Below, in pieces: positions 1 through 64,000 of a stretch of DNA of 64,000 bases; positions within the stretch are counted from its first letter, which is position 1, and each line of letters opens with the position of its first letter. The notes below the pieces were generated by a model, which ran no database searches, was not told where the DNA came from, and saw only the letters and a list, made by a program, of their open reading frames with translations. Origin of the DNA: a virus; IMG/VR virus record IMGVR_UViG_3300008262_000047; one strand, written 5' to 3'. Position numbers and translations under genes: made by a program.

Positions 1-155
1 GTACAGGTGCTTCAACATTGACAAGTAACGGTGTATTGTATGGTAATGGCACAGGCGCCATTCAAGCAACAGCAGCAGGCACAAACAATTACTTCTTGAA
101 GTCAAACAATGGCACACCAAGTTGGTCAAATGTCATTGATGGTGGTACTTACTAA
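1..155 (+). CDS. C-terminal end of a tail-fibre/virion structural protein (partial, runs off window start)
   Basis: Frame from nt 3 reads TGASTLTSNGVLYGNGTGAIQATAAG...NVIDGGTY*; G/T-rich with the DGGTY C-terminus common in T4-like fibre proteins. Confidence 0.7.
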   Translation, partial: TGASTLTSNGVLYGNGTGAIQATAAGTNNYFLKSNNGTPSWSNVIDGGTY

Positions 156-176
156 TAATCTGAATAGAGACTCGTT

Positions 177-359
177 ATGGACACACAAAAACTTTTAAAC
201 AAGTACATCGCCTCTTTGGGTGAACAAGTCAAACAGTTAACAATGGAAAAAACAATGTTATCTGCCCAACTTGCTCTCACCCAAGAGGAGTTGGAAGAAA
301 TGAAAAAGAAGTTAGATACTTCCCCGGCATCTGAAGAAAATAGTCAATGGCAACAATAA
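177..359 (+). CDS. small coiled-coil hypothetical protein
   Basis: 60-aa heptad-rich ORF between structural genes. Confidence 0.6.
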   Translation: MDTQKLLNKYIASLGEQVKQLTMEKTMLSAQLALTQEELEEMKKKLDTSPASEENSQWQQ

Positions 360-700
360 TTAAACTTAAAAGAAGCGAGTTAGCATTAGCTATACCAACC
401 GTCAATGATTTGGCGGTTGGTGAACTTGCTATAAATTCAATTGATAAAATCTTTTATATTAGAAAATCAAATGATGAAATTGTACCTGTTGCCAATTACG
501 TTGATATTGATCCAAGTGAAATTGACACCCGTTTAGATGCTGTTGAAACTGCTTTGTTAGGCTCAGTGTTCCCGTCAGGAGATTACGGGGATTTAGATGC
601 TTTAACTGTAGATGCGTTTGGCGTCTTAGTGAGTAGATCCTATGATTGTTTAACGACACCGGCAGGATCTTTGTTAGAAACAGATTTAGAAAGTCTTTAA
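347..700 (+). CDS. virion structural protein (fibre-attachment-type N-terminus)
   Basis: IKLKRS...L..GELAIN..D motif typical of phage fibre N-terminal modules. Confidence 0.6.
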   Translation: MATIIKLKRSELALAIPTVNDLAVGELAINSIDKIFYIRKSNDEIVPVANYVDIDPSEIDTRLDAVETALLGSVFPSGDYGDLDALTVDAFGVLVSRSYDCLTTPAGSLLETDLESL

Positions 701-731
701 TATAAAATATAGAGATACAGGAGATTTATAG

Positions 732-1451
732 ATGCCAACACAGGTGCAGTTTCGTAGAGGAACAACAACACAAAATAATAATTTCACCGGCGCTGCGGGT
801 GAAATTTCGGTAGACACAACTCTTAAAACTCTACGTGTTCATGATGGCACCACCCAAGGTGGGTTTTCTTTGGCAAAATCTGATTTGTCTAATACAACAG
901 CCATTACACCTACAAGTGTGTCTACATTAACAAACAAAACTGTTACGTTAGGTAATAACACAATAACAGGGACTATTGCAGAATTTAATACCGCGTTAAC
1001 TGACAGCGATTTTGCCACGTTAGCGGGCACAGAAACATTAACAAACAAGACGCTAACAAGTCCTACGCTAACAAGTCCTACACTGACAACACCTACGTTG
1101 GGTGTGGCATCAGCAACATCGGTTGCATTGGCTAACGGTATTCTTCGTTCAGCTACACTGACAACCTCCGCCACAACAGCAAATCAAGTAGCGGATAGTA
1201 TTGCAATTGCAACGTATAGAAGTGTGAAATATCAAATTTCCATCACATCAGGTTCTGCATATCATATGACTGAAGTAAGTATCATCCACGATGGAACTGA
1301 TGCATACATCACTGAATATGGTACTATTTTGACAGGGGTATCATTGGCGTCATTTGATGCAGATATCTCAGGGGGCAATCTTCGTCTGTTGACAACACCT
1401 GCAAATGCCTCAACGGTGTATAAGATTGTAGCAACAGCAATCAATGTCTAA
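732..1451 (+). CDS. tail fibre protein with Mtd_N-like N-terminal domain
   Basis: QVQFRRGTT...FTGAAGEISVDT...LRVHDG..GG motif; TLTNKT repeats; SD aggag. Confidence 0.75.
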   Translation: MPTQVQFRRGTTTQNNNFTGAAGEISVDTTLKTLRVHDGTTQGGFSLAKSDLSNTTAITPTSVSTLTNKTVTLGNNTITGTIAEFNTALTDSDFATLAGTETLTNKTLTSPTLTSPTLTTPTLGVASATSVALANGILRSATLTTSATTANQVADSIAIATYRSVKYQISITSGSAYHMTEVSIIHDGTDAYITEYGTILTGVSLASFDADISGGNLRLLTTPANASTVYKIVATAINV

Positions 1452-2314
1452 TGGCTATCCAATCATCAGGTGCCGTTTCTCTAGGGAACATTAACCAAGA
1501 ATTGGGGCGAAGCCTTACTGCCAGTATAGGATTACGTTTGGCAGAAATAGGCTCATATGTAACAATAAATACCGGTTCAACATCTAGACCAAATGGTCAA
1601 GCACCCCACACAATGTCAGAATGGCGGGGGTATAACCATACAGCCTCAGTGGGTCCCACTATAACCAATGCGGTAACATATGATAGTGGGGCAGGTAACA
1701 ACTATGTTTACTCACTATCTTTTTCCATACCGAGTTCAGGCCCCTATTATATACAGGTGCAAAATATTACAACAGGTAGTTATTCCGGATTATATGGATT
1801 CAGTGGTACAACAGGTACGGTAAACGCTAGTACAGAGGTAGCCTGCCAGAATGTATCTTTTCGTATGCGATTATACAATTATAACACAGGACAATATTTA
1901 CCTTTTGGGCCCACATATACACTTTATGCCCCACCACCTCAATACGGGGAATATTTGTCAACTGCATATTGTAGTGGATATACTCTGTATGGAAATTTTG
2001 CTAATGGGAATTGTGGTTCATATGTAGATGTTGCTGAATATGATTCTCCCACATGTGGTTATACTGGAGGTGGTGGCGGTTCTTGTGGGGGAAACCACAC
2101 CGGTAGTGCATGTTGTAGTGCAAATGGCACGGGATTCTGGGCATTTAATAGTGATTGTGGTGATAGTTCGAGAGTTGATTTATATTATGACTCAAATGCA
2201 TGTTACTATACTGGAGATGGTAGTTGTGTATCCCACACAGGAACATATAATAATGGAGTATATATCTATTATATGACGAATGGGTGTTTAAGTTATTTTG
2301 TTGGTTCCTGCTAA
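1451..2314 (+). CDS. putative receptor-binding/adhesin-like protein, Cys/Tyr/Gly-rich C-terminus
   Basis: N-terminal SSGAVSLGNINQELG module, coupled to upstream fibre gene (TAATG overlap); 12 Cys. Confidence 0.55.
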   Translation: MAIQSSGAVSLGNINQELGRSLTASIGLRLAEIGSYVTINTGSTSRPNGQAPHTMSEWRGYNHTASVGPTITNAVTYDSGAGNNYVYSLSFSIPSSGPYYIQVQNITTGSYSGLYGFSGTTGTVNASTEVACQNVSFRMRLYNYNTGQYLPFGPTYTLYAPPPQYGEYLSTAYCSGYTLYGNFANGNCGSYVDVAEYDSPTCGYTGGGGGSCGGNHTGSACCSANGTGFWAFNSDCGDSSRVDLYYDSNACYYTGDGSCVSHTGTYNNGVYIYYMTNGCLSYFVGSC

Positions 2315-2325
2315 CTTTTATTATC

Positions 2326-2829
2326 ATGCCTAAAACAATAAGTAATTTTCTTACACAGTCTGAACGTCTAGACTGTCTCGCAGAATCATTAGAAATTTCA
2401 GAATACATTATTCTGAACTCTACCATAGATATGGCTATGTGTATAAAGTATAGACATCATGTAACTGAATATTTCAACAATGAAAATCTACAAATTGCAG
2501 GAACAATCAAAATATCACACCAATCCACTAAGATAAATCTTAACGATATCATACAGAATAATGTGTTTCCTATTACACCCACTCACATGGCTGTAGTATC
2601 ATTGGCCGCGCTTTCTCCGCAGGACAGAGTTATGCATATTCGTCAAGGGGATGAGTTTATTATGGAACCATTTCCTTTAGAACTTGACCAGGGGTGCGTA
2701 CACGCACTTCAAAATCATACACATCTAGTCATCCCCACAAAATATTGGATAGACAATAGTGATGTAACACTATCAGCCGATAGCTGTGTGAGATTGTATC
2801 TACTATATGGTAATATAAATACACAGTAA
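2326..2829 (+). CDS. hypothetical protein
   Basis: ORF filling the gap after the adhesin-like gene; ATG 2326 preferred over GTG 2284. Confidence 0.5.
   Translation: MPKTISNFLTQSERLDCLAESLEISEYIILNSTIDMAMCIKYRHHVTEYFNNENLQIAGTIKISHQSTKINLNDIIQNNVFPITPTHMAVVSLAALSPQDRVMHIRQGDEFIMEPFPLELDQGCVHALQNHTHLVIPTKYWIDNSDVTLSADSCVRLYLLYGNINTQ
2814..2821 (+). promoter_or_regulatory. T4-type late promoter TATAAATA
   Basis: Exact consensus upstream of the tail-fibre gene; gp55 present in window. Confidence 0.75.
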
Positions 2830-2853
2830 CCCTGCCACCGAGGATAGAGAATC

Positions 2854-5283
2854 ATGGCAACCACAAAACGTTTTGTCGCAAAAAATGGATTAGATAACAA
2901 CGCTCAAAGTATTACAAATGTAGGTGTTGCAGGAGCAACTCTTACAATGTCAAACGCCCACAGTTTGACATTAACAACATCAGGAAATTCAACATTAACA
3001 GTTCCCTCAGGATCAGCCACATTACTTTCTAGTGGTGGTGCATTGGGAACTCCCAGTTCAGGCACATTAACCAACTGCTCAGGACTTCCTGTATCAACAG
3101 GTATTTCAGGATTGGGCACAGGTGTTGCCACATTCTTAGCAACACCATCAAGTGCCAACCTATTAGCGGCTGTCACAGATGAAACAGGCACAGGCGCATT
3201 GGTGTTTGCCAATACCCCAACACTTGTCACACCCACGTTAGGTGTGGCAACAGCAACTAGTGTCAACAAAGTTGCCATCACAGCTCCCGCGACATCAGCA
3301 ACATTAACCATTGCTGATGGCAAGACATTAACAGCAAGTAACACATTGACACTTACAGGTACCGATTCAAGTTCTGTGGCATTTGGCGCAGGCGGTACCG
3401 TGGCATATACATCAAATAATCTCAGTGCATTTGCCTCAACATCATCGTCTGAATTGGCAGGAGTACTTTCAGACGAGACAGGTACAGGCGCCTTGGTATT
3501 TGCCAATACCCCAACACTTGTTACACCTGTTCTTGGTACACCTACGTCAGGTACTTTATCAAACTGTACCGGTCTTCCTGTATCAACAGGTATTTCTGGA
3601 TTGGGTACAGGTGTTGCCACATTCTTAGCAACACCAACAAGCGCAAATCTTCTTGCAGCAGTCACAGATGAAACAGGCACAGGTACTTTAGTATTCTCTG
3701 CTAGCCCTACATTCACAGGAACCGTTAGCGCCGCTAATTTGACATTGAGTGGCGATTTAACTGTGAACGGTACAACTACTACAATTAATTCAACAACAAT
3801 TTCTGTTGACGATAAGAATATTGAATTAGGTGCTGTTTCATCTCCTTCCAATACAACGGCTGATAATGGTGGTATCACATTAAAAGGTACAACAGACAAA
3901 ACATTTAATTGGGTAAACTCTACAGGTGCCTGGACAAGTTCTGAGCACATTGAAATTGCCTCGGGTAAGAGTTTGTTCCTCAAAGGTTCAACATCAGGAA
4001 CCATCACAGTATCTCCTGCTGCAACAGCAGGCACTAACACTCTTACTATCCCAGCAGTAACAGGTACTGTTGTTACAACAGGTGACACAGGAAGTGTCAC
4101 AAACACCATGTTGGCGGGAAGTATTGCTAATACTAAACTTACTAATAGTACCATCTCAGGTGTGGCGTTAGGTAGTAATTTAAATACATTGACAATTGGT
4201 ACTGGGTTGTCAGGCACAAGTTATAACGGATCCGCAGGTGTCACAATTGCCAATACAGGTGTCACAAGTAACGTGGCAGGTACAGGTATTTCTGTGTCAG
4301 GTGCTACAGGTGCTGTCACTATCACCAACTCAGGTGTAACAAGTGCTGTTGCGGGCACAGGTATTTCTGTGTCAGGCGGCACCGGTGCTGTCACCATCAC
4401 CAACTCAGGTGTAACTGCTGTTAACGGCAGTACAGGTTCTGTCACTGTAGCGGCAACCAATCAAACGATGAACATTGGTACCACGGCCGTTGCCATTAAT
4501 CGAGGTTCGGCAAACTTAGCGTTGACAGGTATTTCAAGTGTGGCAATGCCAGGCTCAACATCAGGTACAGTGACATTACAACCTGCAGCAACAGCAGGCA
4601 CCACAACAATCACATTACCCGCTACAACAGGTACTGTGATTACATCAGGTGATTCAAGTACAGTTACGAATACCATGTTGGCAGGCAGTATTGCCAACGC
4701 TAAGTTGTCTAACAGTTCCGTTACTGTCACAGCGGGCACAGGTATGTCAGGCGGCGGTTCTGTTGCACTTGGTAGTTCAATAACCTTGACAAATGCGGGT
4801 GTCACAGGTATCACTGGAGGAACAGGTGTGTCTGCATCAGCCTCAACAGGCAGCGTAACGGTGTCTATCGGACAAGCAGTAGCAACATCCTCAAACGTAC
4901 AATTCAATAGTATAGGTGTCAATACAGGGGCATCAGGTACAGCAGGTGAAATTCGGGCAACAAACGAAATCACAGCCTATTACTCTGACGCACGACTAAA
5001 GAACTTCCATGGGAAGATTGAAAAGGCAGGTGAAAAGGTAGCGGCATTAAATGGTTACTACTTCACAGAAAATGAACTTGCCAAGTCATTGGGATATAGT
5101 AATGATAAGATGCAAATCGGTGTAAGTGCCCAAGAAGTGCAGGAAGTATTACCTGAAGCTGTGGCATCTGCTCCCATTGATGATAAATATTTGACGGTAA
5201 AGTATGAAAAACTTGTTCCTCTTTTGATTGAAGCTATCAAGGAATTACAAGCTGAAGTTGCTGAATTGAAAAAGCAAAGATAA
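2854..5283 (+). CDS. long tail fibre protein with C-terminal intramolecular chaperone (peptidase S74-like)
   Basis: T/S/G-rich repeats; C-terminal YYSDARLK...AQEVQEVLPEAV...YEKLVPLLIEAIKEL autocleavage chaperone signature. Confidence 0.85.
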   Translation: MATTKRFVAKNGLDNNAQSITNVGVAGATLTMSNAHSLTLTTSGNSTLTVPSGSATLLSSGGALGTPSSGTLTNCSGLPVSTGISGLGTGVATFLATPSSANLLAAVTDETGTGALVFANTPTLVTPTLGVATATSVNKVAITAPATSATLTIADGKTLTASNTLTLTGTDSSSVAFGAGGTVAYTSNNLSAFASTSSSELAGVLSDETGTGALVFANTPTLVTPVLGTPTSGTLSNCTGLPVSTGISGLGTGVATFLATPTSANLLAAVTDETGTGTLVFSASPTFTGTVSAANLTLSGDLTVNGTTTTINSTTISVDDKNIELGAVSSPSNTTADNGGITLKGTTDKTFNWVNSTGAWTSSEHIEIASGKSLFLKGSTSGTITVSPAATAGTNTLTIPAVTGTVVTTGDTGSVTNTMLAGSIANTKLTNSTISGVALGSNLNTLTIGTGLSGTSYNGSAGVTIANTGVTSNVAGTGISVSGATGAVTITNSGVTSAVAGTGISVSGGTGAVTITNSGVTAVNGSTGSVTVAATNQTMNIGTTAVAINRGSANLALTGISSVAMPGSTSGTVTLQPAATAGTTTITLPATTGTVITSGDSSTVTNTMLAGSIANAKLSNSSVTVTAGTGMSGGGSVALGSSITLTNAGVTGITGGTGVSASASTGSVTVSIGQAVATSSNVQFNSIGVNTGASGTAGEIRATNEITAYYSDARLKNFHGKIEKAGEKVAALNGYYFTENELAKSLGYSNDKMQIGVSAQEVQEVLPEAVASAPIDDKYLTVKYEKLVPLLIEAIKELQAEVAELKKQR
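3079..3683 (+). repeat. internal direct duplication within tail fibre (about 3079-3195 vs 3568-3683)
   Basis: GLPVSTGISGLGTGVATFLATP.SANLLAAVTDETGTG repeated with near-identical DNA. Confidence 0.85.
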
Positions 5284-5295
5284 TAGGAGTACGTC

Positions 5296-5502
5296 ATGGG
5301 GTTACTACCAGCAACTGGTTCCGCTATAACGATGGGCCGTGTGCGTAATGCATACGGCCTATCAGGAGCAGCTCGATTACGTGCTGACTTGGCACAGGCG
5401 GTTAATAACAATCCTGTAGGTACTGCACCAAACATTAATCTATCAGGTCAAGTACGCCTATCTATTGATTTTGGTGGAAGAACCACGCCTTTCAACTACT
5501 AA
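5296..5502 (+). CDS. small fibre-associated protein
   Basis: LPATGSAITMGRVRNAYG resembles the N-terminal module of 1451..2314; SD aggag. Confidence 0.6.
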   Translation: MGLLPATGSAITMGRVRNAYGLSGAARLRADLAQAVNNNPVGTAPNINLSGQVRLSIDFGGRTTPFNY

Positions 5503-5510
5503 TATACATA

Positions 5511-5539
5511 TTGACAAATAGATATTAACATATTATATT
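5511..5539 (+). promoter_or_regulatory. sigma70-type promoter
   Basis: TTGACA-17 bp-TATATT upstream of 5567. Confidence 0.65.
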
Positions 5540-5566
5540 TTTACTATTCTTTTTGTGGAGTGAAAC

Positions 5567-6025
5567 ATGAGTACAATTACATTTGAACAATTATTAGATG
5601 TCATCAACGAAAACCCATCGGAATATGAAGAACGATATGTCCGATGGGTTACCGTTGCCCATGATAAAAAGAAGTTAACTGAACTTCTGTATGAATTGAA
5701 ATATCTAAAGGAAGAAAACAAGTGGCCTGAAAGAATACAACTACTTGAAGAAATTCTTGAAGAAACAGGGCATGAACATTGCTACAATCTTTTGGTGAAT
5801 GAGCCACAAACCGCTCGTTTCGCTTTGATTGAAAAATTTGCTCGTCAAGCCGCCATGGAAGTATTAATTTTTGACCGATATGGTATTGAAACATTAAATA
5901 TCATCACACAACTCCCACTTGCTGATTATCAATTGGTGGTGAAGCGAGTTTATGAAATTGTCACGATGATTCGTGACATCACAACATCCACTACATCATT
6001 GGCACAAGGATTGGCGGGTGTATGA
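5567..6025 (+). CDS. hypothetical protein
   Basis: 152-aa helical ORF, SD ggag, first gene of the GT operon. Confidence 0.7.
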   Translation: MSTITFEQLLDVINENPSEYEERYVRWVTVAHDKKKLTELLYELKYLKEENKWPERIQLLEEILEETGHEHCYNLLVNEPQTARFALIEKFARQAAMEVLIFDRYGIETLNIITQLPLADYQLVVKRVYEIVTMIRDITTSTTSLAQGLAGV

Positions 6026-6720
6026 AGAAGAACATTTATGGTTTGAGTGCATGGAGATTTCAACCCACGAAATTGGCAATTCTTGTTCCATGTCGAGAAA
6101 ATATGTACAGTTTATTCGCATCATCACTTGTTGAATTAGTGAAAACAACAACGATGGTGGGTATTGATGTGCATGTACTTTATAATCAAAGTACTATTCT
6201 ATTAACCCAACGAGAAAAGTTGGCACAACAAGCACTTGAAATTAACGCTGATTATGCCCTATGGCTAGATTCTGACATGTTATTTCCCAGCAGTGCAGCA
6301 TTACGATTAATGGGACACAATAAGGATGTTGTCTGTTCCAACTACATGAAACGTTCTGTTCCTTTACAGACAGTTGCCTATCCTGAACGAGGTGACTGGG
6401 ACAATTGGTTGCCATTGGAATATGACCAAGAATTACAAGAAGTTGAGGGGGTTGGCATGGGGTGTGTCATGATGAAAACCGAAGTGTTAACAAAAATTCA
6501 ACCTCCCTATTTTGCTTTTGAGTATAAAGATAAAGAATGGCATGGTGAAGATTTCTACTTCCAAAAGAAATTACGCGATGCGGGATATAAGATTTGGGTG
6601 GACATGAATCTCAGCCGCCAAGTACGTCATGTAGGACAATGGGCGTTTGGTCCATCCATTGATGTGAATGACGAAAAGATTGTTAAAAAACATAAAGCTA
6701 AAATGAAGAAGGAGTCATAA
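6022..6720 (+). CDS. glycosyltransferase, GT-A/GT2-like
   Basis: ALWLDSDM (DxD), GMGCVMM, GEDFYF, H-VG motifs. Confidence 0.8.
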   Translation: MKKNIYGLSAWRFQPTKLAILVPCRENMYSLFASSLVELVKTTTMVGIDVHVLYNQSTILLTQREKLAQQALEINADYALWLDSDMLFPSSAALRLMGHNKDVVCSNYMKRSVPLQTVAYPERGDWDNWLPLEYDQELQEVEGVGMGCVMMKTEVLTKIQPPYFAFEYKDKEWHGEDFYFQKKLRDAGYKIWVDMNLSRQVRHVGQWAFGPSIDVNDEKIVKKHKAKMKKES

Positions 6721-6721
6721 T

Positions 6722-7825
6722 ATGTTGAAAGGTGAAAGTTGGTTAGCCCATAGTGATTTGTTCACGAAATATTGGATTGTTGAAACAAAGCCATGGGTTC
6801 GTTCTCTTGGCTGGTTCACTGATTTTGAACAGACAGTCCGAGATTCTAAAGGGTGGGCTCAGGCGGGTGAAAAGGAACTCACCATTTATGAATACATCAA
6901 TGTGTTGGAAGAAAAAGGCTCAGAGAGAAAAATTTATCAGCATGCCAATGGCAAGTGGCAACACATTTCAGCTCCTTTAGTATTCGTTGTTCGAAAAAAT
7001 GATGAACTTGTATTCATTGCAGGTTGGGCAGGAGACCCCAAAACTATCAGAGAATATCAATCTCAAAGTGTGGATCCATGGGACTGGCCGGAAAAGATTA
7101 TTGTTGATGTCAATCCTCTAGCAGCAATTCACACATTGAAATTTAATCGCACAGAAAATTTAGAAACTCCTGTATTTTTTGCCAGTAACGGCGAAACAAA
7201 TGCAGATGAGAATTGGGAACACCTTGTTAAAATGTGTCCGCGAGCTGTCCGTATTGATGGAATTAACGGTCGTAGAAAAATGTTTTTACGCTGTGTGGAT
7301 TTATCAGAAGGGGCATCCCACTTCTTTGTAGTCACAGGAAAAAACAAATTAACTGACAAAACAATTTTTGATTATCCAGTAAAAGATGCACCGCGGGCAC
7401 ATCTCGTATTTAATGCTAAAAATATGAGTAATCGTCTAGAATATGGACACATGGGTGTCGTGGCATATAATACCGATTTGGTTCTTAGCACCCCTGAAAA
7501 CTTTGGTCTGGACTTCACCTCATATAGTCCCATTCATACAGTGCCGCGAACCGTATCAGAAGCCACATTTGCCACTAGTCCATTTGAGGCTTGGCGAACA
7601 GCATTCCGTGAGTGTGTGAAACTCACGTTACGAAATTCAATAAATGACCAACATTGGTTGGCACGTTGGATGGCGTTTGCCGAGGGAGTTCATAGTAATT
7701 GGGTACTTATTGGTGCAAAAGAAGGGCATGAATTTGCTCTACGATATAAAGATTCCCCCGATGAATTACGGAACACTGTTGATTGGAATTGGCTTGATAA
7801 TCACTTCAAAACAACGCACACATAA
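6722..7825 (+). CDS. conserved phage protein, probable glycosyltransferase-like
   Basis: NGETNADENWEHL..RIDG, N.LEYGH, GLDFT, AWRTAFRE.VKL motifs recalled from GT-like proteins of large phages; operon with GT2. Confidence 0.5.
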   Translation: MLKGESWLAHSDLFTKYWIVETKPWVRSLGWFTDFEQTVRDSKGWAQAGEKELTIYEYINVLEEKGSERKIYQHANGKWQHISAPLVFVVRKNDELVFIAGWAGDPKTIREYQSQSVDPWDWPEKIIVDVNPLAAIHTLKFNRTENLETPVFFASNGETNADENWEHLVKMCPRAVRIDGINGRRKMFLRCVDLSEGASHFFVVTGKNKLTDKTIFDYPVKDAPRAHLVFNAKNMSNRLEYGHMGVVAYNTDLVLSTPENFGLDFTSYSPIHTVPRTVSEATFATSPFEAWRTAFRECVKLTLRNSINDQHWLARWMAFAEGVHSNWVLIGAKEGHEFALRYKDSPDELRNTVDWNWLDNHFKTTHT

Positions 7826-7833
7826 TCAATTCT

Positions 7834-7841
7834 TATAAATA
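7834..7841 (+). promoter_or_regulatory. T4-type late promoter TATAAATA
   Basis: Exact consensus upstream of gp13. Confidence 0.8.
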
Positions 7842-7875
7842 GTTATTGTACTCATATCAATAGTTGAGGAAGATT

Positions 7876-8853
7876 ATGACAGCAATAACCACACGACAAC
7901 AATTAAAAGATTATTGTTTGCGTCGTTTAGGGTATCCCGTCATTGAAATCAATGTAGATGACGACCAAATAGAAGATAGAATTCAAGATGCCATTGACTT
8001 CTTTCATGAGTATCATTTCGATGGGGTGGAACGTGTTTATTTCACCCCAAAAATCACTTTATCTGAACTCTTTCTTTCAGGTATTTTAGGTGAAAATTTT
8101 GAGATAGGTGAGACCGTAGAAGGGGCAACATCAGAAGCCATAGGTGTTGTTGTTAGAAAATCACCTGGTATTTTAGTTATTAAAGGAGATGATCCTTTAA
8201 GACCTTTCGTTGCTAGTGAAGTTATTACAGGTTCCAATTCAGGATTTTCAACTACACTTCGAAACACGAATCCATATTTTGCAGGAACATTTGCAAAAAA
8301 ATATTTTGATGTAGCGGACCCGGTCACAGGTGTTATCCGCGTTTTCCCATTGGGGTCAGCAGGATCAAGTTCAGCAGGCACCACAAATATTTTCAATGTT
8401 GTATATCAATTCAGATTGAATGACATGTATAATTTGTTGTCATCTGATGTTACATATTACAATCAAGTGAAAATGCACTTACAATTACTTGATGATATGT
8501 TTGCGGGTAATAGAACTATTCGTTTCAATAGAAAAATGAATCGTTTGTATATTGATGTAAATTGGGAAGAAACTTTCTCTGAGGGTGATTATGTGGCAGT
8601 TGAGGCTTTTGTGATGGTTGAACCAGAAACATTCACAGAAGTATATAATGATATGTTTTTAAAGAGATATGCCACAGCCCTTATCAAACGTCAATGGGGT
8701 ACAAACTTAAAGAAGTTCCAAGGTATGCAACTTCCGGGCGGCGTTCAAATGGATGGACAACGTATGTTCGAAGAATCCATGGAAGAAATTCGTCAAATCG
8801 AAATAGAAATGCAAAGTCGTTACGAACTTCCTGTTGACTTTATGGTGGGATAA
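7876..8853 (+). CDS. gp13: neck protein gp13
   Basis: LKDYCLRRLGYPVIEINVDDDQ; ALIKRQWG.NLKKF.G.QLPGGV; synteny. Confidence 0.92.
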   Translation: MTAITTRQQLKDYCLRRLGYPVIEINVDDDQIEDRIQDAIDFFHEYHFDGVERVYFTPKITLSELFLSGILGENFEIGETVEGATSEAIGVVVRKSPGILVIKGDDPLRPFVASEVITGSNSGFSTTLRNTNPYFAGTFAKKYFDVADPVTGVIRVFPLGSAGSSSAGTTNIFNVVYQFRLNDMYNLLSSDVTYYNQVKMHLQLLDDMFAGNRTIRFNRKMNRLYIDVNWEETFSEGDYVAVEAFVMVEPETFTEVYNDMFLKRYATALIKRQWGTNLKKFQGMQLPGGVQMDGQRMFEESMEEIRQIEIEMQSRYELPVDFMVG

Positions 8854-9593
8854 TGCCAACCAATTTTTATTTTCAAAGCGGTAACACCTCGGGAGTTACC
8901 AATGAACAGCGACTCTTGGAAGATTTAATCATTGAAAGCATCAAGATTTATGGTCATGATGTATACTATCTTCCTCGTTCATCAGGTAATCAAGATAATG
9001 TATTGGGAGAAGATGTATTAAGTCGCTTTGATACTGCCATTCCATTAGAAATGTATTTGGCAAACATTCAAGGATGGGACGGCAATGGTGAACTATTCAC
9101 AAAGTTTGGTATCAATGTAAATGACCAAGCCACATTCGTTGTTTCAAAACGTAGATGGGAAGATAGTGTAGGAGCCAGTCCCCCGGAATTACTACAACTC
9201 CCATCTCGTCCCGCTGAAGGAGATTTAATTTATCTCCCGAAAACTAACAGTATGTTTGAAATTAAGTTCGTGCAACACCTTGATCCATTCTATCAATTAG
9301 GCAAATTTTACATTTACAGTATGAGTTGTGAATTGTATCAATATAGTTCAGAAGTGTTTTCAACAGGTGTTGCAGAAATTGATGTCACAGTTGACACCAT
9401 TACACAAGATGCCTATGAATATGAAGTGTTAACTCAAACAGGCGGCAGGTTGTTAACACAAGCAGGATTCTCAATTATCAAACAAGATTTCAAAACAATT
9501 GATAATGTACCGTTTTCTGATACAGAATTTTTCGAATCTGAAGGCAGCGACATTCTTGATTTTTCTGAAGTTAATCCATTTGGTGAATACTAA
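8853..9593 (+). CDS. gp14: neck protein gp14
   Basis: ESIKIYG.DVYYLPR, RP.EGDLIY, PFYQLGK, FSE.NPFG. Confidence 0.92.
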   Translation: MPTNFYFQSGNTSGVTNEQRLLEDLIIESIKIYGHDVYYLPRSSGNQDNVLGEDVLSRFDTAIPLEMYLANIQGWDGNGELFTKFGINVNDQATFVVSKRRWEDSVGASPPELLQLPSRPAEGDLIYLPKTNSMFEIKFVQHLDPFYQLGKFYIYSMSCELYQYSSEVFSTGVAEIDVTVDTITQDAYEYEVLTQTGGRLLTQAGFSIIKQDFKTIDNVPFSDTEFFESEGSDILDFSEVNPFGEY

Positions 9594-10402
9594 TGTTTAA
9601 TAATCGTCACTTCTATCATCAACATATACGTAAGGCTATTATTGCTTTTGGTACGTTGTTTAATAACATCACATTACGTAGAATAAACGCCGAAGGTGAA
9701 GTTGCACAAAGTTTGTTTGTGCCATTAAGTTATGCCCCAAAGCAAAAGTTCATAGACCGTATTCGTGAAGCTCCTGAACTAGAAACAGGTCGTGCAACGT
9801 TTCAAATTACATTACCCCGTATGGGATTTGAAATAACAAATTTTAATTATGATGCATCTAGAAAATTAGCTGTTACACAAAATGTTCGTTCAGTTGATAC
9901 AACAGGTACAACAAATACGGGTGTTCGCTATTCATATATTTCTACCCCATATAACATGGGGATTAGTTTAAGTGTGTTTGCAAAAAATCAAGATGATGGA
10001 TTACAAATTGTGGAACAAATTCTCCCCTATTTCAATCCTGATTTCAATGTCACAATTAATGAAATTCCTGAACTGGGCGTGAAACGTGACTTACAAATTG
10101 TACTGGATAACATCAGTTATCAAGATGAGTGGGAGGGAGGATTTGATAAGCGGTTGAGTGTAATTTGGGATTTGAACTTTACAATTAAAATGAACTTCTT
10201 TGGGTATGTGCAAGATGCCAATCTCATCAAGAAAACAATACAAAACATATATACAGATTATGGATTGTTTGAAGGACAACCTCCTACAAATACTCAGGTT
10301 GGTAGAAGAATCACAACTACCACAGACCCAGAAAATGCAACACCTATAGATAATTATACATTCGTACAAGAATTTGATGACATTTTTTCGAGTGAAATAT
10401 GA
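9593..10402 (+). CDS. gp15: tail sheath stabiliser / tail terminator gp15
   Basis: FYH..IRKAIIAFGTLFNNI, LQIVEQILPYF.P. Confidence 0.92.
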   Translation: MFNNRHFYHQHIRKAIIAFGTLFNNITLRRINAEGEVAQSLFVPLSYAPKQKFIDRIREAPELETGRATFQITLPRMGFEITNFNYDASRKLAVTQNVRSVDTTGTTNTGVRYSYISTPYNMGISLSVFAKNQDDGLQIVEQILPYFNPDFNVTINEIPELGVKRDLQIVLDNISYQDEWEGGFDKRLSVIWDLNFTIKMNFFGYVQDANLIKKTIQNIYTDYGLFEGQPPTNTQVGRRITTTTDPENATPIDNYTFVQEFDDIFSSEI

Positions 10403-10800
10403 GCTTTGATAAGTTAGATGAAAAATTTCAAGTTGTTTCAACGACAGTAGACGAGGTGGAAGAAAAGACATCTCCTGTAATAGAAGATGATGCCCAACAC
10501 GCCCGTGAAACATTGAGAAATTTAATTGATAAGGGGAATGAAGCCATTGACGGTATCTTACATATTGCAAAAAACAGTGACCATCCCCGAGCATATGAAG
10601 TTGCAGGACAACTCATTAAGACTGTTTCTGATACTGCCAAGGATTTACTTGAAGTTCAAAAGCGGAAAAAAGAATTGGAAAAAACAGATAAACCAAAAAT
10701 ACAGACACAAAACAATTTGTTCGTTGGTTCAACTCATGAGTTATTGAAAGCCATGAAGAAAGTCAATGAACCCATTACAATACAGGATGTAAATGATTGA
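10399..10800 (+). CDS. gp16: terminase small subunit gp16
   Basis: HPRAYEVAGQLIK, NNLFVGSTHELLK. Confidence 0.92.
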   Translation: MSFDKLDEKFQVVSTTVDEVEEKTSPVIEDDAQHARETLRNLIDKGNEAIDGILHIAKNSDHPRAYEVAGQLIKTVSDTAKDLLEVQKRKKELEKTDKPKIQTQNNLFVGSTHELLKAMKKVNEPITIQDVND

Positions 10801-12436
10801 AGAAAACAATTCGTACCATGGCAATCCTAACTTAAAACCTGTTGGTCATCAACACCAGTTCACACCAGAAGAAATTCAGGAATTTGTGAAGTGTCAAGAG
10901 GATCCAATTTATTTCATTGAGAATTATTGTCACATTGTTACACTTGACCATGGATTACAACTTTTCAAACTGTACGGTTGTCAGAAAACGAAAGTTAATG
11001 TTATTCTGAATAATCGTAAAGTGGTACTTATGGAAGGGCGTCAGCAAGGAAAAACTATCACGGCTGCCGCATGTATCCTATGGTATACATTATTTCAAGA
11101 GAGTAAAACTGTAGCAATTCTAGCCAATAAAGGTAGTGCTGCGCGTGAAGTATTAGACCGTTATCAAATCATGTATGAACATCTTCCCATCTGGATGCAA
11201 CAAGGAGTTCGTACTTGGAACAAAGGTAACGTTGAGTTGGAAAATGGAAGTAAGGTGTTTACTGCTGCCACAACAGGATCCGGTATTCGTGGTAAGTCTG
11301 TTAACTGGCTGTATATTGACGAAGCTGCCATTATCCCGAACAACATTGCAGAACAATTCTTTGCGTCTGTATATCCGACAATTTCTGCCGGTACAACAAC
11401 CAAGATTCTGCTAACATCCACCCCATTAGGTTACAACCATTTTTGGAAATTCTGGAACGAAGCTGAAAAGGGTAAAAACGGGTTCGTTCATCACTTTATT
11501 CCATATTGGGAAATTCCGGGTCGTGATGAAGCCTGGGCAGAAGAACAAAGAAAGACGTTGGGTGATGTGAAATTCAATCAAGAAGTACTATGTCAGTTTT
11601 TGGGTTCTACAAACACGTTGATTAATGGCGCAACACTGGCATATATGAGTAGTATGGATCCTGTGTTTTACAATGAAATGGGGTTGTCCATTTATACTGA
11701 ACCCAGCAAAGATAGAATGTATGTCATTTGTGTTGACGTTGCCCGAGGTGTGGGAGGAGATTATTCGGCATTCACCATTGTTGATGTCACTGAGATGCCG
11801 TATAAACTTGTAGGTAAGTTTAAAAACAATACCATTTCTCCCATGTTGTTCCCAGATGTCATTGTGAAAGCTGCACGAGATTACAATAATGCATATATAC
11901 TTGTAGAAACAAATGACATTGGCGGACAAATTGCAGACATTCTACATATTGAACATGAATATGAAAATATGCTCTGTACAATACAAGAAAACAAACAAAC
12001 CTACATTAGTCCAGGATTTGCCAAATCCACAACAATGGGTGTTAGAACCACAAAGTCTGTGAAACGTCAAGGGTGTTTCGCCATCAAATCTCTCCTCGAG
12101 GAGAAAAAACTAAATATATTTGACGCCGAAACCATTCATGAATTTTCAACATTCATTGAGAAAAATGGTACATTCGTAGCTGACGAAGGATATCATGATG
12201 ACTTAGTGATGACGTTAGTACTATTTGGTTGGCTTACCACAAACCAATATTTCCGCGAACTCACAGACATCAACGTTCGTGAGAGAATCTACAAACAACA
12301 AATGATGCAAATTGAAGATGAACTGACACCATTTGGTTTCATAGATGACGGCACTTCAGAATCCATATTTGTTGAGAACAATATTGTGTGGTCAACCGAT
12401 AAATCTTTGCCATGGAACAACATCTACAAGAATTAA
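10793..12436 (+). CDS. gp17: terminase large subunit gp17
   Basis: Walker A GRQQGKT, Walker B YIDEAA, nuclease DVARG and HDDLVM. Confidence 0.96.
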   Translation: MIEENNSYHGNPNLKPVGHQHQFTPEEIQEFVKCQEDPIYFIENYCHIVTLDHGLQLFKLYGCQKTKVNVILNNRKVVLMEGRQQGKTITAAACILWYTLFQESKTVAILANKGSAAREVLDRYQIMYEHLPIWMQQGVRTWNKGNVELENGSKVFTAATTGSGIRGKSVNWLYIDEAAIIPNNIAEQFFASVYPTISAGTTTKILLTSTPLGYNHFWKFWNEAEKGKNGFVHHFIPYWEIPGRDEAWAEEQRKTLGDVKFNQEVLCQFLGSTNTLINGATLAYMSSMDPVFYNEMGLSIYTEPSKDRMYVICVDVARGVGGDYSAFTIVDVTEMPYKLVGKFKNNTISPMLFPDVIVKAARDYNNAYILVETNDIGGQIADILHIEHEYENMLCTIQENKQTYISPGFAKSTTMGVRTTKSVKRQGCFAIKSLLEEKKLNIFDAETIHEFSTFIEKNGTFVADEGYHDDLVMTLVLFGWLTTNQYFRELTDINVRERIYKQQMMQIEDELTPFGFIDDGTSESIFVENNIVWSTDKSLPWNNIYKN

Positions 12437-12459
12437 AGTATTTTGAAGGTGTGTAAAGT

Positions 12460-12467
12460 TATAAATA
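12460..12467 (+). promoter_or_regulatory. T4-type late promoter TATAAATA
   Basis: Exact consensus upstream of gp18. Confidence 0.8.
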
Positions 12468-12535
12468 TTATAAACCATAGTGTAATCACGCCCTGAAAAT
12501 ACTATTAAGATTTCAATCACTAACAGGAGAATAAA

Positions 12536-14209
12536 ATGGCATTTCAATTATCACCAGGCGTACTTGTAGTCGAAAAAGACCTAACAGGTATCGTTCCTGC
12601 TGTTGCCACATCAATAGGTGGCTACGTAGGAGCCTTCCAATGGGGTCCGGTAGAACAAATCACAACCATCAGCAACGAAGCTGAACTCGTCAAAACATTT
12701 GCAAAGCCAAACAATACAGTTGCCGCTAGCTGGTTCTCAGCCGCCAACTTCTTGGCATATGGCAACAACTTAAAGGTTGTTCGCTCAGTAGGTAGTAATG
12801 CAAAGAATGCTGTAACATCAGGCACAGCAATTCTCATCAAGAACGAAGACCAATGGGAAGCACAATATTCAAACGGCGCCGCATCAGTAGGTGAATGGGC
12901 TGCTAAGTTCCCAGGTGTTCTAGGTAACTCATTAAAGGTGTCAGCATGTGACGCTTCAGGCTTCTCAGCATGGACCTATCGCACAGAATTCGACGCAGCA
13001 CCTGGCACATCAGACTTCCTCGTGAATTTAGGAAACACTGAAGCCGGCGACGAAATGCACATTGTCGTTGTTGACGAAGATGGTTTATGGACAGGCACAC
13101 CTGGTACTGTACTAGAAAAGTTTGCATTCGTTTCAAAGGGTAGTGACGTTAAGAAGGCTGACGGATCAAATGCATTCTATCGTGATGTACTTCGTGGTTC
13201 ACGTTACGTATATTGGATGGATCATCCTGCAGGAACAAACTGGGGCAGTGCTGCATCAGCATCAATCGAATATGATGGCTTAGGATCAGACGATTGGTCA
13301 CTTGCCAATGGTGTTTCTGACGATGCACCATCAACCGGCGCACTTCAAACAGGTTGGGACTTATTTGCCAATGCAGAAATCGTTGATGTAAATCTTCTAT
13401 TCAACGGTCCTAACGCATTAGCAGTTGGACAATACATGATTCAAACTGCTCAAGCACGTATGGATTGCGTAGGTTTCGTTTCACCTCTCTTAGCATCTGT
13501 ATTAAATAACGCAGGCAGCGAAGCTGAGGACATCATCACAGACCGTCAAGATACATTAAATGTCAATACATCATATGGTGTTATGGACTCAGGTTGGAAA
13601 TATCAATACGACAAGTACAATGATTTGTATCGTTGGGTTCCATTGAATGCCGACATTGCAGGTCTCTGTGCACGTACTGACACCATTGCCGATCCTTGGT
13701 TCTCACCAGGTGGTTTAAATCGTGGTCAAATCAAGAATGTTGTGAAGTTGGCATATTCACCTGACAAGACTGACCGCGATGAACTATATAAGAATGGCAT
13801 CAACCCAGTTGTGTCATTCCCAGGCGAAGGTACTGTATTGTTTGGCGACAAGACACTTCTTGCCAAGCCATCAGCTTTCGATAGAATCAACGTTCGTCGT
13901 TTGTTCATCGTTCTAGAAAAGGCAATTGCCACAGCAGGCAAGTATCAATTGTTTGAATTCAACGATGCCTTCACACGCGCACAATTCCGTAACTTAGTGG
14001 AACCATTCTTGCGCGATGTTCGTGGTCGTCGTGGTATCTTTGACTTCCGCGTAGTTTGCGATGAAACAAATAACACAGGCGAAGTCATTGACCGTAACGA
14101 ATTCGTAGCTGACATCTTCATCAAGCCAGCTCGTTCAATCAACTTCATGCAATTGAACTTCATCGCCACACGTACTGGTGTGAGCTTTGAAGAAGTCGTA
14201 GGCGCCTAA
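12536..14209 (+). CDS. gp18: tail sheath protein gp18
   Basis: MAFQLSPGV, PWFSPGG.NRG, FDRINVRRLF, IKPARSINF. Confidence 0.96.
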   Translation: MAFQLSPGVLVVEKDLTGIVPAVATSIGGYVGAFQWGPVEQITTISNEAELVKTFAKPNNTVAASWFSAANFLAYGNNLKVVRSVGSNAKNAVTSGTAILIKNEDQWEAQYSNGAASVGEWAAKFPGVLGNSLKVSACDASGFSAWTYRTEFDAAPGTSDFLVNLGNTEAGDEMHIVVVDEDGLWTGTPGTVLEKFAFVSKGSDVKKADGSNAFYRDVLRGSRYVYWMDHPAGTNWGSAASASIEYDGLGSDDWSLANGVSDDAPSTGALQTGWDLFANAEIVDVNLLFNGPNALAVGQYMIQTAQARMDCVGFVSPLLASVLNNAGSEAEDIITDRQDTLNVNTSYGVMDSGWKYQYDKYNDLYRWVPLNADIAGLCARTDTIADPWFSPGGLNRGQIKNVVKLAYSPDKTDRDELYKNGINPVVSFPGEGTVLFGDKTLLAKPSAFDRINVRRLFIVLEKAIATAGKYQLFEFNDAFTRAQFRNLVEPFLRDVRGRRGIFDFRVVCDETNNTGEVIDRNEFVADIFIKPARSINFMQLNFIATRTGVSFEEVVGA

Positions 14210-14238
14210 ACTAAATAACTTCTAGGAGATAGAAACAA

Positions 14239-14754
14239 ATGGATATTACCCAATTTAGAAACAAGTTAGGCGCAGGTGGTGCTCGTCCAAATCAATTTTT
14301 GGTAACACTTACTTGGCCTGCAGCAGTAGGAGTAGCCGCTTCTGATGACTCATTACTTGTCACAGCCGCTGCACTCCCTGCATCAAACGTTAACCCAACA
14401 ATCGTTCAATATCGTGGTCGTGAAGTAAAGATGGCAGGAGAACGCATCTTTGATCCATGGACAATCACAGTTATCAACGATACATCTTTGAAGATGCGTC
14501 AATACTTCGAACGCTGGACAAACTTAATGAACGACCGTGTAAACAACGGTGGTCAATTAACCCCTGCGTTGTATCAATGTGATTTACGTGTACAACAATT
14601 GGATAGAAATGATGTTACACTTCGTACATATGAAATTCGTAACGCATTCCCAATTAACGTTTCAGAAATTGCATTAGCATACAGTCAAAATGATGTCATT
14701 TCAGAATTCACAGTGACTTTCCAATATTCGCATTTTGACGTAACACCTGTTTAA
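14239..14754 (+). CDS. gp19: tail tube protein gp19
   Basis: GARPNQF, YRGR.VK.AG.R.FDPWT.TV.ND. Confidence 0.93.
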   Translation: MDITQFRNKLGAGGARPNQFLVTLTWPAAVGVAASDDSLLVTAAALPASNVNPTIVQYRGREVKMAGERIFDPWTITVINDTSLKMRQYFERWTNLMNDRVNNGGQLTPALYQCDLRVQQLDRNDVTLRTYEIRNAFPINVSEIALAYSQNDVISEFTVTFQYSHFDVTPV

Positions 14755-14776
14755 TCTTTGACAAGGTAAAAATATT

Positions 14777-16360
14777 ATGGATATTTTTGGATATAGCATC
14801 AAGCGGAAGGAGCCCGCACGAACTGAAATTAGTTTCGTGCCTCCTTCCGACGATGGTGCTCTCGACACTGTCCGGGCAGGTGGGTACTACGGTACCTACC
14901 TCGACCTGGATAATGCAGCAAAAAATGAATCAGATTTAATTCAACGCTATCGTGCCATTTCTTTAATGGCGGATGTTGATAGTGCCATTGATGATATCGT
15001 CAATGAATCCATTGCCAATATTGAAGATGAGGATCCTATTGAAATTGATTTAGATGATGTAAAGGCTCCAGCATCAATCAAGAAAGCCATCAAGGAAGAA
15101 TTTGCAAACATCACACAAATTCTTGACTTTAAACATCGAGCACAAGATTATTTTCGTCGCTGGTATGTAGATGGTCGTGTGTATTTTCACAAAGTTGTAG
15201 ACGTAGCAAAACCCAAACAAGGGTTAACTGATATTCGTTATATTGATCCAAGAAAAATCAAGAAAATCAGAAACGTCATTAAAGAAACTGAAAAAAATAC
15301 AGGTGTAGAACTTGTACGTAAGGTGGAAGAATTTTTCGTATATAATGAAAAGGGTGTATTAACTACACCTGTGACACAAGCAAGTCCAAGTGCCACACAA
15401 GGATTGAAAATAACCAAAGACGCCATTTGTTATGTCCCATCAGGTTTAGTTGATGTAGATAATAACATGGTGTTGAGCTATTTACATAAAGCCATCAAAA
15501 CAGCAAACCAATTGCGTATGATGGAAAATGCTCTTGTCATCTATCGTTTAGCAAGAGCGCCCGAAAGAAGAATTTTCTATATTGATGTAGGTAACCTTCC
15601 CAAGTTGAAGGCTGAACAATACATCAAGGACATCATGAATCGTTATCGCAACAAGTTGGTGTATGATGCCAACACAGGCGAGATTCGTGATGATAAAAAG
15701 ACTATGAGCTTGTTGGAAGATTTCTGGTTGCCTCGTCGTGAAGGAGGTAAGGGTACTGAAATTGATACTCTACCTGGTGGTCAAAACCTCGGTGAAATTG
15801 CCGACATTGAATACTTCCAACGTAAGTTGTATGAAAGTTTATATGTTCCTGTTTCTCGTTTGCAACAACAATCAGGATTGAACTTTGGTCGTGCCGCTGA
15901 AATTAATCGTGATGAATTGAAGTTCACAAAATTCATCAATAAATTGCGCCGTCAATTTTCACGTATGTTTGATGACCTGTTGAAAACACAACTTGTGTTA
16001 AAAGGTGTCACAACTGAAACTGATTGGGAAGAAATGAAGGAAGATATCAAGTATAAGTTTGCTCAAGATGCCTATTATTCTGAAAGCAAAGACCAAGAAT
16101 TGTTGCGGGCTCGCGTTGAATTACTATCACAACTTGCAGAATTTGATGGTAAATATATAAGTAAGAGTTACATTCAAAAGCATGTGTTGCGTTTAACTGA
16201 TGAAGAAATTGCACAAATGAATTCAGAAAACGAAGAAGCTGCTTCAGCAGGAATGGATTACTCTGAACCCCTTGAAGACCCAAATCAGCCCGGCAACATA
16301 TTACCTAAGGGATCTCCTTTCCCCGCCCCACCGGAGAAGAAAAAGAATGGAACTACATGA
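14777..16360 (+). CDS. gp20: portal protein gp20
   Basis: RAPERRIFYIDVGNLPK.KAEQY, EDFWLPRREGGKGTEI.TLPGGQNLG. Confidence 0.96.
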   Translation: MDIFGYSIKRKEPARTEISFVPPSDDGALDTVRAGGYYGTYLDLDNAAKNESDLIQRYRAISLMADVDSAIDDIVNESIANIEDEDPIEIDLDDVKAPASIKKAIKEEFANITQILDFKHRAQDYFRRWYVDGRVYFHKVVDVAKPKQGLTDIRYIDPRKIKKIRNVIKETEKNTGVELVRKVEEFFVYNEKGVLTTPVTQASPSATQGLKITKDAICYVPSGLVDVDNNMVLSYLHKAIKTANQLRMMENALVIYRLARAPERRIFYIDVGNLPKLKAEQYIKDIMNRYRNKLVYDANTGEIRDDKKTMSLLEDFWLPRREGGKGTEIDTLPGGQNLGEIADIEYFQRKLYESLYVPVSRLQQQSGLNFGRAAEINRDELKFTKFINKLRRQFSRMFDDLLKTQLVLKGVTTETDWEEMKEDIKYKFAQDAYYSESKDQELLRARVELLSQLAEFDGKYISKSYIQKHVLRLTDEEIAQMNSENEEAASAGMDYSEPLEDPNQPGNILPKGSPFPAPPEKKKNGTT

Positions 16361-17534
16361 GGTTAAGATAGGCGATACCGTTTCTTTCACCCATAAAGGA
16401 AAGAAAGTTACAGGTAGAGTAATACATCGTCACGACGGAAATAAGAATTCTGCCCTTGCGGGTCATGTGAATATTCAGCCATCAAATGCAGATTCTAATC
16501 CCCATACCATACATGTGTCTAAATTAAAACCTGCTACACAAATAAAAGAGGATATTCAGATGGCAGATATTAACGAACAAATTTTAGATTTAATTGATAA
16601 CATTGAAGCAGGCAATCATCTAGAAGCCAATAACATCTTCAACGAATTATTACAATCAAAAATTGATGCTTTGCTTGATGCAAAGAAAAATGAAGTTTCT
16701 TCATCAATGTTCAACACAGAAGAATGTGCTGAATGTATGGAAGAAGAAAAGAAAATGAAGAAGGAAAAGAAAGAAGATGAGGATGACGATGAAGAAGATG
16801 ACTACGAAGATGAAGATGAAAGAATGGATGAAGCTTTAATTGGTGGTCAAAAGAAAATTGATGTCAACAAGAATGGTAAATTAGATGCCATGGACTTCAA
16901 GATGCTTCGTGCCAAGAAGAAGGGCATGAAGGAAGAAGTGAAATCAACTTCAGAAGCATATTCAGATCCATATGCTGCCAAGAAGGCGGCTGAAATGAAG
17001 AAGTCATATAGTAAGACTATGGCAGATGCCAAGAAGGAATATGAAGCTGCCAAGAAGCCAAAGTTTGCCAAGAACTTCATGAAGATGAAGAACGAAGAAG
17101 TGAAGCCCATTGATGAATTGAAATCTGCAACGCTCGGTTCGTATATCAAAAAGGCAGCAGATTCATATGCAGGTGAAGCTCAGTCTGGTACATACCAAAA
17201 GGTAGACAAGCGAGAAAGAGGAATTGCAAATGCTACAAACAAGCTTGTTAAGCGTGCAAAGGCTAATGAAGAAGTGGAATCCATTGATGAAATTTCTTCT
17301 GAAACTTTGAAGTCGTATCAACGAAAGTCCATGGATCAAGGCACCAGAGTGTTGAAGAAGCAAGAAGCACCTTTGTCAGCAAAAAAATTTGCCAAGCGCG
17401 TGAAGGGTATGGCCCGTTCCTCACAAATATTAGACAAGCGTGAACCTCCCAAAAAACTTTATAGAGGTGACAACAAGGGTGGATATCCAAAACAATGGGA
17501 TGAAAGTACAAAGTTCACCGTTGAAAAGGATTAA
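16347..17534 (+). CDS. prohead core / internal protein, gp67-like module plus charged repeats
   Basis: Position after portal; DLIDNI..G....A...F...L..KI module; acidic tract; repeated IDE(L/I)...TL.SY motifs; possible internal start at 16560. Confidence 0.6.
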   Translation: MELHEVKIGDTVSFTHKGKKVTGRVIHRHDGNKNSALAGHVNIQPSNADSNPHTIHVSKLKPATQIKEDIQMADINEQILDLIDNIEAGNHLEANNIFNELLQSKIDALLDAKKNEVSSSMFNTEECAECMEEEKKMKKEKKEDEDDDEEDDYEDEDERMDEALIGGQKKIDVNKNGKLDAMDFKMLRAKKKGMKEEVKSTSEAYSDPYAAKKAAEMKKSYSKTMADAKKEYEAAKKPKFAKNFMKMKNEEVKPIDELKSATLGSYIKKAADSYAGEAQSGTYQKVDKRERGIANATNKLVKRAKANEEVESIDEISSETLKSYQRKSMDQGTRVLKKQEAPLSAKKFAKRVKGMARSSQILDKREPPKKLYRGDNKGGYPKQWDESTKFTVEKD

Positions 17535-17536
17535 TC

Positions 17537-17887
17537 ATGGCAAAGATGAGCGAAAAGGATATGGCTCAACGAGAAAAGATTGTGAAGTCCATGAAGAAAA
17601 ACTTCAAAGATTTTCGCAAACGTTACGGTGCCAATGCAAAAAATGTAATGTATGCCACAGCCACTAAAATGGCAATGAAGGAAGAAACATCCGAAGAAAG
17701 AGGTGAATATGATTATGAAGGTGATATGGCAAAATCTTCATTGAAAACAATTATTCGTAATGCACAAGAAATGCATGATATGTTATCTGAAGATACCAAT
17801 CTTCCTGAATGGGTTCAAGGCAAAATTACCTTAGCAGAAGATTATATTGTATCGGCTGCACAATATATGCAATCAGAATCGGAGTAA
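17537..17887 (+). CDS. head-region hypothetical protein
   Basis: VMYATATK and LPEWVQ.KITLA.DY motifs recalled from T4-like head-region proteins. Confidence 0.7.
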   Translation: MAKMSEKDMAQREKIVKSMKKNFKDFRKRYGANAKNVMYATATKMAMKEETSEERGEYDYEGDMAKSSLKTIIRNAQEMHDMLSEDTNLPEWVQGKITLAEDYIVSAAQYMQSESE

Positions 17888-17890
17888 CAA

Positions 17891-18265
17891 ATGGCCATAT
17901 CAATACTTAAAAAGACACCCATACATGTTGTAGTTGCCATTACAGGCGCAAATGCATCTGAAACCATTGATTTAGAAACAACACTAGAAACTACAACACA
18001 GAATGCCGCAACACCTAAGGCAAATATTAGTGGCATCTATTGGTCAATACCTTCAGGTAACGGAACCGTTTCAAGAAATTCTGTACAACTTTGGGCTATG
18101 ACAGGTGCACGTGATTTTCAATTTCACGGATTTTCTGATAACAGAGAAAATGGTAGTAACATAGTTGTGACATTACCCGCAGGTGGTGGTACCATTATTC
18201 TTGAAATCATGAAGGTCTCAGGATATGGTGATACACAACATCTTAATCAATCAATAGGAGCATAA
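17891..18265 (+). CDS. head-region hypothetical structural protein
   Basis: Beta-rich ORF directly upstream of gp21. Confidence 0.65.
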   Translation: MAISILKKTPIHVVVAITGANASETIDLETTLETTTQNAATPKANISGIYWSIPSGNGTVSRNSVQLWAMTGARDFQFHGFSDNRENGSNIVVTLPAGGGTIILEIMKVSGYGDTQHLNQSIGA

Positions 18266-18267
18266 TC

Positions 18268-18918
18268 ATGAGACTCATTGCTGAAATAGTTGAAGATGTT
18301 CAAATCATCAACGAAGAAAATTCAAAAAATCTTTTCATTGAAGGTGTGTTTCTTCAAAGTGAAATTGCCAATAAAAATTCACGTATCTATCCCAAGACAG
18401 TTATGGAACGCGAAGTAAAGCGTTACATGAAGGAATATGTCGAAGCCAATCGCGCATTTGGTGAACTGGGACATCCTGAAGGTCCAACCATCAATCTTGA
18501 CCGTGTCTCTCACATGATTGTGTCATTGAAGGAAGATGGAAACAATTATGTTGGTCGTGCAAAAATCATGAACACCCCAATGGGTAATATTGCACGTAAC
18601 ATCATTGAAGGTGGTGGTAAGTTGGGTGTGTCGTCACGCGGATTGGGTTCATTAAAAACCACTTCAGAAGGTATCAACGAAGTTCAAGATGATTTCTATC
18701 TTGCAACGGCGGCTGACATTGTGGCTGACCCTTCGGCACCTGATGCTTTCGTACAAGGGATTATGGAAAATAAGGATTGGATGTTTGTAAATGGTTCATG
18801 GACATATCAAAATATGGATGAAACTAAGAAGCTGATTGAAAAGACCAATCAACGTCAATTGCAAGAAATGAAGATTCGTGCCTTTGAAACCTTCTTAAAT
18901 GCCATTTCAAAGAAATAA
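18268..18918 (+). CDS. gp21: prohead protease gp21
   Basis: AFGELGHP, LGVSSRGLGS, DIVADPSAPDAFV. Confidence 0.95.
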   Translation: MRLIAEIVEDVQIINEENSKNLFIEGVFLQSEIANKNSRIYPKTVMEREVKRYMKEYVEANRAFGELGHPEGPTINLDRVSHMIVSLKEDGNNYVGRAKIMNTPMGNIARNIIEGGGKLGVSSRGLGSLKTTSEGINEVQDDFYLATAADIVADPSAPDAFVQGIMENKDWMFVNGSWTYQNMDETKKLIEKTNQRQLQEMKIRAFETFLNAISKK

Positions 18919-18923
18919 ACTCG

Positions 18924-18931
18924 TATAAATA
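18924..18931 (+). promoter_or_regulatory. T4-type late promoter TATAAATA
   Basis: Exact consensus upstream of gp22. Confidence 0.8.
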
Positions 18932-18967
18932 ATATAAAGTTTTTGAAACAACTACAGGAGATACTAA

Positions 18968-20251
18968 ATGTCAGTAGAAAACAAGATTCGAGAAATGATG
19001 GCTAAAAAGCTCGATGAAGCCTTCCCAGGAATGGGTAAGAATTTGGAAACTAAGGCTCCAGCTCAAGGCTCATCACAAACACCAGAAGTTCAAATGATGC
19101 ACAAGGGCGGTGGCGCAGAAAAGCCATCAAACCCTGTAAATCAATTACAAGCAGGCGCAGGCCCCAAAGAAGCTGCTCCCATGAAGCAAGGTTCATCACA
19201 AGATGCTTCAATTGATTTAGAAACTGATGAAAAGAATCAAGGTAAGGCACAAGCATCAAAGAAGGCTAAGATGCCTACTGTTTCACATCAAGGTGCAGGC
19301 GCTGCCACTAACTACACAACAGTAGCAGATCCATCATCTGTCATCAACCAAGCATCTTCAAAGGGCAATGTTCACCAAGAAGAAGCTGAAGTAGAAGGCG
19401 AAGAAGTCATTTCAGAAGAAGAATACAATGCTCTTTCAGAAGAAGAAAAGGCACAATATTCATTAGTAGAAGAAGGCCCAGAAGAAACTGAAGAAGAAGA
19501 TGAAACAGCACTTGCCGAAGCCATGGAAAACATGAAGGCTGAATTGGCAAAGGATGTTGAAAATCTTTTTGCATCAGAAGTTGACTTGTCAGAAGAATTC
19601 AAGACAAAGGCAGCTTCATTATTCGAAGCCGTCGTAACTGCTCGCGTTGCTCACGAAGTAGAAAAGATGCAAGATGCGCTTGCTGAACAAGCAGCACACA
19701 CCGTCGTGAACATCCACGAAGAAATGGTTTCAAAGATTGATGCCTATCTCTCATATGTTGCTGAACAATGGTTGGCAAACAATGAAGTTGCAATTGAAAC
19801 AGGACTTCGTGCAGAAGTCACTGAAGATTTCATTGCAGGCTTGAAGGTGTTGTTCAAGGAACACTACATTGAAGTTCCTGAAGAAAAGTACGATGTTTTA
19901 GGCGACATGCAAAATCAAATTGATACATTAACTGCACAAGTTAACGAATCATTGGCAAAGGCAGTTGAACTTAATACAGAGTTGAACGAAGCAAAGCGTG
20001 AAGTTGTATTCTCAAAGGCAACAAGTGACTTAGCACAAACTGAAGCTGAAAAACTTCGCGGCTTGATTGAAGAAGTTGAATTTGAAAATGAAGAATTATT
20101 TGAACAAAAGATTTCAGTTATTAAAAATAACTACTTCCCCAAGTCAACTGTTTCTTCACCCATCACAGAAGAAGTGGTAGAAACACAAGAAGTATCAGGT
20201 ACGGTTGCTAAATATGCAGAAATGCTTTCACGCAACACATTTGGAAAATAA
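18968..20251 (+). CDS. gp22: prohead scaffold protein gp22
   Basis: LSEEFKTKA..LFEA, YV.E.W...N, LF.EHYI.VPEEK; between gp21 and gp23. Confidence 0.92.
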   Translation: MSVENKIREMMAKKLDEAFPGMGKNLETKAPAQGSSQTPEVQMMHKGGGAEKPSNPVNQLQAGAGPKEAAPMKQGSSQDASIDLETDEKNQGKAQASKKAKMPTVSHQGAGAATNYTTVADPSSVINQASSKGNVHQEEAEVEGEEVISEEEYNALSEEEKAQYSLVEEGPEETEEEDETALAEAMENMKAELAKDVENLFASEVDLSEEFKTKAASLFEAVVTARVAHEVEKMQDALAEQAAHTVVNIHEEMVSKIDAYLSYVAEQWLANNEVAIETGLRAEVTEDFIAGLKVLFKEHYIEVPEEKYDVLGDMQNQIDTLTAQVNESLAKAVELNTELNEAKREVVFSKATSDLAQTEAEKLRGLIEEVEFENEELFEQKISVIKNNYFPKSTVSSPITEEVVETQEVSGTVAKYAEMLSRNTFGK

Positions 20252-20257
20252 AGCTAG

Positions 20258-20265
20258 TATAAATA
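20258..20265 (+). promoter_or_regulatory. T4-type late promoter TATAAATA
   Basis: Exact consensus upstream of gp23. Confidence 0.8.
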
Positions 20266-20307
20266 ATAGTAACGTTTAACAGTAAACAAAAACTCAGGAG
20301 AACGTAA

Positions 20308-21471
20308 ATGTTTTTATCAGAATCATTACAAAAGAAGTGGGCTCCAGTTCTAGAACACGGATCCCTACCAGCCATCAAAGACAACTACAAGAAGGCTGTT
20401 ACTGCCGTTATTCTTGAAAACCAAGAAAAGGCATTGCGCGAAGAAAAGCAAGCATTGTTCGAAGCTGTTCCAGTTAACAACATTGCTGGCTCAGGATCAA
20501 CCGAAATTGACCGTTACGACCCAATCTTAATTTCATTGGTTCGTCGTTCACTTCCAAACTTGATGGCCTATGACGTAGCCGGCGTACAACCAATGACTGG
20601 TCCAACTGGCCTCATCTTCGCCATGAAGTCACGTTATTCAACCCAAGATGGTGCAGAAGCATTATTCAATGAAGCTGATACCGACTTCTCAGGCACAGGC
20701 ACACACGAAGGTACAAACCCAGTTGATGGCACATACACATACGGCACAGGCTTAACAACAGCAGCAGCTGAAGCTCTAGGCACAGGCGGTATGGCTGGTG
20801 ACTTCAACGAAATGGCTTTCAGTATCGAAAAGACAACTGTAACAGCCAAGTCACGTGCATTGAAGGCCGAATACACAGTTGAATTAGCACAAGACTTGAA
20901 GGCAATTCACGGTCTTGATGCAGAAAGTGAATTATCAAACATTCTTTCACAAGAAATTCTTGCTGAAATGAACCGTGAAGTAATTCGTACTATCTACAAG
21001 GTTGCTAAGCCAGGTGCTGCTTCAACAGCAACAGCAGGTACATTCGACCTTGACGTTGACTCAAACGGTCGTTGGTCAGTAGAACGCTTCAAGGGCTTGA
21101 TGTTCCAAATCGAACGCGATGCAAACGTAATCGCACAAGAAACTCGTCGTGGAGGTACATTGAATGGTCGCTTCAAGGTGTTCATTGATCCATACTCAGC
21201 CAACACAAACTCAGCTTCACAATTCGTAGTAGTTGGTTATAAGGGTTCAAATGCATATGACGCAGGTATCTTCTACTGCCCATACGTTCCATTACAAATG
21301 GTACGTGCCATTGACCCATCTTCATTCCAACCCAAGATTGGATTCAAGACACGTTACGGCATGATTGCAAATCCATTCGTAACACAAGCCAACGGTACAA
21401 CTGACGGCGATACATTCACCGCTAACCGTAATCACTACTATCGTCGCTTGAAGGTCACAAACCTTCTATAA
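20308..21471 (+). CDS. gp23: major capsid protein gp23 (apparent in-frame internal deletion near 21152)
   Basis: GVQPMTGPTGLIFAM, KSRALKAEYT.ELAQDLKAIHGLDAE, FQPKIGFKTRYG; only 387 aa, RRG joined directly to GTLNGR. Confidence 0.95.
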   Translation: MFLSESLQKKWAPVLEHGSLPAIKDNYKKAVTAVILENQEKALREEKQALFEAVPVNNIAGSGSTEIDRYDPILISLVRRSLPNLMAYDVAGVQPMTGPTGLIFAMKSRYSTQDGAEALFNEADTDFSGTGTHEGTNPVDGTYTYGTGLTTAAAEALGTGGMAGDFNEMAFSIEKTTVTAKSRALKAEYTVELAQDLKAIHGLDAESELSNILSQEILAEMNREVIRTIYKVAKPGAASTATAGTFDLDVDSNGRWSVERFKGLMFQIERDANVIAQETRRGGTLNGRFKVFIDPYSANTNSASQFVVVGYKGSNAYDAGIFYCPYVPLQMVRAIDPSSFQPKIGFKTRYGMIANPFVTQANGTTDGDTFTANRNHYYRRLKVTNLL

Positions 21472-21490
21472 TCGAAGTAGCAGATGAAAC

Positions 21491-21530
21491 AGGAAAGGGA
21501 GAGGCTGAAAAGTCTCTCCCAATCCTTTTG
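21491..21530 (+). terminator. intrinsic terminator after gp23 (possibly bidirectional)
   Basis: GGGAGAGGCT-GAAA-AGTCTCTCCC stem-loop followed by CTTTT; the minus strand is also followed by a U-rich run. Confidence 0.8.
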
Positions 21531-21621
21531 CTATATACTTGTATACTTTCTCAGGAGTAGGGAGTATATAGCTGTTTTATAGTATCATAAATAGTATTAT
21601 CAATTCATCCCAGACATAGTG

Positions 21622-21650
21622 AGTTTAACACTCTGTCAAGTGCCAGTCAA
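21622..21650 (-). promoter_or_regulatory. antisense sigma70-type promoter
   Basis: Minus strand TTGACT-17 bp-TAAACT with extended -10 TG. Confidence 0.5.
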
Positions 21651-21666
21651 GAGAGATAGGTGAAAC

Positions 21667-22263
21667 ATGTCAACCGAAATCACAGAAGCAAAATGGACTA
21701 ATCGTCAACCTGAGGAACTAGATTTTCTACGTCCCAATGGCTTTCGTTTCATGATTCAAAGTCTGCCGAAAGTAACATACTTTTGTCAGGCAGCAAACAT
21801 CCCGTCCATGAATTTAGGTGTAGCAAAACAACCCACACCATTGATTGATATCCCAAAGCCAGGTGAAAAACTTGACTTCGGTGAACTCACCATTCGTTTC
21901 ATGATTCAGGAAGACATGGCAAATTACATTGAATTGTACAACTGGATGATTGCTTTAGGTTTCCCAGAGAACCATAAACAATTTCAAAAGAGATTCGCGG
22001 ATCAAGCATTCCGAACACCTGAAATCAATAACCAAGATGTGGGTACACAACGTAGAACTGACCTACCGGAATATAGTGATGCCACATTAATGGTATTGAA
22101 TTCCAGTGACCTCCCAATCGTTCGGTTAAACTTCATAGATTGTTTCCCCATCTCGTTATCTGGATTGGATTTCGATGTATCAACAGGAAACACACAATAC
22201 TTTGTAGGCAACGCCGTCTTTAAATATCGCATGTTCACGGTGGAGTCTTTATTGACTACTTGA
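21667..22263 (+). CDS. gp3: tail completion / tube terminator gp3
   Basis: FL.PNGFRF, YFCQ.ANIP, NYIELYNWM, YSDATL, FP.SLSGL.F. Confidence 0.88.
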   Translation: MSTEITEAKWTNRQPEELDFLRPNGFRFMIQSLPKVTYFCQAANIPSMNLGVAKQPTPLIDIPKPGEKLDFGELTIRFMIQEDMANYIELYNWMIALGFPENHKQFQKRFADQAFRTPEINNQDVGTQRRTDLPEYSDATLMVLNSSDLPIVRLNFIDCFPISLSGLDFDVSTGNTQYFVGNAVFKYRMFTVESLLTT

Positions 22264-22288
22264 CAAATGTAGTTGTACTGTGTATGTT
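22260..22288 (+). promoter_or_regulatory. sigma70-type promoter
   Basis: TTGACA-17 bp-TATGTT upstream of uvsY. Confidence 0.65.
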
Positions 22289-22315
22289 ACATGATGTATT
22301 AACAAGTGAGGTGGT

Positions 22316-22756
22316 ATGAAGTTACAAGAAATACAGGACATGTGGACAGAAGATTGTAAAATTGACCAAACTAATTTAGGGCGTAGTGCCGCCCGTGTTC
22401 CTGAACTTCACGCAAAATATCTCAACATGATGTCATCAGTCCGCCTTCAATATCGTAAGGCTGAGGCTGAATACCTTCGTATCCGAAAGTTGAAAGGTAG
22501 ATATTATCGTGGCGAACTCTCAAAAGAAGAACTTAGTGAATTGGGCTGGGAACAATATCTCAATGCGCGTCCATTAAAAAATGAAATGGATGATGTCATG
22601 AATACTGACGATGATGTTATCCGCATGACGGATAAGTTGGAATATTTAAAAACTGTCATGTACCAATTGGAACAAATCATTAAAAGCATCAATAGTAGAA
22701 CATGGGACATCAAGTCTGCTATTGAATGGTATAAGTTTACGAATGGTGGATTATGA
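22316..22756 (+). CDS. uvsY: recombination mediator UvsY
   Basis: W..D.KID, P.LHAKYL, R.W.IK.AIEW.KF..G. Confidence 0.9.
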   Translation: MKLQEIQDMWTEDCKIDQTNLGRSAARVPELHAKYLNMMSSVRLQYRKAEAEYLRIRKLKGRYYRGELSKEELSELGWEQYLNARPLKNEMDDVMNTDDDVIRMTDKLEYLKTVMYQLEQIIKSINSRTWDIKSAIEWYKFTNGGL

Positions 22757-24234
22757 GTGATGTTACCATTAGCAAGAAAGATGAGGTTTATCTTCATGTA
22801 GATGCCGATGCATCCATTCTACTTGAAATGAATGACTTCTTCACGTTTGCAGTTCCGGGTGCTCAATTCACACCCCAATATCGTGCAAAACTTTGGGACG
22901 GAAAAATTCGTCTACTAAGTTTGTTCACAAAGGAGTTATATGTAGGTCTTGCTCCTTATGTAAAAGAATTTTGTAAGTCAAACAATTATACACTTACAAA
23001 TCATTTACCTTCATATGCCGAAGATGTTGAACAAGCAAAACAATTCATTGCATCATTGAATTACCATTCAAATGGTAAGCCCGTTGATATTCGTGATTAT
23101 CAAGAAGATGCTGTACTAGAATCCATTCATCGTGGACGAACACTTCTTCTTTCTCCTACTGCGTCAGGCAAAAGTTTAATCATTTATTCTTTGGTTCGTT
23201 GGCATCAGACCCAAGGGCGCCGACAACTTATCATCGTTCCCACAACTTCTTTAGTCGAGCAATTGTATGGTGACTTTGCTGATTATGCTACAGCGTCGGA
23301 TTGGAAAGTATCTGAAAACTGCACCCGCATTTATTCAGGTAAAGAAAAAGTTACAAACGTTCCTATTGTAATCTCCACGTGGCAGAGCATCTACAAGATG
23401 CCGAAAAGTTATTTTGAAAATTTTGATGTGGTATATGGTGATGAGTGCCATTTGTTTAAAGCCAAATCATTATCATCAATTCTACACAAATGCACCAAGG
23501 CACCTTTTAAGATAGGTACAACAGGAACATTGGATGGCACCAAGACACATCGTTTAGTATTAGAAGGATTGTTTGGTGCTGTTCATAAAGTAACAACCAC
23601 AAAGAAGTTAATGGATACACAACAGCTTGCTGATTTAAAGATTCGTTGCTTACAGTTGGATTACAGTGATGAAGAAAAACAGTTGTGTAAGAAGTTCACC
23701 TATCAACAAGAATTAGATTGGTTAGTCACACACCCCAAGAGAAATAAATTTATACAAAATTTAGTGCTTGACCAAAAAGGAAATACTCTAGTATTATTCC
23801 AATATGTTGAAAAACATGGTGAAGTATTGTTTGATATGCTCTCTGAAAAAGTTGAAAAGGGACGAGAGTTATTCTTTGTACACGGTGGAGTTGAAACTAA
23901 AGATAGAGAAGCAGTTCGTGCCATTACAGAAAAATCTGAGAATGCCATTATTCTTGCGTCATATGGAACATTCTCTACGGGGATAAATATTAGAAATCTC
24001 CACAACATTGTATTTGCTTCGCCCTCGAAATCTCGTATCAGAAATTTACAAAGTATTGGTCGCGGTCTTCGATTGGGAGAACAAAAAACAAGTTGTAAGT
24101 TGTATGATATTGGAGATAACCTCTCATGGAAAACACATAAAAATTATACCCTACTTCATTTAATTGAACGTGTAAAAATTTACAATGAAGAAGGATTCAA
24201 TTATAAACTATTAACAATACCCTTACATGCATAG
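22753..24234 (+). CDS. uvsW: RNA-DNA/DNA helicase UvsW
   Basis: SPTASGKS, DECH, GTTGT, LQSIGRGLR. Confidence 0.95.
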   Translation: MSDVTISKKDEVYLHVDADASILLEMNDFFTFAVPGAQFTPQYRAKLWDGKIRLLSLFTKELYVGLAPYVKEFCKSNNYTLTNHLPSYAEDVEQAKQFIASLNYHSNGKPVDIRDYQEDAVLESIHRGRTLLLSPTASGKSLIIYSLVRWHQTQGRRQLIIVPTTSLVEQLYGDFADYATASDWKVSENCTRIYSGKEKVTNVPIVISTWQSIYKMPKSYFENFDVVYGDECHLFKAKSLSSILHKCTKAPFKIGTTGTLDGTKTHRLVLEGLFGAVHKVTTTKKLMDTQQLADLKIRCLQLDYSDEEKQLCKKFTYQQELDWLVTHPKRNKFIQNLVLDQKGNTLVLFQYVEKHGEVLFDMLSEKVEKGRELFFVHGGVETKDREAVRAITEKSENAIILASYGTFSTGINIRNLHNIVFASPSKSRIRNLQSIGRGLRLGEQKTSCKLYDIGDNLSWKTHKNYTLLHLIERVKIYNEEGFNYKLLTIPLHA

Positions 24235-24694
24235 TTACAACAAGTATAATGAGGGAACGTATTATAAGATTGTGAAATTGAAAACAGGAGAAACTATACT
24301 CTGTACCATGAATCATGATGTTCGGTCGTTGGCATCTGAAACACATTTACAAATGAATGTTCCTGTACAGGTTATCCCTCACCAAGAAACACGACGCAAT
24401 GGTCAAGTGATAGGCGAAAGTTTTGTTTTGCGTCCATGGATTGGATTAAGTGATAGTGATGAATTTACAATTAGTACTGACATTGTATTAACCATAGGAA
24501 GTTTAAAGAAAGAGGTACGTCAACAATATGTCAACTATATTGAACATACCATTGAAACACAAAAGCGCCAAGAAGAACAAATAGAACGTGAAGAAGCAGC
24601 AGAAAATTTATTACGTGAAATTACACCCGGTGAGTTATATTTTGTTGATGAACCTTTGAATATGGAAAATAACCATGACGAAAACCAAGAGTAA
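24227..24694 (+). CDS. conserved hypothetical protein (Sm-like fold suspected)
   Basis: IVKLKTGETILC motif; usual position between uvsW and gp55. Confidence 0.65.
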   Translation: MHSYNKYNEGTYYKIVKLKTGETILCTMNHDVRSLASETHLQMNVPVQVIPHQETRRNGQVIGESFVLRPWIGLSDSDEFTISTDIVLTIGSLKKEVRQQYVNYIEHTIETQKRQEEQIEREEAAENLLREITPGELYFVDEPLNMENNHDENQE

Positions 24695-25286
24695 AACAAA
24701 CAATCATTACATAGATAATAAAAAGTTTCTACAAGCCTTAATAGATTATAAAGTAGAGGTACGTGAAGCAGAACAGAACAAAGAGGAACGTCCACAAGTT
24801 CCAGAATACATAGGCGACTGCTTCATTAAAATTGCCAATCATTTAGCCTATAAAAATAATTTCATTAATTACAGTTTCCGTGAGGATATGATTTTAGATG
24901 CCATTGAAAATTGTCTCACATATATGGACAACTTCGATCCCGCGAAATCAAGCAATCCCTTTGCCTACTTCACACAAATTACCTATTATGCCTTTGTGCG
25001 AAGAATTCAAAAAGAGAAGAAGCATCTACAAACCAAATATAAGTATATTGCTTCGTTAGATGTGGATAACATCATTCGTCAAGCTCATGACGAAGGCACA
25101 CATACAAATGAGTTCATTCGGTACTTGCAAAAGCAAGCTGATGCCGCCAACCAAGAATTAAGTGCCGACAAAGAAACGAAAAAGATTACACGTAAACCAA
25201 AATATCTACAGGCACTTGATGACGATGTGGTGATTATTGAATCTGAGTATATTGATGTGGAAGAAGTGGATGAATATGATGAGTGA
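24675..25286 (+). CDS. gp55: late-transcription sigma factor gp55
   Basis: HYIDNKKFL, NFINYS.REDMI.DAIENC, NPFAYFTQI.YYAF.RRIQKEK. Confidence 0.95.
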   Translation: MTKTKSKTNNHYIDNKKFLQALIDYKVEVREAEQNKEERPQVPEYIGDCFIKIANHLAYKNNFINYSFREDMILDAIENCLTYMDNFDPAKSSNPFAYFTQITYYAFVRRIQKEKKHLQTKYKYIASLDVDNIIRQAHDEGTHTNEFIRYLQKQADAANQELSADKETKKITRKPKYLQALDDDVVIIESEYIDVEEVDEYDE

Positions 25287-25289
25287 AAC

Positions 25290-25318
25290 TTGACAAATAC
25301 CTAAATAGTCTGTAGATT
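25290..25318 (+). promoter_or_regulatory. sigma70-type promoter of the deazaguanine operon
   Basis: TTGACA-17 bp-TAGATT upstream of queE. Confidence 0.65.
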
Positions 25319-25347
25319 GTTATATAACTTTGTGATTGGAGTGTGAT

Positions 25348-26253
25348 ATGCGTATTCGTTACTCAGAAATTTTTTATTCATTTCAAGGTGAAGCTGAATT
25401 GGCAGGAACGCCTGCCGTTTGGTTACGTTTCTTTGGTTGTAATTTAAATTGTAGTGGATTCGGACAAAAGAATCCCACAGACCCATCTACATATGAATTA
25501 CCATTCGAAACATTCGATGTGGATTCTGTGAAGCATGTCAATGACCTTCCCGTGTGGAAGTTTGGGTGTGACTCATCCTATTCTTGGTCACAACGTTTCA
25601 AGCATCTAGCGCACGATGCATCTCCCGAAGAAATTGCTGACCGTTTAGTTGAAGCCAACAAGAGCGAGCATAACCCACAAGGATTGTTCATTCATCCTGT
25701 AACACAACAACCCATCATGCTATGCTTCACGGGCGGCGAACCCATGATGCAACAAAAGGCAATGATGGAAATTCTTCGTGTGTTGCGTGACAGAAATAAT
25801 GCACCACAACTTGTCACGGTGGAAACAAATGCCACACGCCCCTTGTCAGAAGAATTAAGAAAATTCATGTCATTTGAATTCCCATTCATGGGAAATGGTA
25901 AGGCGCGTTGGCATTGGTCAATGAGTCCAAAATTGTTCACGGTATCAGGTGAAGATAATGTGGTGAGTGCAGAACACATTCATGAATATTCACTTGCCAA
26001 TGCTACATCCATTTTGAAATTTGTGTGTAACGGGACAAAAGAAAATTGGGATGAACTTGACAATCACCTAAATAGAATTAGATTACTATGTGGGAGATAC
26101 ATGCCAGACGTATGGGTGATGCCTGTCGGCGCCACAAAGGATGCTCAAGAGGATCCGTATATTGGTGATTTGTGTATCGAAGCAATGAATCGTGGTTATA
26201 AAGTTGCCACACGAAATCATTGTTATGTCTTTGGCAACGTCATTGGGAGATAA
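25348..26253 (+). CDS. queE: 7-carboxy-7-deazaguanine synthase QueE (radical SAM)
   Basis: SEIFYSFQGE, .RF.GCNL.C...CDS.Y, FTGGEP, ETNAT, SPKL. Confidence 0.9.
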   Translation: MRIRYSEIFYSFQGEAELAGTPAVWLRFFGCNLNCSGFGQKNPTDPSTYELPFETFDVDSVKHVNDLPVWKFGCDSSYSWSQRFKHLAHDASPEEIADRLVEANKSEHNPQGLFIHPVTQQPIMLCFTGGEPMMQQKAMMEILRVLRDRNNAPQLVTVETNATRPLSEELRKFMSFEFPFMGNGKARWHWSMSPKLFTVSGEDNVVSAEHIHEYSLANATSILKFVCNGTKENWDELDNHLNRIRLLCGRYMPDVWVMPVGATKDAQEDPYIGDLCIEAMNRGYKVATRNHCYVFGNVIGR

Positions 26254-26254
26254 T

Positions 26255-26956
26255 ATGAAGTCACAACATCGTTTTAACGCATCAGCTATTCGTTCTGCCA
26301 TGGGCAAGACTGATCCTGAATTGGGATTACAGGTACATAAGCATCTTGTTGCTCAGGGTGTAGAGACACCTTTCATGCAGACGGAAGAATATAGTGACAA
26401 GAAGATTAAGAAGATTGAAAAACATTTCACTGAAATCATGACAACTCTAGGTATGGATTTGACTGATGACAGTCTCCAAGATAGTCCTAAGCGTGTTGCC
26501 AAGATGTTTGTGAATGAACTATTTTGGGGATTAGATTATGCAGCATTTCCGAAGTGTACTGCCATTGAGAATAAGATGGGGTATGATGAGATGGTTCTTG
26601 AAAAGAACATCACGGTGACTTCGGCATGTGAACATCACTTTGTCACTATTTCAGGTGTGGCACATGTTGCCTACATCCCGAAAAATAAGGTGTTGGGGTT
26701 GAGCAAGTTGAATCGTGTTGTTGAATATTTCTCACGCCGTCCTCAGGTTCAAGAGCGCCTTGCAGAACAAATTTATCATGCTCTGTCATTCATCCTTGAC
26801 ACGCCTGATGTAGCGGTTGTTATTGACGCCGAACATTTCTGTGTAAAGGCACGAGGTGTTGAGGATCCACATTCCAATACAATCACATCGAAGTTGGGTG
26901 GCGGATTCAAGGAGAATCCTGCCCTTCGTTCAGAATTCATGCATCTCATCAAGTAA
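26255..26956 (+). CDS. folE: GTP cyclohydrolase I
   Basis: CEHHF, GLSKLNR, RRPQVQERL, H.CV..RGV. Confidence 0.95.
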   Translation: MKSQHRFNASAIRSAMGKTDPELGLQVHKHLVAQGVETPFMQTEEYSDKKIKKIEKHFTEIMTTLGMDLTDDSLQDSPKRVAKMFVNELFWGLDYAAFPKCTAIENKMGYDEMVLEKNITVTSACEHHFVTISGVAHVAYIPKNKVLGLSKLNRVVEYFSRRPQVQERLAEQIYHALSFILDTPDVAVVIDAEHFCVKARGVEDPHSNTITSKLGGGFKENPALRSEFMHLIK

Positions 26957-26960
26957 TATC

Positions 26961-27476
26961 ATGTCAAGTGATATCAATGTAATGATTGACTTGGAAACCA
27001 TGAGTACCGAGTCAAACGCAGCAATCGCCTCTATTGGTGCGGTAAAATTTTCTATCGAAGCAGGTGTGATAGATACATTTTACTGCACGGTAGATGTGGC
27101 TGACTGTAAATTACAGGGATTACACATTTCTGCTGATACTGTGAAATGGTGGAGTAAGCAACCCAAGGAAGTATTAGAAATGCTTCGTGAAAATAATGTA
27201 TCTCTGCGCGAAGCTCTTACAAAGTTTTCTCAATGGTATGGAACAGTACAATATCCTACATGGGGTTGTGGTTCTGATTTTGATAATGTCATTATGGAAA
27301 ATGCCTATAAGGCAGTAAGTATGGTACGTCCTTGGAACGCCTGGAGAAACAGGTGCTATCGCACAATACGCGAAGTAATTAAATTACCAGAAGCTGAACG
27401 AACAGGCACATATCACAATGCACTTGATGATGCGTTACATCAGACACATCATCTACTTAAAATCTTTGGGAGCTAA
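26961..27476 (+). CDS. DEDDh 3'-5' exonuclease (Rv2179c/ExoVIII-like)
   Basis: MIDLET, GSDFD, H.ALDDA motifs. Confidence 0.85.
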   Translation: MSSDINVMIDLETMSTESNAAIASIGAVKFSIEAGVIDTFYCTVDVADCKLQGLHISADTVKWWSKQPKEVLEMLRENNVSLREALTKFSQWYGTVQYPTWGCGSDFDNVIMENAYKAVSMVRPWNAWRNRCYRTIREVIKLPEAERTGTYHNALDDALHQTHHLLKIFGS

Positions 27477-27478
27477 TA

Positions 27479-28738
27479 ATGTTTGAATATGTTGCTTCTG
27501 GGTTATCCTTTCTGCGTTGCAACTTTAAGGATACACATACAGGATATCTATTGGGTGAATTGAATAAAATGTGGGGACATATTCGTGGTAAATATGACCA
27601 CGAATTTTCATTCCTGTATAACGCCTATATTGAAAAGCATTTCGGTGAGGTGTTTTATGGTGCCTATCGTGGTAAAGGTATTAATCAGGTGTATGCCGAC
27701 TCGGGCGGTCTACAAATTGTCACACAAGGATTGACCATCACGCCGGCATTAAAACAGAAGGTGTACGAGAGTCAAGCCATGTACTCTGATTGCGCCATGA
27801 GTTTTGATGAAATTCCTGTGAGCATTATTGGCACAAAGGCGGTACGTTCAGATATTAACAGTAAATATTTTGATAGAAATAAATTTGAATGGTGTGCGCG
27901 TGAATCAGGCAGAAATGTGAAGAACCAAATTGACACATTCATCGCCATGAAATCTGATGCCAAGCCCATGTTCATTGTACAAGGCGGTGACCTTGACACA
28001 TACATCAAATGGTGTGAGTTGGCACTGGAAGAAATTCCTAAGGAATATCATGAACGCATTGGCGGTGTCGCCATGGGTTCAGGTGGTATCGGTAACGGGA
28101 TGTTTGAAGATTGTAAGCGAGCATTTTATTACACACAAACACCCTTGTTTGAAATGAACAATCATCTCCATTTGTTAGGTATTGGTGCAGTATCACGTAT
28201 GGTACCTACATTGGCAATGATTGAAAGTGGCTTATACACAAACAAACATATTAGTTATGATAGTACGACCCATACATCGGGTGTACAAATGGGAAGATAC
28301 TATGGTCCTGATTTCTCTTGGATTACTCCCGGCAAACACTTCATCAATGAAAATGGTCCTCAGTATTCCATTATCAATGCCGACATCAAGAAAAATGTTC
28401 CGTTCTATGATGTAACAGATGAAGTATTCCATGAGGTCATGAACATCAGTGTTCGAAAGTATCAGGCAAAAACAAATGATCCTAATCCGCCCATTCTTGC
28501 ATTTAACGCATACTTCACTTCATCAGTCATTAACTTTCTACGTCACTTAGATACCATGAGAAAGGATTTTTCACAGATTCATACATTGATGAGTGACGAT
28601 GAATACAATGCCATGATGGCGTTTAGTCGAGTTAAAAACAGAGTGGATTTTGAAAAGTGGGAAAATGAAATGGGACGATATCTCCCAAGTCAAGCTGTTC
28701 GTGATGGCATACCTGCAACATTACCTGAGGACTTTTAA
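27479..28738 (+). CDS. dpdA: DNA 7-deazaguanine transglycosylase (TGT fold, DpdA-like)
   Basis: ADSGGLQ, FDEIP, IVQG, GVAMG, HLHLLG, SYDSTT TGT-type motifs; lies in a que/fol cluster. Confidence 0.75.
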   Translation: MFEYVASGLSFLRCNFKDTHTGYLLGELNKMWGHIRGKYDHEFSFLYNAYIEKHFGEVFYGAYRGKGINQVYADSGGLQIVTQGLTITPALKQKVYESQAMYSDCAMSFDEIPVSIIGTKAVRSDINSKYFDRNKFEWCARESGRNVKNQIDTFIAMKSDAKPMFIVQGGDLDTYIKWCELALEEIPKEYHERIGGVAMGSGGIGNGMFEDCKRAFYYTQTPLFEMNNHLHLLGIGAVSRMVPTLAMIESGLYTNKHISYDSTTHTSGVQMGRYYGPDFSWITPGKHFINENGPQYSIINADIKKNVPFYDVTDEVFHEVMNISVRKYQAKTNDPNPPILAFNAYFTSSVINFLRHLDTMRKDFSQIHTLMSDDEYNAMMAFSRVKNRVDFEKWENEMGRYLPSQAVRDGIPATLPEDF

Positions 28739-28740
28739 TC

Positions 28741-29112
28741 ATGATAAAGCGTTACATTGAAGTGACATTTCAGAAAGAAGGTATTCACAAATATCCCGCA
28801 GCATTGACTGACCCGAAATTGAAAGATGTAGAATTTTTAGGATATCCTCATAGACACATGTTTCATTTCCGTGTTCGTGTATCGGTGACACATAATGACC
28901 GAGACATTGAATTCATCTTATTCAAGCGTGAACTTGAACATCTATATCAAGGCACGTTGCATGTTGATTATAAGAGCTGTGAAATGTTGGCAGAAGATTT
29001 AATAGAGTACATTACTAATGTTTATCCGGGCAGAGAAGTTGAAGTAGGTGTGAGTGAAGATGGTGAGAACGGTGCAATCATTCAATATCAACCAATGGGG
29101 AGTTTGACATGA
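28741..29112 (+). CDS. dpdL: QueD-like T-fold protein, DpdL-type (predicted CDG decarboxylase)
   Basis: LGYPHRHMF (LxxxHRHxF instead of QueD CxxxHGH), SCEMLA, EDGENGA; a true QueD is also present. Confidence 0.65.
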   Translation: MIKRYIEVTFQKEGIHKYPAALTDPKLKDVEFLGYPHRHMFHFRVRVSVTHNDRDIEFILFKRELEHLYQGTLHVDYKSCEMLAEDLIEYITNVYPGREVEVGVSEDGENGAIIQYQPMGSLT

Positions 29113-30272
29113 AGATTTTCTATATGGGATTGGAATCATATGAATCACGATATACATTGCAACTAACTAAGTGGGCAACTACCACTATGGATCGTCGTGG
29201 TGTTGAATATGTGATTGTTCCCGGCAAGACCATTGATAACAGTCAGGCAATTTCTGTGGGACAGGTTCTTGATGCACATGGAAGAAGTTATTTCGCCATG
29301 TCACAAATGATGAATCTTGTGCAGATGATGAAAGATGGGACAGTCACCGGTGAAGATGCCATCTTTTTTGAAGATATGTTTCAACCCGGCATTGAATCGC
29401 TTCCTTACATCATGAATCAAATCCCTGAAAAGGATCGACCGAAGGTGTGGGTACGTTGTCTTGCACAAAGCATTGATCCTGATGACTTTGTTCATGTGTG
29501 GGGTATGGCACCTTGGATGAGTAAGTATGAACACATGGTGAATGATTTTGTTACGGGTGTTCTTGCGTCAAATGAAGAAATGGTGGCACATATGAAGATT
29601 GCAGGTTGGACAGCACCTCTCTACAACATTTCAGGCTTGACGTTTGACCGTGATGAGGTGAGAAGTCGAGTATCGCATATTCCAGAATTCTCATCTAGAA
29701 AGATGCGTGTTGTATTTGCTGCTCGGTTTGACCAAGAAAAGCAACCCAACTTCTTCATGGATATTGCTGAACAAGTTGCAGAAACATATAACATTGAATT
29801 TGCCATAGTATCGGGCGGTCCATTACGGAGTAACAATCCGGTATATTTGGAACGTGCTCGTAAATTAGAAAAGAGTGGTCTTTTAAAGATTTATGATAAT
29901 CTTTCTAAGAATGAGTATTATGAGATTGTTGCCAATAGTCGTGTATTGTTTAATTGTGCATTACAAGATTGGGTAAGTAACACGGTGTCTGAGGCAGATG
30001 CACTTGAATGTAATGTGTTGTATCCTGCCTATCGGTCATTCCCAGAAACGTTTGCCAATGATGCTGAACGTTTATATGTACCTTGGTCACAACAAGATGC
30101 CATTAACAAGTTGTTCAGGCACTTGAATGAACCTCATAGAAACATGGGAAAGATTTCAGCTTGGACATCACAGACAATGGATAGAATTCTAGATGTGATG
30201 TTGGGTCAAGGTGAAGCATGGCGCCGGGATGATAATCGTTATCGTGACTACACTTCTACAAACAAATACTGA
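29109..30272 (+). CDS. GT-B (GT4-like) glycosyltransferase
   Basis: ARFDQEKQP and QDWVSNTVSEA (acid-X7-E) donor-binding motifs; ATGA overlap with the dpdL-like gene. Confidence 0.75.
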   Translation: MKIFYMGLESYESRYTLQLTKWATTTMDRRGVEYVIVPGKTIDNSQAISVGQVLDAHGRSYFAMSQMMNLVQMMKDGTVTGEDAIFFEDMFQPGIESLPYIMNQIPEKDRPKVWVRCLAQSIDPDDFVHVWGMAPWMSKYEHMVNDFVTGVLASNEEMVAHMKIAGWTAPLYNISGLTFDRDEVRSRVSHIPEFSSRKMRVVFAARFDQEKQPNFFMDIAEQVAETYNIEFAIVSGGPLRSNNPVYLERARKLEKSGLLKIYDNLSKNEYYEIVANSRVLFNCALQDWVSNTVSEADALECNVLYPAYRSFPETFANDAERLYVPWSQQDAINKLFRHLNEPHRNMGKISAWTSQTMDRILDVMLGQGEAWRRDDNRYRDYTSTNKY

Positions 30273-30282
30273 GGAGATGACA

Positions 30283-30726
30283 ATGAAATTCTATTCAACG
30301 AAAACATTTGGTAATGAGCGTGGTTTGAGCTGTGCATTTCGTCAATGGCGAGCAAAATCACATTGCAATCAAATTCATGGTTATAGTTTAGGATTTCGTT
30401 TCATCTTTGAGGCAGATGTCCTAGATGAAAGAAACTGGGTATATGACTTTGGTGATACCAAGTGGATTAAGGAATACTTAGATGTTGCCTTTGACCACAC
30501 AACGGCAGTTGCCAAGGATGATCCTTTGCTTCCCTTGTTCAAACAAATGGATAAGGAAGGCGGATGCACATTGCGTATTTTTGATAGTGTTGGATGTGAA
30601 GCATTTGCTCATATGGTATATGTTGACATTGCCCCCGGTGTTGTACACAAGACGAACGGGCGAGTTCGCCTTAAGAGTGTGGAAGTATTTGAACATGGGA
30701 GCAACTCTGCCCTGTACGAGGGATAA
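30283..30726 (+). CDS. queD: 6-carboxy-5,6,7,8-tetrahydropterin synthase QueD
   Basis: HCNQIHGY, WVYDFG, FDH, CE, V.EH..N.A. Confidence 0.88.
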   Translation: MKFYSTKTFGNERGLSCAFRQWRAKSHCNQIHGYSLGFRFIFEADVLDERNWVYDFGDTKWIKEYLDVAFDHTTAVAKDDPLLPLFKQMDKEGGCTLRIFDSVGCEAFAHMVYVDIAPGVVHKTNGRVRLKSVEVFEHGSNSALYEG

Positions 30727-31770
30727 ATGAAAGTTGCCATAATCACAGATACACATTTTGGTGCGCGAAATGATTCACAGCATTTCGACGCCTATTTCCG
30801 AAAATTTTATGATGAAGTATTTTTCCCATATCTAGATGAAACGGGAATCAAAACTCTTTTGCATTTAGGGGATGTATTCGATAGAAGAAAGTACATCAAC
30901 TTCAATACACTACGTTCATGTAAGGAATATTTTTTCGAGCAACTAAAGATACGTGGTATTGACATGAAGGTGATTCCTGGCAATCATGATACATATTATA
31001 AGAATACAAATGAAGTGAATAGTTTAGATTTATTGTTACGGGAATATCATAACATTGAAATCATTGAAGACCCAACCATCACACAATTAGATGGTCGCAC
31101 AGTATCTTTTATTCCTTGGATGTGTGCAGAGAACTATGATGCCTGTATGAAAGTCATTCAACAACCTGCTGAGTTATGTTTTGGGCATTTTGAAATTGCC
31201 GGATTTGATATGTTTCGTGGGGCAAAGAATGATGGAGGTATGGATAGACAGGTTCTGAAAAACTATTCAATGGTACTCACAGGACATTTCCATCATCGTA
31301 GCACTGATGACAATGTATATTACTTAGGAAGTCCCTATGGGTTCACATGGAGTGACTATGATGATAAACGAGGATTCCATGTATTGGATTTAGATACATT
31401 GGACCTACAATTAATAGAAAATCCATTTGAAATTTTTCATAAGATTTATTATGATGACCGCGAGAAAACCATTGATGCATCCAAGTATGCAAAGGCATGT
31501 GTGAAATTGATTGTTGTCCATAAAAATGATTATCAAAAATTTGACAAACTGCTTGATGCGTTGTATATTAATGAAGTGATTGAATTAACTATCCACGAAG
31601 ATTTTTCAGAATTTGAGTCTGAGGCATTGGATAGTGAGACGGTGAATATTGAAGATACAATGACACTTCTTTCTGAATATGTTGATTCCGTTGAATCAGC
31701 CAAAGACAAGAATAAATTGAAAACGTTGCTGAAAACCTTATACGTTGAGGCACAGAATCTTGAACTATGA
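30727..31770 (+). CDS. gp47: recombination endonuclease subunit gp47 (Mre11-like)
   Basis: DTHFG, GDVFD.R, GNHD, GHFH. Confidence 0.93.
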   Translation: MKVAIITDTHFGARNDSQHFDAYFRKFYDEVFFPYLDETGIKTLLHLGDVFDRRKYINFNTLRSCKEYFFEQLKIRGIDMKVIPGNHDTYYKNTNEVNSLDLLLREYHNIEIIEDPTITQLDGRTVSFIPWMCAENYDACMKVIQQPAELCFGHFEIAGFDMFRGAKNDGGMDRQVLKNYSMVLTGHFHHRSTDDNVYYLGSPYGFTWSDYDDKRGFHVLDLDTLDLQLIENPFEIFHKIYYDDREKTIDASKYAKACVKLIVVHKNDYQKFDKLLDALYINEVIELTIHEDFSEFESEALDSETVNIEDTMTLLSEYVDSVESAKDKNKLKTLLKTLYVEAQNLEL

Positions 31771-33479
31771 TACATTTTAAAACCGTTCGATGGAAAAACT
31801 TTCTCTCAACAGGGAATGCATTTACTGAAATAGAACTTAATAGACGCCCCACAACTCTTGTTGTGGGTGAGAATGGTAGTGGCAAAAGTACGATGCTTGA
31901 TGCCATTTGTTTTGCTTTGTTTGGTAAACCTTATCGTAACATTAATAAGCCACAACTTGTCAACACCATTAATGGCAAGCATTGTTTGGTTGAGATTGAA
32001 TTTTCTATTGGCGGGAAAAACTATAAAATCAATCGAGGTATCAAGCCTGGTATTTTTGAAATCTGGGTGAATGGTACACTTCTCAATCAAGATGCTGCAT
32101 CACGGGACTATCAGAAATATCTTGAAGATAACATTTTGAAATTGAATTTTAAATCATTCACACAAATTGTTATTCTGGGTTCAGCATCATTTACTCCCTT
32201 CATGCAATTGCCCGCGGCATCTCGGCGTGAGGTGATTGAAGATATTTTGGATATCAAGATATTCACATCCATGAATATTGTGTTGAAGGATAAAATCACA
32301 GAGTTGAAGAATAAATTACATGATGTCGAAGGAAAAATTTCTGTGGCGAAGTCAAAGGCTGAAATTCAACAAGAGTATATCAAAACGTTGGAACAAGACC
32401 GTGATGCACGAATAGAAGAATTGAACGCTAAGATTCAGGAGGCACTACATGAAATTTCTGAAAAACGTATTTTATGCGATGGTATTGATGCTCGAAGAAA
32501 TGATTATCTTAATAGCATTGGGGACCTATCTAGTATCACAGAAAATCTCCGAGAAGCTGTTCAACAAATCAATGAATATGAAGTAGGTTCAACAAAACTG
32601 GAAAAAGAAATTTCATTCTATCATAACAATGATACATGCCCCAAGTGTAAGCAGGGTATCGGACATGATTTCAAGAATGAAGTAATTCAAGAACATCAAG
32701 GCGAACTCTCACAGATTCATGCACACATCAATGCCATTGAGAACACTAAGAAGGAGTTGGAAGTTCGCTTAAAAGAAATTGGTAACGTCAATAAAGAAAT
32801 TTCAAAGCTCACTGATGAAGTGAACACCATTAAGAATGAAATTAATTCAAGTGAACGATTCATTCAACGTCTAGAGTTGGAAAAGGCGGATGTCTCACAG
32901 AAAGTTGGAAACATTGAAGTAGAAAAAATGAAGTTGAAAGATTTGGCAAAAGACACCATGGCGATTGTCAAAGACCGATTAGAACTCAATGAACAATCTG
33001 ATTATTATGACATCGCCTCAGTCTTATTGAAAGACTCAGGTATTAAAACAAAAATTATTCGTCAATATTTACCTGCGATAAATAAACTTGTGAATAAGTT
33101 CTTAACGTCTATGGACTTCTTCGTACAGTTTACTTTAGATGAGAAATTTGATGAAGTTATTAAATCGCGCTATCGGGATGATTTTAGTTATGAAAGCTTT
33201 AGTGAAGGCGAGAAACAAAGAATTGACTTGGCGCTTCTTTTTACGTGGCGTACAATCGCCAAGCTCAAGAATTCTGCTAGTACTAATCTCCTTATTCTTG
33301 ATGAAGTATTTGATAGCAGTTTAGATACAACTGCAACCGAATATGTCATGCAACTATTAAACACGTTGGGTGATGGGACAAATGTATGGGTCATCTCTCA
33401 TAAAGGCGACCAATTGTTTGATAAGTTCACGCATGTCGTGAAATTTACAAAGAAACAAAACTTTTCTGTTATTGTATAA
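31767..33479 (+). CDS. gp46: recombination endonuclease subunit gp46 (Rad50-like)
   Basis: GENGSGKS, CPKC zinc hook, FSEGEK, LILDEVFDSSLD. Confidence 0.95.
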   Translation: MIHFKTVRWKNFLSTGNAFTEIELNRRPTTLVVGENGSGKSTMLDAICFALFGKPYRNINKPQLVNTINGKHCLVEIEFSIGGKNYKINRGIKPGIFEIWVNGTLLNQDAASRDYQKYLEDNILKLNFKSFTQIVILGSASFTPFMQLPAASRREVIEDILDIKIFTSMNIVLKDKITELKNKLHDVEGKISVAKSKAEIQQEYIKTLEQDRDARIEELNAKIQEALHEISEKRILCDGIDARRNDYLNSIGDLSSITENLREAVQQINEYEVGSTKLEKEISFYHNNDTCPKCKQGIGHDFKNEVIQEHQGELSQIHAHINAIENTKKELEVRLKEIGNVNKEISKLTDEVNTIKNEINSSERFIQRLELEKADVSQKVGNIEVEKMKLKDLAKDTMAIVKDRLELNEQSDYYDIASVLLKDSGIKTKIIRQYLPAINKLVNKFLTSMDFFVQFTLDEKFDEVIKSRYRDDFSYESFSEGEKQRIDLALLFTWRTIAKLKNSASTNLLILDEVFDSSLDTTATEYVMQLLNTLGDGTNVWVISHKGDQLFDKFTHVVKFTKKQNFSVIV

Positions 33480-33488
33480 CGAGGACCT

Positions 33489-34025
33489 ATGACTTTGAAA
33501 CTTGAAGATTTGCAATTAATTCATTTTGCTGACCCACGTATGACCACAAAGCCCCCTGAGTTTGATTTCCAGAAGGATGGCGATATTGCAGAGGAGTTGG
33601 CAACGATACTCCATAAGCGAATGTTACAGTTGGGAGGATTAGGATTATCAGCCAATCAAGTGGGCTTACCTTATCGTGTGTTTGTTTTTGGTAATGCCGA
33701 ACAGCGATATGCCTTATTCAATCCCATTGTGATTGGTGTAAGTAGAGAACAGACCACAATGGAAGAAGGATGTCTGTCATTCCCAGGATTCATGCTGACA
33801 TTACAGCGCCCATCTGAAGTTACCGTGGAATATCAAGATGTGTCTGGTACAACTCAACGCATGTCATTTAAGAATATTGCTGCCCGTGTGGTGTTACATG
33901 AATATGACCACATGGAAGGATTAAACTTCACACATCATGCATCAAACTTTAAGTTGCGTTGGGAACTAAATAAATTAAAGAAAAAGAACAAGAAACTTCA
34001 ACGCAGGATGAAACATGGCAAGTAA
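33489..34025 (+). CDS. def: peptide deformylase
   Basis: GLGLSANQVG, EGCLS, HEYDH. Confidence 0.92.
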   Translation: MTLKLEDLQLIHFADPRMTTKPPEFDFQKDGDIAEELATILHKRMLQLGGLGLSANQVGLPYRVFVFGNAEQRYALFNPIVIGVSREQTTMEEGCLSFPGFMLTLQRPSEVTVEYQDVSGTTQRMSFKNIAARVVLHEYDHMEGLNFTHHASNFKLRWELNKLKKKNKKLQRRMKHGK

Positions 34026-34398
34026 TGATTTTGATTTTGGCTTTACATTCACAGACGATGAATTTTCTTCATCCTCCACATCGTCAGGCACACCTCAACC
34101 TGCCATTGTTGACCCAGAATTTAAAGATGAACTTTTTCTAAAGATTCAAAAATTAGAGCAACAAATTGAAGCTCTAACTGAAGGTGATACAAATGATTTG
34201 ATTGAACAGCATAAACAATTACTAACAAAAGAAATACGTGGCAAGTTACAAGAAGTTGAACAATTGATCCTCCCGCTTCTTTACAATCTGCAAAAGAATC
34301 CTGACAAGGAATATATTCATTGGCCGAATCGTAAAGACATTATTCAAAAACAAATTGAACGTATTCAACAGGTGACGAGACATTATGGACAAGACTGA
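34015..34398 (+). CDS. conserved T4-like hypothetical protein
   Basis: FDFGF, ILPLL.NL.KNPDKEYI.WPNR. Confidence 0.75.
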   Translation: MASNDFDFGFTFTDDEFSSSSTSSGTPQPAIVDPEFKDELFLKIQKLEQQIEALTEGDTNDLIEQHKQLLTKEIRGKLQEVEQLILPLLYNLQKNPDKEYIHWPNRKDIIQKQIERIQQVTRHYGQD

Positions 34399-34999
34399 AA
34401 TTATGGCAGGTAATAACATTACCGCTTTTACCGACCGCCCTATCTCAAAGGTGCACAAATTCTATTTGTCGGGAGATATTAAATCACCCGCTGAATATGT
34501 ACAATGGTTTGAAACCATTAGAAATTCAAGTGAGAACGATGTGATTGTAGTTCACATTAATAGTTATGGTGGCGACTTATTTACGGCAATTCAATTTATG
34601 CGTGTATTTGCTGAATCAAAGGCAAATGTTGTGGCATCAGTTGAAGGTGCATGTATGAGTGCTGCTACAATCATTTTCCTTTCTGCCAAGCATTGGGAGA
34701 TTAGTAATCATTCCATGTTCATGTTTCATAACTATACCAGCGCAACCATTGGCAAGGGCGGCGAAATGTATGACAACATAATTCATGAACGCAAGTGGAG
34801 TGAAAAACTTTGGCAGGATATCTACAGTGGGTTTTTAACAGCAAATGAAATTAAATCAATTCTTGATAGCAAAGATATTTGGATGTCAGGTGAAGAGGTT
34901 TCGAAGCGGTTACAAGAAAAATTTGCACCGAAATCTCTGAGAACGCCTAAGAAAACCCCTAAAAAAGTCACGAAAACAGTAAAAACCAAGAAGAAATAA
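34385..34999 (+). CDS. ClpP-like serine protease
   Basis: INSYGG, ACMSAA (Ser), MFH (His), DIWMS. Confidence 0.8.
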   Translation: MDKTEIMAGNNITAFTDRPISKVHKFYLSGDIKSPAEYVQWFETIRNSSENDVIVVHINSYGGDLFTAIQFMRVFAESKANVVASVEGACMSAATIIFLSAKHWEISNHSMFMFHNYTSATIGKGGEMYDNIIHERKWSEKLWQDIYSGFLTANEIKSILDSKDIWMSGEEVSKRLQEKFAPKSLRTPKKTPKKVTKTVKTKKK

Positions 35000-35003
35000 G
35001 TCT

Positions 35004-35068
35004 CGTAAGTGCTTATTTTTCAATAACTTACGTCAGGGCTTGACAAACGGCTTATCGGGTGCTAGATT
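35004..35068 (+). promoter_or_regulatory. early promoter with upstream quasi-palindromic element (inverted copy)
   Basis: CGTAAGT-GCTTATTTTTCAATA-ACTTACG at 35004-35032, then TTGACA(35040)-17 bp-TAGATT with extended TG. Confidence 0.8.
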
Positions 35069-35111
35069 ACTAGTATCCGATAAGCCTTCGTGACCTTCAA
35101 AGAGGTATACT

Positions 35112-37373
35112 ATGTCGAACGTCCTAGACAACACAAAGTCAACCCTAGGCAAGCTCCTAGCGGCAGAAAATATTCGCATCGAGCATCGGCAGGTTCGAGG
35201 CCCCAGCTTCGATGTTAAGAACCGAGTTCTGGTTCTCCCCATCTGGAAGGAAATTGACGCTGACCTGTATGACCTCATGATTGGTCATGAGGTTGGTCAT
35301 GCTCTCTACACACCTACCGATGGTTGGATGGATCGGGTACAGGAGCACGGAAAGAATTTCAAGGGTATTCTTAATGTTGTTGAGGATGCTCGCATTGAAA
35401 AGCTCATGAAGCGTAAGTTTCCGGGTCTGCGGAAGCCCATGTATAATGGATACACCCAGCTTGTGGAGCGCGGGTTCTTCGGTGTCGGTCTGGATGATAT
35501 GAAGCATCTCCCGTTTGCTGACCGTGTGAACGTGCATTTCAAGCTCGGTCCTCGCGCAGGTATTACATTTACGGATGCTGAGCAAAATCTTGTTTCTCGT
35601 ATTGAGAATGCCGAGACATGGGATGAGGTGATGTCCTTGTCTGAGGAGCTGTTTGCGGCAGCGGATGGGGAGTTCAATGATATTTCCGATGACATTTTCG
35701 ACAACCTCGATGCTCTGTCTGACGCCATTGACAACATGGATGAAGGCGGCGAGGGCGAGGGCACGGGCGAAGGGTATGGTGAATATTCCAGCGATACTCC
35801 AGGTAGTGGCAAGACGCTGCAGGATGTTATAGACCAGCTTCGCGCCGCAGGTAAGGATAATGCTGCCGACAAGCTGGAACGCATGTCCAAGAGCAATGCC
35901 TATCGTAGGATGATGACGGAATGGGCTGAGAATCAGGAAATGGGATCCATCACTGACGAGGCTCTTGAGGCTAATCAGGAAAAGCTCATTGATGAGGATG
36001 CCTATCCTAATACATATATTTTCTGGCCTGAATTGAATCACAAGGATTATGTAATCCCTGCCCGTGTGGTGCATCAGCAGATGCGGTCTGAATACAAGCC
36101 GGAATATTTGGCGAAGGAGAATGACCTATACAACACCTTCATGAGCACCAATCGTAATTACATTAAGTATTTGGTTAAGGAGTTTGAGCTAAAGCGAAAT
36201 GCCAAGCAGTTCGCCAAGGCGCGTGTTAGCAAGACGGGTAAGCTGAACACGGAAAAACTTTGGCGCTATCAGATTTCAGAGGATCTGTTCCTACAGTCAA
36301 CCGAAATTCCCAATGGGAAGAATCATGGAATGCTTATGGTTATTGATTTGTCAAGTTCCATGACTGAAAACATGGCAGGTACCATTGAGCAAATCATTAA
36401 TCTTTCCATGTTTTGCCGAAAGGTGAATATCCCCTTCGATGTGTATGGGTTCATTGACACCTCAGCTGAAAAGGATTTCATGTTGTCGGGTATTACACGC
36501 TCTGAGAGCAAGCATCCAATTTTCGGTACGATGTATCGCACATGTCCTAACGACAATCGTGACCGATCCATTCAAATTAACAATGTTGATTTTCGCTTGA
36601 AGCAGTTGCTCCATTATAACATGGGTGCTGCAGAATTTAACGTGTCGGTGAAAAATCTTCTTCTCTTGGCTAACGCCTATAAGCGTTCGGCAAACTATTA
36701 CTATTATTCTTCAAGCTCCCACCATGTCCCCCCTTCGATGCATTTGGGTGGGACTCCATTGAACGACGCTGTTTTGGTTCTTCGCTCGCTTGCTGAGGAA
36801 TTCAAGAAAAACACCCGTGTGGAAATTCTAAACACGGTACTGCTTACTGACGGTGAAGCATCATATGGATTGGCGTTCAAGGATGGTGAGCAGATGGGTA
36901 ACGCCGGTGGAATGTACCGGGGTCGGATTGTGATTGAGGATCGCAAGACAAAGAAGCAGGTCATGGTGTCGAAGTGTGGTAACATCACGTTGGCACTTCT
37001 TGAAATGTATCGGCAGCATACAGGTTCGCGGGTGGTGGGTTTCTATCTGATGTCAGGTCGCAACTATCGCAGTCAGGTGATGGGAACCTTGACGCGAAAT
37101 AATCCTGAATTCAATCAGGAAGTGTTCGATAAGCAGTATGCCGATGAATTCGCAAAGTACAAGTATTTCGGTATGAAGCTCGCCGGGTATGATGTATACT
37201 ACATGGTGCCAGGTGATGAACTAGAAGTTGAAGATGTGGATATGGATACAGTCCTCAAGAGCTACAAGGATGGCTCAAAGAAGGGGTCTCTGCTCAAGGC
37301 ATTTAAGAAAATGCAAAATACGAAAATGATTTCGCGTGTATTCTTAAATAGGTTCATTGAACAGATGGCGTAA
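35112..37373 (+). CDS. VWA/MIDAS-domain protein with HExxH peptidase-like N-terminus (CobT-like partner of the AAA ATPase)
   Basis: HEVGH, NVVEDARIE, VIDLSSSM, GGTPL, LTDGE. Confidence 0.82.
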   Translation: MSNVLDNTKSTLGKLLAAENIRIEHRQVRGPSFDVKNRVLVLPIWKEIDADLYDLMIGHEVGHALYTPTDGWMDRVQEHGKNFKGILNVVEDARIEKLMKRKFPGLRKPMYNGYTQLVERGFFGVGLDDMKHLPFADRVNVHFKLGPRAGITFTDAEQNLVSRIENAETWDEVMSLSEELFAAADGEFNDISDDIFDNLDALSDAIDNMDEGGEGEGTGEGYGEYSSDTPGSGKTLQDVIDQLRAAGKDNAADKLERMSKSNAYRRMMTEWAENQEMGSITDEALEANQEKLIDEDAYPNTYIFWPELNHKDYVIPARVVHQQMRSEYKPEYLAKENDLYNTFMSTNRNYIKYLVKEFELKRNAKQFAKARVSKTGKLNTEKLWRYQISEDLFLQSTEIPNGKNHGMLMVIDLSSSMTENMAGTIEQIINLSMFCRKVNIPFDVYGFIDTSAEKDFMLSGITRSESKHPIFGTMYRTCPNDNRDRSIQINNVDFRLKQLLHYNMGAAEFNVSVKNLLLLANAYKRSANYYYYSSSSHHVPPSMHLGGTPLNDAVLVLRSLAEEFKKNTRVEILNTVLLTDGEASYGLAFKDGEQMGNAGGMYRGRIVIEDRKTKKQVMVSKCGNITLALLEMYRQHTGSRVVGFYLMSGRNYRSQVMGTLTRNNPEFNQEVFDKQYADEFAKYKYFGMKLAGYDVYYMVPGDELEVEDVDMDTVLKSYKDGSKKGSLLKAFKKMQNTKMISRVFLNRFIEQMA

Positions 37374-37380
37374 TACTGTG

Positions 37381-37452
37381 AAGCCCTACGTAAGTTGTTG
37401 AAAAATAAGCACTTACGTAGGGCTTGACAGACGAGAGAAATGGTGTTATATT
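37381..37452 (+). promoter_or_regulatory. early promoter overlapped by a perfect 15-bp inverted repeat
   Basis: AAGCCCTACGTAAGT-15 bp-ACTTACGTAGGGCTT; TTGACA(37424)-17 bp-TATATT. Confidence 0.85.
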
Positions 37453-37504
37453 TATAGTATAATCTGAGATGTACACTTCATCATTCAAGCACACAGGAGT
37501 AAAC

Positions 37505-38583
37505 ATGACCCGACTCATTGATGCCCTTCGCGCTACTGGTAAGACCGAGTTTTCTCGTCCTGATGTTCTCACGGTCGCCCGTGAGGTGGGTGAAAGTCCC
37601 AATGTGTTTTTGAATGACCCAGCATACAAGGTTCGGCGCGGCGTCTATGCCATCACGCCTACAAGCACTTCAAATTATACGCCTATTCAGGCAGAGGCAC
37701 CTATTGTGAGTAATGCATCTACAATGTATCTATCGCAGCCGAAGCTCAAGATTGAGGTGGACAACCTTGTACCAAACAAGGATAGCACCTATGTACCTTT
37801 CGGGTTTCATAAGGATCTCATGACCATCCTCGCCTCCAAGCAATTCTATCCCGTGTTCATTACAGGATTGTCTGGTAATGGTAAGACCACCATGGTGTTG
37901 AAACTGACGAGGATGACCTCATTGGAGGCAATACTCTTGTGGATGGCAACGTGGTGTATCGTGAAGGTCCCGTGACCATTGGGATGAAGCGCGGCGCTGT
38001 GGTCATTCTGGACGAGAGCGACCGCGGCAGTAACAAGCTGATGTGCCTACAGGCAATCCTTGAAGGAAAGCCGTATTTCAATAAAAAGACGGGCGAGATT
38101 ATTCACCCTGCCCCAGGTTTCAATATCGTGGCAACGGGTAACACCAAGGGTCAGGGTTCTGACGATGGTAAGTACATGTCCGCACAGATTCTGGACGATG
38201 CACTCCTCGAGCGTTTCGCTGTGACCATCGAACAGGAGTATCCTAACTCCCGGGTGGAGAAGAAGATTATCATGAAGAAGATGGAGCGTGTGGAAAAGGT
38301 GGATGAGGATTTTGCCGACAAGCTGGTGGCATGGGCAGAAATCATTCGTAAGACGTTCATGGAGGGTGCTGTGGATGAACTCATCTCCACGCGGCGTCTG
38401 GAGCATATCGTGAACGCCTACGCTATGTTTGGTGACCGTCTCAAGGCAATCAATCTCTGTATTGCTCGATTCAATTCTGAGACCAAGGCGAGCTTTCTCG
38501 ACCTCTATACAAAGGTGGATGCAGGTGTCACGATGACCCCAGCCGAACAGGCTGAGGGGTATCCCGATGACATTCCCTTCTAA
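37505..38583 (+). pseudogene. MoxR/CobS-like AAA+ ATPase, frameshifted near 37895 (deletion or assembly error)
   Basis: Frame 1 gives GLSGNGKTTM; another frame continues VETDEDDLIGG...ILDESD...ATGNTKG...LERF...ISTRRL; the usual linker after Walker A is missing. Confidence 0.8.
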
Positions 38584-38593
38584 TAGGTGATAT

Positions 38594-39205
38594 ATGGAAA
38601 ACCCAATGGTGAATTATTCTAAAATCATCGCTGAAACAAATAGTAAAATGTATAATGTTCGGGATGAATATAAGAATAATAGTGTTGAAGAAAACATTGC
38701 CATTTGCAATAAGGAACACTTGAAGTTCTCGGTGGGGTGTATTAACATTACAGGAGAACTCAACATTGGGATGATGATTCGGTCAGCGTGTCTATTGGGT
38801 GCAGAGAATTTCTATATCTTTGGGCGTAATAAGTTTGACAGACGCAGCACAGTTGGTGCTGAGAATTATATTAACATCGTTCAATATAGTTATGACGACC
38901 CGATACACGCCGACGCCGAAATCAATGAACGATTGGAATATATGTTGAAGTGGAACACTGTGGTGTTGTGTGAACAGGGCGGCGATGAAATTGGATCACG
39001 AAAAATGGCGTTGAAATATTCGGAAGAAATAATAAATCCGTTGTTCGTATTCGGTTCAGAGAGTCATGGTATTCCTCCGCTAATAACTACTAATGAACAC
39101 TTTTATAAAGTGAGTATTCCTCAACGTGGAGTCCTTCGTTCGTTTAACGTGAGTGCTGCCATGAATATCATTGTGTGGGATTACATCAAGGAGATGCATC
39201 TATGA
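38594..39205 (+). CDS. SpoU/TrmH-family RNA methyltransferase
   Basis: NIG..IRSA..LG, FGSE..GI, IPQ.G..RSFNVS.A. Confidence 0.85.
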   Translation: MENPMVNYSKIIAETNSKMYNVRDEYKNNSVEENIAICNKEHLKFSVGCINITGELNIGMMIRSACLLGAENFYIFGRNKFDRRSTVGAENYINIVQYSYDDPIHADAEINERLEYMLKWNTVVLCEQGGDEIGSRKMALKYSEEIINPLFVFGSESHGIPPLITTNEHFYKVSIPQRGVLRSFNVSAAMNIIVWDYIKEMHL

Positions 39206-39357
39206 TTACCGCTATCAAATTCTGGATTGCAAAAGTCCTGGCTGACATGATTATGTTCGTGGCAATTTTTGGTGTGCTTTTTCTATTTTATGCTATTATG
39301 ATGGCGTGGGTTAAATGGGACGTTTATCGGATACGGAAAACTTTGAAGAAACTATGA
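39202..39357 (+). CDS. small membrane protein
   Basis: Hydrophobic segment; ATGA overlaps at both ends. Confidence 0.55.
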   Translation: MITAIKFWIAKVLADMIMFVAIFGVLFLFYAIMMAWVKWDVYRIRKTLKKL

Positions 39358-39626
39358 AATTGACAAAACTTAAAGAAGCGGGTGTACTATTTTTAATTCA
39401 GCTCTTGAATTATTCCATATGGTGTATTAACTTTCGTGCAGTTGCCGATACACATTATCATACCGCAGCAGCCAGTGATTTTATGCTCGCGTCTATACAA
39501 TTTTTTGTGATTCGAAAAATTGCTCAGGGTCAAGATAAGTGGCATCAATGGTTAGGATATGCCTTGGGTAGTGTGGGTGGTAGTTACTTAGGTATTTGGA
39601 TTTCTGCAACATTCTTTAATGGTTAA
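39354..39626 (+). CDS. small multi-pass membrane protein
   Basis: About three hydrophobic segments, GYALGSVGGSYLG. Confidence 0.6.
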   Translation: MKLTKLKEAGVLFLIQLLNYSIWCINFRAVADTHYHTAAASDFMLASIQFFVIRKIAQGQDKWHQWLGYALGSVGGSYLGIWISATFFNG

Positions 39627-39627
39627 T

Positions 39628-39795
39628 ATGAACTTGACAAAGGACGAACTACTTGTTATGTTAAAGAAGGCCTATTTACGAGGCATTTGGGAACATACAA
39701 ACCAAAAAGTAATATCGCGTATTAATATGAAGGATCCACACCGGATGTTAAATATTCCGGATTCTGTTGTTGAAGATTTAATTGAGGAGAAATAA
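39628..39795 (+). CDS. hypothetical protein (55 aa, below ORF-track cutoff)
   Basis: MNLTKDELLVMLKKAYLRG...EEK* fills the gap exactly; also contains TTGACA-17-TATGTT at 39634-39662. Confidence 0.5.
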   Translation: MNLTKDELLVMLKKAYLRGIWEHTNQKVISRINMKDPHRMLNIPDSVVEDLIEEK

Positions 39796-39797
39796 TT

Positions 39798-40160
39798 ATG
39801 GCTAAGGCAGCATCACCGAGGTATCCCACGTTTGTTGTGTATGAAGGATATGACAGGGCTCTTGCTCTAGAGTCAGTGGGAAAGGGTTGGGCATCACTCA
39901 TCAATGAAGTATTTGATTTCATTGAACAGCAAAAGATTACGAACATTCGTATCATCCAAGTGAAGGAGAAGTGGGGCGGACTTCGCATCTACACCGACCT
40001 GATTCATGATGTTTTGGATGAAAAAATTCGTGACGCTGAACGGCGTAGCTTTACAATTTGTGAAGTCTCAGGTGCACCGGGCAAGCTCCGTAACTGCAAT
40101 GGATGGTATCGCACGTTGTCTGATGCTGAAGGTGGACAATATCCTGTGGTACAGGCATAA
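39798..40160 (+). CDS. conserved phage hypothetical protein
   Basis: GW..L, QVKEKWGGLRIY, S..ICE..G.PG. Confidence 0.7.
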   Translation: MAKAASPRYPTFVVYEGYDRALALESVGKGWASLINEVFDFIEQQKITNIRIIQVKEKWGGLRIYTDLIHDVLDEKIRDAERRSFTICEVSGAPGKLRNCNGWYRTLSDAEGGQYPVVQA

Positions 40161-40492
40161 TGCAGACAACCATTCCCGCTACAAAAATATCAGGAACGGT
40201 GAAGATGCTCAATTATCGCTATTCTGAGGATAGAATCCTTCAGGAAATTCAGGCGTACATTAATAAGACCTATACCCAACATTATTCACGAAACAAGTTT
40301 CAAGCATCTGAATTCATTTTTGATAATGGTCACGGTGTTGGGTTTACTGTAGGTAACATCATGAAGTATGCTCAACGATATGGAAAAAAGAATGGACATA
40401 ATCGTGATGACATCTTGAAAATCATTCACTACGCTATTATGTTACTATACGTACATGACACTTACATTGAGGAGAAACAACATGAAGATTAG
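40160..40492 (+). CDS. DUF3310-like protein
   Basis: TY..HY, GF..GNIMKYAQRYGKK.G, D..K..HYA. Confidence 0.7.
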   Translation: MQTTIPATKISGTVKMLNYRYSEDRILQEIQAYINKTYTQHYSRNKFQASEFIFDNGHGVGFTVGNIMKYAQRYGKKNGHNRDDILKIIHYAIMLLYVHDTYIEEKQHED

Positions 40493-41162
40493 TTCCAAGA
40501 CGGTATCACTGCTACAGAGTTTCGCACAGATTAGTCCTAACCTTCTAGTGAAGGCGGGTAATAAGTTGGCAACTCGTAATGCAGTAAATAGTATTCAGGC
40601 ACGGGCTGTTGTCGAGGAAACGTTTCCTCAGCAGTTCGCTATTTACGATTTGACACAGCTTCTAACACTTCTTTCAATGTCACAGACACCAGACATTGAG
40701 TTTCATGAGAAGCATCTGGTCATTCAACATGGTGATGGGCGTAATCATTCATTCAAGTTTGCAGATGAGAGTCTTGTAGCAGCTCCGTCTGATAATCCTC
40801 CGCAGCTTGAACACTTGTACTCCTTTAAGCTCACGGCATCTGACATTAACATGATTGTCAAGACGGCTTCGGTTGTATCTGCCACAATGATGAACATCGT
40901 ATCAAAGAATGGTAAGGTGACATTGTTTGTGAATGATCCGAAGAATTCTACATCACATTCATTCACGCAACCTTTGGGTGACAGTGATGTGTCGTTTGAT
41001 GTCAAGATGGCAATTGATACATTCAAGATTGTTCCTGGTGAGTATAAGGTGCATGTATCACACGCCATCGCCAAGGCAGGTAAGGTATTGGTATTTTTCT
41101 TTGAATCTACAACTTCTGAACTAACATATTTGATTGCAGCCGACACTACATCAAAGGTGTAA
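40482..41162 (+). CDS. gp45: sliding clamp gp45
   Basis: MKIS..T...L..F..I, F.IYDL...L; directly upstream of gp44. Confidence 0.85.
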   Translation: MKISSKTVSLLQSFAQISPNLLVKAGNKLATRNAVNSIQARAVVEETFPQQFAIYDLTQLLTLLSMSQTPDIEFHEKHLVIQHGDGRNHSFKFADESLVAAPSDNPPQLEHLYSFKLTASDINMIVKTASVVSATMMNIVSKNGKVTLFVNDPKNSTSHSFTQPLGDSDVSFDVKMAIDTFKIVPGEYKVHVSHAIAKAGKVLVFFFESTTSELTYLIAADTTSKV

Positions 41163-41168
41163 TATATT

Positions 41169-42110
41169 ATGGAAGCAAATCGTGAGCAGTTTCTTTGGGT
41201 TGAAAAGTATCGTCCGCGGAAAATTTCTGATTGTATTCTTCCGCAGACATTGAAGAACACGTTCCAAGAGTTTGTGGATAAGGATAATATTCCTAACATG
41301 CTCTTGGCGGGTACAGCAGGGACAGGTAAGACCACGATAGCCCGGGCTTTGTGTGAAGAATTAGGATGTGAGTATATTATTATCAACGGATCTGAGGAAT
41401 CAGGTATTGATGTACTCAGAACCAAGATTAAAGATTTTGCCAGTACAGTTTCTTTGGCTGGTAAAACAAAGGTCGTGATTCTTGATGAGGCAGATTATTT
41501 AAATCCTAATTCCACACAACCCGCACTTCGTGGTTTCATTGAGGAGTTTAGTAAGAATTGTCGGTTCATTTTCACTTGTAATTACAAAAATAGAATTATT
41601 CCTCCACTACACAGTAGAACCACCGTGGTGGATTTCAAACTCTCAAAGGATGATAAGCCTGCCATGGCGGCGAAATTCTTTAAGAGAGTATCAGACATCT
41701 TGAAGGAAGAACAAGTCACGTTTGATCCGAAAGCTGTTGCTGAGGTGTTAAATAAGCACTTCCCTGATTATCGGCGTGTATTAAATGAGTTGCAACGATA
41801 TGCCTCATCGGGTAATATTGATGCAGGTATTCTCACGAACATCAGTGATGCAAACATGAAGGAACTTCTCACGGCTCTCCGTGAAAAGGATTTCAAGAAG
41901 ATGCGCGGTTGGGTTGTGAACAACATGGACAACGATCCGAACATGCTCTTTCGAAAGTTGTATGATACGTTACTCACTGAGGTGGTTCAAGTTCCTCAGT
42001 TGGTATTGCTATTGGCTGATTATCAATACAAGGCGGCGTTCGTTGCCGATGCTGAAATTAATCTAGTAGCATGTCTGACAGAAATCATGGCAGCATGTGA
42101 GATGAAGTAA
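41169..42110 (+). CDS. gp44: clamp loader large subunit gp44
   Basis: LWVEKYRP, GTAGTGKTT, ILDEAD, PLHSR. Confidence 0.95.
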   Translation: MEANREQFLWVEKYRPRKISDCILPQTLKNTFQEFVDKDNIPNMLLAGTAGTGKTTIARALCEELGCEYIIINGSEESGIDVLRTKIKDFASTVSLAGKTKVVILDEADYLNPNSTQPALRGFIEEFSKNCRFIFTCNYKNRIIPPLHSRTTVVDFKLSKDDKPAMAAKFFKRVSDILKEEQVTFDPKAVAEVLNKHFPDYRRVLNELQRYASSGNIDAGILTNISDANMKELLTALREKDFKKMRGWVVNNMDNDPNMLFRKLYDTLLTEVVQVPQLVLLLADYQYKAAFVADAEINLVACLTEIMAACEMK

Positions 42111-42122
42111 TAGGAGAATACT

Positions 42123-42614
42123 ATGAATCTTATTCCCAGTTCTTATTCGACATTTGTGACTGACCATGAAAAAGGACAAATCACACAACTAATGGCTAAG
42201 ACATATTTCATTTATCGAGGTTGGGAGACATCAACTCCTGAGAATCCATCCTCTCCATATGATTTATTGATTCGTCATCCCCGAACAGGAAAGTCTTTAC
42301 TGGTACAAGTAAAGTCATTAACTAGTAAAAATAGAAGTGTTGAAACATATGCTAAAGGAAATGGTAGGGACAAGGGCTCAAAAAGAAAAAAGACAGATTA
42401 TGCCAAATGTGGTATTGATTTTCTTCTTGGGGTTGATGTTGACACTTCAAATGTCTATCTGTATCCGTTAGATTTCTATCGGGGAAAGAGTACTATCAAT
42501 GTAGATAAAAATCCTTCGTTTGATGTTGAATTCATCACAGAACGAGGATATAGAAACTTTAAGATGCACGAAGAAATTTCCACATTAGACCTACTGGCAC
42601 ATGATAAATCTTGA
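42123..42614 (+). mobile_element. free-standing PD-(D/E)XK endonuclease, candidate homing endonuclease
   Basis: PYDLLI...VQVKS motif; inserted between the normally adjacent gp44 and gp62. Confidence 0.55.
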
Positions 42615-43050
42615 TGGCGAAGAAATCGTAGAAGAAAAAATTGAGGAATATAAAACTCCGAAAATTAGTCCTTTCGATTTTGTGAATGCCATTCATTACT
42701 CTAAGGATGCACTCATTGTGGATGAGTGGAGTGAGAAGCAGTATAATCCCTATCTTGTAAACAAGAGTTTAAGTTTCGGGGCAGACACAGTAATTGCTGC
42801 CAATGAAATGAATAGTCGTCCCCATCTGGAGAAACGCCTCCAGTTTGATTTTCTTATAAATATAGTGAGACCTCGAAAGAGATTCAACAAGTGGTTGAAG
42901 GCTGAAAAAGTCGAAGATATTGATGTGGTTAAACAGTATTATAAATACAATACTGAGAAAGCATTTCAGGCTCTTGCTCTTTTAACGCCAGAACAAATTC
43001 TCACAATTAAAGAAAAATTGAACACAGGTGGATTGACAAATGGCGCATGA
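42601..43050 (+). CDS. gp62: clamp loader small subunit gp62
   Basis: Y.PY.VNKSLS, ANEMN, RPRKRFNKW.K, ..YY.Y...KA. Confidence 0.9.
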   Translation: MINLDGEEIVEEKIEEYKTPKISPFDFVNAIHYSKDALIVDEWSEKQYNPYLVNKSLSFGADTVIAANEMNSRPHLEKRLQFDFLINIVRPRKRFNKWLKAEKVEDIDVVKQYYKYNTEKAFQALALLTPEQILTIKEKLNTGGLTNGA

Positions 43051-43459
43051 TTTAATAAATATACCCGCAATTCCTGGGTATGAACCATTAGAAGTTAAAT
43101 TGGTGAATCCGGATGACTTCTTGAAGGTTCGTGAAACATTAACACGTATTGGTGTTGCCTCACGAAAGGATCAAACACTATACCAAAGCTGTCACATCTT
43201 ACATAAGCAAGGCAGATATTTCATTGTTCACTTTAAGGAACTTTTTGCCCTTGACGGTAAGCATGCTGATTTATCAGATAACGATTTACACAGACGTAAT
43301 ACAGTTGCTCATCTTCTTGAAGATTGGGGATTGGTTGACATTGTGAACCCAGACCTATGTGAAGATACCGCACCGTTATCACAAATCAAAGTACTTGCAT
43401 TTGGTGAAAAGAACAATTGGAATTTAGTAGCAAAATATAATATTGGAAAAAAGAAATAA
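43040..43459 (+). CDS. regA: translational repressor RegA
   Basis: DFLKVRETLTRIG, LYQSCHILHKQG.Y.IVHFKELF.LDG. Confidence 0.95.
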   Translation: MAHDLINIPAIPGYEPLEVKLVNPDDFLKVRETLTRIGVASRKDQTLYQSCHILHKQGRYFIVHFKELFALDGKHADLSDNDLHRRNTVAHLLEDWGLVDIVNPDLCEDTAPLSQIKVLAFGEKNNWNLVAKYNIGKKK

Positions 43460-43545
43460 GACTTGACTGTAGGGGTGTTAGGAGTTAACTTAACCTTAGA
43501 TACGCCGAAAGGGTATCACTAACACATTCGCTCAAAGGAGGAATT

Positions 43546-43974
43546 ATGACACGTACCTTTACTTTTAACTCTGCTTCTCTTAATACACCATGGGCTATTG
43601 GCTTTGATAGTCTATGGGACCGTTTTCATACCATTGAATCGGTTAATAGTGCAAGCAATTATCCCCCATACAACATCGTTAAGCATGATGCTGAGCATTG
43701 GAGCATCGAACTTGCCGTGGCAGGTTTCAAGCGGAATGAACTTGATGTTGAATTGGCTGAGGGAGTTCTTACCATTTCAGCAAAGACAGAAACTTCAGAA
43801 ACCGAAGTGGAATATGTCCATCGCGGTTTGGCAAAGCGTGCGTTCACTCGCAAGTGGACACTCGCTGATGATGTAGTTGTTCGTGATGCGTCACTTGTTG
43901 ATGGTGTTCTCACCATTGATTTGGAACGCATCGTCCCCGAGGATAAGAAGCCTCGGAAGATTGACATTTTGTAA
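43546..43974 (+). CDS. hsp20: small heat shock protein Hsp20
   Basis: NYPPYNI, IELAVAGF, HRGLAKR.F.R.W.L, DG.L.I.L.R.VPE.KKP. Confidence 0.92.
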   Translation: MTRTFTFNSASLNTPWAIGFDSLWDRFHTIESVNSASNYPPYNIVKHDAEHWSIELAVAGFKRNELDVELAEGVLTISAKTETSETEVEYVHRGLAKRAFTRKWTLADDVVVRDASLVDGVLTIDLERIVPEDKKPRKIDIL

Positions 43975-44013
43975 TTAAATAATCCTCCTAACACCCTTAC
44001 AGTTGAGTTTATA

Positions 44014-44310
44014 ATGATTAAATGCATCAAGTTAGTTACAGGCGAAGATTTGATTGGTGACGTTGAAGTACAAGGTGATTCACTCACCATCGAAACACCA
44101 TGTGCGGTTGTGCTCATCCCAACCCAAGAACATCAATACTCTGTTGGTCTTGCACCATTTCTTCCGTTTGCTGCCTCCAAGAAGTTTTCATATTCCCGTG
44201 AACATGTTGTGCTGGTATATGAAGCAGCCGACCAATTGAAGAATGAATACAATAGGATTACAGGCAAGGGTATTGTTCTTCCTGAACGCCCAAAGTTAGA
44301 ACTAGTCTAA
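44014..44310 (+). CDS. conserved hypothetical protein (Sm-like)
   Basis: KLVTGEDLIG motif; usual position between hsp20 and gp43. Confidence 0.7.
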   Translation: MIKCIKLVTGEDLIGDVEVQGDSLTIETPCAVVLIPTQEHQYSVGLAPFLPFAASKKFSYSREHVVLVYEAADQLKNEYNRITGKGIVLPERPKLELV

Positions 44311-44316
44311 CACATT

Positions 44317-44342
44317 GAAACCTCTCGGAGACGGGAGGTTTC
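44317..44342 (+). other. GC-rich stem-loop upstream of the gp43 promoter
   Basis: GAAACCTCTCG-GAGA-CGGGAGGTTTC; followed by TTGACA(44351)-16 bp-TATATT. Confidence 0.6.
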
Positions 44343-44420
44343 CTGCCTACTTGACAAAGTGTGGCATCATGTTATATTTCATACATATCTTAAAAACATT
44401 CAAGACCCGGGAGAGGTTGA

Positions 44421-46931
44421 ATGAAGAATTTCTACACGAACGTATTACAATATGGTAATAGAATTCTTGTCCGTGAAATTAAAAACGGCAAGCGTGACAA
44501 CCACAAGGTGGAATTCCGCCCCACGATGTTCATTAAGGCGCAGACTGAAACAAAACATAAAAGTTTGTTTGGTGATAATCTAGAGCCTATTCAATTTGGT
44601 GACATCAACGAAGCAAAAGAATTCATGAAGAAATATAAGGAAGTAGAAAACTTCCCCATCTTCGGTAACACTTCTTTTGCCTATCAGTACATCACAGAGA
44701 AATATCCTACTGAGGTTGATTATGATATTAGTCAGCTCACCATCTTCTCACTCGACATTGAGACAGCCTCAGAGAATGGCTTTCCGAGTATTGACAATCC
44801 CATCGAGGAAGTCTTGCTCATCACAGTACAAGATAACAACACAAAGAAGATTACAACCTTTGGCGCAAAAAAGTTTGACATTGAAAACATCAAGCATATT
44901 TCCAATAAGAACAATTTCGAATATGTGAAGTGTCGTGATGAAGCAGATTTGCTCAGCACATTTCTTCGTTTCTGGCAAGCCACAACTCCTGATGTTGTGA
45001 CAGGGTGGAACACACAGCTATTCGATATGCCTTATCTTCTGGTTCGTATCAAGAGAGTTTTGGGTGAGGATAAAATTAAGGATTTGTCGCCATGGCGTAT
45101 TGTTAATGAACGATACATCACGATGAATGGTCGTGAATTTCTCACGGCTGATATTTTTGGTGTGAGTAGCTTAGATTATTTGGACTTGTATAAGAAGTTT
45201 ACATACTCGGCACAAGAAAGTTATAAGCTCGATTATATCGCACAGCAGGAATTGGGAAGAAAGAAACTAGAAACGGAATATGAAACATTCAAGGATCATT
45301 ATACAAATGATTGGCAATCGTTTGTGGAATATAACGTTGTTGACGTAGAACTGGTTGACGCCTTAGAAGATAAGATGAAGTTGATTGAATTGGTTATCAC
45401 GATGGCATATGATGCCAAGTGTAACTTCAATGACATCTTCTCGGCGGTGCGAACCTGGGATTGTATTCTTCACAATCATTTGTGGGCAAAGAATATTATT
45501 GTTCATCAAAAGGAACATCACGAAGGTAGAACAATTGCCGGTGCCTATGTGAAAGAACCCGTGCCGGGTAAGTATGATTGGGTTGTGAGCTTCGACGCGG
45601 CATCACTATATCCTAGCATCATCATGCAGTATAACATGAGTCCTGAAACAATGGTAACGGGTGCATCACTAGACATCACACCTGAAAAACTTTTGGCAGG
45701 ACATACGGAACACGTTGGTCAGCTCCATGACAAGAATGTGGCAATGGCAGCAAATGGCTATTGTTATACACAAACACATCAAGGATTATTCCCAGAAATT
45801 GTCGAAAAGATTTTCAGTGAACGTGTGTTCTACAAGAAGAAGATGATTGAGGCACAGAAGGAATATGAAAAGACAAAGGATGTTGAACAGGTAAAATTGA
45901 TTTCCAAATATAACAACATTCAAATGGCTCGTAAGATTCAGTTGAATAGTTTATATGGTGCCTGGGCAAATCAATACTTTCGTTTCTATGATGATAGAAT
46001 TGCCGAAGGTATCACGTTGACAGGACAATACATCATTCAACATATTGGTCGAGCATTGAATGATTATCTGAACAAGACATGCGGAACGACTAATGTGGAG
46101 TATACTTTCTATTCCGATACTGATAGTTGTTACATCACATTGGATAAGTTGGTTGAACAACATTTCTCACAGTTGGATAAGAACAAGATTGTGGATGTGA
46201 TTGACAAGTTTTGTAAGGATAAAATTAGTAAGGTGTTATCTCGCGCCTGTGAAGAAATCATGGATGTGACACATGGATACGTGTCGAAGATGGAGTTCAA
46301 ACGTGAGGTGATTGCTGATAAGGCAATCTGGGTGGCAAAGAAGCGTTATGCCTTGAACGTCTATGATAGTGAAGGTGTTCGATACAAGGAACCCAAGCTG
46401 AAGGTGCAGGGGCTTGAAATTGTTCGTAGTTCAACCCCTGGGAGTGTCCGTGAATATCTTCGAAACACAGTGAAGATGGCACTGACAAAAACACAAGATG
46501 AGATTCAAGAGTATATTGCTGACCTTGAACAGAAATTCATGCAGATGACGCCTGAGGAGATTGCATTTCCGCGAAGTGCCAACAATCTCTCCAAGTATCA
46601 TTCACAGGCAACCATATATCAGAAGGCGACACCTATGCATGTTCGAGGTGCACTGTTATACAATCATCACATTAAGTTGAAGAAGTTAGAAAGAAAGTAT
46701 GAGCTAATTAAAGAAGGTGATAAAATCAAGTATTTGTATTTGAAGGAACCCAATCCCATCAAGGAAAACAGCATTGCATTTGTGACATCGTTACCAAAAG
46801 AACTTGACATACATAAGTATGTTGATTATAATACAATGTTCGAAAAGAGTTTTCTAGAACCTATGCGAACCATTCTTGATTGTATGGGTTGGTCAACACG
46901 AAAAATTGCCACACTAGATGATTTATTCTAA
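44421..46931 (+). CDS. gp43: family B DNA polymerase gp43
   Basis: Exo DIET; motif A SFD.SLYPS; motif B K...NS.YG; motif C DTDS. Confidence 0.97.
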   Translation: MKNFYTNVLQYGNRILVREIKNGKRDNHKVEFRPTMFIKAQTETKHKSLFGDNLEPIQFGDINEAKEFMKKYKEVENFPIFGNTSFAYQYITEKYPTEVDYDISQLTIFSLDIETASENGFPSIDNPIEEVLLITVQDNNTKKITTFGAKKFDIENIKHISNKNNFEYVKCRDEADLLSTFLRFWQATTPDVVTGWNTQLFDMPYLLVRIKRVLGEDKIKDLSPWRIVNERYITMNGREFLTADIFGVSSLDYLDLYKKFTYSAQESYKLDYIAQQELGRKKLETEYETFKDHYTNDWQSFVEYNVVDVELVDALEDKMKLIELVITMAYDAKCNFNDIFSAVRTWDCILHNHLWAKNIIVHQKEHHEGRTIAGAYVKEPVPGKYDWVVSFDAASLYPSIIMQYNMSPETMVTGASLDITPEKLLAGHTEHVGQLHDKNVAMAANGYCYTQTHQGLFPEIVEKIFSERVFYKKKMIEAQKEYEKTKDVEQVKLISKYNNIQMARKIQLNSLYGAWANQYFRFYDDRIAEGITLTGQYIIQHIGRALNDYLNKTCGTTNVEYTFYSDTDSCYITLDKLVEQHFSQLDKNKIVDVIDKFCKDKISKVLSRACEEIMDVTHGYVSKMEFKREVIADKAIWVAKKRYALNVYDSEGVRYKEPKLKVQGLEIVRSSTPGSVREYLRNTVKMALTKTQDEIQEYIADLEQKFMQMTPEEIAFPRSANNLSKYHSQATIYQKATPMHVRGALLYNHHIKLKKLERKYELIKEGDKIKYLYLKEPNPIKENSIAFVTSLPKELDIHKYVDYNTMFEKSFLEPMRTILDCMGWSTRKIATLDDLF

Positions 46932-46940
46932 GGAGATGCT

Positions 46941-47990
46941 ATGTCATTAATTAACAAGTTACGAAAAAATTCCACAATTCGTGAAACAGAAATCCTAACT
47001 GAAAGTAAATTCTTTTCAGCAAAGGACATGATTCAAACCCCTGTCCCGATGATTAATGTTGCTCTATCGGGTCGTCTTGATGGTGGTCTTACGCCTGGTT
47101 TAACAGTGTTCGCAGGTCCCTCTAAACACTTTAAGACAGCGTTCGCCATGCTTCTTGCGAAGTCATATTTGGAAAAATATGAGGATGCAGCCATTCTGTT
47201 CTATGATTCAGAGTTTGGCGCACCCGCGGGATACTTCAAGAGCTTCGGTATTGATACCGACCGCGTGATCCACACACCGATTACCGATATTGAGCAACTC
47301 AAACATGATATGATGTCACAGATTAACAACATTGAACGTGGTGAGCATGTCATCATCATTGTTGATTCTGTTGGTAACTTGGCATCAAAGAAAGAAGTTG
47401 AAGATGCACTGGAAGGAAAGAGTGTGGCAGACATGACCAGAGCCAAGCAGCTCAAGAGTCTGTTCCGCATGTGTACACCCCACTTAACCATCAAGGACAT
47501 TCCCATGGTGGTTGTGAATCACACATACAAGGAAATTGGTATGTTCCCGAAGGACATTGTATCAGGCGGTACAGGCATCTATTACTCAGCCGATAACATC
47601 TTCATCATTGGTCGTCAGCAAGAGAAGGATGCTGATGGTCTCACGGGATACAACTTCATCATCAATGTTGAGAAGTCTCGCTTTGTTCGTGAAAAGAGTA
47701 AGATTCCTGTTGAGGTATCATTTGAAGGGGGTATTAGCACATGGTCAGGATTATTGGATGTGGCACTTGAATCTGGACATGTCGTGAAGCCCGCAAATGG
47801 TTGGTATCAAAAGAAGGGAGAAGAAAAGAAGCATCGCTTAAATGACACATACACCCGGGAATTCTGGATGTCTATTCTTTCGGATAGCACGTTCAGAGAT
47901 TGGATTAAAACACATTATGCCATTTCCAACTCGTCCCTAGTGGCAGAATTTACTGATGAACTCATTCAAGAGGAATATGACAATGCCTAA
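46941..47990 (+). CDS. uvsX: recombinase UvsX
   Basis: AGPSKHFKT, YDSEFG, DS.GNLASKKE, VNHTY. Confidence 0.95.
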   Translation: MSLINKLRKNSTIRETEILTESKFFSAKDMIQTPVPMINVALSGRLDGGLTPGLTVFAGPSKHFKTAFAMLLAKSYLEKYEDAAILFYDSEFGAPAGYFKSFGIDTDRVIHTPITDIEQLKHDMMSQINNIERGEHVIIIVDSVGNLASKKEVEDALEGKSVADMTRAKQLKSLFRMCTPHLTIKDIPMVVVNHTYKEIGMFPKDIVSGGTGIYYSADNIFIIGRQQEKDADGLTGYNFIINVEKSRFVREKSKIPVEVSFEGGISTWSGLLDVALESGHVVKPANGWYQKKGEEKKHRLNDTYTREFWMSILSDSTFRDWIKTHYAISNSSLVAEFTDELIQEEYDNA

Positions 47991-48321
47991 TTTTATTGTC
48001 CAGAAAAACGAAAAGTTTAAAGAAAGTAATACCGCAGAATTTTATATTGAAATTGATGAAGGCACCTTCCAGGGATTGTCATTTGTGTTTGGTCCTGTTG
48101 AATTTTTAGGTGAAGATGAAGAAGGAAATGGTCGTGTTAAGTTTGATTATCACTTGTTAGAAACTCCTGAGTTTGTTATCTTAGAAGAACATCGTGAGCA
48201 GATTGAAACTGAAATTGGTTTAGTTTTACACAAGATTCTTGAAGATATGGCTAAAAACACTGACGGGGAGCAAACAGATGAAATTGGAACAGGTGATACT
48301 GAACAATCTACTGAAGGATGA
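47983..48321 (+). CDS. hypothetical protein at the gp40 position
   Basis: Acidic ORF between uvsX and gp41, where T4 has head vertex chaperone gp40; synteny only. Confidence 0.55.
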   Translation: MPNFIVQKNEKFKESNTAEFYIEIDEGTFQGLSFVFGPVEFLGEDEEGNGRVKFDYHLLETPEFVILEEHREQIETEIGLVLHKILEDMAKNTDGEQTDEIGTGDTEQSTEG

Positions 48322-49672
48322 AACATATCTTCGTAAAGTTATTCCTTTTTTAAAGGATGAGTATTTCATAGATGCAACTGAAAAGAAGGTGTTTCAAACG
48401 ATTAATTCTTTTGTGGGGGAGTATAACGCTTCCCCCACAATTGAAGCCGTACACATCTCATTACAGAATGACAAAACAATTCGTGAAGATGAGTATGAGA
48501 GAATTGTAGAACTTGTCAATTCATTTCAAAGTGATGCTGAGAAGAATAAAGAATGGTTATTGAATGAGACCGAAACGTTTTGTAAGGACAAGGCGGTGTA
48601 TAACGCCATTGTTCAATCCATTCAAATCATTGATGGTAAGAATGATAAACTGACATCTGATGCCATTCCTGAAATTCTCAAGGATGCCTTAGCCATTAGT
48701 TTTGATAATAGTGTGGGACATGATTATCTTGATGATAGTGAAACTCGGTATGATTTCTATCATCGTGTGGAAGAAAAGATTCCTTTCGACTTGGATTTTT
48801 TCAACAAGATTACAAAGGGTGGATTGTCCAATAAGACATTGAACATTGCACTGGCAGGTACAGGCGTAGGTAAGAGTTTGTTCATGTGTCACGTTGCAGC
48901 AGGCGCCTTGAGTCAAGGGAAAAATGTTCTGTACATCACGATGGAAATGGCGGAAGAAAAGATTGCAGAACGTATTGACGCCAATTTGATGAATGTCACA
49001 ATGGATGATTTGAAGAATCTTCCGAAGCAAATGTTTGATGACAGAATTAGTCGTATCAAAAACAAGACGGAAGGAAAACTCATCATTAAAGAATATCCTA
49101 CAGCTTCAGCACATGCAGGACATTTTCGAGCATTGTTGAATGAGTTGAGTTTAAAGAAGGATTTCCGTCCGGATTTGATTTTCATTGATTACTTGAACAT
49201 TTGTGCTAGTAGTCGTTTCAAAATGTCTGGGAGCGTGAACAGTTACATTTACATCAAGGGTATTGCAGAAGAACTTCGTGGATTGGCTGTGGAATTCAAT
49301 GTACCTATCGTATCAGCAACTCAAACAACACGAACGGGATATTCCAATAGTGATGTGGAATTGACTGACACATCAGAATCATTTGGATTGCCGGCAACAG
49401 CCGACTTCATGTTCGCCTTGATTTCCACAGAAGATTTGCAGAAGTTGGATCAAATCATGATAAAACAATTGAAGAACAGATATGCCGATCCTAATCATCA
49501 TAAGCGATTTGTGATTGGCGTTGACCGCGCTAAAATGAAGTTGTTCGATTTGGACATGTCAGCACAAAAAATGGTTTTGAAAAATGACACACCCTCATCA
49601 AGTCAGGAGTCAAAGCCTAATTTTGTCACATCGAAAACGTTCTCACGAAACTTTGAAAGTATTAAAATATAA
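48278..49672 (+). CDS. gp41: replicative helicase gp41
   Basis: LAGTGVGKS, IKEYPT, IDYLNI, SATQTTR, SESFGLPATAD, KQLKNRY. Confidence 0.96.
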   Translation: MKLEQVILNNLLKDETYLRKVIPFLKDEYFIDATEKKVFQTINSFVGEYNASPTIEAVHISLQNDKTIREDEYERIVELVNSFQSDAEKNKEWLLNETETFCKDKAVYNAIVQSIQIIDGKNDKLTSDAIPEILKDALAISFDNSVGHDYLDDSETRYDFYHRVEEKIPFDLDFFNKITKGGLSNKTLNIALAGTGVGKSLFMCHVAAGALSQGKNVLYITMEMAEEKIAERIDANLMNVTMDDLKNLPKQMFDDRISRIKNKTEGKLIIKEYPTASAHAGHFRALLNELSLKKDFRPDLIFIDYLNICASSRFKMSGSVNSYIYIKGIAEELRGLAVEFNVPIVSATQTTRTGYSNSDVELTDTSESFGLPATADFMFALISTEDLQKLDQIMIKQLKNRYADPNHHKRFVIGVDRAKMKLFDLDMSAQKMVLKNDTPSSSQESKPNFVTSKTFSRNFESIKI

Positions 49673-49675
49673 ATA
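49668..49675 (+). promoter_or_regulatory. T4-type late promoter TATAAATA
   Basis: Exact consensus upstream of 49705. Confidence 0.7.
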
Positions 49676-49704
49676 GAGAGTGGTGTCTTAACCCAGGGGG
49701 AATT

Positions 49705-50388
49705 ATGTATCTGGCTAGTAAGCTACACAAAGAAATAAATACTCATTTTTCACCCGATGAGATTATTGGTAGTGAGCTGACGTATGCGCAGATAAGTAGA
49801 AGAATGAATAAAATTCTTCGCCCTCTGGGTGCCAAAGGAAAAGTGGTTCGAGATGACAATTTAAAGAGTAAGTCTAACTCCCGTCAATACTATTCCTTTT
49901 CGGGGTACTATGACACAGAGGCGACAGGTATTCCCATTGTGATTAATGTTCACTTTGCGTCGAATAGAAAAACCTTTTCGTTTACTCGGGCGCGGTACAA
50001 TGGATTCATGTTCATGTTGTCACAGATTATTCAACATGAATTCATCCATAAAAGTCAATATGAGTTTCGTCCAGAACACTCGGAACGTTTAGTGAAGGTG
50101 TATCACTCAGATAAGTTGTCGAAAAAGCGGTTAAAGCAAATAGAATATTTAAGTTCATGGTGTGAGATTGAGGCATATGCCCATGACATCGCCATGGAAA
50201 TTAATCAATATTATCCAACGTCGAATCCGTCAACCATTTTGAAGCATATTGATGGACATAGAAAATTGTATAGTTACAAGTTCTATAAAGATGCCTTCAA
50301 GGGAACAGACTGGGATAGACTGAAAAAATCATTAATGCGGAAAATCTGGCGTTGGCTCCCCTCAGCACAGGGGTTTCAAGCCGTGTAA
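49705..50388 (+). CDS. hypothetical protein with HExxH zincin-like motif
   Basis: IQHEFIH...EIEAYA. Confidence 0.65.
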   Translation: MYLASKLHKEINTHFSPDEIIGSELTYAQISRRMNKILRPLGAKGKVVRDDNLKSKSNSRQYYSFSGYYDTEATGIPIVINVHFASNRKTFSFTRARYNGFMFMLSQIIQHEFIHKSQYEFRPEHSERLVKVYHSDKLSKKRLKQIEYLSSWCEIEAYAHDIAMEINQYYPTSNPSTILKHIDGHRKLYSYKFYKDAFKGTDWDRLKKSLMRKIWRWLPSAQGFQAV

Positions 50389-50448
50389 GTTGTTGTAAAA
50401 TAAGCACTTAGCGGAGGGCTTGACAAATCCCCCAAATGGTGTTATATT
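50385..50448 (+). promoter_or_regulatory. early promoter with upstream quasi-palindromic element
   Basis: GTAAGT-TGTTGTAAAATAAGC-ACTTA, then GGGC-TTGACA(50420)-17 bp-TATATT. Confidence 0.8.
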
Positions 50449-50488
50449 TAAAGAGTAACACATTCAAAACTAAACCGAGGGTTCGACA

Positions 50489-50665
50489 ATGACGCAAAAT
50501 GTGCAGGACCCTGAGGATGAGGCGGTTACAGTAACCGGACGATTCTGGGCAGAAGTGGATTTAGATGAGCAAGAATATCTAGACCGGCTGGCCAGTTTCG
50601 GAGAAGGATACTATGACTTTTCCACATTATCAGGAGAAGGAAGTGGTGAAATGAGTTTAGCATAG
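50489..50665 (+). CDS. small acidic early protein (58 aa)
   Basis: MTQNVQDPEDEAV...GEMSLA*; SD gagg; directly downstream of a promoter. Confidence 0.55.
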   Translation: MTQNVQDPEDEAVTVTGRFWAEVDLDEQEYLDRLASFGEGYYDFSTLSGEGSGEMSLA

Positions 50666-50667
50666 GC

Positions 50668-50696
50668 TTGACAAACGGTACTACTTGTAGTATATT
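50668..50696 (+). promoter_or_regulatory. sigma70-type early promoter
   Basis: GGC-TTGACA-17 bp-TATATT. Confidence 0.7.
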
Positions 50697-50739
50697 TAAG
50701 TTGTAGGTGAAAACTCTAACTTTCTCAGGAGGCTACATT

Positions 50740-51063
50740 ATGCGTAATTCAGACAAGGTCAACTTCGTTGGTTTCTCTACTGGTGGCAAGGGCTGCAACG
50801 GCACGAAGGTTCGCTTCGCGGTCGAGAAGGTTCGTCGCAGTAAGGTGCTTCAGAAGATTGGCGCAACTAACATCATTTGGCATGCTCTTCCCGAGGCGAT
50901 GACGAAGGCGGATGCTGTCAACTATCTTCAGAATCAGACCACTTCGCTCAGCCTCGACCAGGTACAGCAGGAGGCGGTGGCGCGTGCCACCAATCGTCTG
51001 ATCCCTAAGACCAAGACGGCGCCTGCGCCTAAGGCGGCTTCGAAGGCGAAGCGTAGCAAGTAA
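50740..51063 (+). CDS. basic early protein
   Basis: SD aggagg; K/A-rich tail; GC-rich codon usage. Confidence 0.7.
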   Translation: MRNSDKVNFVGFSTGGKGCNGTKVRFAVEKVRRSKVLQKIGATNIIWHALPEAMTKADAVNYLQNQTTSLSLDQVQQEAVARATNRLIPKTKTAPAPKAASKAKRSK

Positions 51064-51177
51064 AGTATAAAAAGGTTTACGGTTATCCTAATTGAAAACC
51101 GTATTTCATTATATGATTGTTAGATGCACCGCCACAATCTAACAATTCTTGACTTGTGTGGCAATAGGAGATTTACC

Positions 51178-51420
51178 ATGACTCAGAATGAACGTCTTAT
51201 CCAGTATCTTTCAACCGGTCGTACCCTCACCGCAGCTCAGGCTCGTAGCCGTTTCGGCGTCCGTAACCTTCGTGCTCGCGTGAACGACCTTCGTAACGAT
51301 GGCTTCTGCGTGTACACCAATCGCAACAGCAACGGTGTCACCTATCGCATGGGAACCCCATCCCGCGCCATCGTCGCCGCAGCCTATAACAAGGCTGGCA
51401 GCGCTCTCTTTTCCCGCTAA
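51178..51420 (+). CDS. small winged-HTH DNA-binding protein
   Basis: L..G..LT..QARSRFGV.NLRA.V..LR..G..VY.N; SD aggag. Confidence 0.7.
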   Translation: MTQNERLIQYLSTGRTLTAAQARSRFGVRNLRARVNDLRNDGFCVYTNRNSNGVTYRMGTPSRAIVAAAYNKAGSALFSR

Positions 51421-51433
51421 GGAAAAGTAGAAC

Positions 51434-51766
51434 ATGGACACGGTGAAGAGCATTATGGGTAATTGGTATCACATTCCTACGGCAATGGCCTTTACATACA
51501 TGATGCTCTCACCGGCCAAGTTCTTTAAACAGGTGGACACTGTGGTTCTACAAGAACCCGATAAAGATGATGTTATTGACTGCCCCTCAGAAATTATTTG
51601 TCAAGGAGATTCTATGGAAGACATTCTGCGCGACGAACGGGTATTGAACAACATCAACATGATGATTTCTAACGCTACAAATCCTGATGTAAAACAACTT
51701 TGGGAAGTGAAGAAGGCGGAGTTTGAACGGGCACTACGTTGGAAGCGTCAGACCCGATATAACTAA
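51434..51766 (+). CDS. hypothetical protein
   Basis: ORF in operon context. Confidence 0.55.
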   Translation: MDTVKSIMGNWYHIPTAMAFTYMMLSPAKFFKQVDTVVLQEPDKDDVIDCPSEIICQGDSMEDILRDERVLNNINMMISNATNPDVKQLWEVKKAEFERALRWKRQTRYN

Positions 51767-51770
51767 AAAT

Positions 51771-52058
51771 ATGATTAAGAAAAATCTAGACTTCGTGAAG
51801 TCTGTCGGCGAAAGTATGGCGAATGAATATTCCATTAATTGGGAAAGTTGGACAGAAGAAGAAACGAAGCGAATTGAAAAAGAAGCAAACATTTCCATGA
51901 AGTTTTATGAAAAGCTGTTCAGAGAATTCAATATAGATAACGAAGAACATACCGTTGAAATGTTTGAAGATATACTTGAAAATCTTGTATCAGGATATGT
52001 TTTACTATCCATTATCAATAGAAAAAAGGCGGTAGATGAGCTATTGTCTAGTGTGTGA
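51771..52058 (+). CDS. hypothetical protein
   Basis: Acidic ORF in operon context. Confidence 0.55.
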   Translation: MIKKNLDFVKSVGESMANEYSINWESWTEEETKRIEKEANISMKFYEKLFREFNIDNEEHTVEMFEDILENLVSGYVLLSIINRKKAVDELLSSV

Positions 52059-52059
52059 G

Positions 52060-52067
52060 TATAAATA
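52060..52067 (+). promoter_or_regulatory. T4-type late promoter TATAAATA
   Basis: Exact consensus. Confidence 0.75.
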
Positions 52068-52101
52068 GTAGTGTCTTTATACTCAGAGATGGTTGAAACT
52101 T

Positions 52102-53886
52102 ATGGTTAGTAAACAAAATAAGCATTTAGAACACCTCGAAGATGATATCATCAACTTAGGTTATAAAGGCGCCCAACAATCCATAGCGTTTGTTGAGGCG
52201 CTTTTGCAGCTGTTTCAGGGAGCTGCCAATACAGGGGTTAACGTCACAGTGAAATGGGACGGAGCCCCTGCTGTTGTTGCGGGACGAGACCCAGAAACAG
52301 GCTTATTTTTCGTTGCTACAAAACACGGTGCCTTTGCCAAAACACCCAAACTCTGCTTCTCAGAAGCCATGGTGGACATGTATCATGAAGGGGGTTTGGC
52401 AGACACGTTGAAAACATGTTTCCGAGAACTACAACCCTTGAACATGAAAGATGTTCTACAAGGGGATGTCATGTTTACGCCCGCCACAAAAAAGATGCAG
52501 GTCATTGACGGTGAAGAATACATCACATTCAAGCCTAACACCATTGTGTATGCTATACCCACCCAGGATCCTTTGTCTGAAAAGATACGAAATAGCAATC
52601 TTGGAATTGTCTTTCATACTAAATATTTAGGTACGGGACCGGTAAATACTTTATCTGCCTCGTTTGGTGTTGACACAAGCCGGCTAAAATCTAGAACCGC
52701 CTGGATTGAGGATGCGACATACAAGGACTTGTCCGGAAAAATGACGCTGACGGCACAGGAAACTCGTACGGTTAGTACAAAATTAGCCTCCGCCAAAACC
52801 AACGCCATAGCAGTACGAAAATTTCTTGACGAACTCTCAACACAAAACACCGACCTCACGGTTGGTTACATGTTTAAGATATTCGTTAATCGTTTGGTTC
52901 GCGCCAACACCCCTATAACACGGAAAAGTCTTTCTGGGTTAGAACCTTTTGTTATCAGTAGAATTACTGAAAAAGAAGCAGGGGTGAAAACAAGTGCAGC
53001 AAAAATGCGTTATGCGGGATTACGTAAAGAGATTCAGGAATATTTACGGGTGAATAGTTCAAATCTTCGAACTATGTTTTCATTATACGAAGATTTATTG
53101 ATGATGAAAAATATTCTTGTTAAGAAGTTGAATGGAGCACAAGGCATTCCTACGTTTATTGAAACAGAGAAAGGATTTAAGGTGACAGATCCTGAAGGAT
53201 ATGTTGCCATTGATAAAAAAGGAAATGCTGTAAAGTTAGTGAATAGAATGGAGTTTTCAGCAGCAAATTTCAATGCAGTAAAAGATTGGACAGGACCTGC
53301 TCCTGTTGCTCCTGAATTGAATACGCCATTGAAAACTATGGTGTTTGCTTTTGGAAGAATGAATCCTCCAACTATAGGTCATGAAAAACTTATAAAGAAA
53401 GTATTGGAGACGGCACGAACAGAAAAAGGTGAGTATGTCATCGTGCTTTCAAAAACTCAGAAATCACCTAAGGATCCGTTGGACCCAGAAACAAAATTGA
53501 AGTTTGCGAAAAAGATGTTTCCTCGTGTCAATCTTGAATTGGCAACTCAACAAATGCCCACAATGTTTGGGTGGTTGAAAAAGTTTTACGAAGAACAATA
53601 TGATAAAGTTATCATGATAGGTGGGTCTGATAGAGTGCGGGAATATCAAGAACTCCTTAATAAGTATAATGGAAAAGCTGACCAATATACCTTTAAAGTT
53701 CTTGAAGTAATATCCGCCGGCGAACGTGACCCTGATGCTGATGGAGCATCAGGTATGTCGGCAAGTAAAATGCGTGAGTATGCTAAAAATGATGACTTTA
53801 AAAATTTCAAGCGAGGGCTTCCATCAACGTTACGTGAAGCCGAAGCAAAACAACTCATGGACGCCGTACAGGCAGGTATGGAATAA
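52102..53886 (+). CDS. fusion: ligase-like nucleotidyltransferase domain plus cytidylyltransferase-like domain
   Basis: N-terminal KWDG, QGD.MF, EGYV, KLV; C-terminal FGRMNPPTIGHEKL, GSDR, SAG.RDPDA.G..GMSASKMR. Confidence 0.75.
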   Translation: MVSKQNKHLEHLEDDIINLGYKGAQQSIAFVEALLQLFQGAANTGVNVTVKWDGAPAVVAGRDPETGLFFVATKHGAFAKTPKLCFSEAMVDMYHEGGLADTLKTCFRELQPLNMKDVLQGDVMFTPATKKMQVIDGEEYITFKPNTIVYAIPTQDPLSEKIRNSNLGIVFHTKYLGTGPVNTLSASFGVDTSRLKSRTAWIEDATYKDLSGKMTLTAQETRTVSTKLASAKTNAIAVRKFLDELSTQNTDLTVGYMFKIFVNRLVRANTPITRKSLSGLEPFVISRITEKEAGVKTSAAKMRYAGLRKEIQEYLRVNSSNLRTMFSLYEDLLMMKNILVKKLNGAQGIPTFIETEKGFKVTDPEGYVAIDKKGNAVKLVNRMEFSAANFNAVKDWTGPAPVAPELNTPLKTMVFAFGRMNPPTIGHEKLIKKVLETARTEKGEYVIVLSKTQKSPKDPLDPETKLKFAKKMFPRVNLELATQQMPTMFGWLKKFYEEQYDKVIMIGGSDRVREYQELLNKYNGKADQYTFKVLEVISAGERDPDADGASGMSASKMREYAKNDDFKNFKRGLPSTLREAEAKQLMDAVQAGME

Positions 53887-55280
53887 TGGCACAATATATT
53901 AAGCCGCAAGATGTACAAGATGGAGAACAACGCTATGAAGTTGTCATGCTTGCAGCAGGCAAGGATGGTAGTGTGGTTGAAGCCACGAATCCCTTACCTG
54001 TTACAGGCGGTTATGGCAATAACAATTCATTACTAGTATCTCTGGGCGGCACAAACCTCGATGCGTTTGGTCGCCTTCGTATCTCTGAACCACATACACT
54101 TGCTGATTATAGTCATACCTACGGAGAAGAAGTTGAACTCTTAACTGCATCAAGTGGATCAGGAACAAAAACTCTCCGAGCCAATGAAGCATCAGTTCGT
54201 TTAACTGTGGGCACAGGCGATGGTGATTTCGTAGTGCATCAAAGTAGAATGCATCATCACTACATGCCAGGAAAAAGTCAATTGGCATTGATGAGTTTCA
54301 TGTTCGGTAACGCCCGAGCCAATACAGTAAAGCGTGTGGGATTATTCGGAGAAGAAGATGGCGTATATTTTCAACAAGCTGGTAATGGCACTTTACAATT
54401 TGTGAAGCGCACAAGTATTAGCGGATCTGTGGTTGATGAAACACCCATCAATCAAGCAAACTGGAACGTAGATAAGTGTGACGGAACAGGCGCATCAGGA
54501 TTTGATTTAGAAATCACTGCTACTCAACTGTTTTTCTGTGATTATCAATGGCTAGGTGTGGGACGTTTGCGTGTAGGATTTGTGCATAACGGCGAGTTCA
54601 TTGTGGCTCATGAATTCACACATAGTAATACCTTATCTACTGTATATTGGAGAAATCCTAACCTTCCCATTCGTTGTGAAATTCGTAACATCGGTACAGC
54701 TGTTGGAACTGCCTTCATGGATCAAGTGTGTTCCACAGTGATGTCAGAAGGGGGATACATTGAATCGGGTGTGAATTTCAGTAATTATGCGGAAAACATT
54801 CTCCTATCAAAAGGATCTCCTGCCGCGGCAAAATGTTTAATGGCTATTCGCTTAACTGACACCTATCAATCCCTACCTAACAGAAGTGTTGTTCGCTTAA
54901 CAGATATGAATATATTGTCTGATGGTGCATCCATTGTGTTTGAATTATGGCGCCTCCCCGGAGATGCCAACATCACGGGCGGTAGTTGGGTGGCGGCTAA
55001 CAGCTCCTCTGTAGTAGAATACAACATCACGGCAGGCACTAGCTTCAATACTACAGGTGGTGAATTGTTTGCAAGTGGATTCGTTGCTGCCAACAATCCT
55101 TCAGGAAAACAAGCCTCTGGTGGCAATAGTATTGCCGATCCCATCAAGGCAAAACGTGCCTATATCAGTCAAAACATCACATCTACTGAAAGTAACATTT
55201 TTGCTTTAGTTGCCAGAAACTTAAGCACTACTGCTGATACCAATGCCTTTGCATCAATGCAATGGCGCGAAACTCGTTAA
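53886..55280 (+). CDS. virion structural protein (beta-rich)
   Basis: DAFGRLR, Y.PGK, WLGVG..R.GF motifs; late operon. Confidence 0.6.
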   Translation: MAQYIKPQDVQDGEQRYEVVMLAAGKDGSVVEATNPLPVTGGYGNNNSLLVSLGGTNLDAFGRLRISEPHTLADYSHTYGEEVELLTASSGSGTKTLRANEASVRLTVGTGDGDFVVHQSRMHHHYMPGKSQLALMSFMFGNARANTVKRVGLFGEEDGVYFQQAGNGTLQFVKRTSISGSVVDETPINQANWNVDKCDGTGASGFDLEITATQLFFCDYQWLGVGRLRVGFVHNGEFIVAHEFTHSNTLSTVYWRNPNLPIRCEIRNIGTAVGTAFMDQVCSTVMSEGGYIESGVNFSNYAENILLSKGSPAAAKCLMAIRLTDTYQSLPNRSVVRLTDMNILSDGASIVFELWRLPGDANITGGSWVAANSSSVVEYNITAGTSFNTTGGELFASGFVAANNPSGKQASGGNSIADPIKAKRAYISQNITSTESNIFALVARNLSTTADTNAFASMQWRETR

Positions 55281-55299
55281 CTCTAACCGGAACAAATAA

Positions 55300-55899
55300 A
55301 TGGATATTCAAAAGCTCAAGGGACATGTTCCCGATACTGTAATCGCACAAATTCCAGAAGTCATGGAAAAGTTTCAAATCAATACCCCACTTCGTTTATG
55401 CCACTTCTTGTCACAATGTGGACATGAATCAGGCAACTTCAAGGCAGTCAATGAAAATTTGAACTATGGCGCCAAGGGATTGTTGGGATTGTTCAAGAAG
55501 TATTTCCCAACCGAAGCCAAGGCATTGGAATACGAACGTAAGCCTGAAAAGATTGCCAATCTTATTTACGGCGGTCGTATGGGTAATGGTCCAGAAGCCT
55601 CAGGTGAAGGATACAAGTATCGTGGTCGTGGCTACATTCAATTGACAGGTAAGGATAACTATGGTGCCTTTGATAAGGTGGTACCAGAAAACATTCTTGA
55701 AACACCTGATTTGGTTGCCACCAAGTATCCCCTTCTTTCAGCCGCTTGGTTCTGGAACTCACGTGGATTGAATGCCTTGTCAGACAAGGGTGCCACAGAT
55801 GCCGATGTCACAGCCATCACAAAGAAAGTAAACGGTGGTACTATTGGCTTGGCAGATAGAATCAAGCACTTCAAAGAATTCTACGCTTTGTTGAAGTAA
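55300..55899 (+). CDS. GH19 (chitinase-like) endolysin
   Basis: HFL.Q..HESG, ENLNY, YRGRGYIQLTGK.NY, VNGG..GL..R. Confidence 0.88.
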   Translation: MDIQKLKGHVPDTVIAQIPEVMEKFQINTPLRLCHFLSQCGHESGNFKAVNENLNYGAKGLLGLFKKYFPTEAKALEYERKPEKIANLIYGGRMGNGPEASGEGYKYRGRGYIQLTGKDNYGAFDKVVPENILETPDLVATKYPLLSAAWFWNSRGLNALSDKGATDADVTAITKKVNGGTIGLADRIKHFKEFYALLK

Positions 55900-55925
55900 T
55901 AAATAATTAAAAAGAGGACCTTTCC

Positions 55926-56552
55926 ATGTTGACAAAGAATTTAAAATATATGATTGCAATATCCATATCATTATGGGTCATCTTTGTCTACATGGATGGT
56001 CGTAGTAAAGATAAAATGCAGGAGTATATTGATAACTACAAGATATTCCAAGCACAAGCAGATTCAGCAGTAAAGTTTGCTGATAGTTTGAAAACACAAA
56101 TCATCATTGAAGAAACTGAAGCAAAACTTGCACAAGACAAAGCCAGTGAATATGCCCAAGATGTACTAGAATTACGAAACACAACGTCTATATTACAAAG
56201 TAGACGAGCTGCTTTATTGAAAGAAACCGAAATGCCGCAGACTGTCACGGATTCTTTATCGCACATGACATCAATCATCTCGCTTCAAGATTCAATCATT
56301 GAACAACAAGAAAATACAATAGATACACAAGATGCACAAATTGGACAATTAAACAAAGCTCTACAAAATAAAGACAACGCAATATTCTTACTTACAACGT
56401 CCCGTGACAGTCTGCAAAAGGTTGTATTAAACATTCCCCCAGCACCGAAAAATCCCAACAAGATGTTTGGCATTCCTTTACCCAGTAGAAAGGTAATGGC
56501 CGTTACAGGATTTATAGCAGGTGCCATAACTACTTCGGTACTACTAAAATGA
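55926..56552 (+). CDS. membrane-anchored coiled-coil protein, spanin candidate
   Basis: N-terminal TM, long coiled coil, Pro-rich linker, C-terminal hydrophobic helix; follows the endolysin. Confidence 0.5.
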   Translation: MLTKNLKYMIAISISLWVIFVYMDGRSKDKMQEYIDNYKIFQAQADSAVKFADSLKTQIIIEETEAKLAQDKASEYAQDVLELRNTTSILQSRRAALLKETEMPQTVTDSLSHMTSIISLQDSIIEQQENTIDTQDAQIGQLNKALQNKDNAIFLLTTSRDSLQKVVLNIPPAPKNPNKMFGIPLPSRKVMAVTGFIAGAITTSVLLK

Positions 56553-56776
56553 AAAAAATGAAAAATCCCTGTTGGAAAGGATATCAATCAATTGGTACAA
56601 AAATGAAGAACGGCAAAGAAGTTCCTAACTGCGTTCCCATTAAAGAACAAGTCGAAGAAAAAATTTCGCTATTAACGTTTAAAGATTTCTTGGCATGGGT
56701 GAAAGACTCATACAAGAATAATCCTGAGCCTAAGATTGATGATGCACACAGAACTAATCCCATGGGTACCGCATGA
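56549..56776 (+). CDS. conserved hypothetical protein
   Basis: PCWKGY..IG.K.K.GK.VPNCVP motif. Confidence 0.7.
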   Translation: MKKMKNPCWKGYQSIGTKMKNGKEVPNCVPIKEQVEEKISLLTFKDFLAWVKDSYKNNPEPKIDDAHRTNPMGTA

Positions 56777-57390
56777 AAAATGAATGGGGCACTCCGGAGC
56801 TAACACGCAAGTGGCTCAAACAAACACCCGGTCAACATCCCAAGAAAACAAAAACCTTTAAGGAATTTGTTGAAATTGAGATGTGTGACACACTTGCCCC
56901 ATATATGGATAATGAAATTGATTTATCCGATCCCTCTGATGATGAATTGTTACAAGAGTTAGAAGTCATGTATGATGAGATGTCAGAAGAAGAATGGGAA
57001 GACCTACTTCAAGATTATGAAATGGATGAAGAAGTATTGATGGAAAAGGGGTTGACACCCATGGGCAGAATTAAAAAACGCTTCTCTGCCATACGTTCTC
57101 GTCATAAAAGAAATCTATATAAGAACATGGCATTGAATCGTTCCGCCTCACCGCAACGTATTCAACAACGTGCAAAGTTGGCAGCGCGTAGAATGATGTA
57201 TAAGAGAATTCTACGTAATCGTCCCAGAACATCATTGTCTCCTGCAGAAAAATCTCGTATTGAAACATTGATGAAGCGCGTACCATTTCAGGCATTCATT
57301 GCGCGTCAAACTATCCGCTTACGCCCTAACTTACGAAAGATAGAAATGAAGCGCATTGCTAACAGAAGAACACGAAAAAGAAAAAAATAA
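56773..57390 (+). CDS. prohead-core-like protein (acidic N-half, very basic C-half)
   Basis: Charge bipartition; KTFKEF motif. Confidence 0.6.
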   Translation: MKNEWGTPELTRKWLKQTPGQHPKKTKTFKEFVEIEMCDTLAPYMDNEIDLSDPSDDELLQELEVMYDEMSEEEWEDLLQDYEMDEEVLMEKGLTPMGRIKKRFSAIRSRHKRNLYKNMALNRSASPQRIQQRAKLAARRMMYKRILRNRPRTSLSPAEKSRIETLMKRVPFQAFIARQTIRLRPNLRKIEMKRIANRRTRKRKK

Positions 57391-57406
57391 ACTATAGGAA
57401 CAAGAC

Positions 57407-57712
57407 ATGCTATCATTCAGAGAATTCATCACAGAAGCCGCTCCTGCCTGGCAACGAAAAGAAGGTAAAAGTGCGTCAGGCGGATTAAATAGAAAAGGCA
57501 TTGCATCATATCGCCGTGAAAATCCCGGCAGTAAGTTGTCTATGGCTGTAACCACAAAACCCTCCAAATTGAAGGCGGGAAGTAAAGCAGCCAAACGGAG
57601 AAAGAGTTTCTGTGCCAGAATGGGCGGAATGAAGAAAAGATTAACTTCAGCCAAGACGGCCAGAGACCCAAATTCTCGTATCAACAAAGCACTTCGTAAA
57701 TGGAATTGCTAA
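57407..57712 (+). CDS. basic internal-protein-like conserved protein
   Basis: MLSFREFITE leader; AWQRKEGK..SGGLN.KG, RRKSFCARM.G, RKW.C. Confidence 0.75.
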   Translation: MLSFREFITEAAPAWQRKEGKSASGGLNRKGIASYRRENPGSKLSMAVTTKPSKLKAGSKAAKRRKSFCARMGGMKKRLTSAKTARDPNSRINKALRKWNC

Positions 57713-57716
57713 TTCA

Positions 57717-57724
57717 TATAAATA
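57717..57724 (+). promoter_or_regulatory. T4-type late promoter TATAAATA
   Basis: Exact consensus. Confidence 0.75.
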
Positions 57725-57750
57725 GTCATATAATTTTTTAGGAAGTGCAT

Positions 57751-58335
57751 ATGCAAACATTAGAACGTGAAAATCTTGGGGAGAACTTCGATTTATCCAA
57801 ATTGGAACTTCTTGTTCGATTGGGATTGATGCCGTTACAAACACTCCCCATTTTACGTAGAGCATTATATAGAATTCAAAGTGGTACAATGTTAACTCCT
57901 GATGACCGTATGGTTATTGCAACACTTCTAAATAAGTTAATGAGTATGTCTTTTGATGATTCTGCAATATTTCAACGAATGCGTACCATAGTCACCCAAA
58001 CACGGAACCCTGCCATGGAATCAATAGTTACTGAAAAAAGTGATGAAACGTTAAAGCGTATGCCAGAAGGAATGTTATCCACCTTGGCTACCAATGTAAA
58101 GAGTAAAGAACGCGCAGGGGGTAAACTCTCTCCTGAAGATAAGCGCGTGGCAAGTCGTGCCAAAGCTGAACTTCGCCGCCGTCGTGATAATGCAAAAGGT
58201 ATGAGAGAAAGCTACGAAAATGCATTTCTTTCAACCATGAAGGAATACGGCATCACGAATATTGCAGATTTGCCAAAAGAAAATGTAAAAGAATTTTTCA
58301 ATAAAGTCGAACACCTCTATAATTCAGGAGAATAA
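57751..58335 (+). CDS. hypothetical late protein
   Basis: L..LVRLGL motif; FF..V C-terminal motif. Confidence 0.65.
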   Translation: MQTLERENLGENFDLSKLELLVRLGLMPLQTLPILRRALYRIQSGTMLTPDDRMVIATLLNKLMSMSFDDSAIFQRMRTIVTQTRNPAMESIVTEKSDETLKRMPEGMLSTLATNVKSKERAGGKLSPEDKRVASRAKAELRRRRDNAKGMRESYENAFLSTMKEYGITNIADLPKENVKEFFNKVEHLYNSGE

Positions 58336-58338
58336 CAT

Positions 58339-59865
58339 ATGTCAGGCTGGGGTAAAGCAGACGATAAAACATCGTCAGGTACAATAACATTAACAGCACC
58401 TACCATCACATTCAACGGCGCTACTGCTCATGCCGCTGGTGTCATCACATCAAATAGTCATCCGTTTCAAACAGGCGATGCCGTAGTATATTCAAACGGT
58501 GGCGGCACATCAATTGTAGGACTCACATCAGGTTCAACATATTATGTTGTGAATCTTTCAACAAACACACTAGGATTAGCTGCAACTGAAGCAAACGCAT
58601 TGCTCGGCAGCATTCTTGCCACAACTGACGGTGTTGGTGCATCACACACATTGACACATAGCTTAGATTATGGTCGTGGTGTGATTACAGGTTCTTCAAC
58701 AGGATTCACAACTGAAGCAGCACCAGGCGACTTCATTCGTGTAGGAGACCAAGAAATGATTATCATTTCTATTGCTTCTGATACATCATGCCAAGTCATC
58801 AATGCCAATCCACAAGTGGTGTTGTCAGCATTCAGCGGCGAAGGATACACTTTAAGTGAAAAGCCAACATCATTACCAAGTGATCCAAGCATCTTATCAA
58901 CCGAAGTGTTCGGTGTTAATGCCACTGAAATTGGTGCAGGCGGCGACAATGTAGTTTCTGTTGCTGTAGTAAATGGTGGCACATTATATGTGGAAGCTCC
59001 TGCCGTATCATTCACAGGCGGTGGCGGTTCATCAGCAGCAGCTACAGCGACTATCTCAGGCGGTGCAGTAACCTCTATTGCAGTCACAAACACAGGTTCA
59101 TCATACGAAACAGTTCCTACTGTAGTTATTCCTAAGGCTCGGGTAACCATCCCAACTTTAGGTGTAACAACATCAACTGACACCATCGCCTATACAAGTC
59201 ACGGTCTTACAGCAGGAAGTGTTGTTGTATACAACAACGGTGGTGGTACTTCTGCAACAGGTCTTACTTCTGGTACAACATACTATGTTGCCACTGCTGG
59301 TTTAACAGCCAATGCCTTCAAGGTGAAGGCAGCAACCACAACAGGCACTTTGGCAGCAACTGTTGCTGTTTCAGGAACAGGTGGTCAATTCACTTGCGGT
59401 AACTCAACACTTGCTTCAGGCGACCGTGTCACCATCACTGGTACACTAGGTGGTACTGCAACCATCACAGGTTACGCCACAGGAACTGTATACACGGTGT
59501 CAGCCGTTACTGGTTCATCACCTAACGTAACAGGCTTCACACTAACAACTGAAGCTGGTGCAGCTCTTACAACAACTGCTGGTACATTGACAGGTCTAAC
59601 ATACACAGTAGAAACTGTTGTTGACATCTCAGGTACTGGTAACAATGCACAATACTTTGAAAAGGTGGCTTCAACAGCTGCAACTGCAACAGCAGCCAAG
59701 GGTACAGGTGAAACAGGAACTTCAGCAGCACACACTGGTTGGGTAAAGAGAAAGGTGGGCGTGGGTCAACATGCAGGACGTATTCAATATGAAGTGCTTG
59801 TGGCATTGTCAAAGAATGGTATCACAAGTGATGCTGCTGATGACATCCAATTCCCAGACGCATAA
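58339..59865 (+). CDS. virion structural/decoration protein with internal beta repeats
   Basis: MS.WG..D N-terminus and H.GWV.R...GR.QYE.LVA C-terminus; repeated H....G..VVY.NGGGTS..GLTSG.TYYV module. Confidence 0.7.
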   Translation: MSGWGKADDKTSSGTITLTAPTITFNGATAHAAGVITSNSHPFQTGDAVVYSNGGGTSIVGLTSGSTYYVVNLSTNTLGLAATEANALLGSILATTDGVGASHTLTHSLDYGRGVITGSSTGFTTEAAPGDFIRVGDQEMIIISIASDTSCQVINANPQVVLSAFSGEGYTLSEKPTSLPSDPSILSTEVFGVNATEIGAGGDNVVSVAVVNGGTLYVEAPAVSFTGGGGSSAAATATISGGAVTSIAVTNTGSSYETVPTVVIPKARVTIPTLGVTTSTDTIAYTSHGLTAGSVVVYNNGGGTSATGLTSGTTYYVATAGLTANAFKVKAATTTGTLAATVAVSGTGGQFTCGNSTLASGDRVTITGTLGGTATITGYATGTVYTVSAVTGSSPNVTGFTLTTEAGAALTTTAGTLTGLTYTVETVVDISGTGNNAQYFEKVASTAATATAAKGTGETGTSAAHTGWVKRKVGVGQHAGRIQYEVLVALSKNGITSDAADDIQFPDA

Positions 59866-59877
59866 TCAGACTAACTC

Positions 59878-60324
59878 ATGGCAGATAGCAAAGTAACAGA
59901 TTTTAGTGCAGCTACGTCCGTCAATTCGGCGGACGTACTGTACCTTATTCAAGGAACTGCTGACAAGAAAATTTCAATTTCAACATTATTGGCTAATTTG
60001 CCCAATAGTTTAACGAAATTTTCTGGACTGATTGCTTTGGCCTTCAATGGTGCTCAAACACTTGCAGGATCAGGAACCATTCAAACAACACAAACGTTAA
60101 CACTTATAAGTAATACTGGAACAACCAGTTCGCTGGGTATCAGTGATGGGCTGTATGAAGGACAAATTAAAGTCATCATGTGTACATCAGCATCGGCAAA
60201 TTCTACTATTACAAGTAACATCAAGGCAACAAGTATCACGTTTAATTCAGCGGGAGATACAGCACTTCTTGTTTGGTACGGTAGTGATTGGTGGGTGTTG
60301 GGCGGCACAGCAACAGTGGTATAA
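59878..60324 (+). CDS. virion structural protein
   Basis: MADSKV..F..A; F...GD...L.W.G..W.V.G motif. Confidence 0.6.
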   Translation: MADSKVTDFSAATSVNSADVLYLIQGTADKKISISTLLANLPNSLTKFSGLIALAFNGAQTLAGSGTIQTTQTLTLISNTGTTSSLGISDGLYEGQIKVIMCTSASANSTITSNIKATSITFNSAGDTALLVWYGSDWWVLGGTATVV

Positions 60325-60338
60325 ATGTAAATATTATT

Positions 60339-60710
60339 ATGTTAAATGATGAAAATTTTCTATTGTATGCAATAAAACATTATAACAATCCTAGTTGTTC
60401 TGGGATGAAAGAATTTCAAGATGATGTGAAACGGTTTAAGTATATTAAACGTTTGCTACGTAAATATAACAAAACCGGAGAAATCTCAGAAAAGTTAATT
60501 CTGAATCACATCATCTTGTTGTACAATGTGTTTGGAAATTTTGTAGTGCCGTCGCTGTTCTTTAAAATTGAACATGTACATTGGCCTCAAGTTAAAACAT
60601 TTTTAGTATACTTGAACTACTTGCCGGACAATTATCATATCAATAAACAAATAAACGAAGCTGAAGTACCGCTAGACAATTTTCTTATAAATAAATTACG
60701 AAAGATATGA
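60339..60710 (+). CDS. conserved T4-like hypothetical protein
   Basis: NF.LYA.K.Y.NP.C, F..D.KRFKY.KRL, LILNH.I.LYNVFG. Confidence 0.8.
   Translation: MLNDENFLLYAIKHYNNPSCSGMKEFQDDVKRFKYIKRLLRKYNKTGEISEKLILNHIILLYNVFGNFVVPSLFFKIEHVHWPQVKTFLVYLNYLPDNYHINKQINEAEVPLDNFLINKLRKI
60686..60693 (+). promoter_or_regulatory. T4-type late promoter TATAAATA
   Basis: Exact consensus 14 nt before a small ORF. Confidence 0.65.
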
Positions 60711-60859
60711 AATCATTTAAATTGTTTATCGAAGAATTGACGGGAGTAGCTGTCAATAATATTGCACATTCTGGGCAAACACAAATTGCCAAGTATGATC
60801 CGTTGTTAAAGTTAAAAATGTTTCGTCGTAAACCTAAAAAGACATCAAACAAAAAATAA
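60707..60859 (+). CDS. small basic internal-protein-like ORF (50 aa)
   Basis: MKSFKLFIEE...FRRKPKKTSNKK*; ATGA overlap with the upstream gene. Confidence 0.6.
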   Translation: MKSFKLFIEELTGVAVNNIAHSGQTQIAKYDPLLKLKMFRRKPKKTSNKK

Positions 60860-60871
60860 AGGAGAAATATT

Positions 60872-61177
60872 ATGTTTTGGATTATTTTGATAAGTGGTCT
60901 TGCACTTGCAACATTCTTTGCGTGGAAAAATACAAAGTCCGCTCCTGTGTCTGGATTGAAGTTGAAGATTAAGGATGGCGCTGATAAAGCCATCTCAACT
61001 GCCAAAGACATTGCCGATGTTAACAATGACGGCAAAGTTGATTTTGCCGATGCTGTTGCCGCCGTTAAAAATGTAGAAGCTGAAACAAAGCGTGTTGTGA
61101 AAAGTGCCAAGGCACAAGCAGGCAAGGCAAAGAAGAAGTATGGTGGTAAGGTGAAGAAGCAAAAGCCTGAAGCCTAA
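60872..61177 (+). CDS. membrane-anchored protein with EF-hand/dockerin-like loop
   Basis: N-terminal TM; DVNNDGKVDFAD; SD aaggag. Confidence 0.65.
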   Translation: MFWIILISGLALATFFAWKNTKSAPVSGLKLKIKDGADKAISTAKDIADVNNDGKVDFADAVAAVKNVEAETKRVVKSAKAQAGKAKKKYGGKVKKQKPEA

Positions 61178-61183
61178 TAGGAA

Positions 61184-61672
61184 ATGGATTTAGAAACCAA
61201 GGTTGCTCTTTTGGAAAGCGATGTCAACAGAACGACATCGCTTTTTCAAAAAATGGATACCGCCATTGAGAAGATGGGGGATGTATCCAACAGTATTGCG
61301 CGAATGTTGGCTGTTCATGAAGAACGGTTAAACAAACAGGACGATATAGACGAGGAGCTTTTCACTTTGGTGGAAAAACGCCGGCAGGAAATTCAAGGTG
61401 ATATTAAAGAATTACATTCACGCATCACAACTGTTAGCCGTGAATTGTCTGATGATATCAATGAAACAGAACAACGATTAATGACTGCCATGACGTATGG
61501 AATGGCAGACATCAAGAAGTGCATCACCGAAGAAACCAAAACTAACACAGACCTAAGCAAAGATTTGGAAAAACGCATAGGTGAATTGGAACGTTGGAAA
61601 TGGTTGATGATGGGTGGTAGCATCGCCCTAGGTACCTTCGCTCACGAAATTGTCGCCAGAATAATTAAATAA
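61184..61672 (+). CDS. coiled-coil protein with C-terminal TM
   Basis: MLAVHEERL, LE.WKW...G motifs. Confidence 0.7.
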   Translation: MDLETKVALLESDVNRTTSLFQKMDTAIEKMGDVSNSIARMLAVHEERLNKQDDIDEELFTLVEKRRQEIQGDIKELHSRITTVSRELSDDINETEQRLMTAMTYGMADIKKCITEETKTNTDLSKDLEKRIGELERWKWLMMGGSIALGTFAHEIVARIIK

Positions 61673-61678
61673 CACGTA

Positions 61679-61707
61679 TTGACAACCGAGACATTGTGTT
61701 ATATCTT
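61679..61707 (+). promoter_or_regulatory. sigma70-type promoter for primase
   Basis: TTGACA-17 bp-TATCTT. Confidence 0.6.
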
Positions 61708-61730
61708 TCTGTATAGGAGGATAACGCACA

Positions 61731-62747
61731 ATGTCTTATTTTATTGATACCAAATATTTGAACTTGATTGGACATCGGTTACCGTTGTTCAAGAAAAAGA
61801 AAACTGATTTGTGGAACTGCCGGTGCATTGTGTGTGGTGATTCTCGCACCAATAAAAACAAGGCACGGGGTTATTTTTATCGTCAACGAAATGACTTGTA
61901 CTACAAGTGTCATAATTGTTTGGCAAGCCAACACTTCGGCACATTTCTAAAGAATATAGATAGTATACTCTACCAACAGTACGTGTTTGAACGTTATGCT
62001 ACAGGTGAGAACGGGCCCAAAGCGCATACGAAAGCTGAAGAATTTGTCTATCAATATGAAAAGGTGGAGTTTAAACCTAAACCTTTAATAGAAACAGTCG
62101 CACAAAAATTATCAGAACTACCTGATGATAACGAGGCGGTCCAGTATTGCTTGACGCGCGGCATTCCGCGTAGTAAATTTACCGAGTTGTACTATATCAA
62201 TTCAGTACGAAAAATACAAGTGATAGCGCCTGAATATACAAGTATCAAGACAGAAGAACCTCGCTTACTTCTTCCTTTTTATAATGAAGCAGGTGAACTC
62301 ACAGGTGTAACGATGCGAGCCCTGCGCGGGGAACATCTTCGCTATATAATGATAAAGCTGAAAGATGATGAACCTTTAATTTTCGGGATGAATAATGTTA
62401 ACAAAGAAATTCCCATCACAATTGTTGAAGGGCCTATTGATAGCCTGTTTGTTGACAATTGTGTGGCGGTTGCTGGTACGGGATTCTCAAAAATTGAATC
62501 TTTGGGATTGAACAAAGAACTCATTACAATAGTGTTTGACAATCAACCTAGAAATATTGAGGTATGTCGTCTTGTTGAAAAATATATTAACCTTAATTAT
62601 AAAGTATTCATCTGGCCTTGTGGCATTCCTGAAAAGGATATTAATGACTATGTGGCAGGCCGAGGTGAAATCCAACAACTTATTCGTGAGAACACCTACC
62701 AAGGACTCATGGCCCAACTCAAATTTACAGAATGGAGAAACTGCTAA
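61731..62747 (+). CDS. gp61: DNA primase gp61
   Basis: RC..CGDS..NK.KARG, CHNC, VEGPIDSLF, FDN.PRN, KDIND. Confidence 0.94.
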   Translation: MSYFIDTKYLNLIGHRLPLFKKKKTDLWNCRCIVCGDSRTNKNKARGYFYRQRNDLYYKCHNCLASQHFGTFLKNIDSILYQQYVFERYATGENGPKAHTKAEEFVYQYEKVEFKPKPLIETVAQKLSELPDDNEAVQYCLTRGIPRSKFTELYYINSVRKIQVIAPEYTSIKTEEPRLLLPFYNEAGELTGVTMRALRGEHLRYIMIKLKDDEPLIFGMNNVNKEIPITIVEGPIDSLFVDNCVAVAGTGFSKIESLGLNKELITIVFDNQPRNIEVCRLVEKYINLNYKVFIWPCGIPEKDINDYVAGRGEIQQLIRENTYQGLMAQLKFTEWRNC

Positions 62748-63424
62748 TGAACGTGAGACTCGTATCACACACGATTGCATGTGATGATTTTGATTTTATC
62801 GCCACGCCCACTGAGCTTGTGGCGTTTTGCGCCCGAGTGAGTAATCCCAATAATCAAAATAACACAGAGTCATCAGAAAAACTCATCAACTATCTCATCA
62901 AATATAAGCATTGGAGTCCGTTTGAGATGGTGAACATGACATTGGAAATTGACACAACCCGTGATATTGCACGACAAATTCTTCGGCATCGGAGTTTCAC
63001 ATTTCAAGAATTTTCACAGCGATATGCGTCAGTTGATTCGTTGGATATGGAACCACAGATTCGTGAGGCACGTTTACAAGATTTAAAGAATCGGCAAAAT
63101 TCCATTGAAACACAAGATGAAAATTTGCAAATGTTGTGGGAGGCAAGGCAACGTGCTGTGTGGGAAACAGCCATTGAACAATATCAATGGGCTCTTGATA
63201 ATGGAATTGCAAAAGAAGTTGCACGCGCTGTCCTGCCTGAAGGTCTTACAAAGTCACGTATGTATGTGAATGGCACCTTGAGAAGTTGGATTCACTATAT
63301 AGATATACGTTCTGAGGCGGCAACTCAGAAAGAACACCGTGAGATTGCTGTTGCCTGTGCCAAGGCAATCGCTGAAATCTTCCCAATGATAAATAACTTT
63401 TCACACAATGAGGACGTAAAATGA
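62747..63424 (+). CDS. thyX: FAD-dependent thymidylate synthase
   Basis: HWSPFE, RQILRHRSF.FQEFSQRY, TQKEHR. Confidence 0.95.
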   Translation: MNVRLVSHTIACDDFDFIATPTELVAFCARVSNPNNQNNTESSEKLINYLIKYKHWSPFEMVNMTLEIDTTRDIARQILRHRSFTFQEFSQRYASVDSLDMEPQIREARLQDLKNRQNSIETQDENLQMLWEARQRAVWETAIEQYQWALDNGIAKEVARAVLPEGLTKSRMYVNGTLRSWIHYIDIRSEAATQKEHREIAVACAKAIAEIFPMINNFSHNEDVK

Positions 63425-63810
63425 GAGAGCAAACTGACGTAGGAATTTTCATGGAAGCATGTGGACAAGAAGTATTACGTCAACCTAGTTTTCTAAATGC
63501 AAATCTTCCGCAAGCAGATTTGTATATGGAATTGATCCGGGAAGAATTTGAAGAATTAAAAGAAGGATATGAAAATTCTGACATCACCGAAGTGGCAGAT
63601 GCATGCGGTGATTTAATCTGGGTTATTTTAGGGTTGGCGAATAGTTTAGGAATTCCAATGCATCAAGTGTGGCATGAAATTTCTGCATCCAATATGAGTA
63701 AGACAGTAGAGGGCAAGGTTATCAAGCGCGAAGATGGCAAGATTCTCAAGCCCGATACATATTTTCCACCAAACATTCAACGAGCACTAGGACTAACTAC
63801 AGATGACTAA
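63421..63810 (+). CDS. MazG-like / PRA-PH nucleotide pyrophosphohydrolase
   Basis: LI.EEF.EL, EVADA..D, SNMSK, REDGK.LKP. Confidence 0.82.
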   Translation: MREQTDVGIFMEACGQEVLRQPSFLNANLPQADLYMELIREEFEELKEGYENSDITEVADACGDLIWVILGLANSLGIPMHQVWHEISASNMSKTVEGKVIKREDGKILKPDTYFPPNIQRALGLTTDD

Positions 63811-63811
63811 G

Positions 63812-64000
63812 ATGGAATTACCCGCAAAGATTTTGTCAGACATTACAACTTTCATGAAGTATGCAAAGTTTGACCCAACAAAGAATCGTCGTGAAAACTG
63901 GGTTGAATTGGTTGATAGAAATAAGCAAATGCACTTGGAAAAGTTTCCACAGTTGCAGGCTGAAATTGAAGCTGCCTATAAGTTTGTCTATGACAAGAAG
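63812..64000 (+). CDS. nrdJ: class II (B12-dependent) ribonucleotide reductase, N-terminus (partial)
   Basis: MELPAKILSDITTFMKYAKF.....RRENW.ELVDRNK.MH..KFP.L..EI..AY.FVYDKK. Confidence 0.7.
   Translation, partial: MELPAKILSDITTFMKYAKFDPTKNRRENWVELVDRNKQMHLEKFPQLQAEIEAAYKFVYDKK

Follow-up and report, generated by a model that had tools for sequence, protein, structure and literature searches.

A probable QueC-independent 7-deazaguanine DNA-modification module with a candidate glycosyltransferase step in an uncultured T4-like phage

Described systems and the gene cluster of the window

Of the branches of phage 7-deazaguanine DNA modification, the QueC-less route through DpdL is the one least understood. 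Its core set, FolE, QueD, QueE, DpdL and DpdA without QueC, has been described before in Cellulophaga phage phiST and in the T4-like Acidovorax phage ACP17 (Cui et al. 2023). The DNA of phiST, which has FolE, QueD, QueE and DpdL and no QueC, contains 2'-deoxy-7-deazaguanosine (dDG) and was reported to be completely modified (PMC10516641). DpdL has been proposed in the literature, still without proof, to convert 7-carboxy-7-deazaguanine (CDG) into 7-deazaguanine (DG), and reconstitution in E. coli failed: DpdL and DpdA of either ACP17 or phiST gave no dDG when co-expressed, and for the ACP17 pair the authors proposed that a further enzyme is needed (PMC10516641). Vibrio phage nt-1, also T4-like, has instead QueC and ArcS2, makes dPreQ0 and dG+ (Hutinet et al. 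2019, PMC6884629), and contains neither DpdL nor the glycosyltransferase (GT) described below.

In the stretch of DNA analysed here (the window, 64 kb from a T4-like phage), seven co-oriented genes on the + strand (25348-30726) are inserted between gp55 and gp47/gp46, in the order queE-folE-exo-dpdA-dpdL-GT-queD and with a spacing of -4 to +10 nt at the refined starts (Table 1). We consider it probable that they form a QueC-independent 7-deazaguanine DNA-modification module that includes a GT step. As in phiST, there is a QueC-less CDG pathway, a DpdL with the HRHxF motif, a DNA transglycosylase and a QueD of the CxxxHGY type (Cui, Hutinet et al. 2023, PMC10516641). Unlike phiST, the transglycosylase is a 419-aa DpdA2 with no detectable similarity to the 259-aa DpdA3 of that phage, in which GT is missing and MazG and a small P-loop ATPase adjoin DpdL. 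ACP17 shares QueD, FolE, a DpdA2-type protein, GT, DpdL and QueE, in a genome without a QueC match, but its GT lies between DpdA and DpdL, and its GT and DpdA are 23% and 29% identical to those of the window. With nt-1 the window shares the transglycosylase family (35-37% identity, catalytic barrel), encoded beside FolE. The cluster had no megablast match among phage records.

Table 1 Features of the gene cluster and the evidence for each assignment
Feature	Coordinates	Strand	Evidence
Putative sigma70-type promoter, TTGACA-17-TAGATT	25290..25318	+	10/12 consensus matches
queE, 7-carboxy-7-deazaguanine synthase (radical SAM)	25348..26253	+	PHROG 2076, full length, E 9e-48
folE, GTP cyclohydrolase I	26255..26956	+	NCBIfam equivalog NF006824, 317 bits (cut-off 202); PF01227, E 1.5e-62
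DEDDh 3'-5' exonuclease, Rv2179c-like	26961..27476	+	PF16473, E 2.7e-43; PHROG 255
dpdA, DpdA2-family guanine transglycosylase	27479..28738	+	nt-1 DpdA2 match, E 2e-40; HMM, E 2.6e-89
dpdL, QueD-like T-fold, proposed CDG decarboxylase	28741..29112	+	PHROG 17812, E 6e-38; tblastn to phiST and ACP17 DpdL
GT4-type (retaining) GT-B glycosyltransferase	29109..30272	+	AF2 model, pLDDT 97; Z 26-27 to SPS, BshA, MshA
queD, 6-carboxytetrahydropterin synthase, phage CxxxHGY variant	30283..30726	+	Pfam PTPS, 61 bits (cut-off 22.4); PHROG 2389, E 1e-36

The first-pass annotation had described seven tightly packed genes behind one promoter, and all seven were found in place on the + strand. The putative promoter occupies the sole intergenic gap (61 nt, between gp55 and queE), and both its -35 and -10 hexamers are kept in three related contigs (L003, L004 and L005). 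Promoter-like sites were no more frequent than in shuffled sequence, so the call is based on position and conservation and not on enrichment. No terminator was found 3' of queD; transcription therefore probably continues into gp47 and gp46.

Precursor enzymes, DpdL and the exonuclease

The identities given earlier to FolE, QueD, QueE, the TGT-fold protein, the T-fold protein with HRHxF and the GT-B enzyme are borne out by family, motif and AF2 evidence. Residues C28, H32, G33 and Y34 of QueD were invariant across seven phage QueD sequences, that of phiST included, and the Cys triad of QueE (CX3C...C; C31, C35 and C74) was invariant in nine phage QueE sequences. The NCBIfam equivalog models matched QueE at its N-terminal signature only, under their cut-offs, and its insert of ~38 residues between the second and third Cys is shared with the QueE of PA5oct, Ahp1, X1 and BUCT-ZZ01.

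Searches of the 64 kb window by tblastn and Pfam scans of 30 of its 78 ORFs of at least 70 aa (20 of them at 33-63 kb, the other 10 within or close to the cluster) turned up no QueC, ArcS or Gat-QueC, and the QueC-less reading of the locus holds. A phosphoribosyltransferase was not detectable within the 64 kb window either. Furthermore, no QueC match exceeded the Pfam cut-off in the complete genomes of five cultured phages that combine the same genes (BUCT-ZZ01, ACP17, PA5oct, X1 and BCSR5), in a genome-wide search whose control was detected in 14/14 genomes, above the cut-off in 12.

DpdL has the signature LGYPHRHMF at residues 33-41 (LxxxHRHxF in place of the CxxxHGH of QueD), with L33, H37, H39 and F41 invariant in 11 homologues. 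It was 38% identical to phiST DpdL (CGPG_00067; E 1e-13 to 1e-17) and 54% identical to that of ACP17, and its alignment to phage QueD by hhalign (probability 74.5%, E 2.7e-5, 68 columns) gives moderate support for the T-fold. Its co-occurrence with FolE, QueD, QueE and DpdA, without QueC, holds in the window and the five complete relatives. Judged by this homology, it would be the proposed CDG decarboxylase giving 7-deazaguanine.

The first-pass annotation had also supposed that the extra enzymes of the cluster elaborate the base, which for the exonuclease is probably not so. A homologue (39.5% identity) adjoins GT in BUCT-ZZ01, and none is present in the clusters of ACP17, X1, PA5oct and BCSR5. 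Because the adjacency is confined to the window and BUCT-ZZ01, it is probably a bystander, an ordinary T4-type nuclease with no role in the pathway. Homology to the DEDDh exonuclease beside the phiST cluster was considered and rejected. For GT, the other extra enzyme, its strong linkage to DpdL and to a DpdA-type gene across phages supports a role in the pathway.

The glycosyltransferase and its linkage to dpdL

PDB sequence searches with DpdA, a 64-sequence DpdA profile, DpdL and GT gave chance matches only, so the folds of DpdA and GT were taken from AF2 models. The GT model is a two-Rossmann GT-B closest to GT4 members, and its matches to SPS, BshA and MshA had an rmsd of 3.0-3.6 over 320-338 residues. 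The donor-phosphate and acidic motif residues were invariant (R206 and K211) or nearly so (D287 and E295) in 110 relatives, and the score against Pfam Glycos_transf_1 (23.5 bits) was slightly below the cut-off of 26.4. Members of the subfamily are mostly viral, and in metagenomes the family is large, with 783 clusters at 50% identity and ~8000 at 90%. No published description of this GT was found in a literature search, and the word 'glycosyltransferase' has 0 occurrences in the main text of Cui et al. 2023 (PMC10516641).

All 17 phage records with a GT homologue were also positive for DpdL, which was found in 28 records in total. GT was located within ~3 kb of dpdL or adjoining a DpdA-type gene in all six lineages inspected, in variable order: DpdA-DpdL-GT in the window and BUCT-ZZ01, DpdA-GT-DpdL in ACP17, GT-DpdA-DpdL in X1 and X-GT-DpdL in PA5oct, while in BCSR5 GT adjoins a DSGG protein and DpdL is ~3 kb off. 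Around one GT that was only 25% identical, dpdL, folE, queE and queD were still within 6 kb. When distant GT representatives were used to scan viral contigs, one scan gave a single locus and the other none. Among the phage records compared, GT accompanies DpdL wherever a long, DpdA2-like transglycosylase is present; in a search with a positive control, the GT profile had no match in DpdL phages with a short phiST-type DpdA3-like protein, nor in nt-1, which has DpdA2 and QueC.

In IMG/VR, dpdL was near GT in 77 of 80 loci, which belong to a single clade and are not independent. In 79 of these 80 loci the DpdA2 HMM gave no DpdA match closer than 10 kb to GT. A DpdA2-like protein (P0385, 40% identical) has as its longest contig one of 27,328 bp, the same length as the contig behind locus L086, indicating that in this clade the DpdA gene may sit further from GT, beyond 10 kb.

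The T4 alpha- and beta-glucosyltransferases that act on 5-hydroxymethylcytosine DNA are also GT-B enzymes of a T4-like phage, and like them the GT would decorate the base after replication. T4 alpha-gt presumably occupies the same gp55-gp47 position. In contrast to the T4 enzymes, the window GT is nearest to GT4 small-molecule enzymes, is acidic and has no hydroxymethyl acceptor. Homology to T4 alpha-GT found no specific support, this enzyme being absent among the best 50 PDB matches listed; a cyanophage protein annotated as 'DNA alpha-GT' ranked 11 in BFVD with a TM of 0.55, the level of generic GTs.

An alternative that we consider unlikely is that the DNA carries plain dDG as in phiST, and that GT acts on something else (a host envelope glycan, a protein or a different DNA base), its linkage to dpdL reflecting shared early expression only. 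In favour of this, phiST arrives at dDG without GT, GT4 enzymes act mostly on small molecules, lipids and glycans, and no sugar-nucleotide genes were seen in the window scans. The acidity of GT (pI 5.4) and of its acceptor domain (pI 4.9) does not favour DNA as the acceptor. In addition, a classical O-glycosyltransfer would need a hydroxyl group, which 7-deazaguanine lacks; this counts against the GT step, and we know of no GT-positive phage whose chemistry is known. Shared expression, however, is at odds with the presence of DpdL in every GT-positive record, with the proximity of GT to dpdL or a DpdA-type gene through rearranged orders in six lineages, and with the lack of the GT profile in phiST-type DpdL phages and nt-1. 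Also against this alternative, a dCMP or dUMP hydroxymethylase-type gene was not seen in the scanned parts of the window.

Far less probable is that the product of FolE, QueD, QueE, DpdL and GT is soluble, a glycosylated deazapurine or pterin similar to huimycin or biopterin glucoside, and not a DNA base. The structural matches of GT include tetrahydrobiopterin glucosyltransferases (Z 24), and HuiG of the huimycin cluster, by its described role a GT4-type enzyme dedicated to a 7-deazaguanine base, has been proposed to glycosylate the 2-amino group (N2) of free 7-deazaguanine (PMC7439116). The tubercidin pathway is also a QueC-less route from CDG, via a phosphoribosyltransferase and a decarboxylase. 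However, these are bacterial secondary-metabolite clusters without a DNA transglycosylase, whereas a DpdA2-family DNA transglycosylase is encoded in the same compact operon in the window, BUCT-ZZ01, ACP17 and X1; moreover, PA5oct DNA behaves as G-modified, resisting enzymes whose sites contain G (PMC12191111). Both kinds of product are compatible, provided that glycosylation of the free base precedes its insertion.

DpdA and the proposed pathway

The DpdA model (pLDDT 93.5) has a TGT-type TIM-barrel fold with a helical C-terminal domain, and its best PDB matches by Foldseek were Z. mobilis TGT (E 5e-8) and the DpdA structure 7ui4. By sequence the protein falls in the DpdA2 family and not with tRNA TGT, which supports an action on DNA. 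It was 37% identical to the founding DpdA2 of nt-1 (YP_008125322, E 2.1e-40), and a DpdA2 HMM built without the window sequence gave it an E value of 2.6e-89. The other types were rejected: DpdA1 of phage 9g had E 2.2 by blastp and 0.4 against the HMM, and DpdA3 of the phiST and Campylobacter type E 5.7 (CGPG_00065) and 0.12. D74-S-G-G, F109-D110, G169 and D261 were invariant in 64 relatives and Q168 nearly so. D74 (DSGG), D110 (FDE) and D261 we take to be the counterparts of the TGT catalytic Asp residues. In the putative base pocket the only clean difference between DpdL phages and QueC phages was Ser versus Cys before FDE, in a comparison of five with four sequences that is too small to build on.

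That the TGT-fold protein modifies tRNA (queuosine or archaeosine type), tuning translation during infection, is the least probable reading of all: the fold alone is equally close to tRNA TGT and bacterial DpdA, but besides the DpdA2 placement no Pfam or NCBIfam family, TGT included, matched at E <= 0.01, the CxCxxC...H zinc site is missing (the five Cys are scattered, the C-terminal part is Cys-free and no Zn-Cys cluster is formed), QueC, QueA, QueG and ArcS were not seen in the scanned parts of the window (with dedicated queries for QueC and ArcS), and DG, the proposed DpdL product, is not a known tRNA base.

In the DNA-modification pathway that we prefer, FolE, QueD and QueE, assigned by homology, would turn GTP into CDG by the established chemistry of their families. 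Without QueC no preQ0 would be formed from CDG, and DpdL would decarboxylate it to 7-deazaguanine. The DpdA2-family enzyme would then act on replicated phage DNA, putting the deazaguanine base in the place of guanine, by analogy with the nt-1 DpdA2, for which insertion of preQ0 into plasmid DNA was shown in E. coli (PMC10516641, Table 3). The exchange of guanine for a 7-deazaguanine in DNA by DpdA2 has been shown only for the nt-1 and VH7D enzymes (PMC10516641), and the low modification levels that DpdA2 enzymes gave in published tests weigh against this reading. As gene linkage suggests, GT would put a sugar on the deazaguanine, most likely from a host NDP-sugar, acting before insertion, on the free base, or afterwards, on the base in DNA. 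The modified DNA would resist host nucleases reading G; we infer this anti-restriction function, as well as how much guanine is replaced and by which base.

That the final base in phages with a DpdA2-type protein, DpdL and GT is a glycosylated 7-deazaguanine, made before or after insertion, is a tentative proposal, and one we hold to be doubtful on balance. To our knowledge no sugar-bearing purine has been found before in natural DNA, and the linkage of GT hints at such an undescribed base. If true, it would explain why DpdA and DpdL of ACP17 yielded nothing in E. coli. GT names a concrete missing component of the DpdL route and predicts a new base. If GT acts on DNA, the modification would be common in environmental T4-like phages and would bear on how phages evade restriction and CRISPR, on defences by type IV restriction and glycosylases, and on the detection of modified DNA by sequencing.

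Gene cluster, pathway enzymes and surroundings

The seven genes queE, folE, exo, dpdA, dpdL, GT (glycosyltransferase) and queD of this uncultured T4-like phage lie between gp55 and gp47 with spacings of -4 to +10 nt, as tightly packed as the first-pass annotation had described them, and their GC content (0.41) equals that of the whole window. The window has 78 ORFs of at least 70 aa, nearly all of them on the + strand, and further T4-type genes code for the gp44 clamp loader, UvsX and the gp41 helicase; a gp45 clamp and a primase are also encoded. Marine Synechococcus myophages have DNA polymerases ~50% identical to the one encoded here. No close cultured relative of the window DNA was found by megablast, and the DpdA of several IMG/VR contigs is 87-94% identical to that of the window. 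A putative promoter (TTGACA-17-TAGATT) was placed in the sole intergenic gap, both its -35 and -10 hexamers being kept in three related contigs in which the adjoining bases vary. No terminator was found downstream of queD and, therefore, the transcription unit probably runs on through gp47 and gp46. The stretch downstream of gp46 codes for a peptide deformylase, a ClpP-like protein, a CobS-like AAA protein, a SpoU-family methylase and a protein of 753 aa with a match to PHROG 459 ('peptidase'). The order gp47-gp46-deformylase recurs in Rhizobium phage RHph_I1_18, there with QueD and DpdL next.

FolE scores over the NCBIfam equivalog cut-off and QueD over the Pfam PTPS cut-off. The QueD motif is CxxxHGY, not CxxxHGH, and is invariant in all seven phage QueD compared, among them the QueD of Cellulophaga phage phiST, where the pathway is known to work. 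QueE gave a full-length match to PHROG 2076 and retains the three invariant cysteines (CX3C...C), with an insert of ~38 residues between the second and the third. This insert is also present in PA5oct, Ahp1, X1, BUCT-ZZ01 and an IMG/VR clade, several of them unrelated large phages, and is missing from the QueE of phiST, ACP17 and 9g. The exo product is a DEDDh exonuclease of the Rv2179c-like type. No phosphoribosyltransferase (PF00156) was found in the window, but BUCT-ZZ01, PA5oct and an IMG/VR clade have one within their deazaguanine clusters. By analogy with TubE of tubercidin biosynthesis it could convert 7-carboxy-7-deazaguanine (CDG) or 7-deazaguanine (DG) into the nucleotide or, alternatively, it could recycle the released guanine.

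Positions of features in the window and in related phage loci
Feature	Location	Remarks
gp55 late sigma factor	24675-25286	T4-type gene; upstream flank of cluster
QueE Fe-S motif and insert	25438-25566	QueE residues 31-74
DpdA residue 108	27800-27802	Precedes FDE
gp47	30727-31770	T4-type, gp47/gp46 SbcCD-like; downstream flank of cluster
Deformylase to methylase stretch	33489-39205	Downstream of gp46
Phosphoribosyltransferase PF00156	L001:2733-3194	BUCT-ZZ01 locus
Phosphoribosyltransferase PF00156	MK797984.1 226978-227229	PA5oct
Phosphoribosyltransferase PF00156	L029:11956-12498	IMG/VR clade locus
447-aa hypothetical protein	L001:4650-5993	BUCT-ZZ01, directly upstream of DpdA
Cupin	L029:9173-9760	IMG/VR clade locus, between dpdL and GT
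gp176	L012:5212-6363	Vibrio phage Bakedbeans
DpdA2 cluster, gene annotated inositol-3-phosphate synthase	L103:3508-4758	Stenotrophomonas phage Moby, between FolE and QueC

Transglycosylase and DpdL

The TGT-fold protein matched no Pfam or NCBIfam family, and PDB sequence searches were fruitless, including one with a 64-sequence profile. Its AF2 model (pLDDT 93.5) resembles the TGT of Z. mobilis and also DpdA 7ui4, which inserts preQ0 into DNA. By tblastn it matched a BUCT-ZZ01 protein (41%) and others in Xanthomonas phages X1/BUDD, Pseudomonas phage pf16, Stenotrophomonas phages, Acidovorax phage ACP17 and 48 large Vibrio phages. The matching gene in Vibrio phage nt-1 is YP_008125322, the founding member of DpdA2 (Hutinet et al., PMC6884629); expressed in E. 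coli, its product puts preQ0 into the DNA of plasmids (PMC10516641). An HMM seeded with the nt-1, D490, ACP17 and X1 sequences, the window sequence being left out, gave E 2.6e-89 with the window protein and 0.4 with the DpdA1 of 9g. The DpdA3 of phiST reached only 0.12, so a DpdA3 identity was rejected. The subfamily test proposed in the first-pass annotation thus came out as DpdA2 and not tRNA TGT. D74-S-G-G, F109-D110, G169 and D261 do not vary among 64 relatives, and Q168 is nearly invariant; the Cys cluster of the TGT zinc site is missing from the window protein. The residue preceding FDE is Ser in all five DpdA2 of phages with DpdL and GT, and Cys in the four from phages with QueC or an unknown pathway (nt-1, D490, Moby and pf16). 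It may mark substrate specificity, with too few sequences to judge.

The window DpdL (123 aa, motif LGYPHRHMF) is 54% identical to that of ACP17 and 38% to that of phiST, and profile comparison backs its kinship with QueD only moderately. In Bakedbeans, DpdL makes up the C-terminal third of gp176 (383 aa), whose N-terminal 260 residues had no match among the sequences compared. QueC, ArcS and Gat-QueC were found in the 64-kb window neither by direct queries nor by Pfam scans of 30 ORFs, bearing out the lack of QueC and ArcS noted before. The complete genomes of BUCT-ZZ01, ACP17, PA5oct, X1 and BCSR5 had no QueC above the Pfam cut-off, the sole match to the model being a sub-threshold one in X1; the same search detected QueC in 14 of 14 control genomes, in 12 of them over the cut-off. 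Phage phiST, with FolE, QueD, QueE, DpdL and DpdA3 and no QueC, has 2'-deoxy-7-deazaguanosine (dDG, [M+H]+ 267.109) in its DNA, listed as completely modified (PMC10516641), and the core of the present gene set is therefore of an already published kind. The decarboxylase role of DpdL is a proposal only (Cui et al. 2023, PMC10516641). No dDG was formed in E. coli carrying DpdA plus DpdL of either phiST or ACP17, and these authors raised a possible need for additional enzymes (PMC10516641).

Glycosyltransferase

All 17 phage records positive for GT, belonging to six lineages with the window counted, fall among the 28 positive for DpdL. In the six lineages GT is found within ~3 kb of dpdL or adjoining a DpdA-type gene, in varying order; its neighbours in PA5oct and BCSR5 (540 and 446 aa) keep the DSGG motif and match DpdA2 weakly. 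dpdL is near GT in 77 of 80 IMG/VR loci, all from one clade, and a GT just 25% identical to that of the window has queD, queE, folE and dpdL within 6 kb. The GT profile, which matched five of five positive controls, had no match in the DpdL phages phiST, RHph_I1_18, Bakedbeans and Ahp1, nor in nt-1 (DpdA2 and QueC). Two of these four DpdL phages have an assigned transglycosylase, DpdA3 in phiST and DpdA3-like in Ahp1. QueC adjoins DpdA2 in Moby, and the Stenotrophomonas phages and pf16 are missing from both the GT and DpdL match lists. Across phages, therefore, GT is present where DpdL and a long DpdA2-like protein occur together. In BUCT-ZZ01, a 447-aa hypothetical protein gave a second, weak match to the GT profile (E 2e-5, C-terminal domain), and this cluster may contain two glycosyltransferases.

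The very confident AF2 model (pLDDT 97) has a GT4-type GT-B fold, with Z of 26-27 to sucrose-phosphate synthase, BshA and MshA and 24 to tetrahydrobiopterin glucosyltransferases. R206 and K211 are kept without exception across 110 relatives, and D287 and E295 almost without exception, in keeping with GT4 donor-binding and EX7E-type positions. Two BFVD matches were far ahead of all others, the ACP17 GT and a 370-aa entry equal in length to the BCSR5 GT. The family is mostly viral and large (783 clusters at 50% identity, about 8000 at 90%). One member, 96% identical to the window GT, is encoded on a contig of 134.6 kb.

A role on the base is consistent with HuiG of the huimycin pathway, a GT4-type enzyme for which free 7-deazaguanine is the proposed substrate, glycosylated at N2 (PMC7439116), and with the resistance of PA5oct DNA to enzymes having G in their sites (PMC12191111). 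Against DNA itself as the acceptor stand the absence of a hydroxyl group in DG and the acidic character of the protein and of its N-terminal domain. No sugar-nucleotide genes were found in the window, so a host NDP-sugar would serve as donor. A mannose-type donor is hinted at for one large IMG/VR clade, where dpdL and GT flank a gene for a cupin whose C-terminal domain is that of a mannose-6-phosphate isomerase. In the searchable literature, glycosylated deazaguanine in DNA is not described and a GT of this type is not named.

The gene cluster described in the first-pass annotation is confirmed, and its interpretation is borne out in part; the transglycosylase is a DpdA2 and not a tRNA TGT, and GT may elaborate the base further. 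A sugar on the final DNA base is less likely than not, GT probably belongs to the deazaguanine pathway, and it is quite likely that the cluster serves DNA modification. What the window adds is an explicit DpdA2 placement together with the pattern of GT presence and absence.
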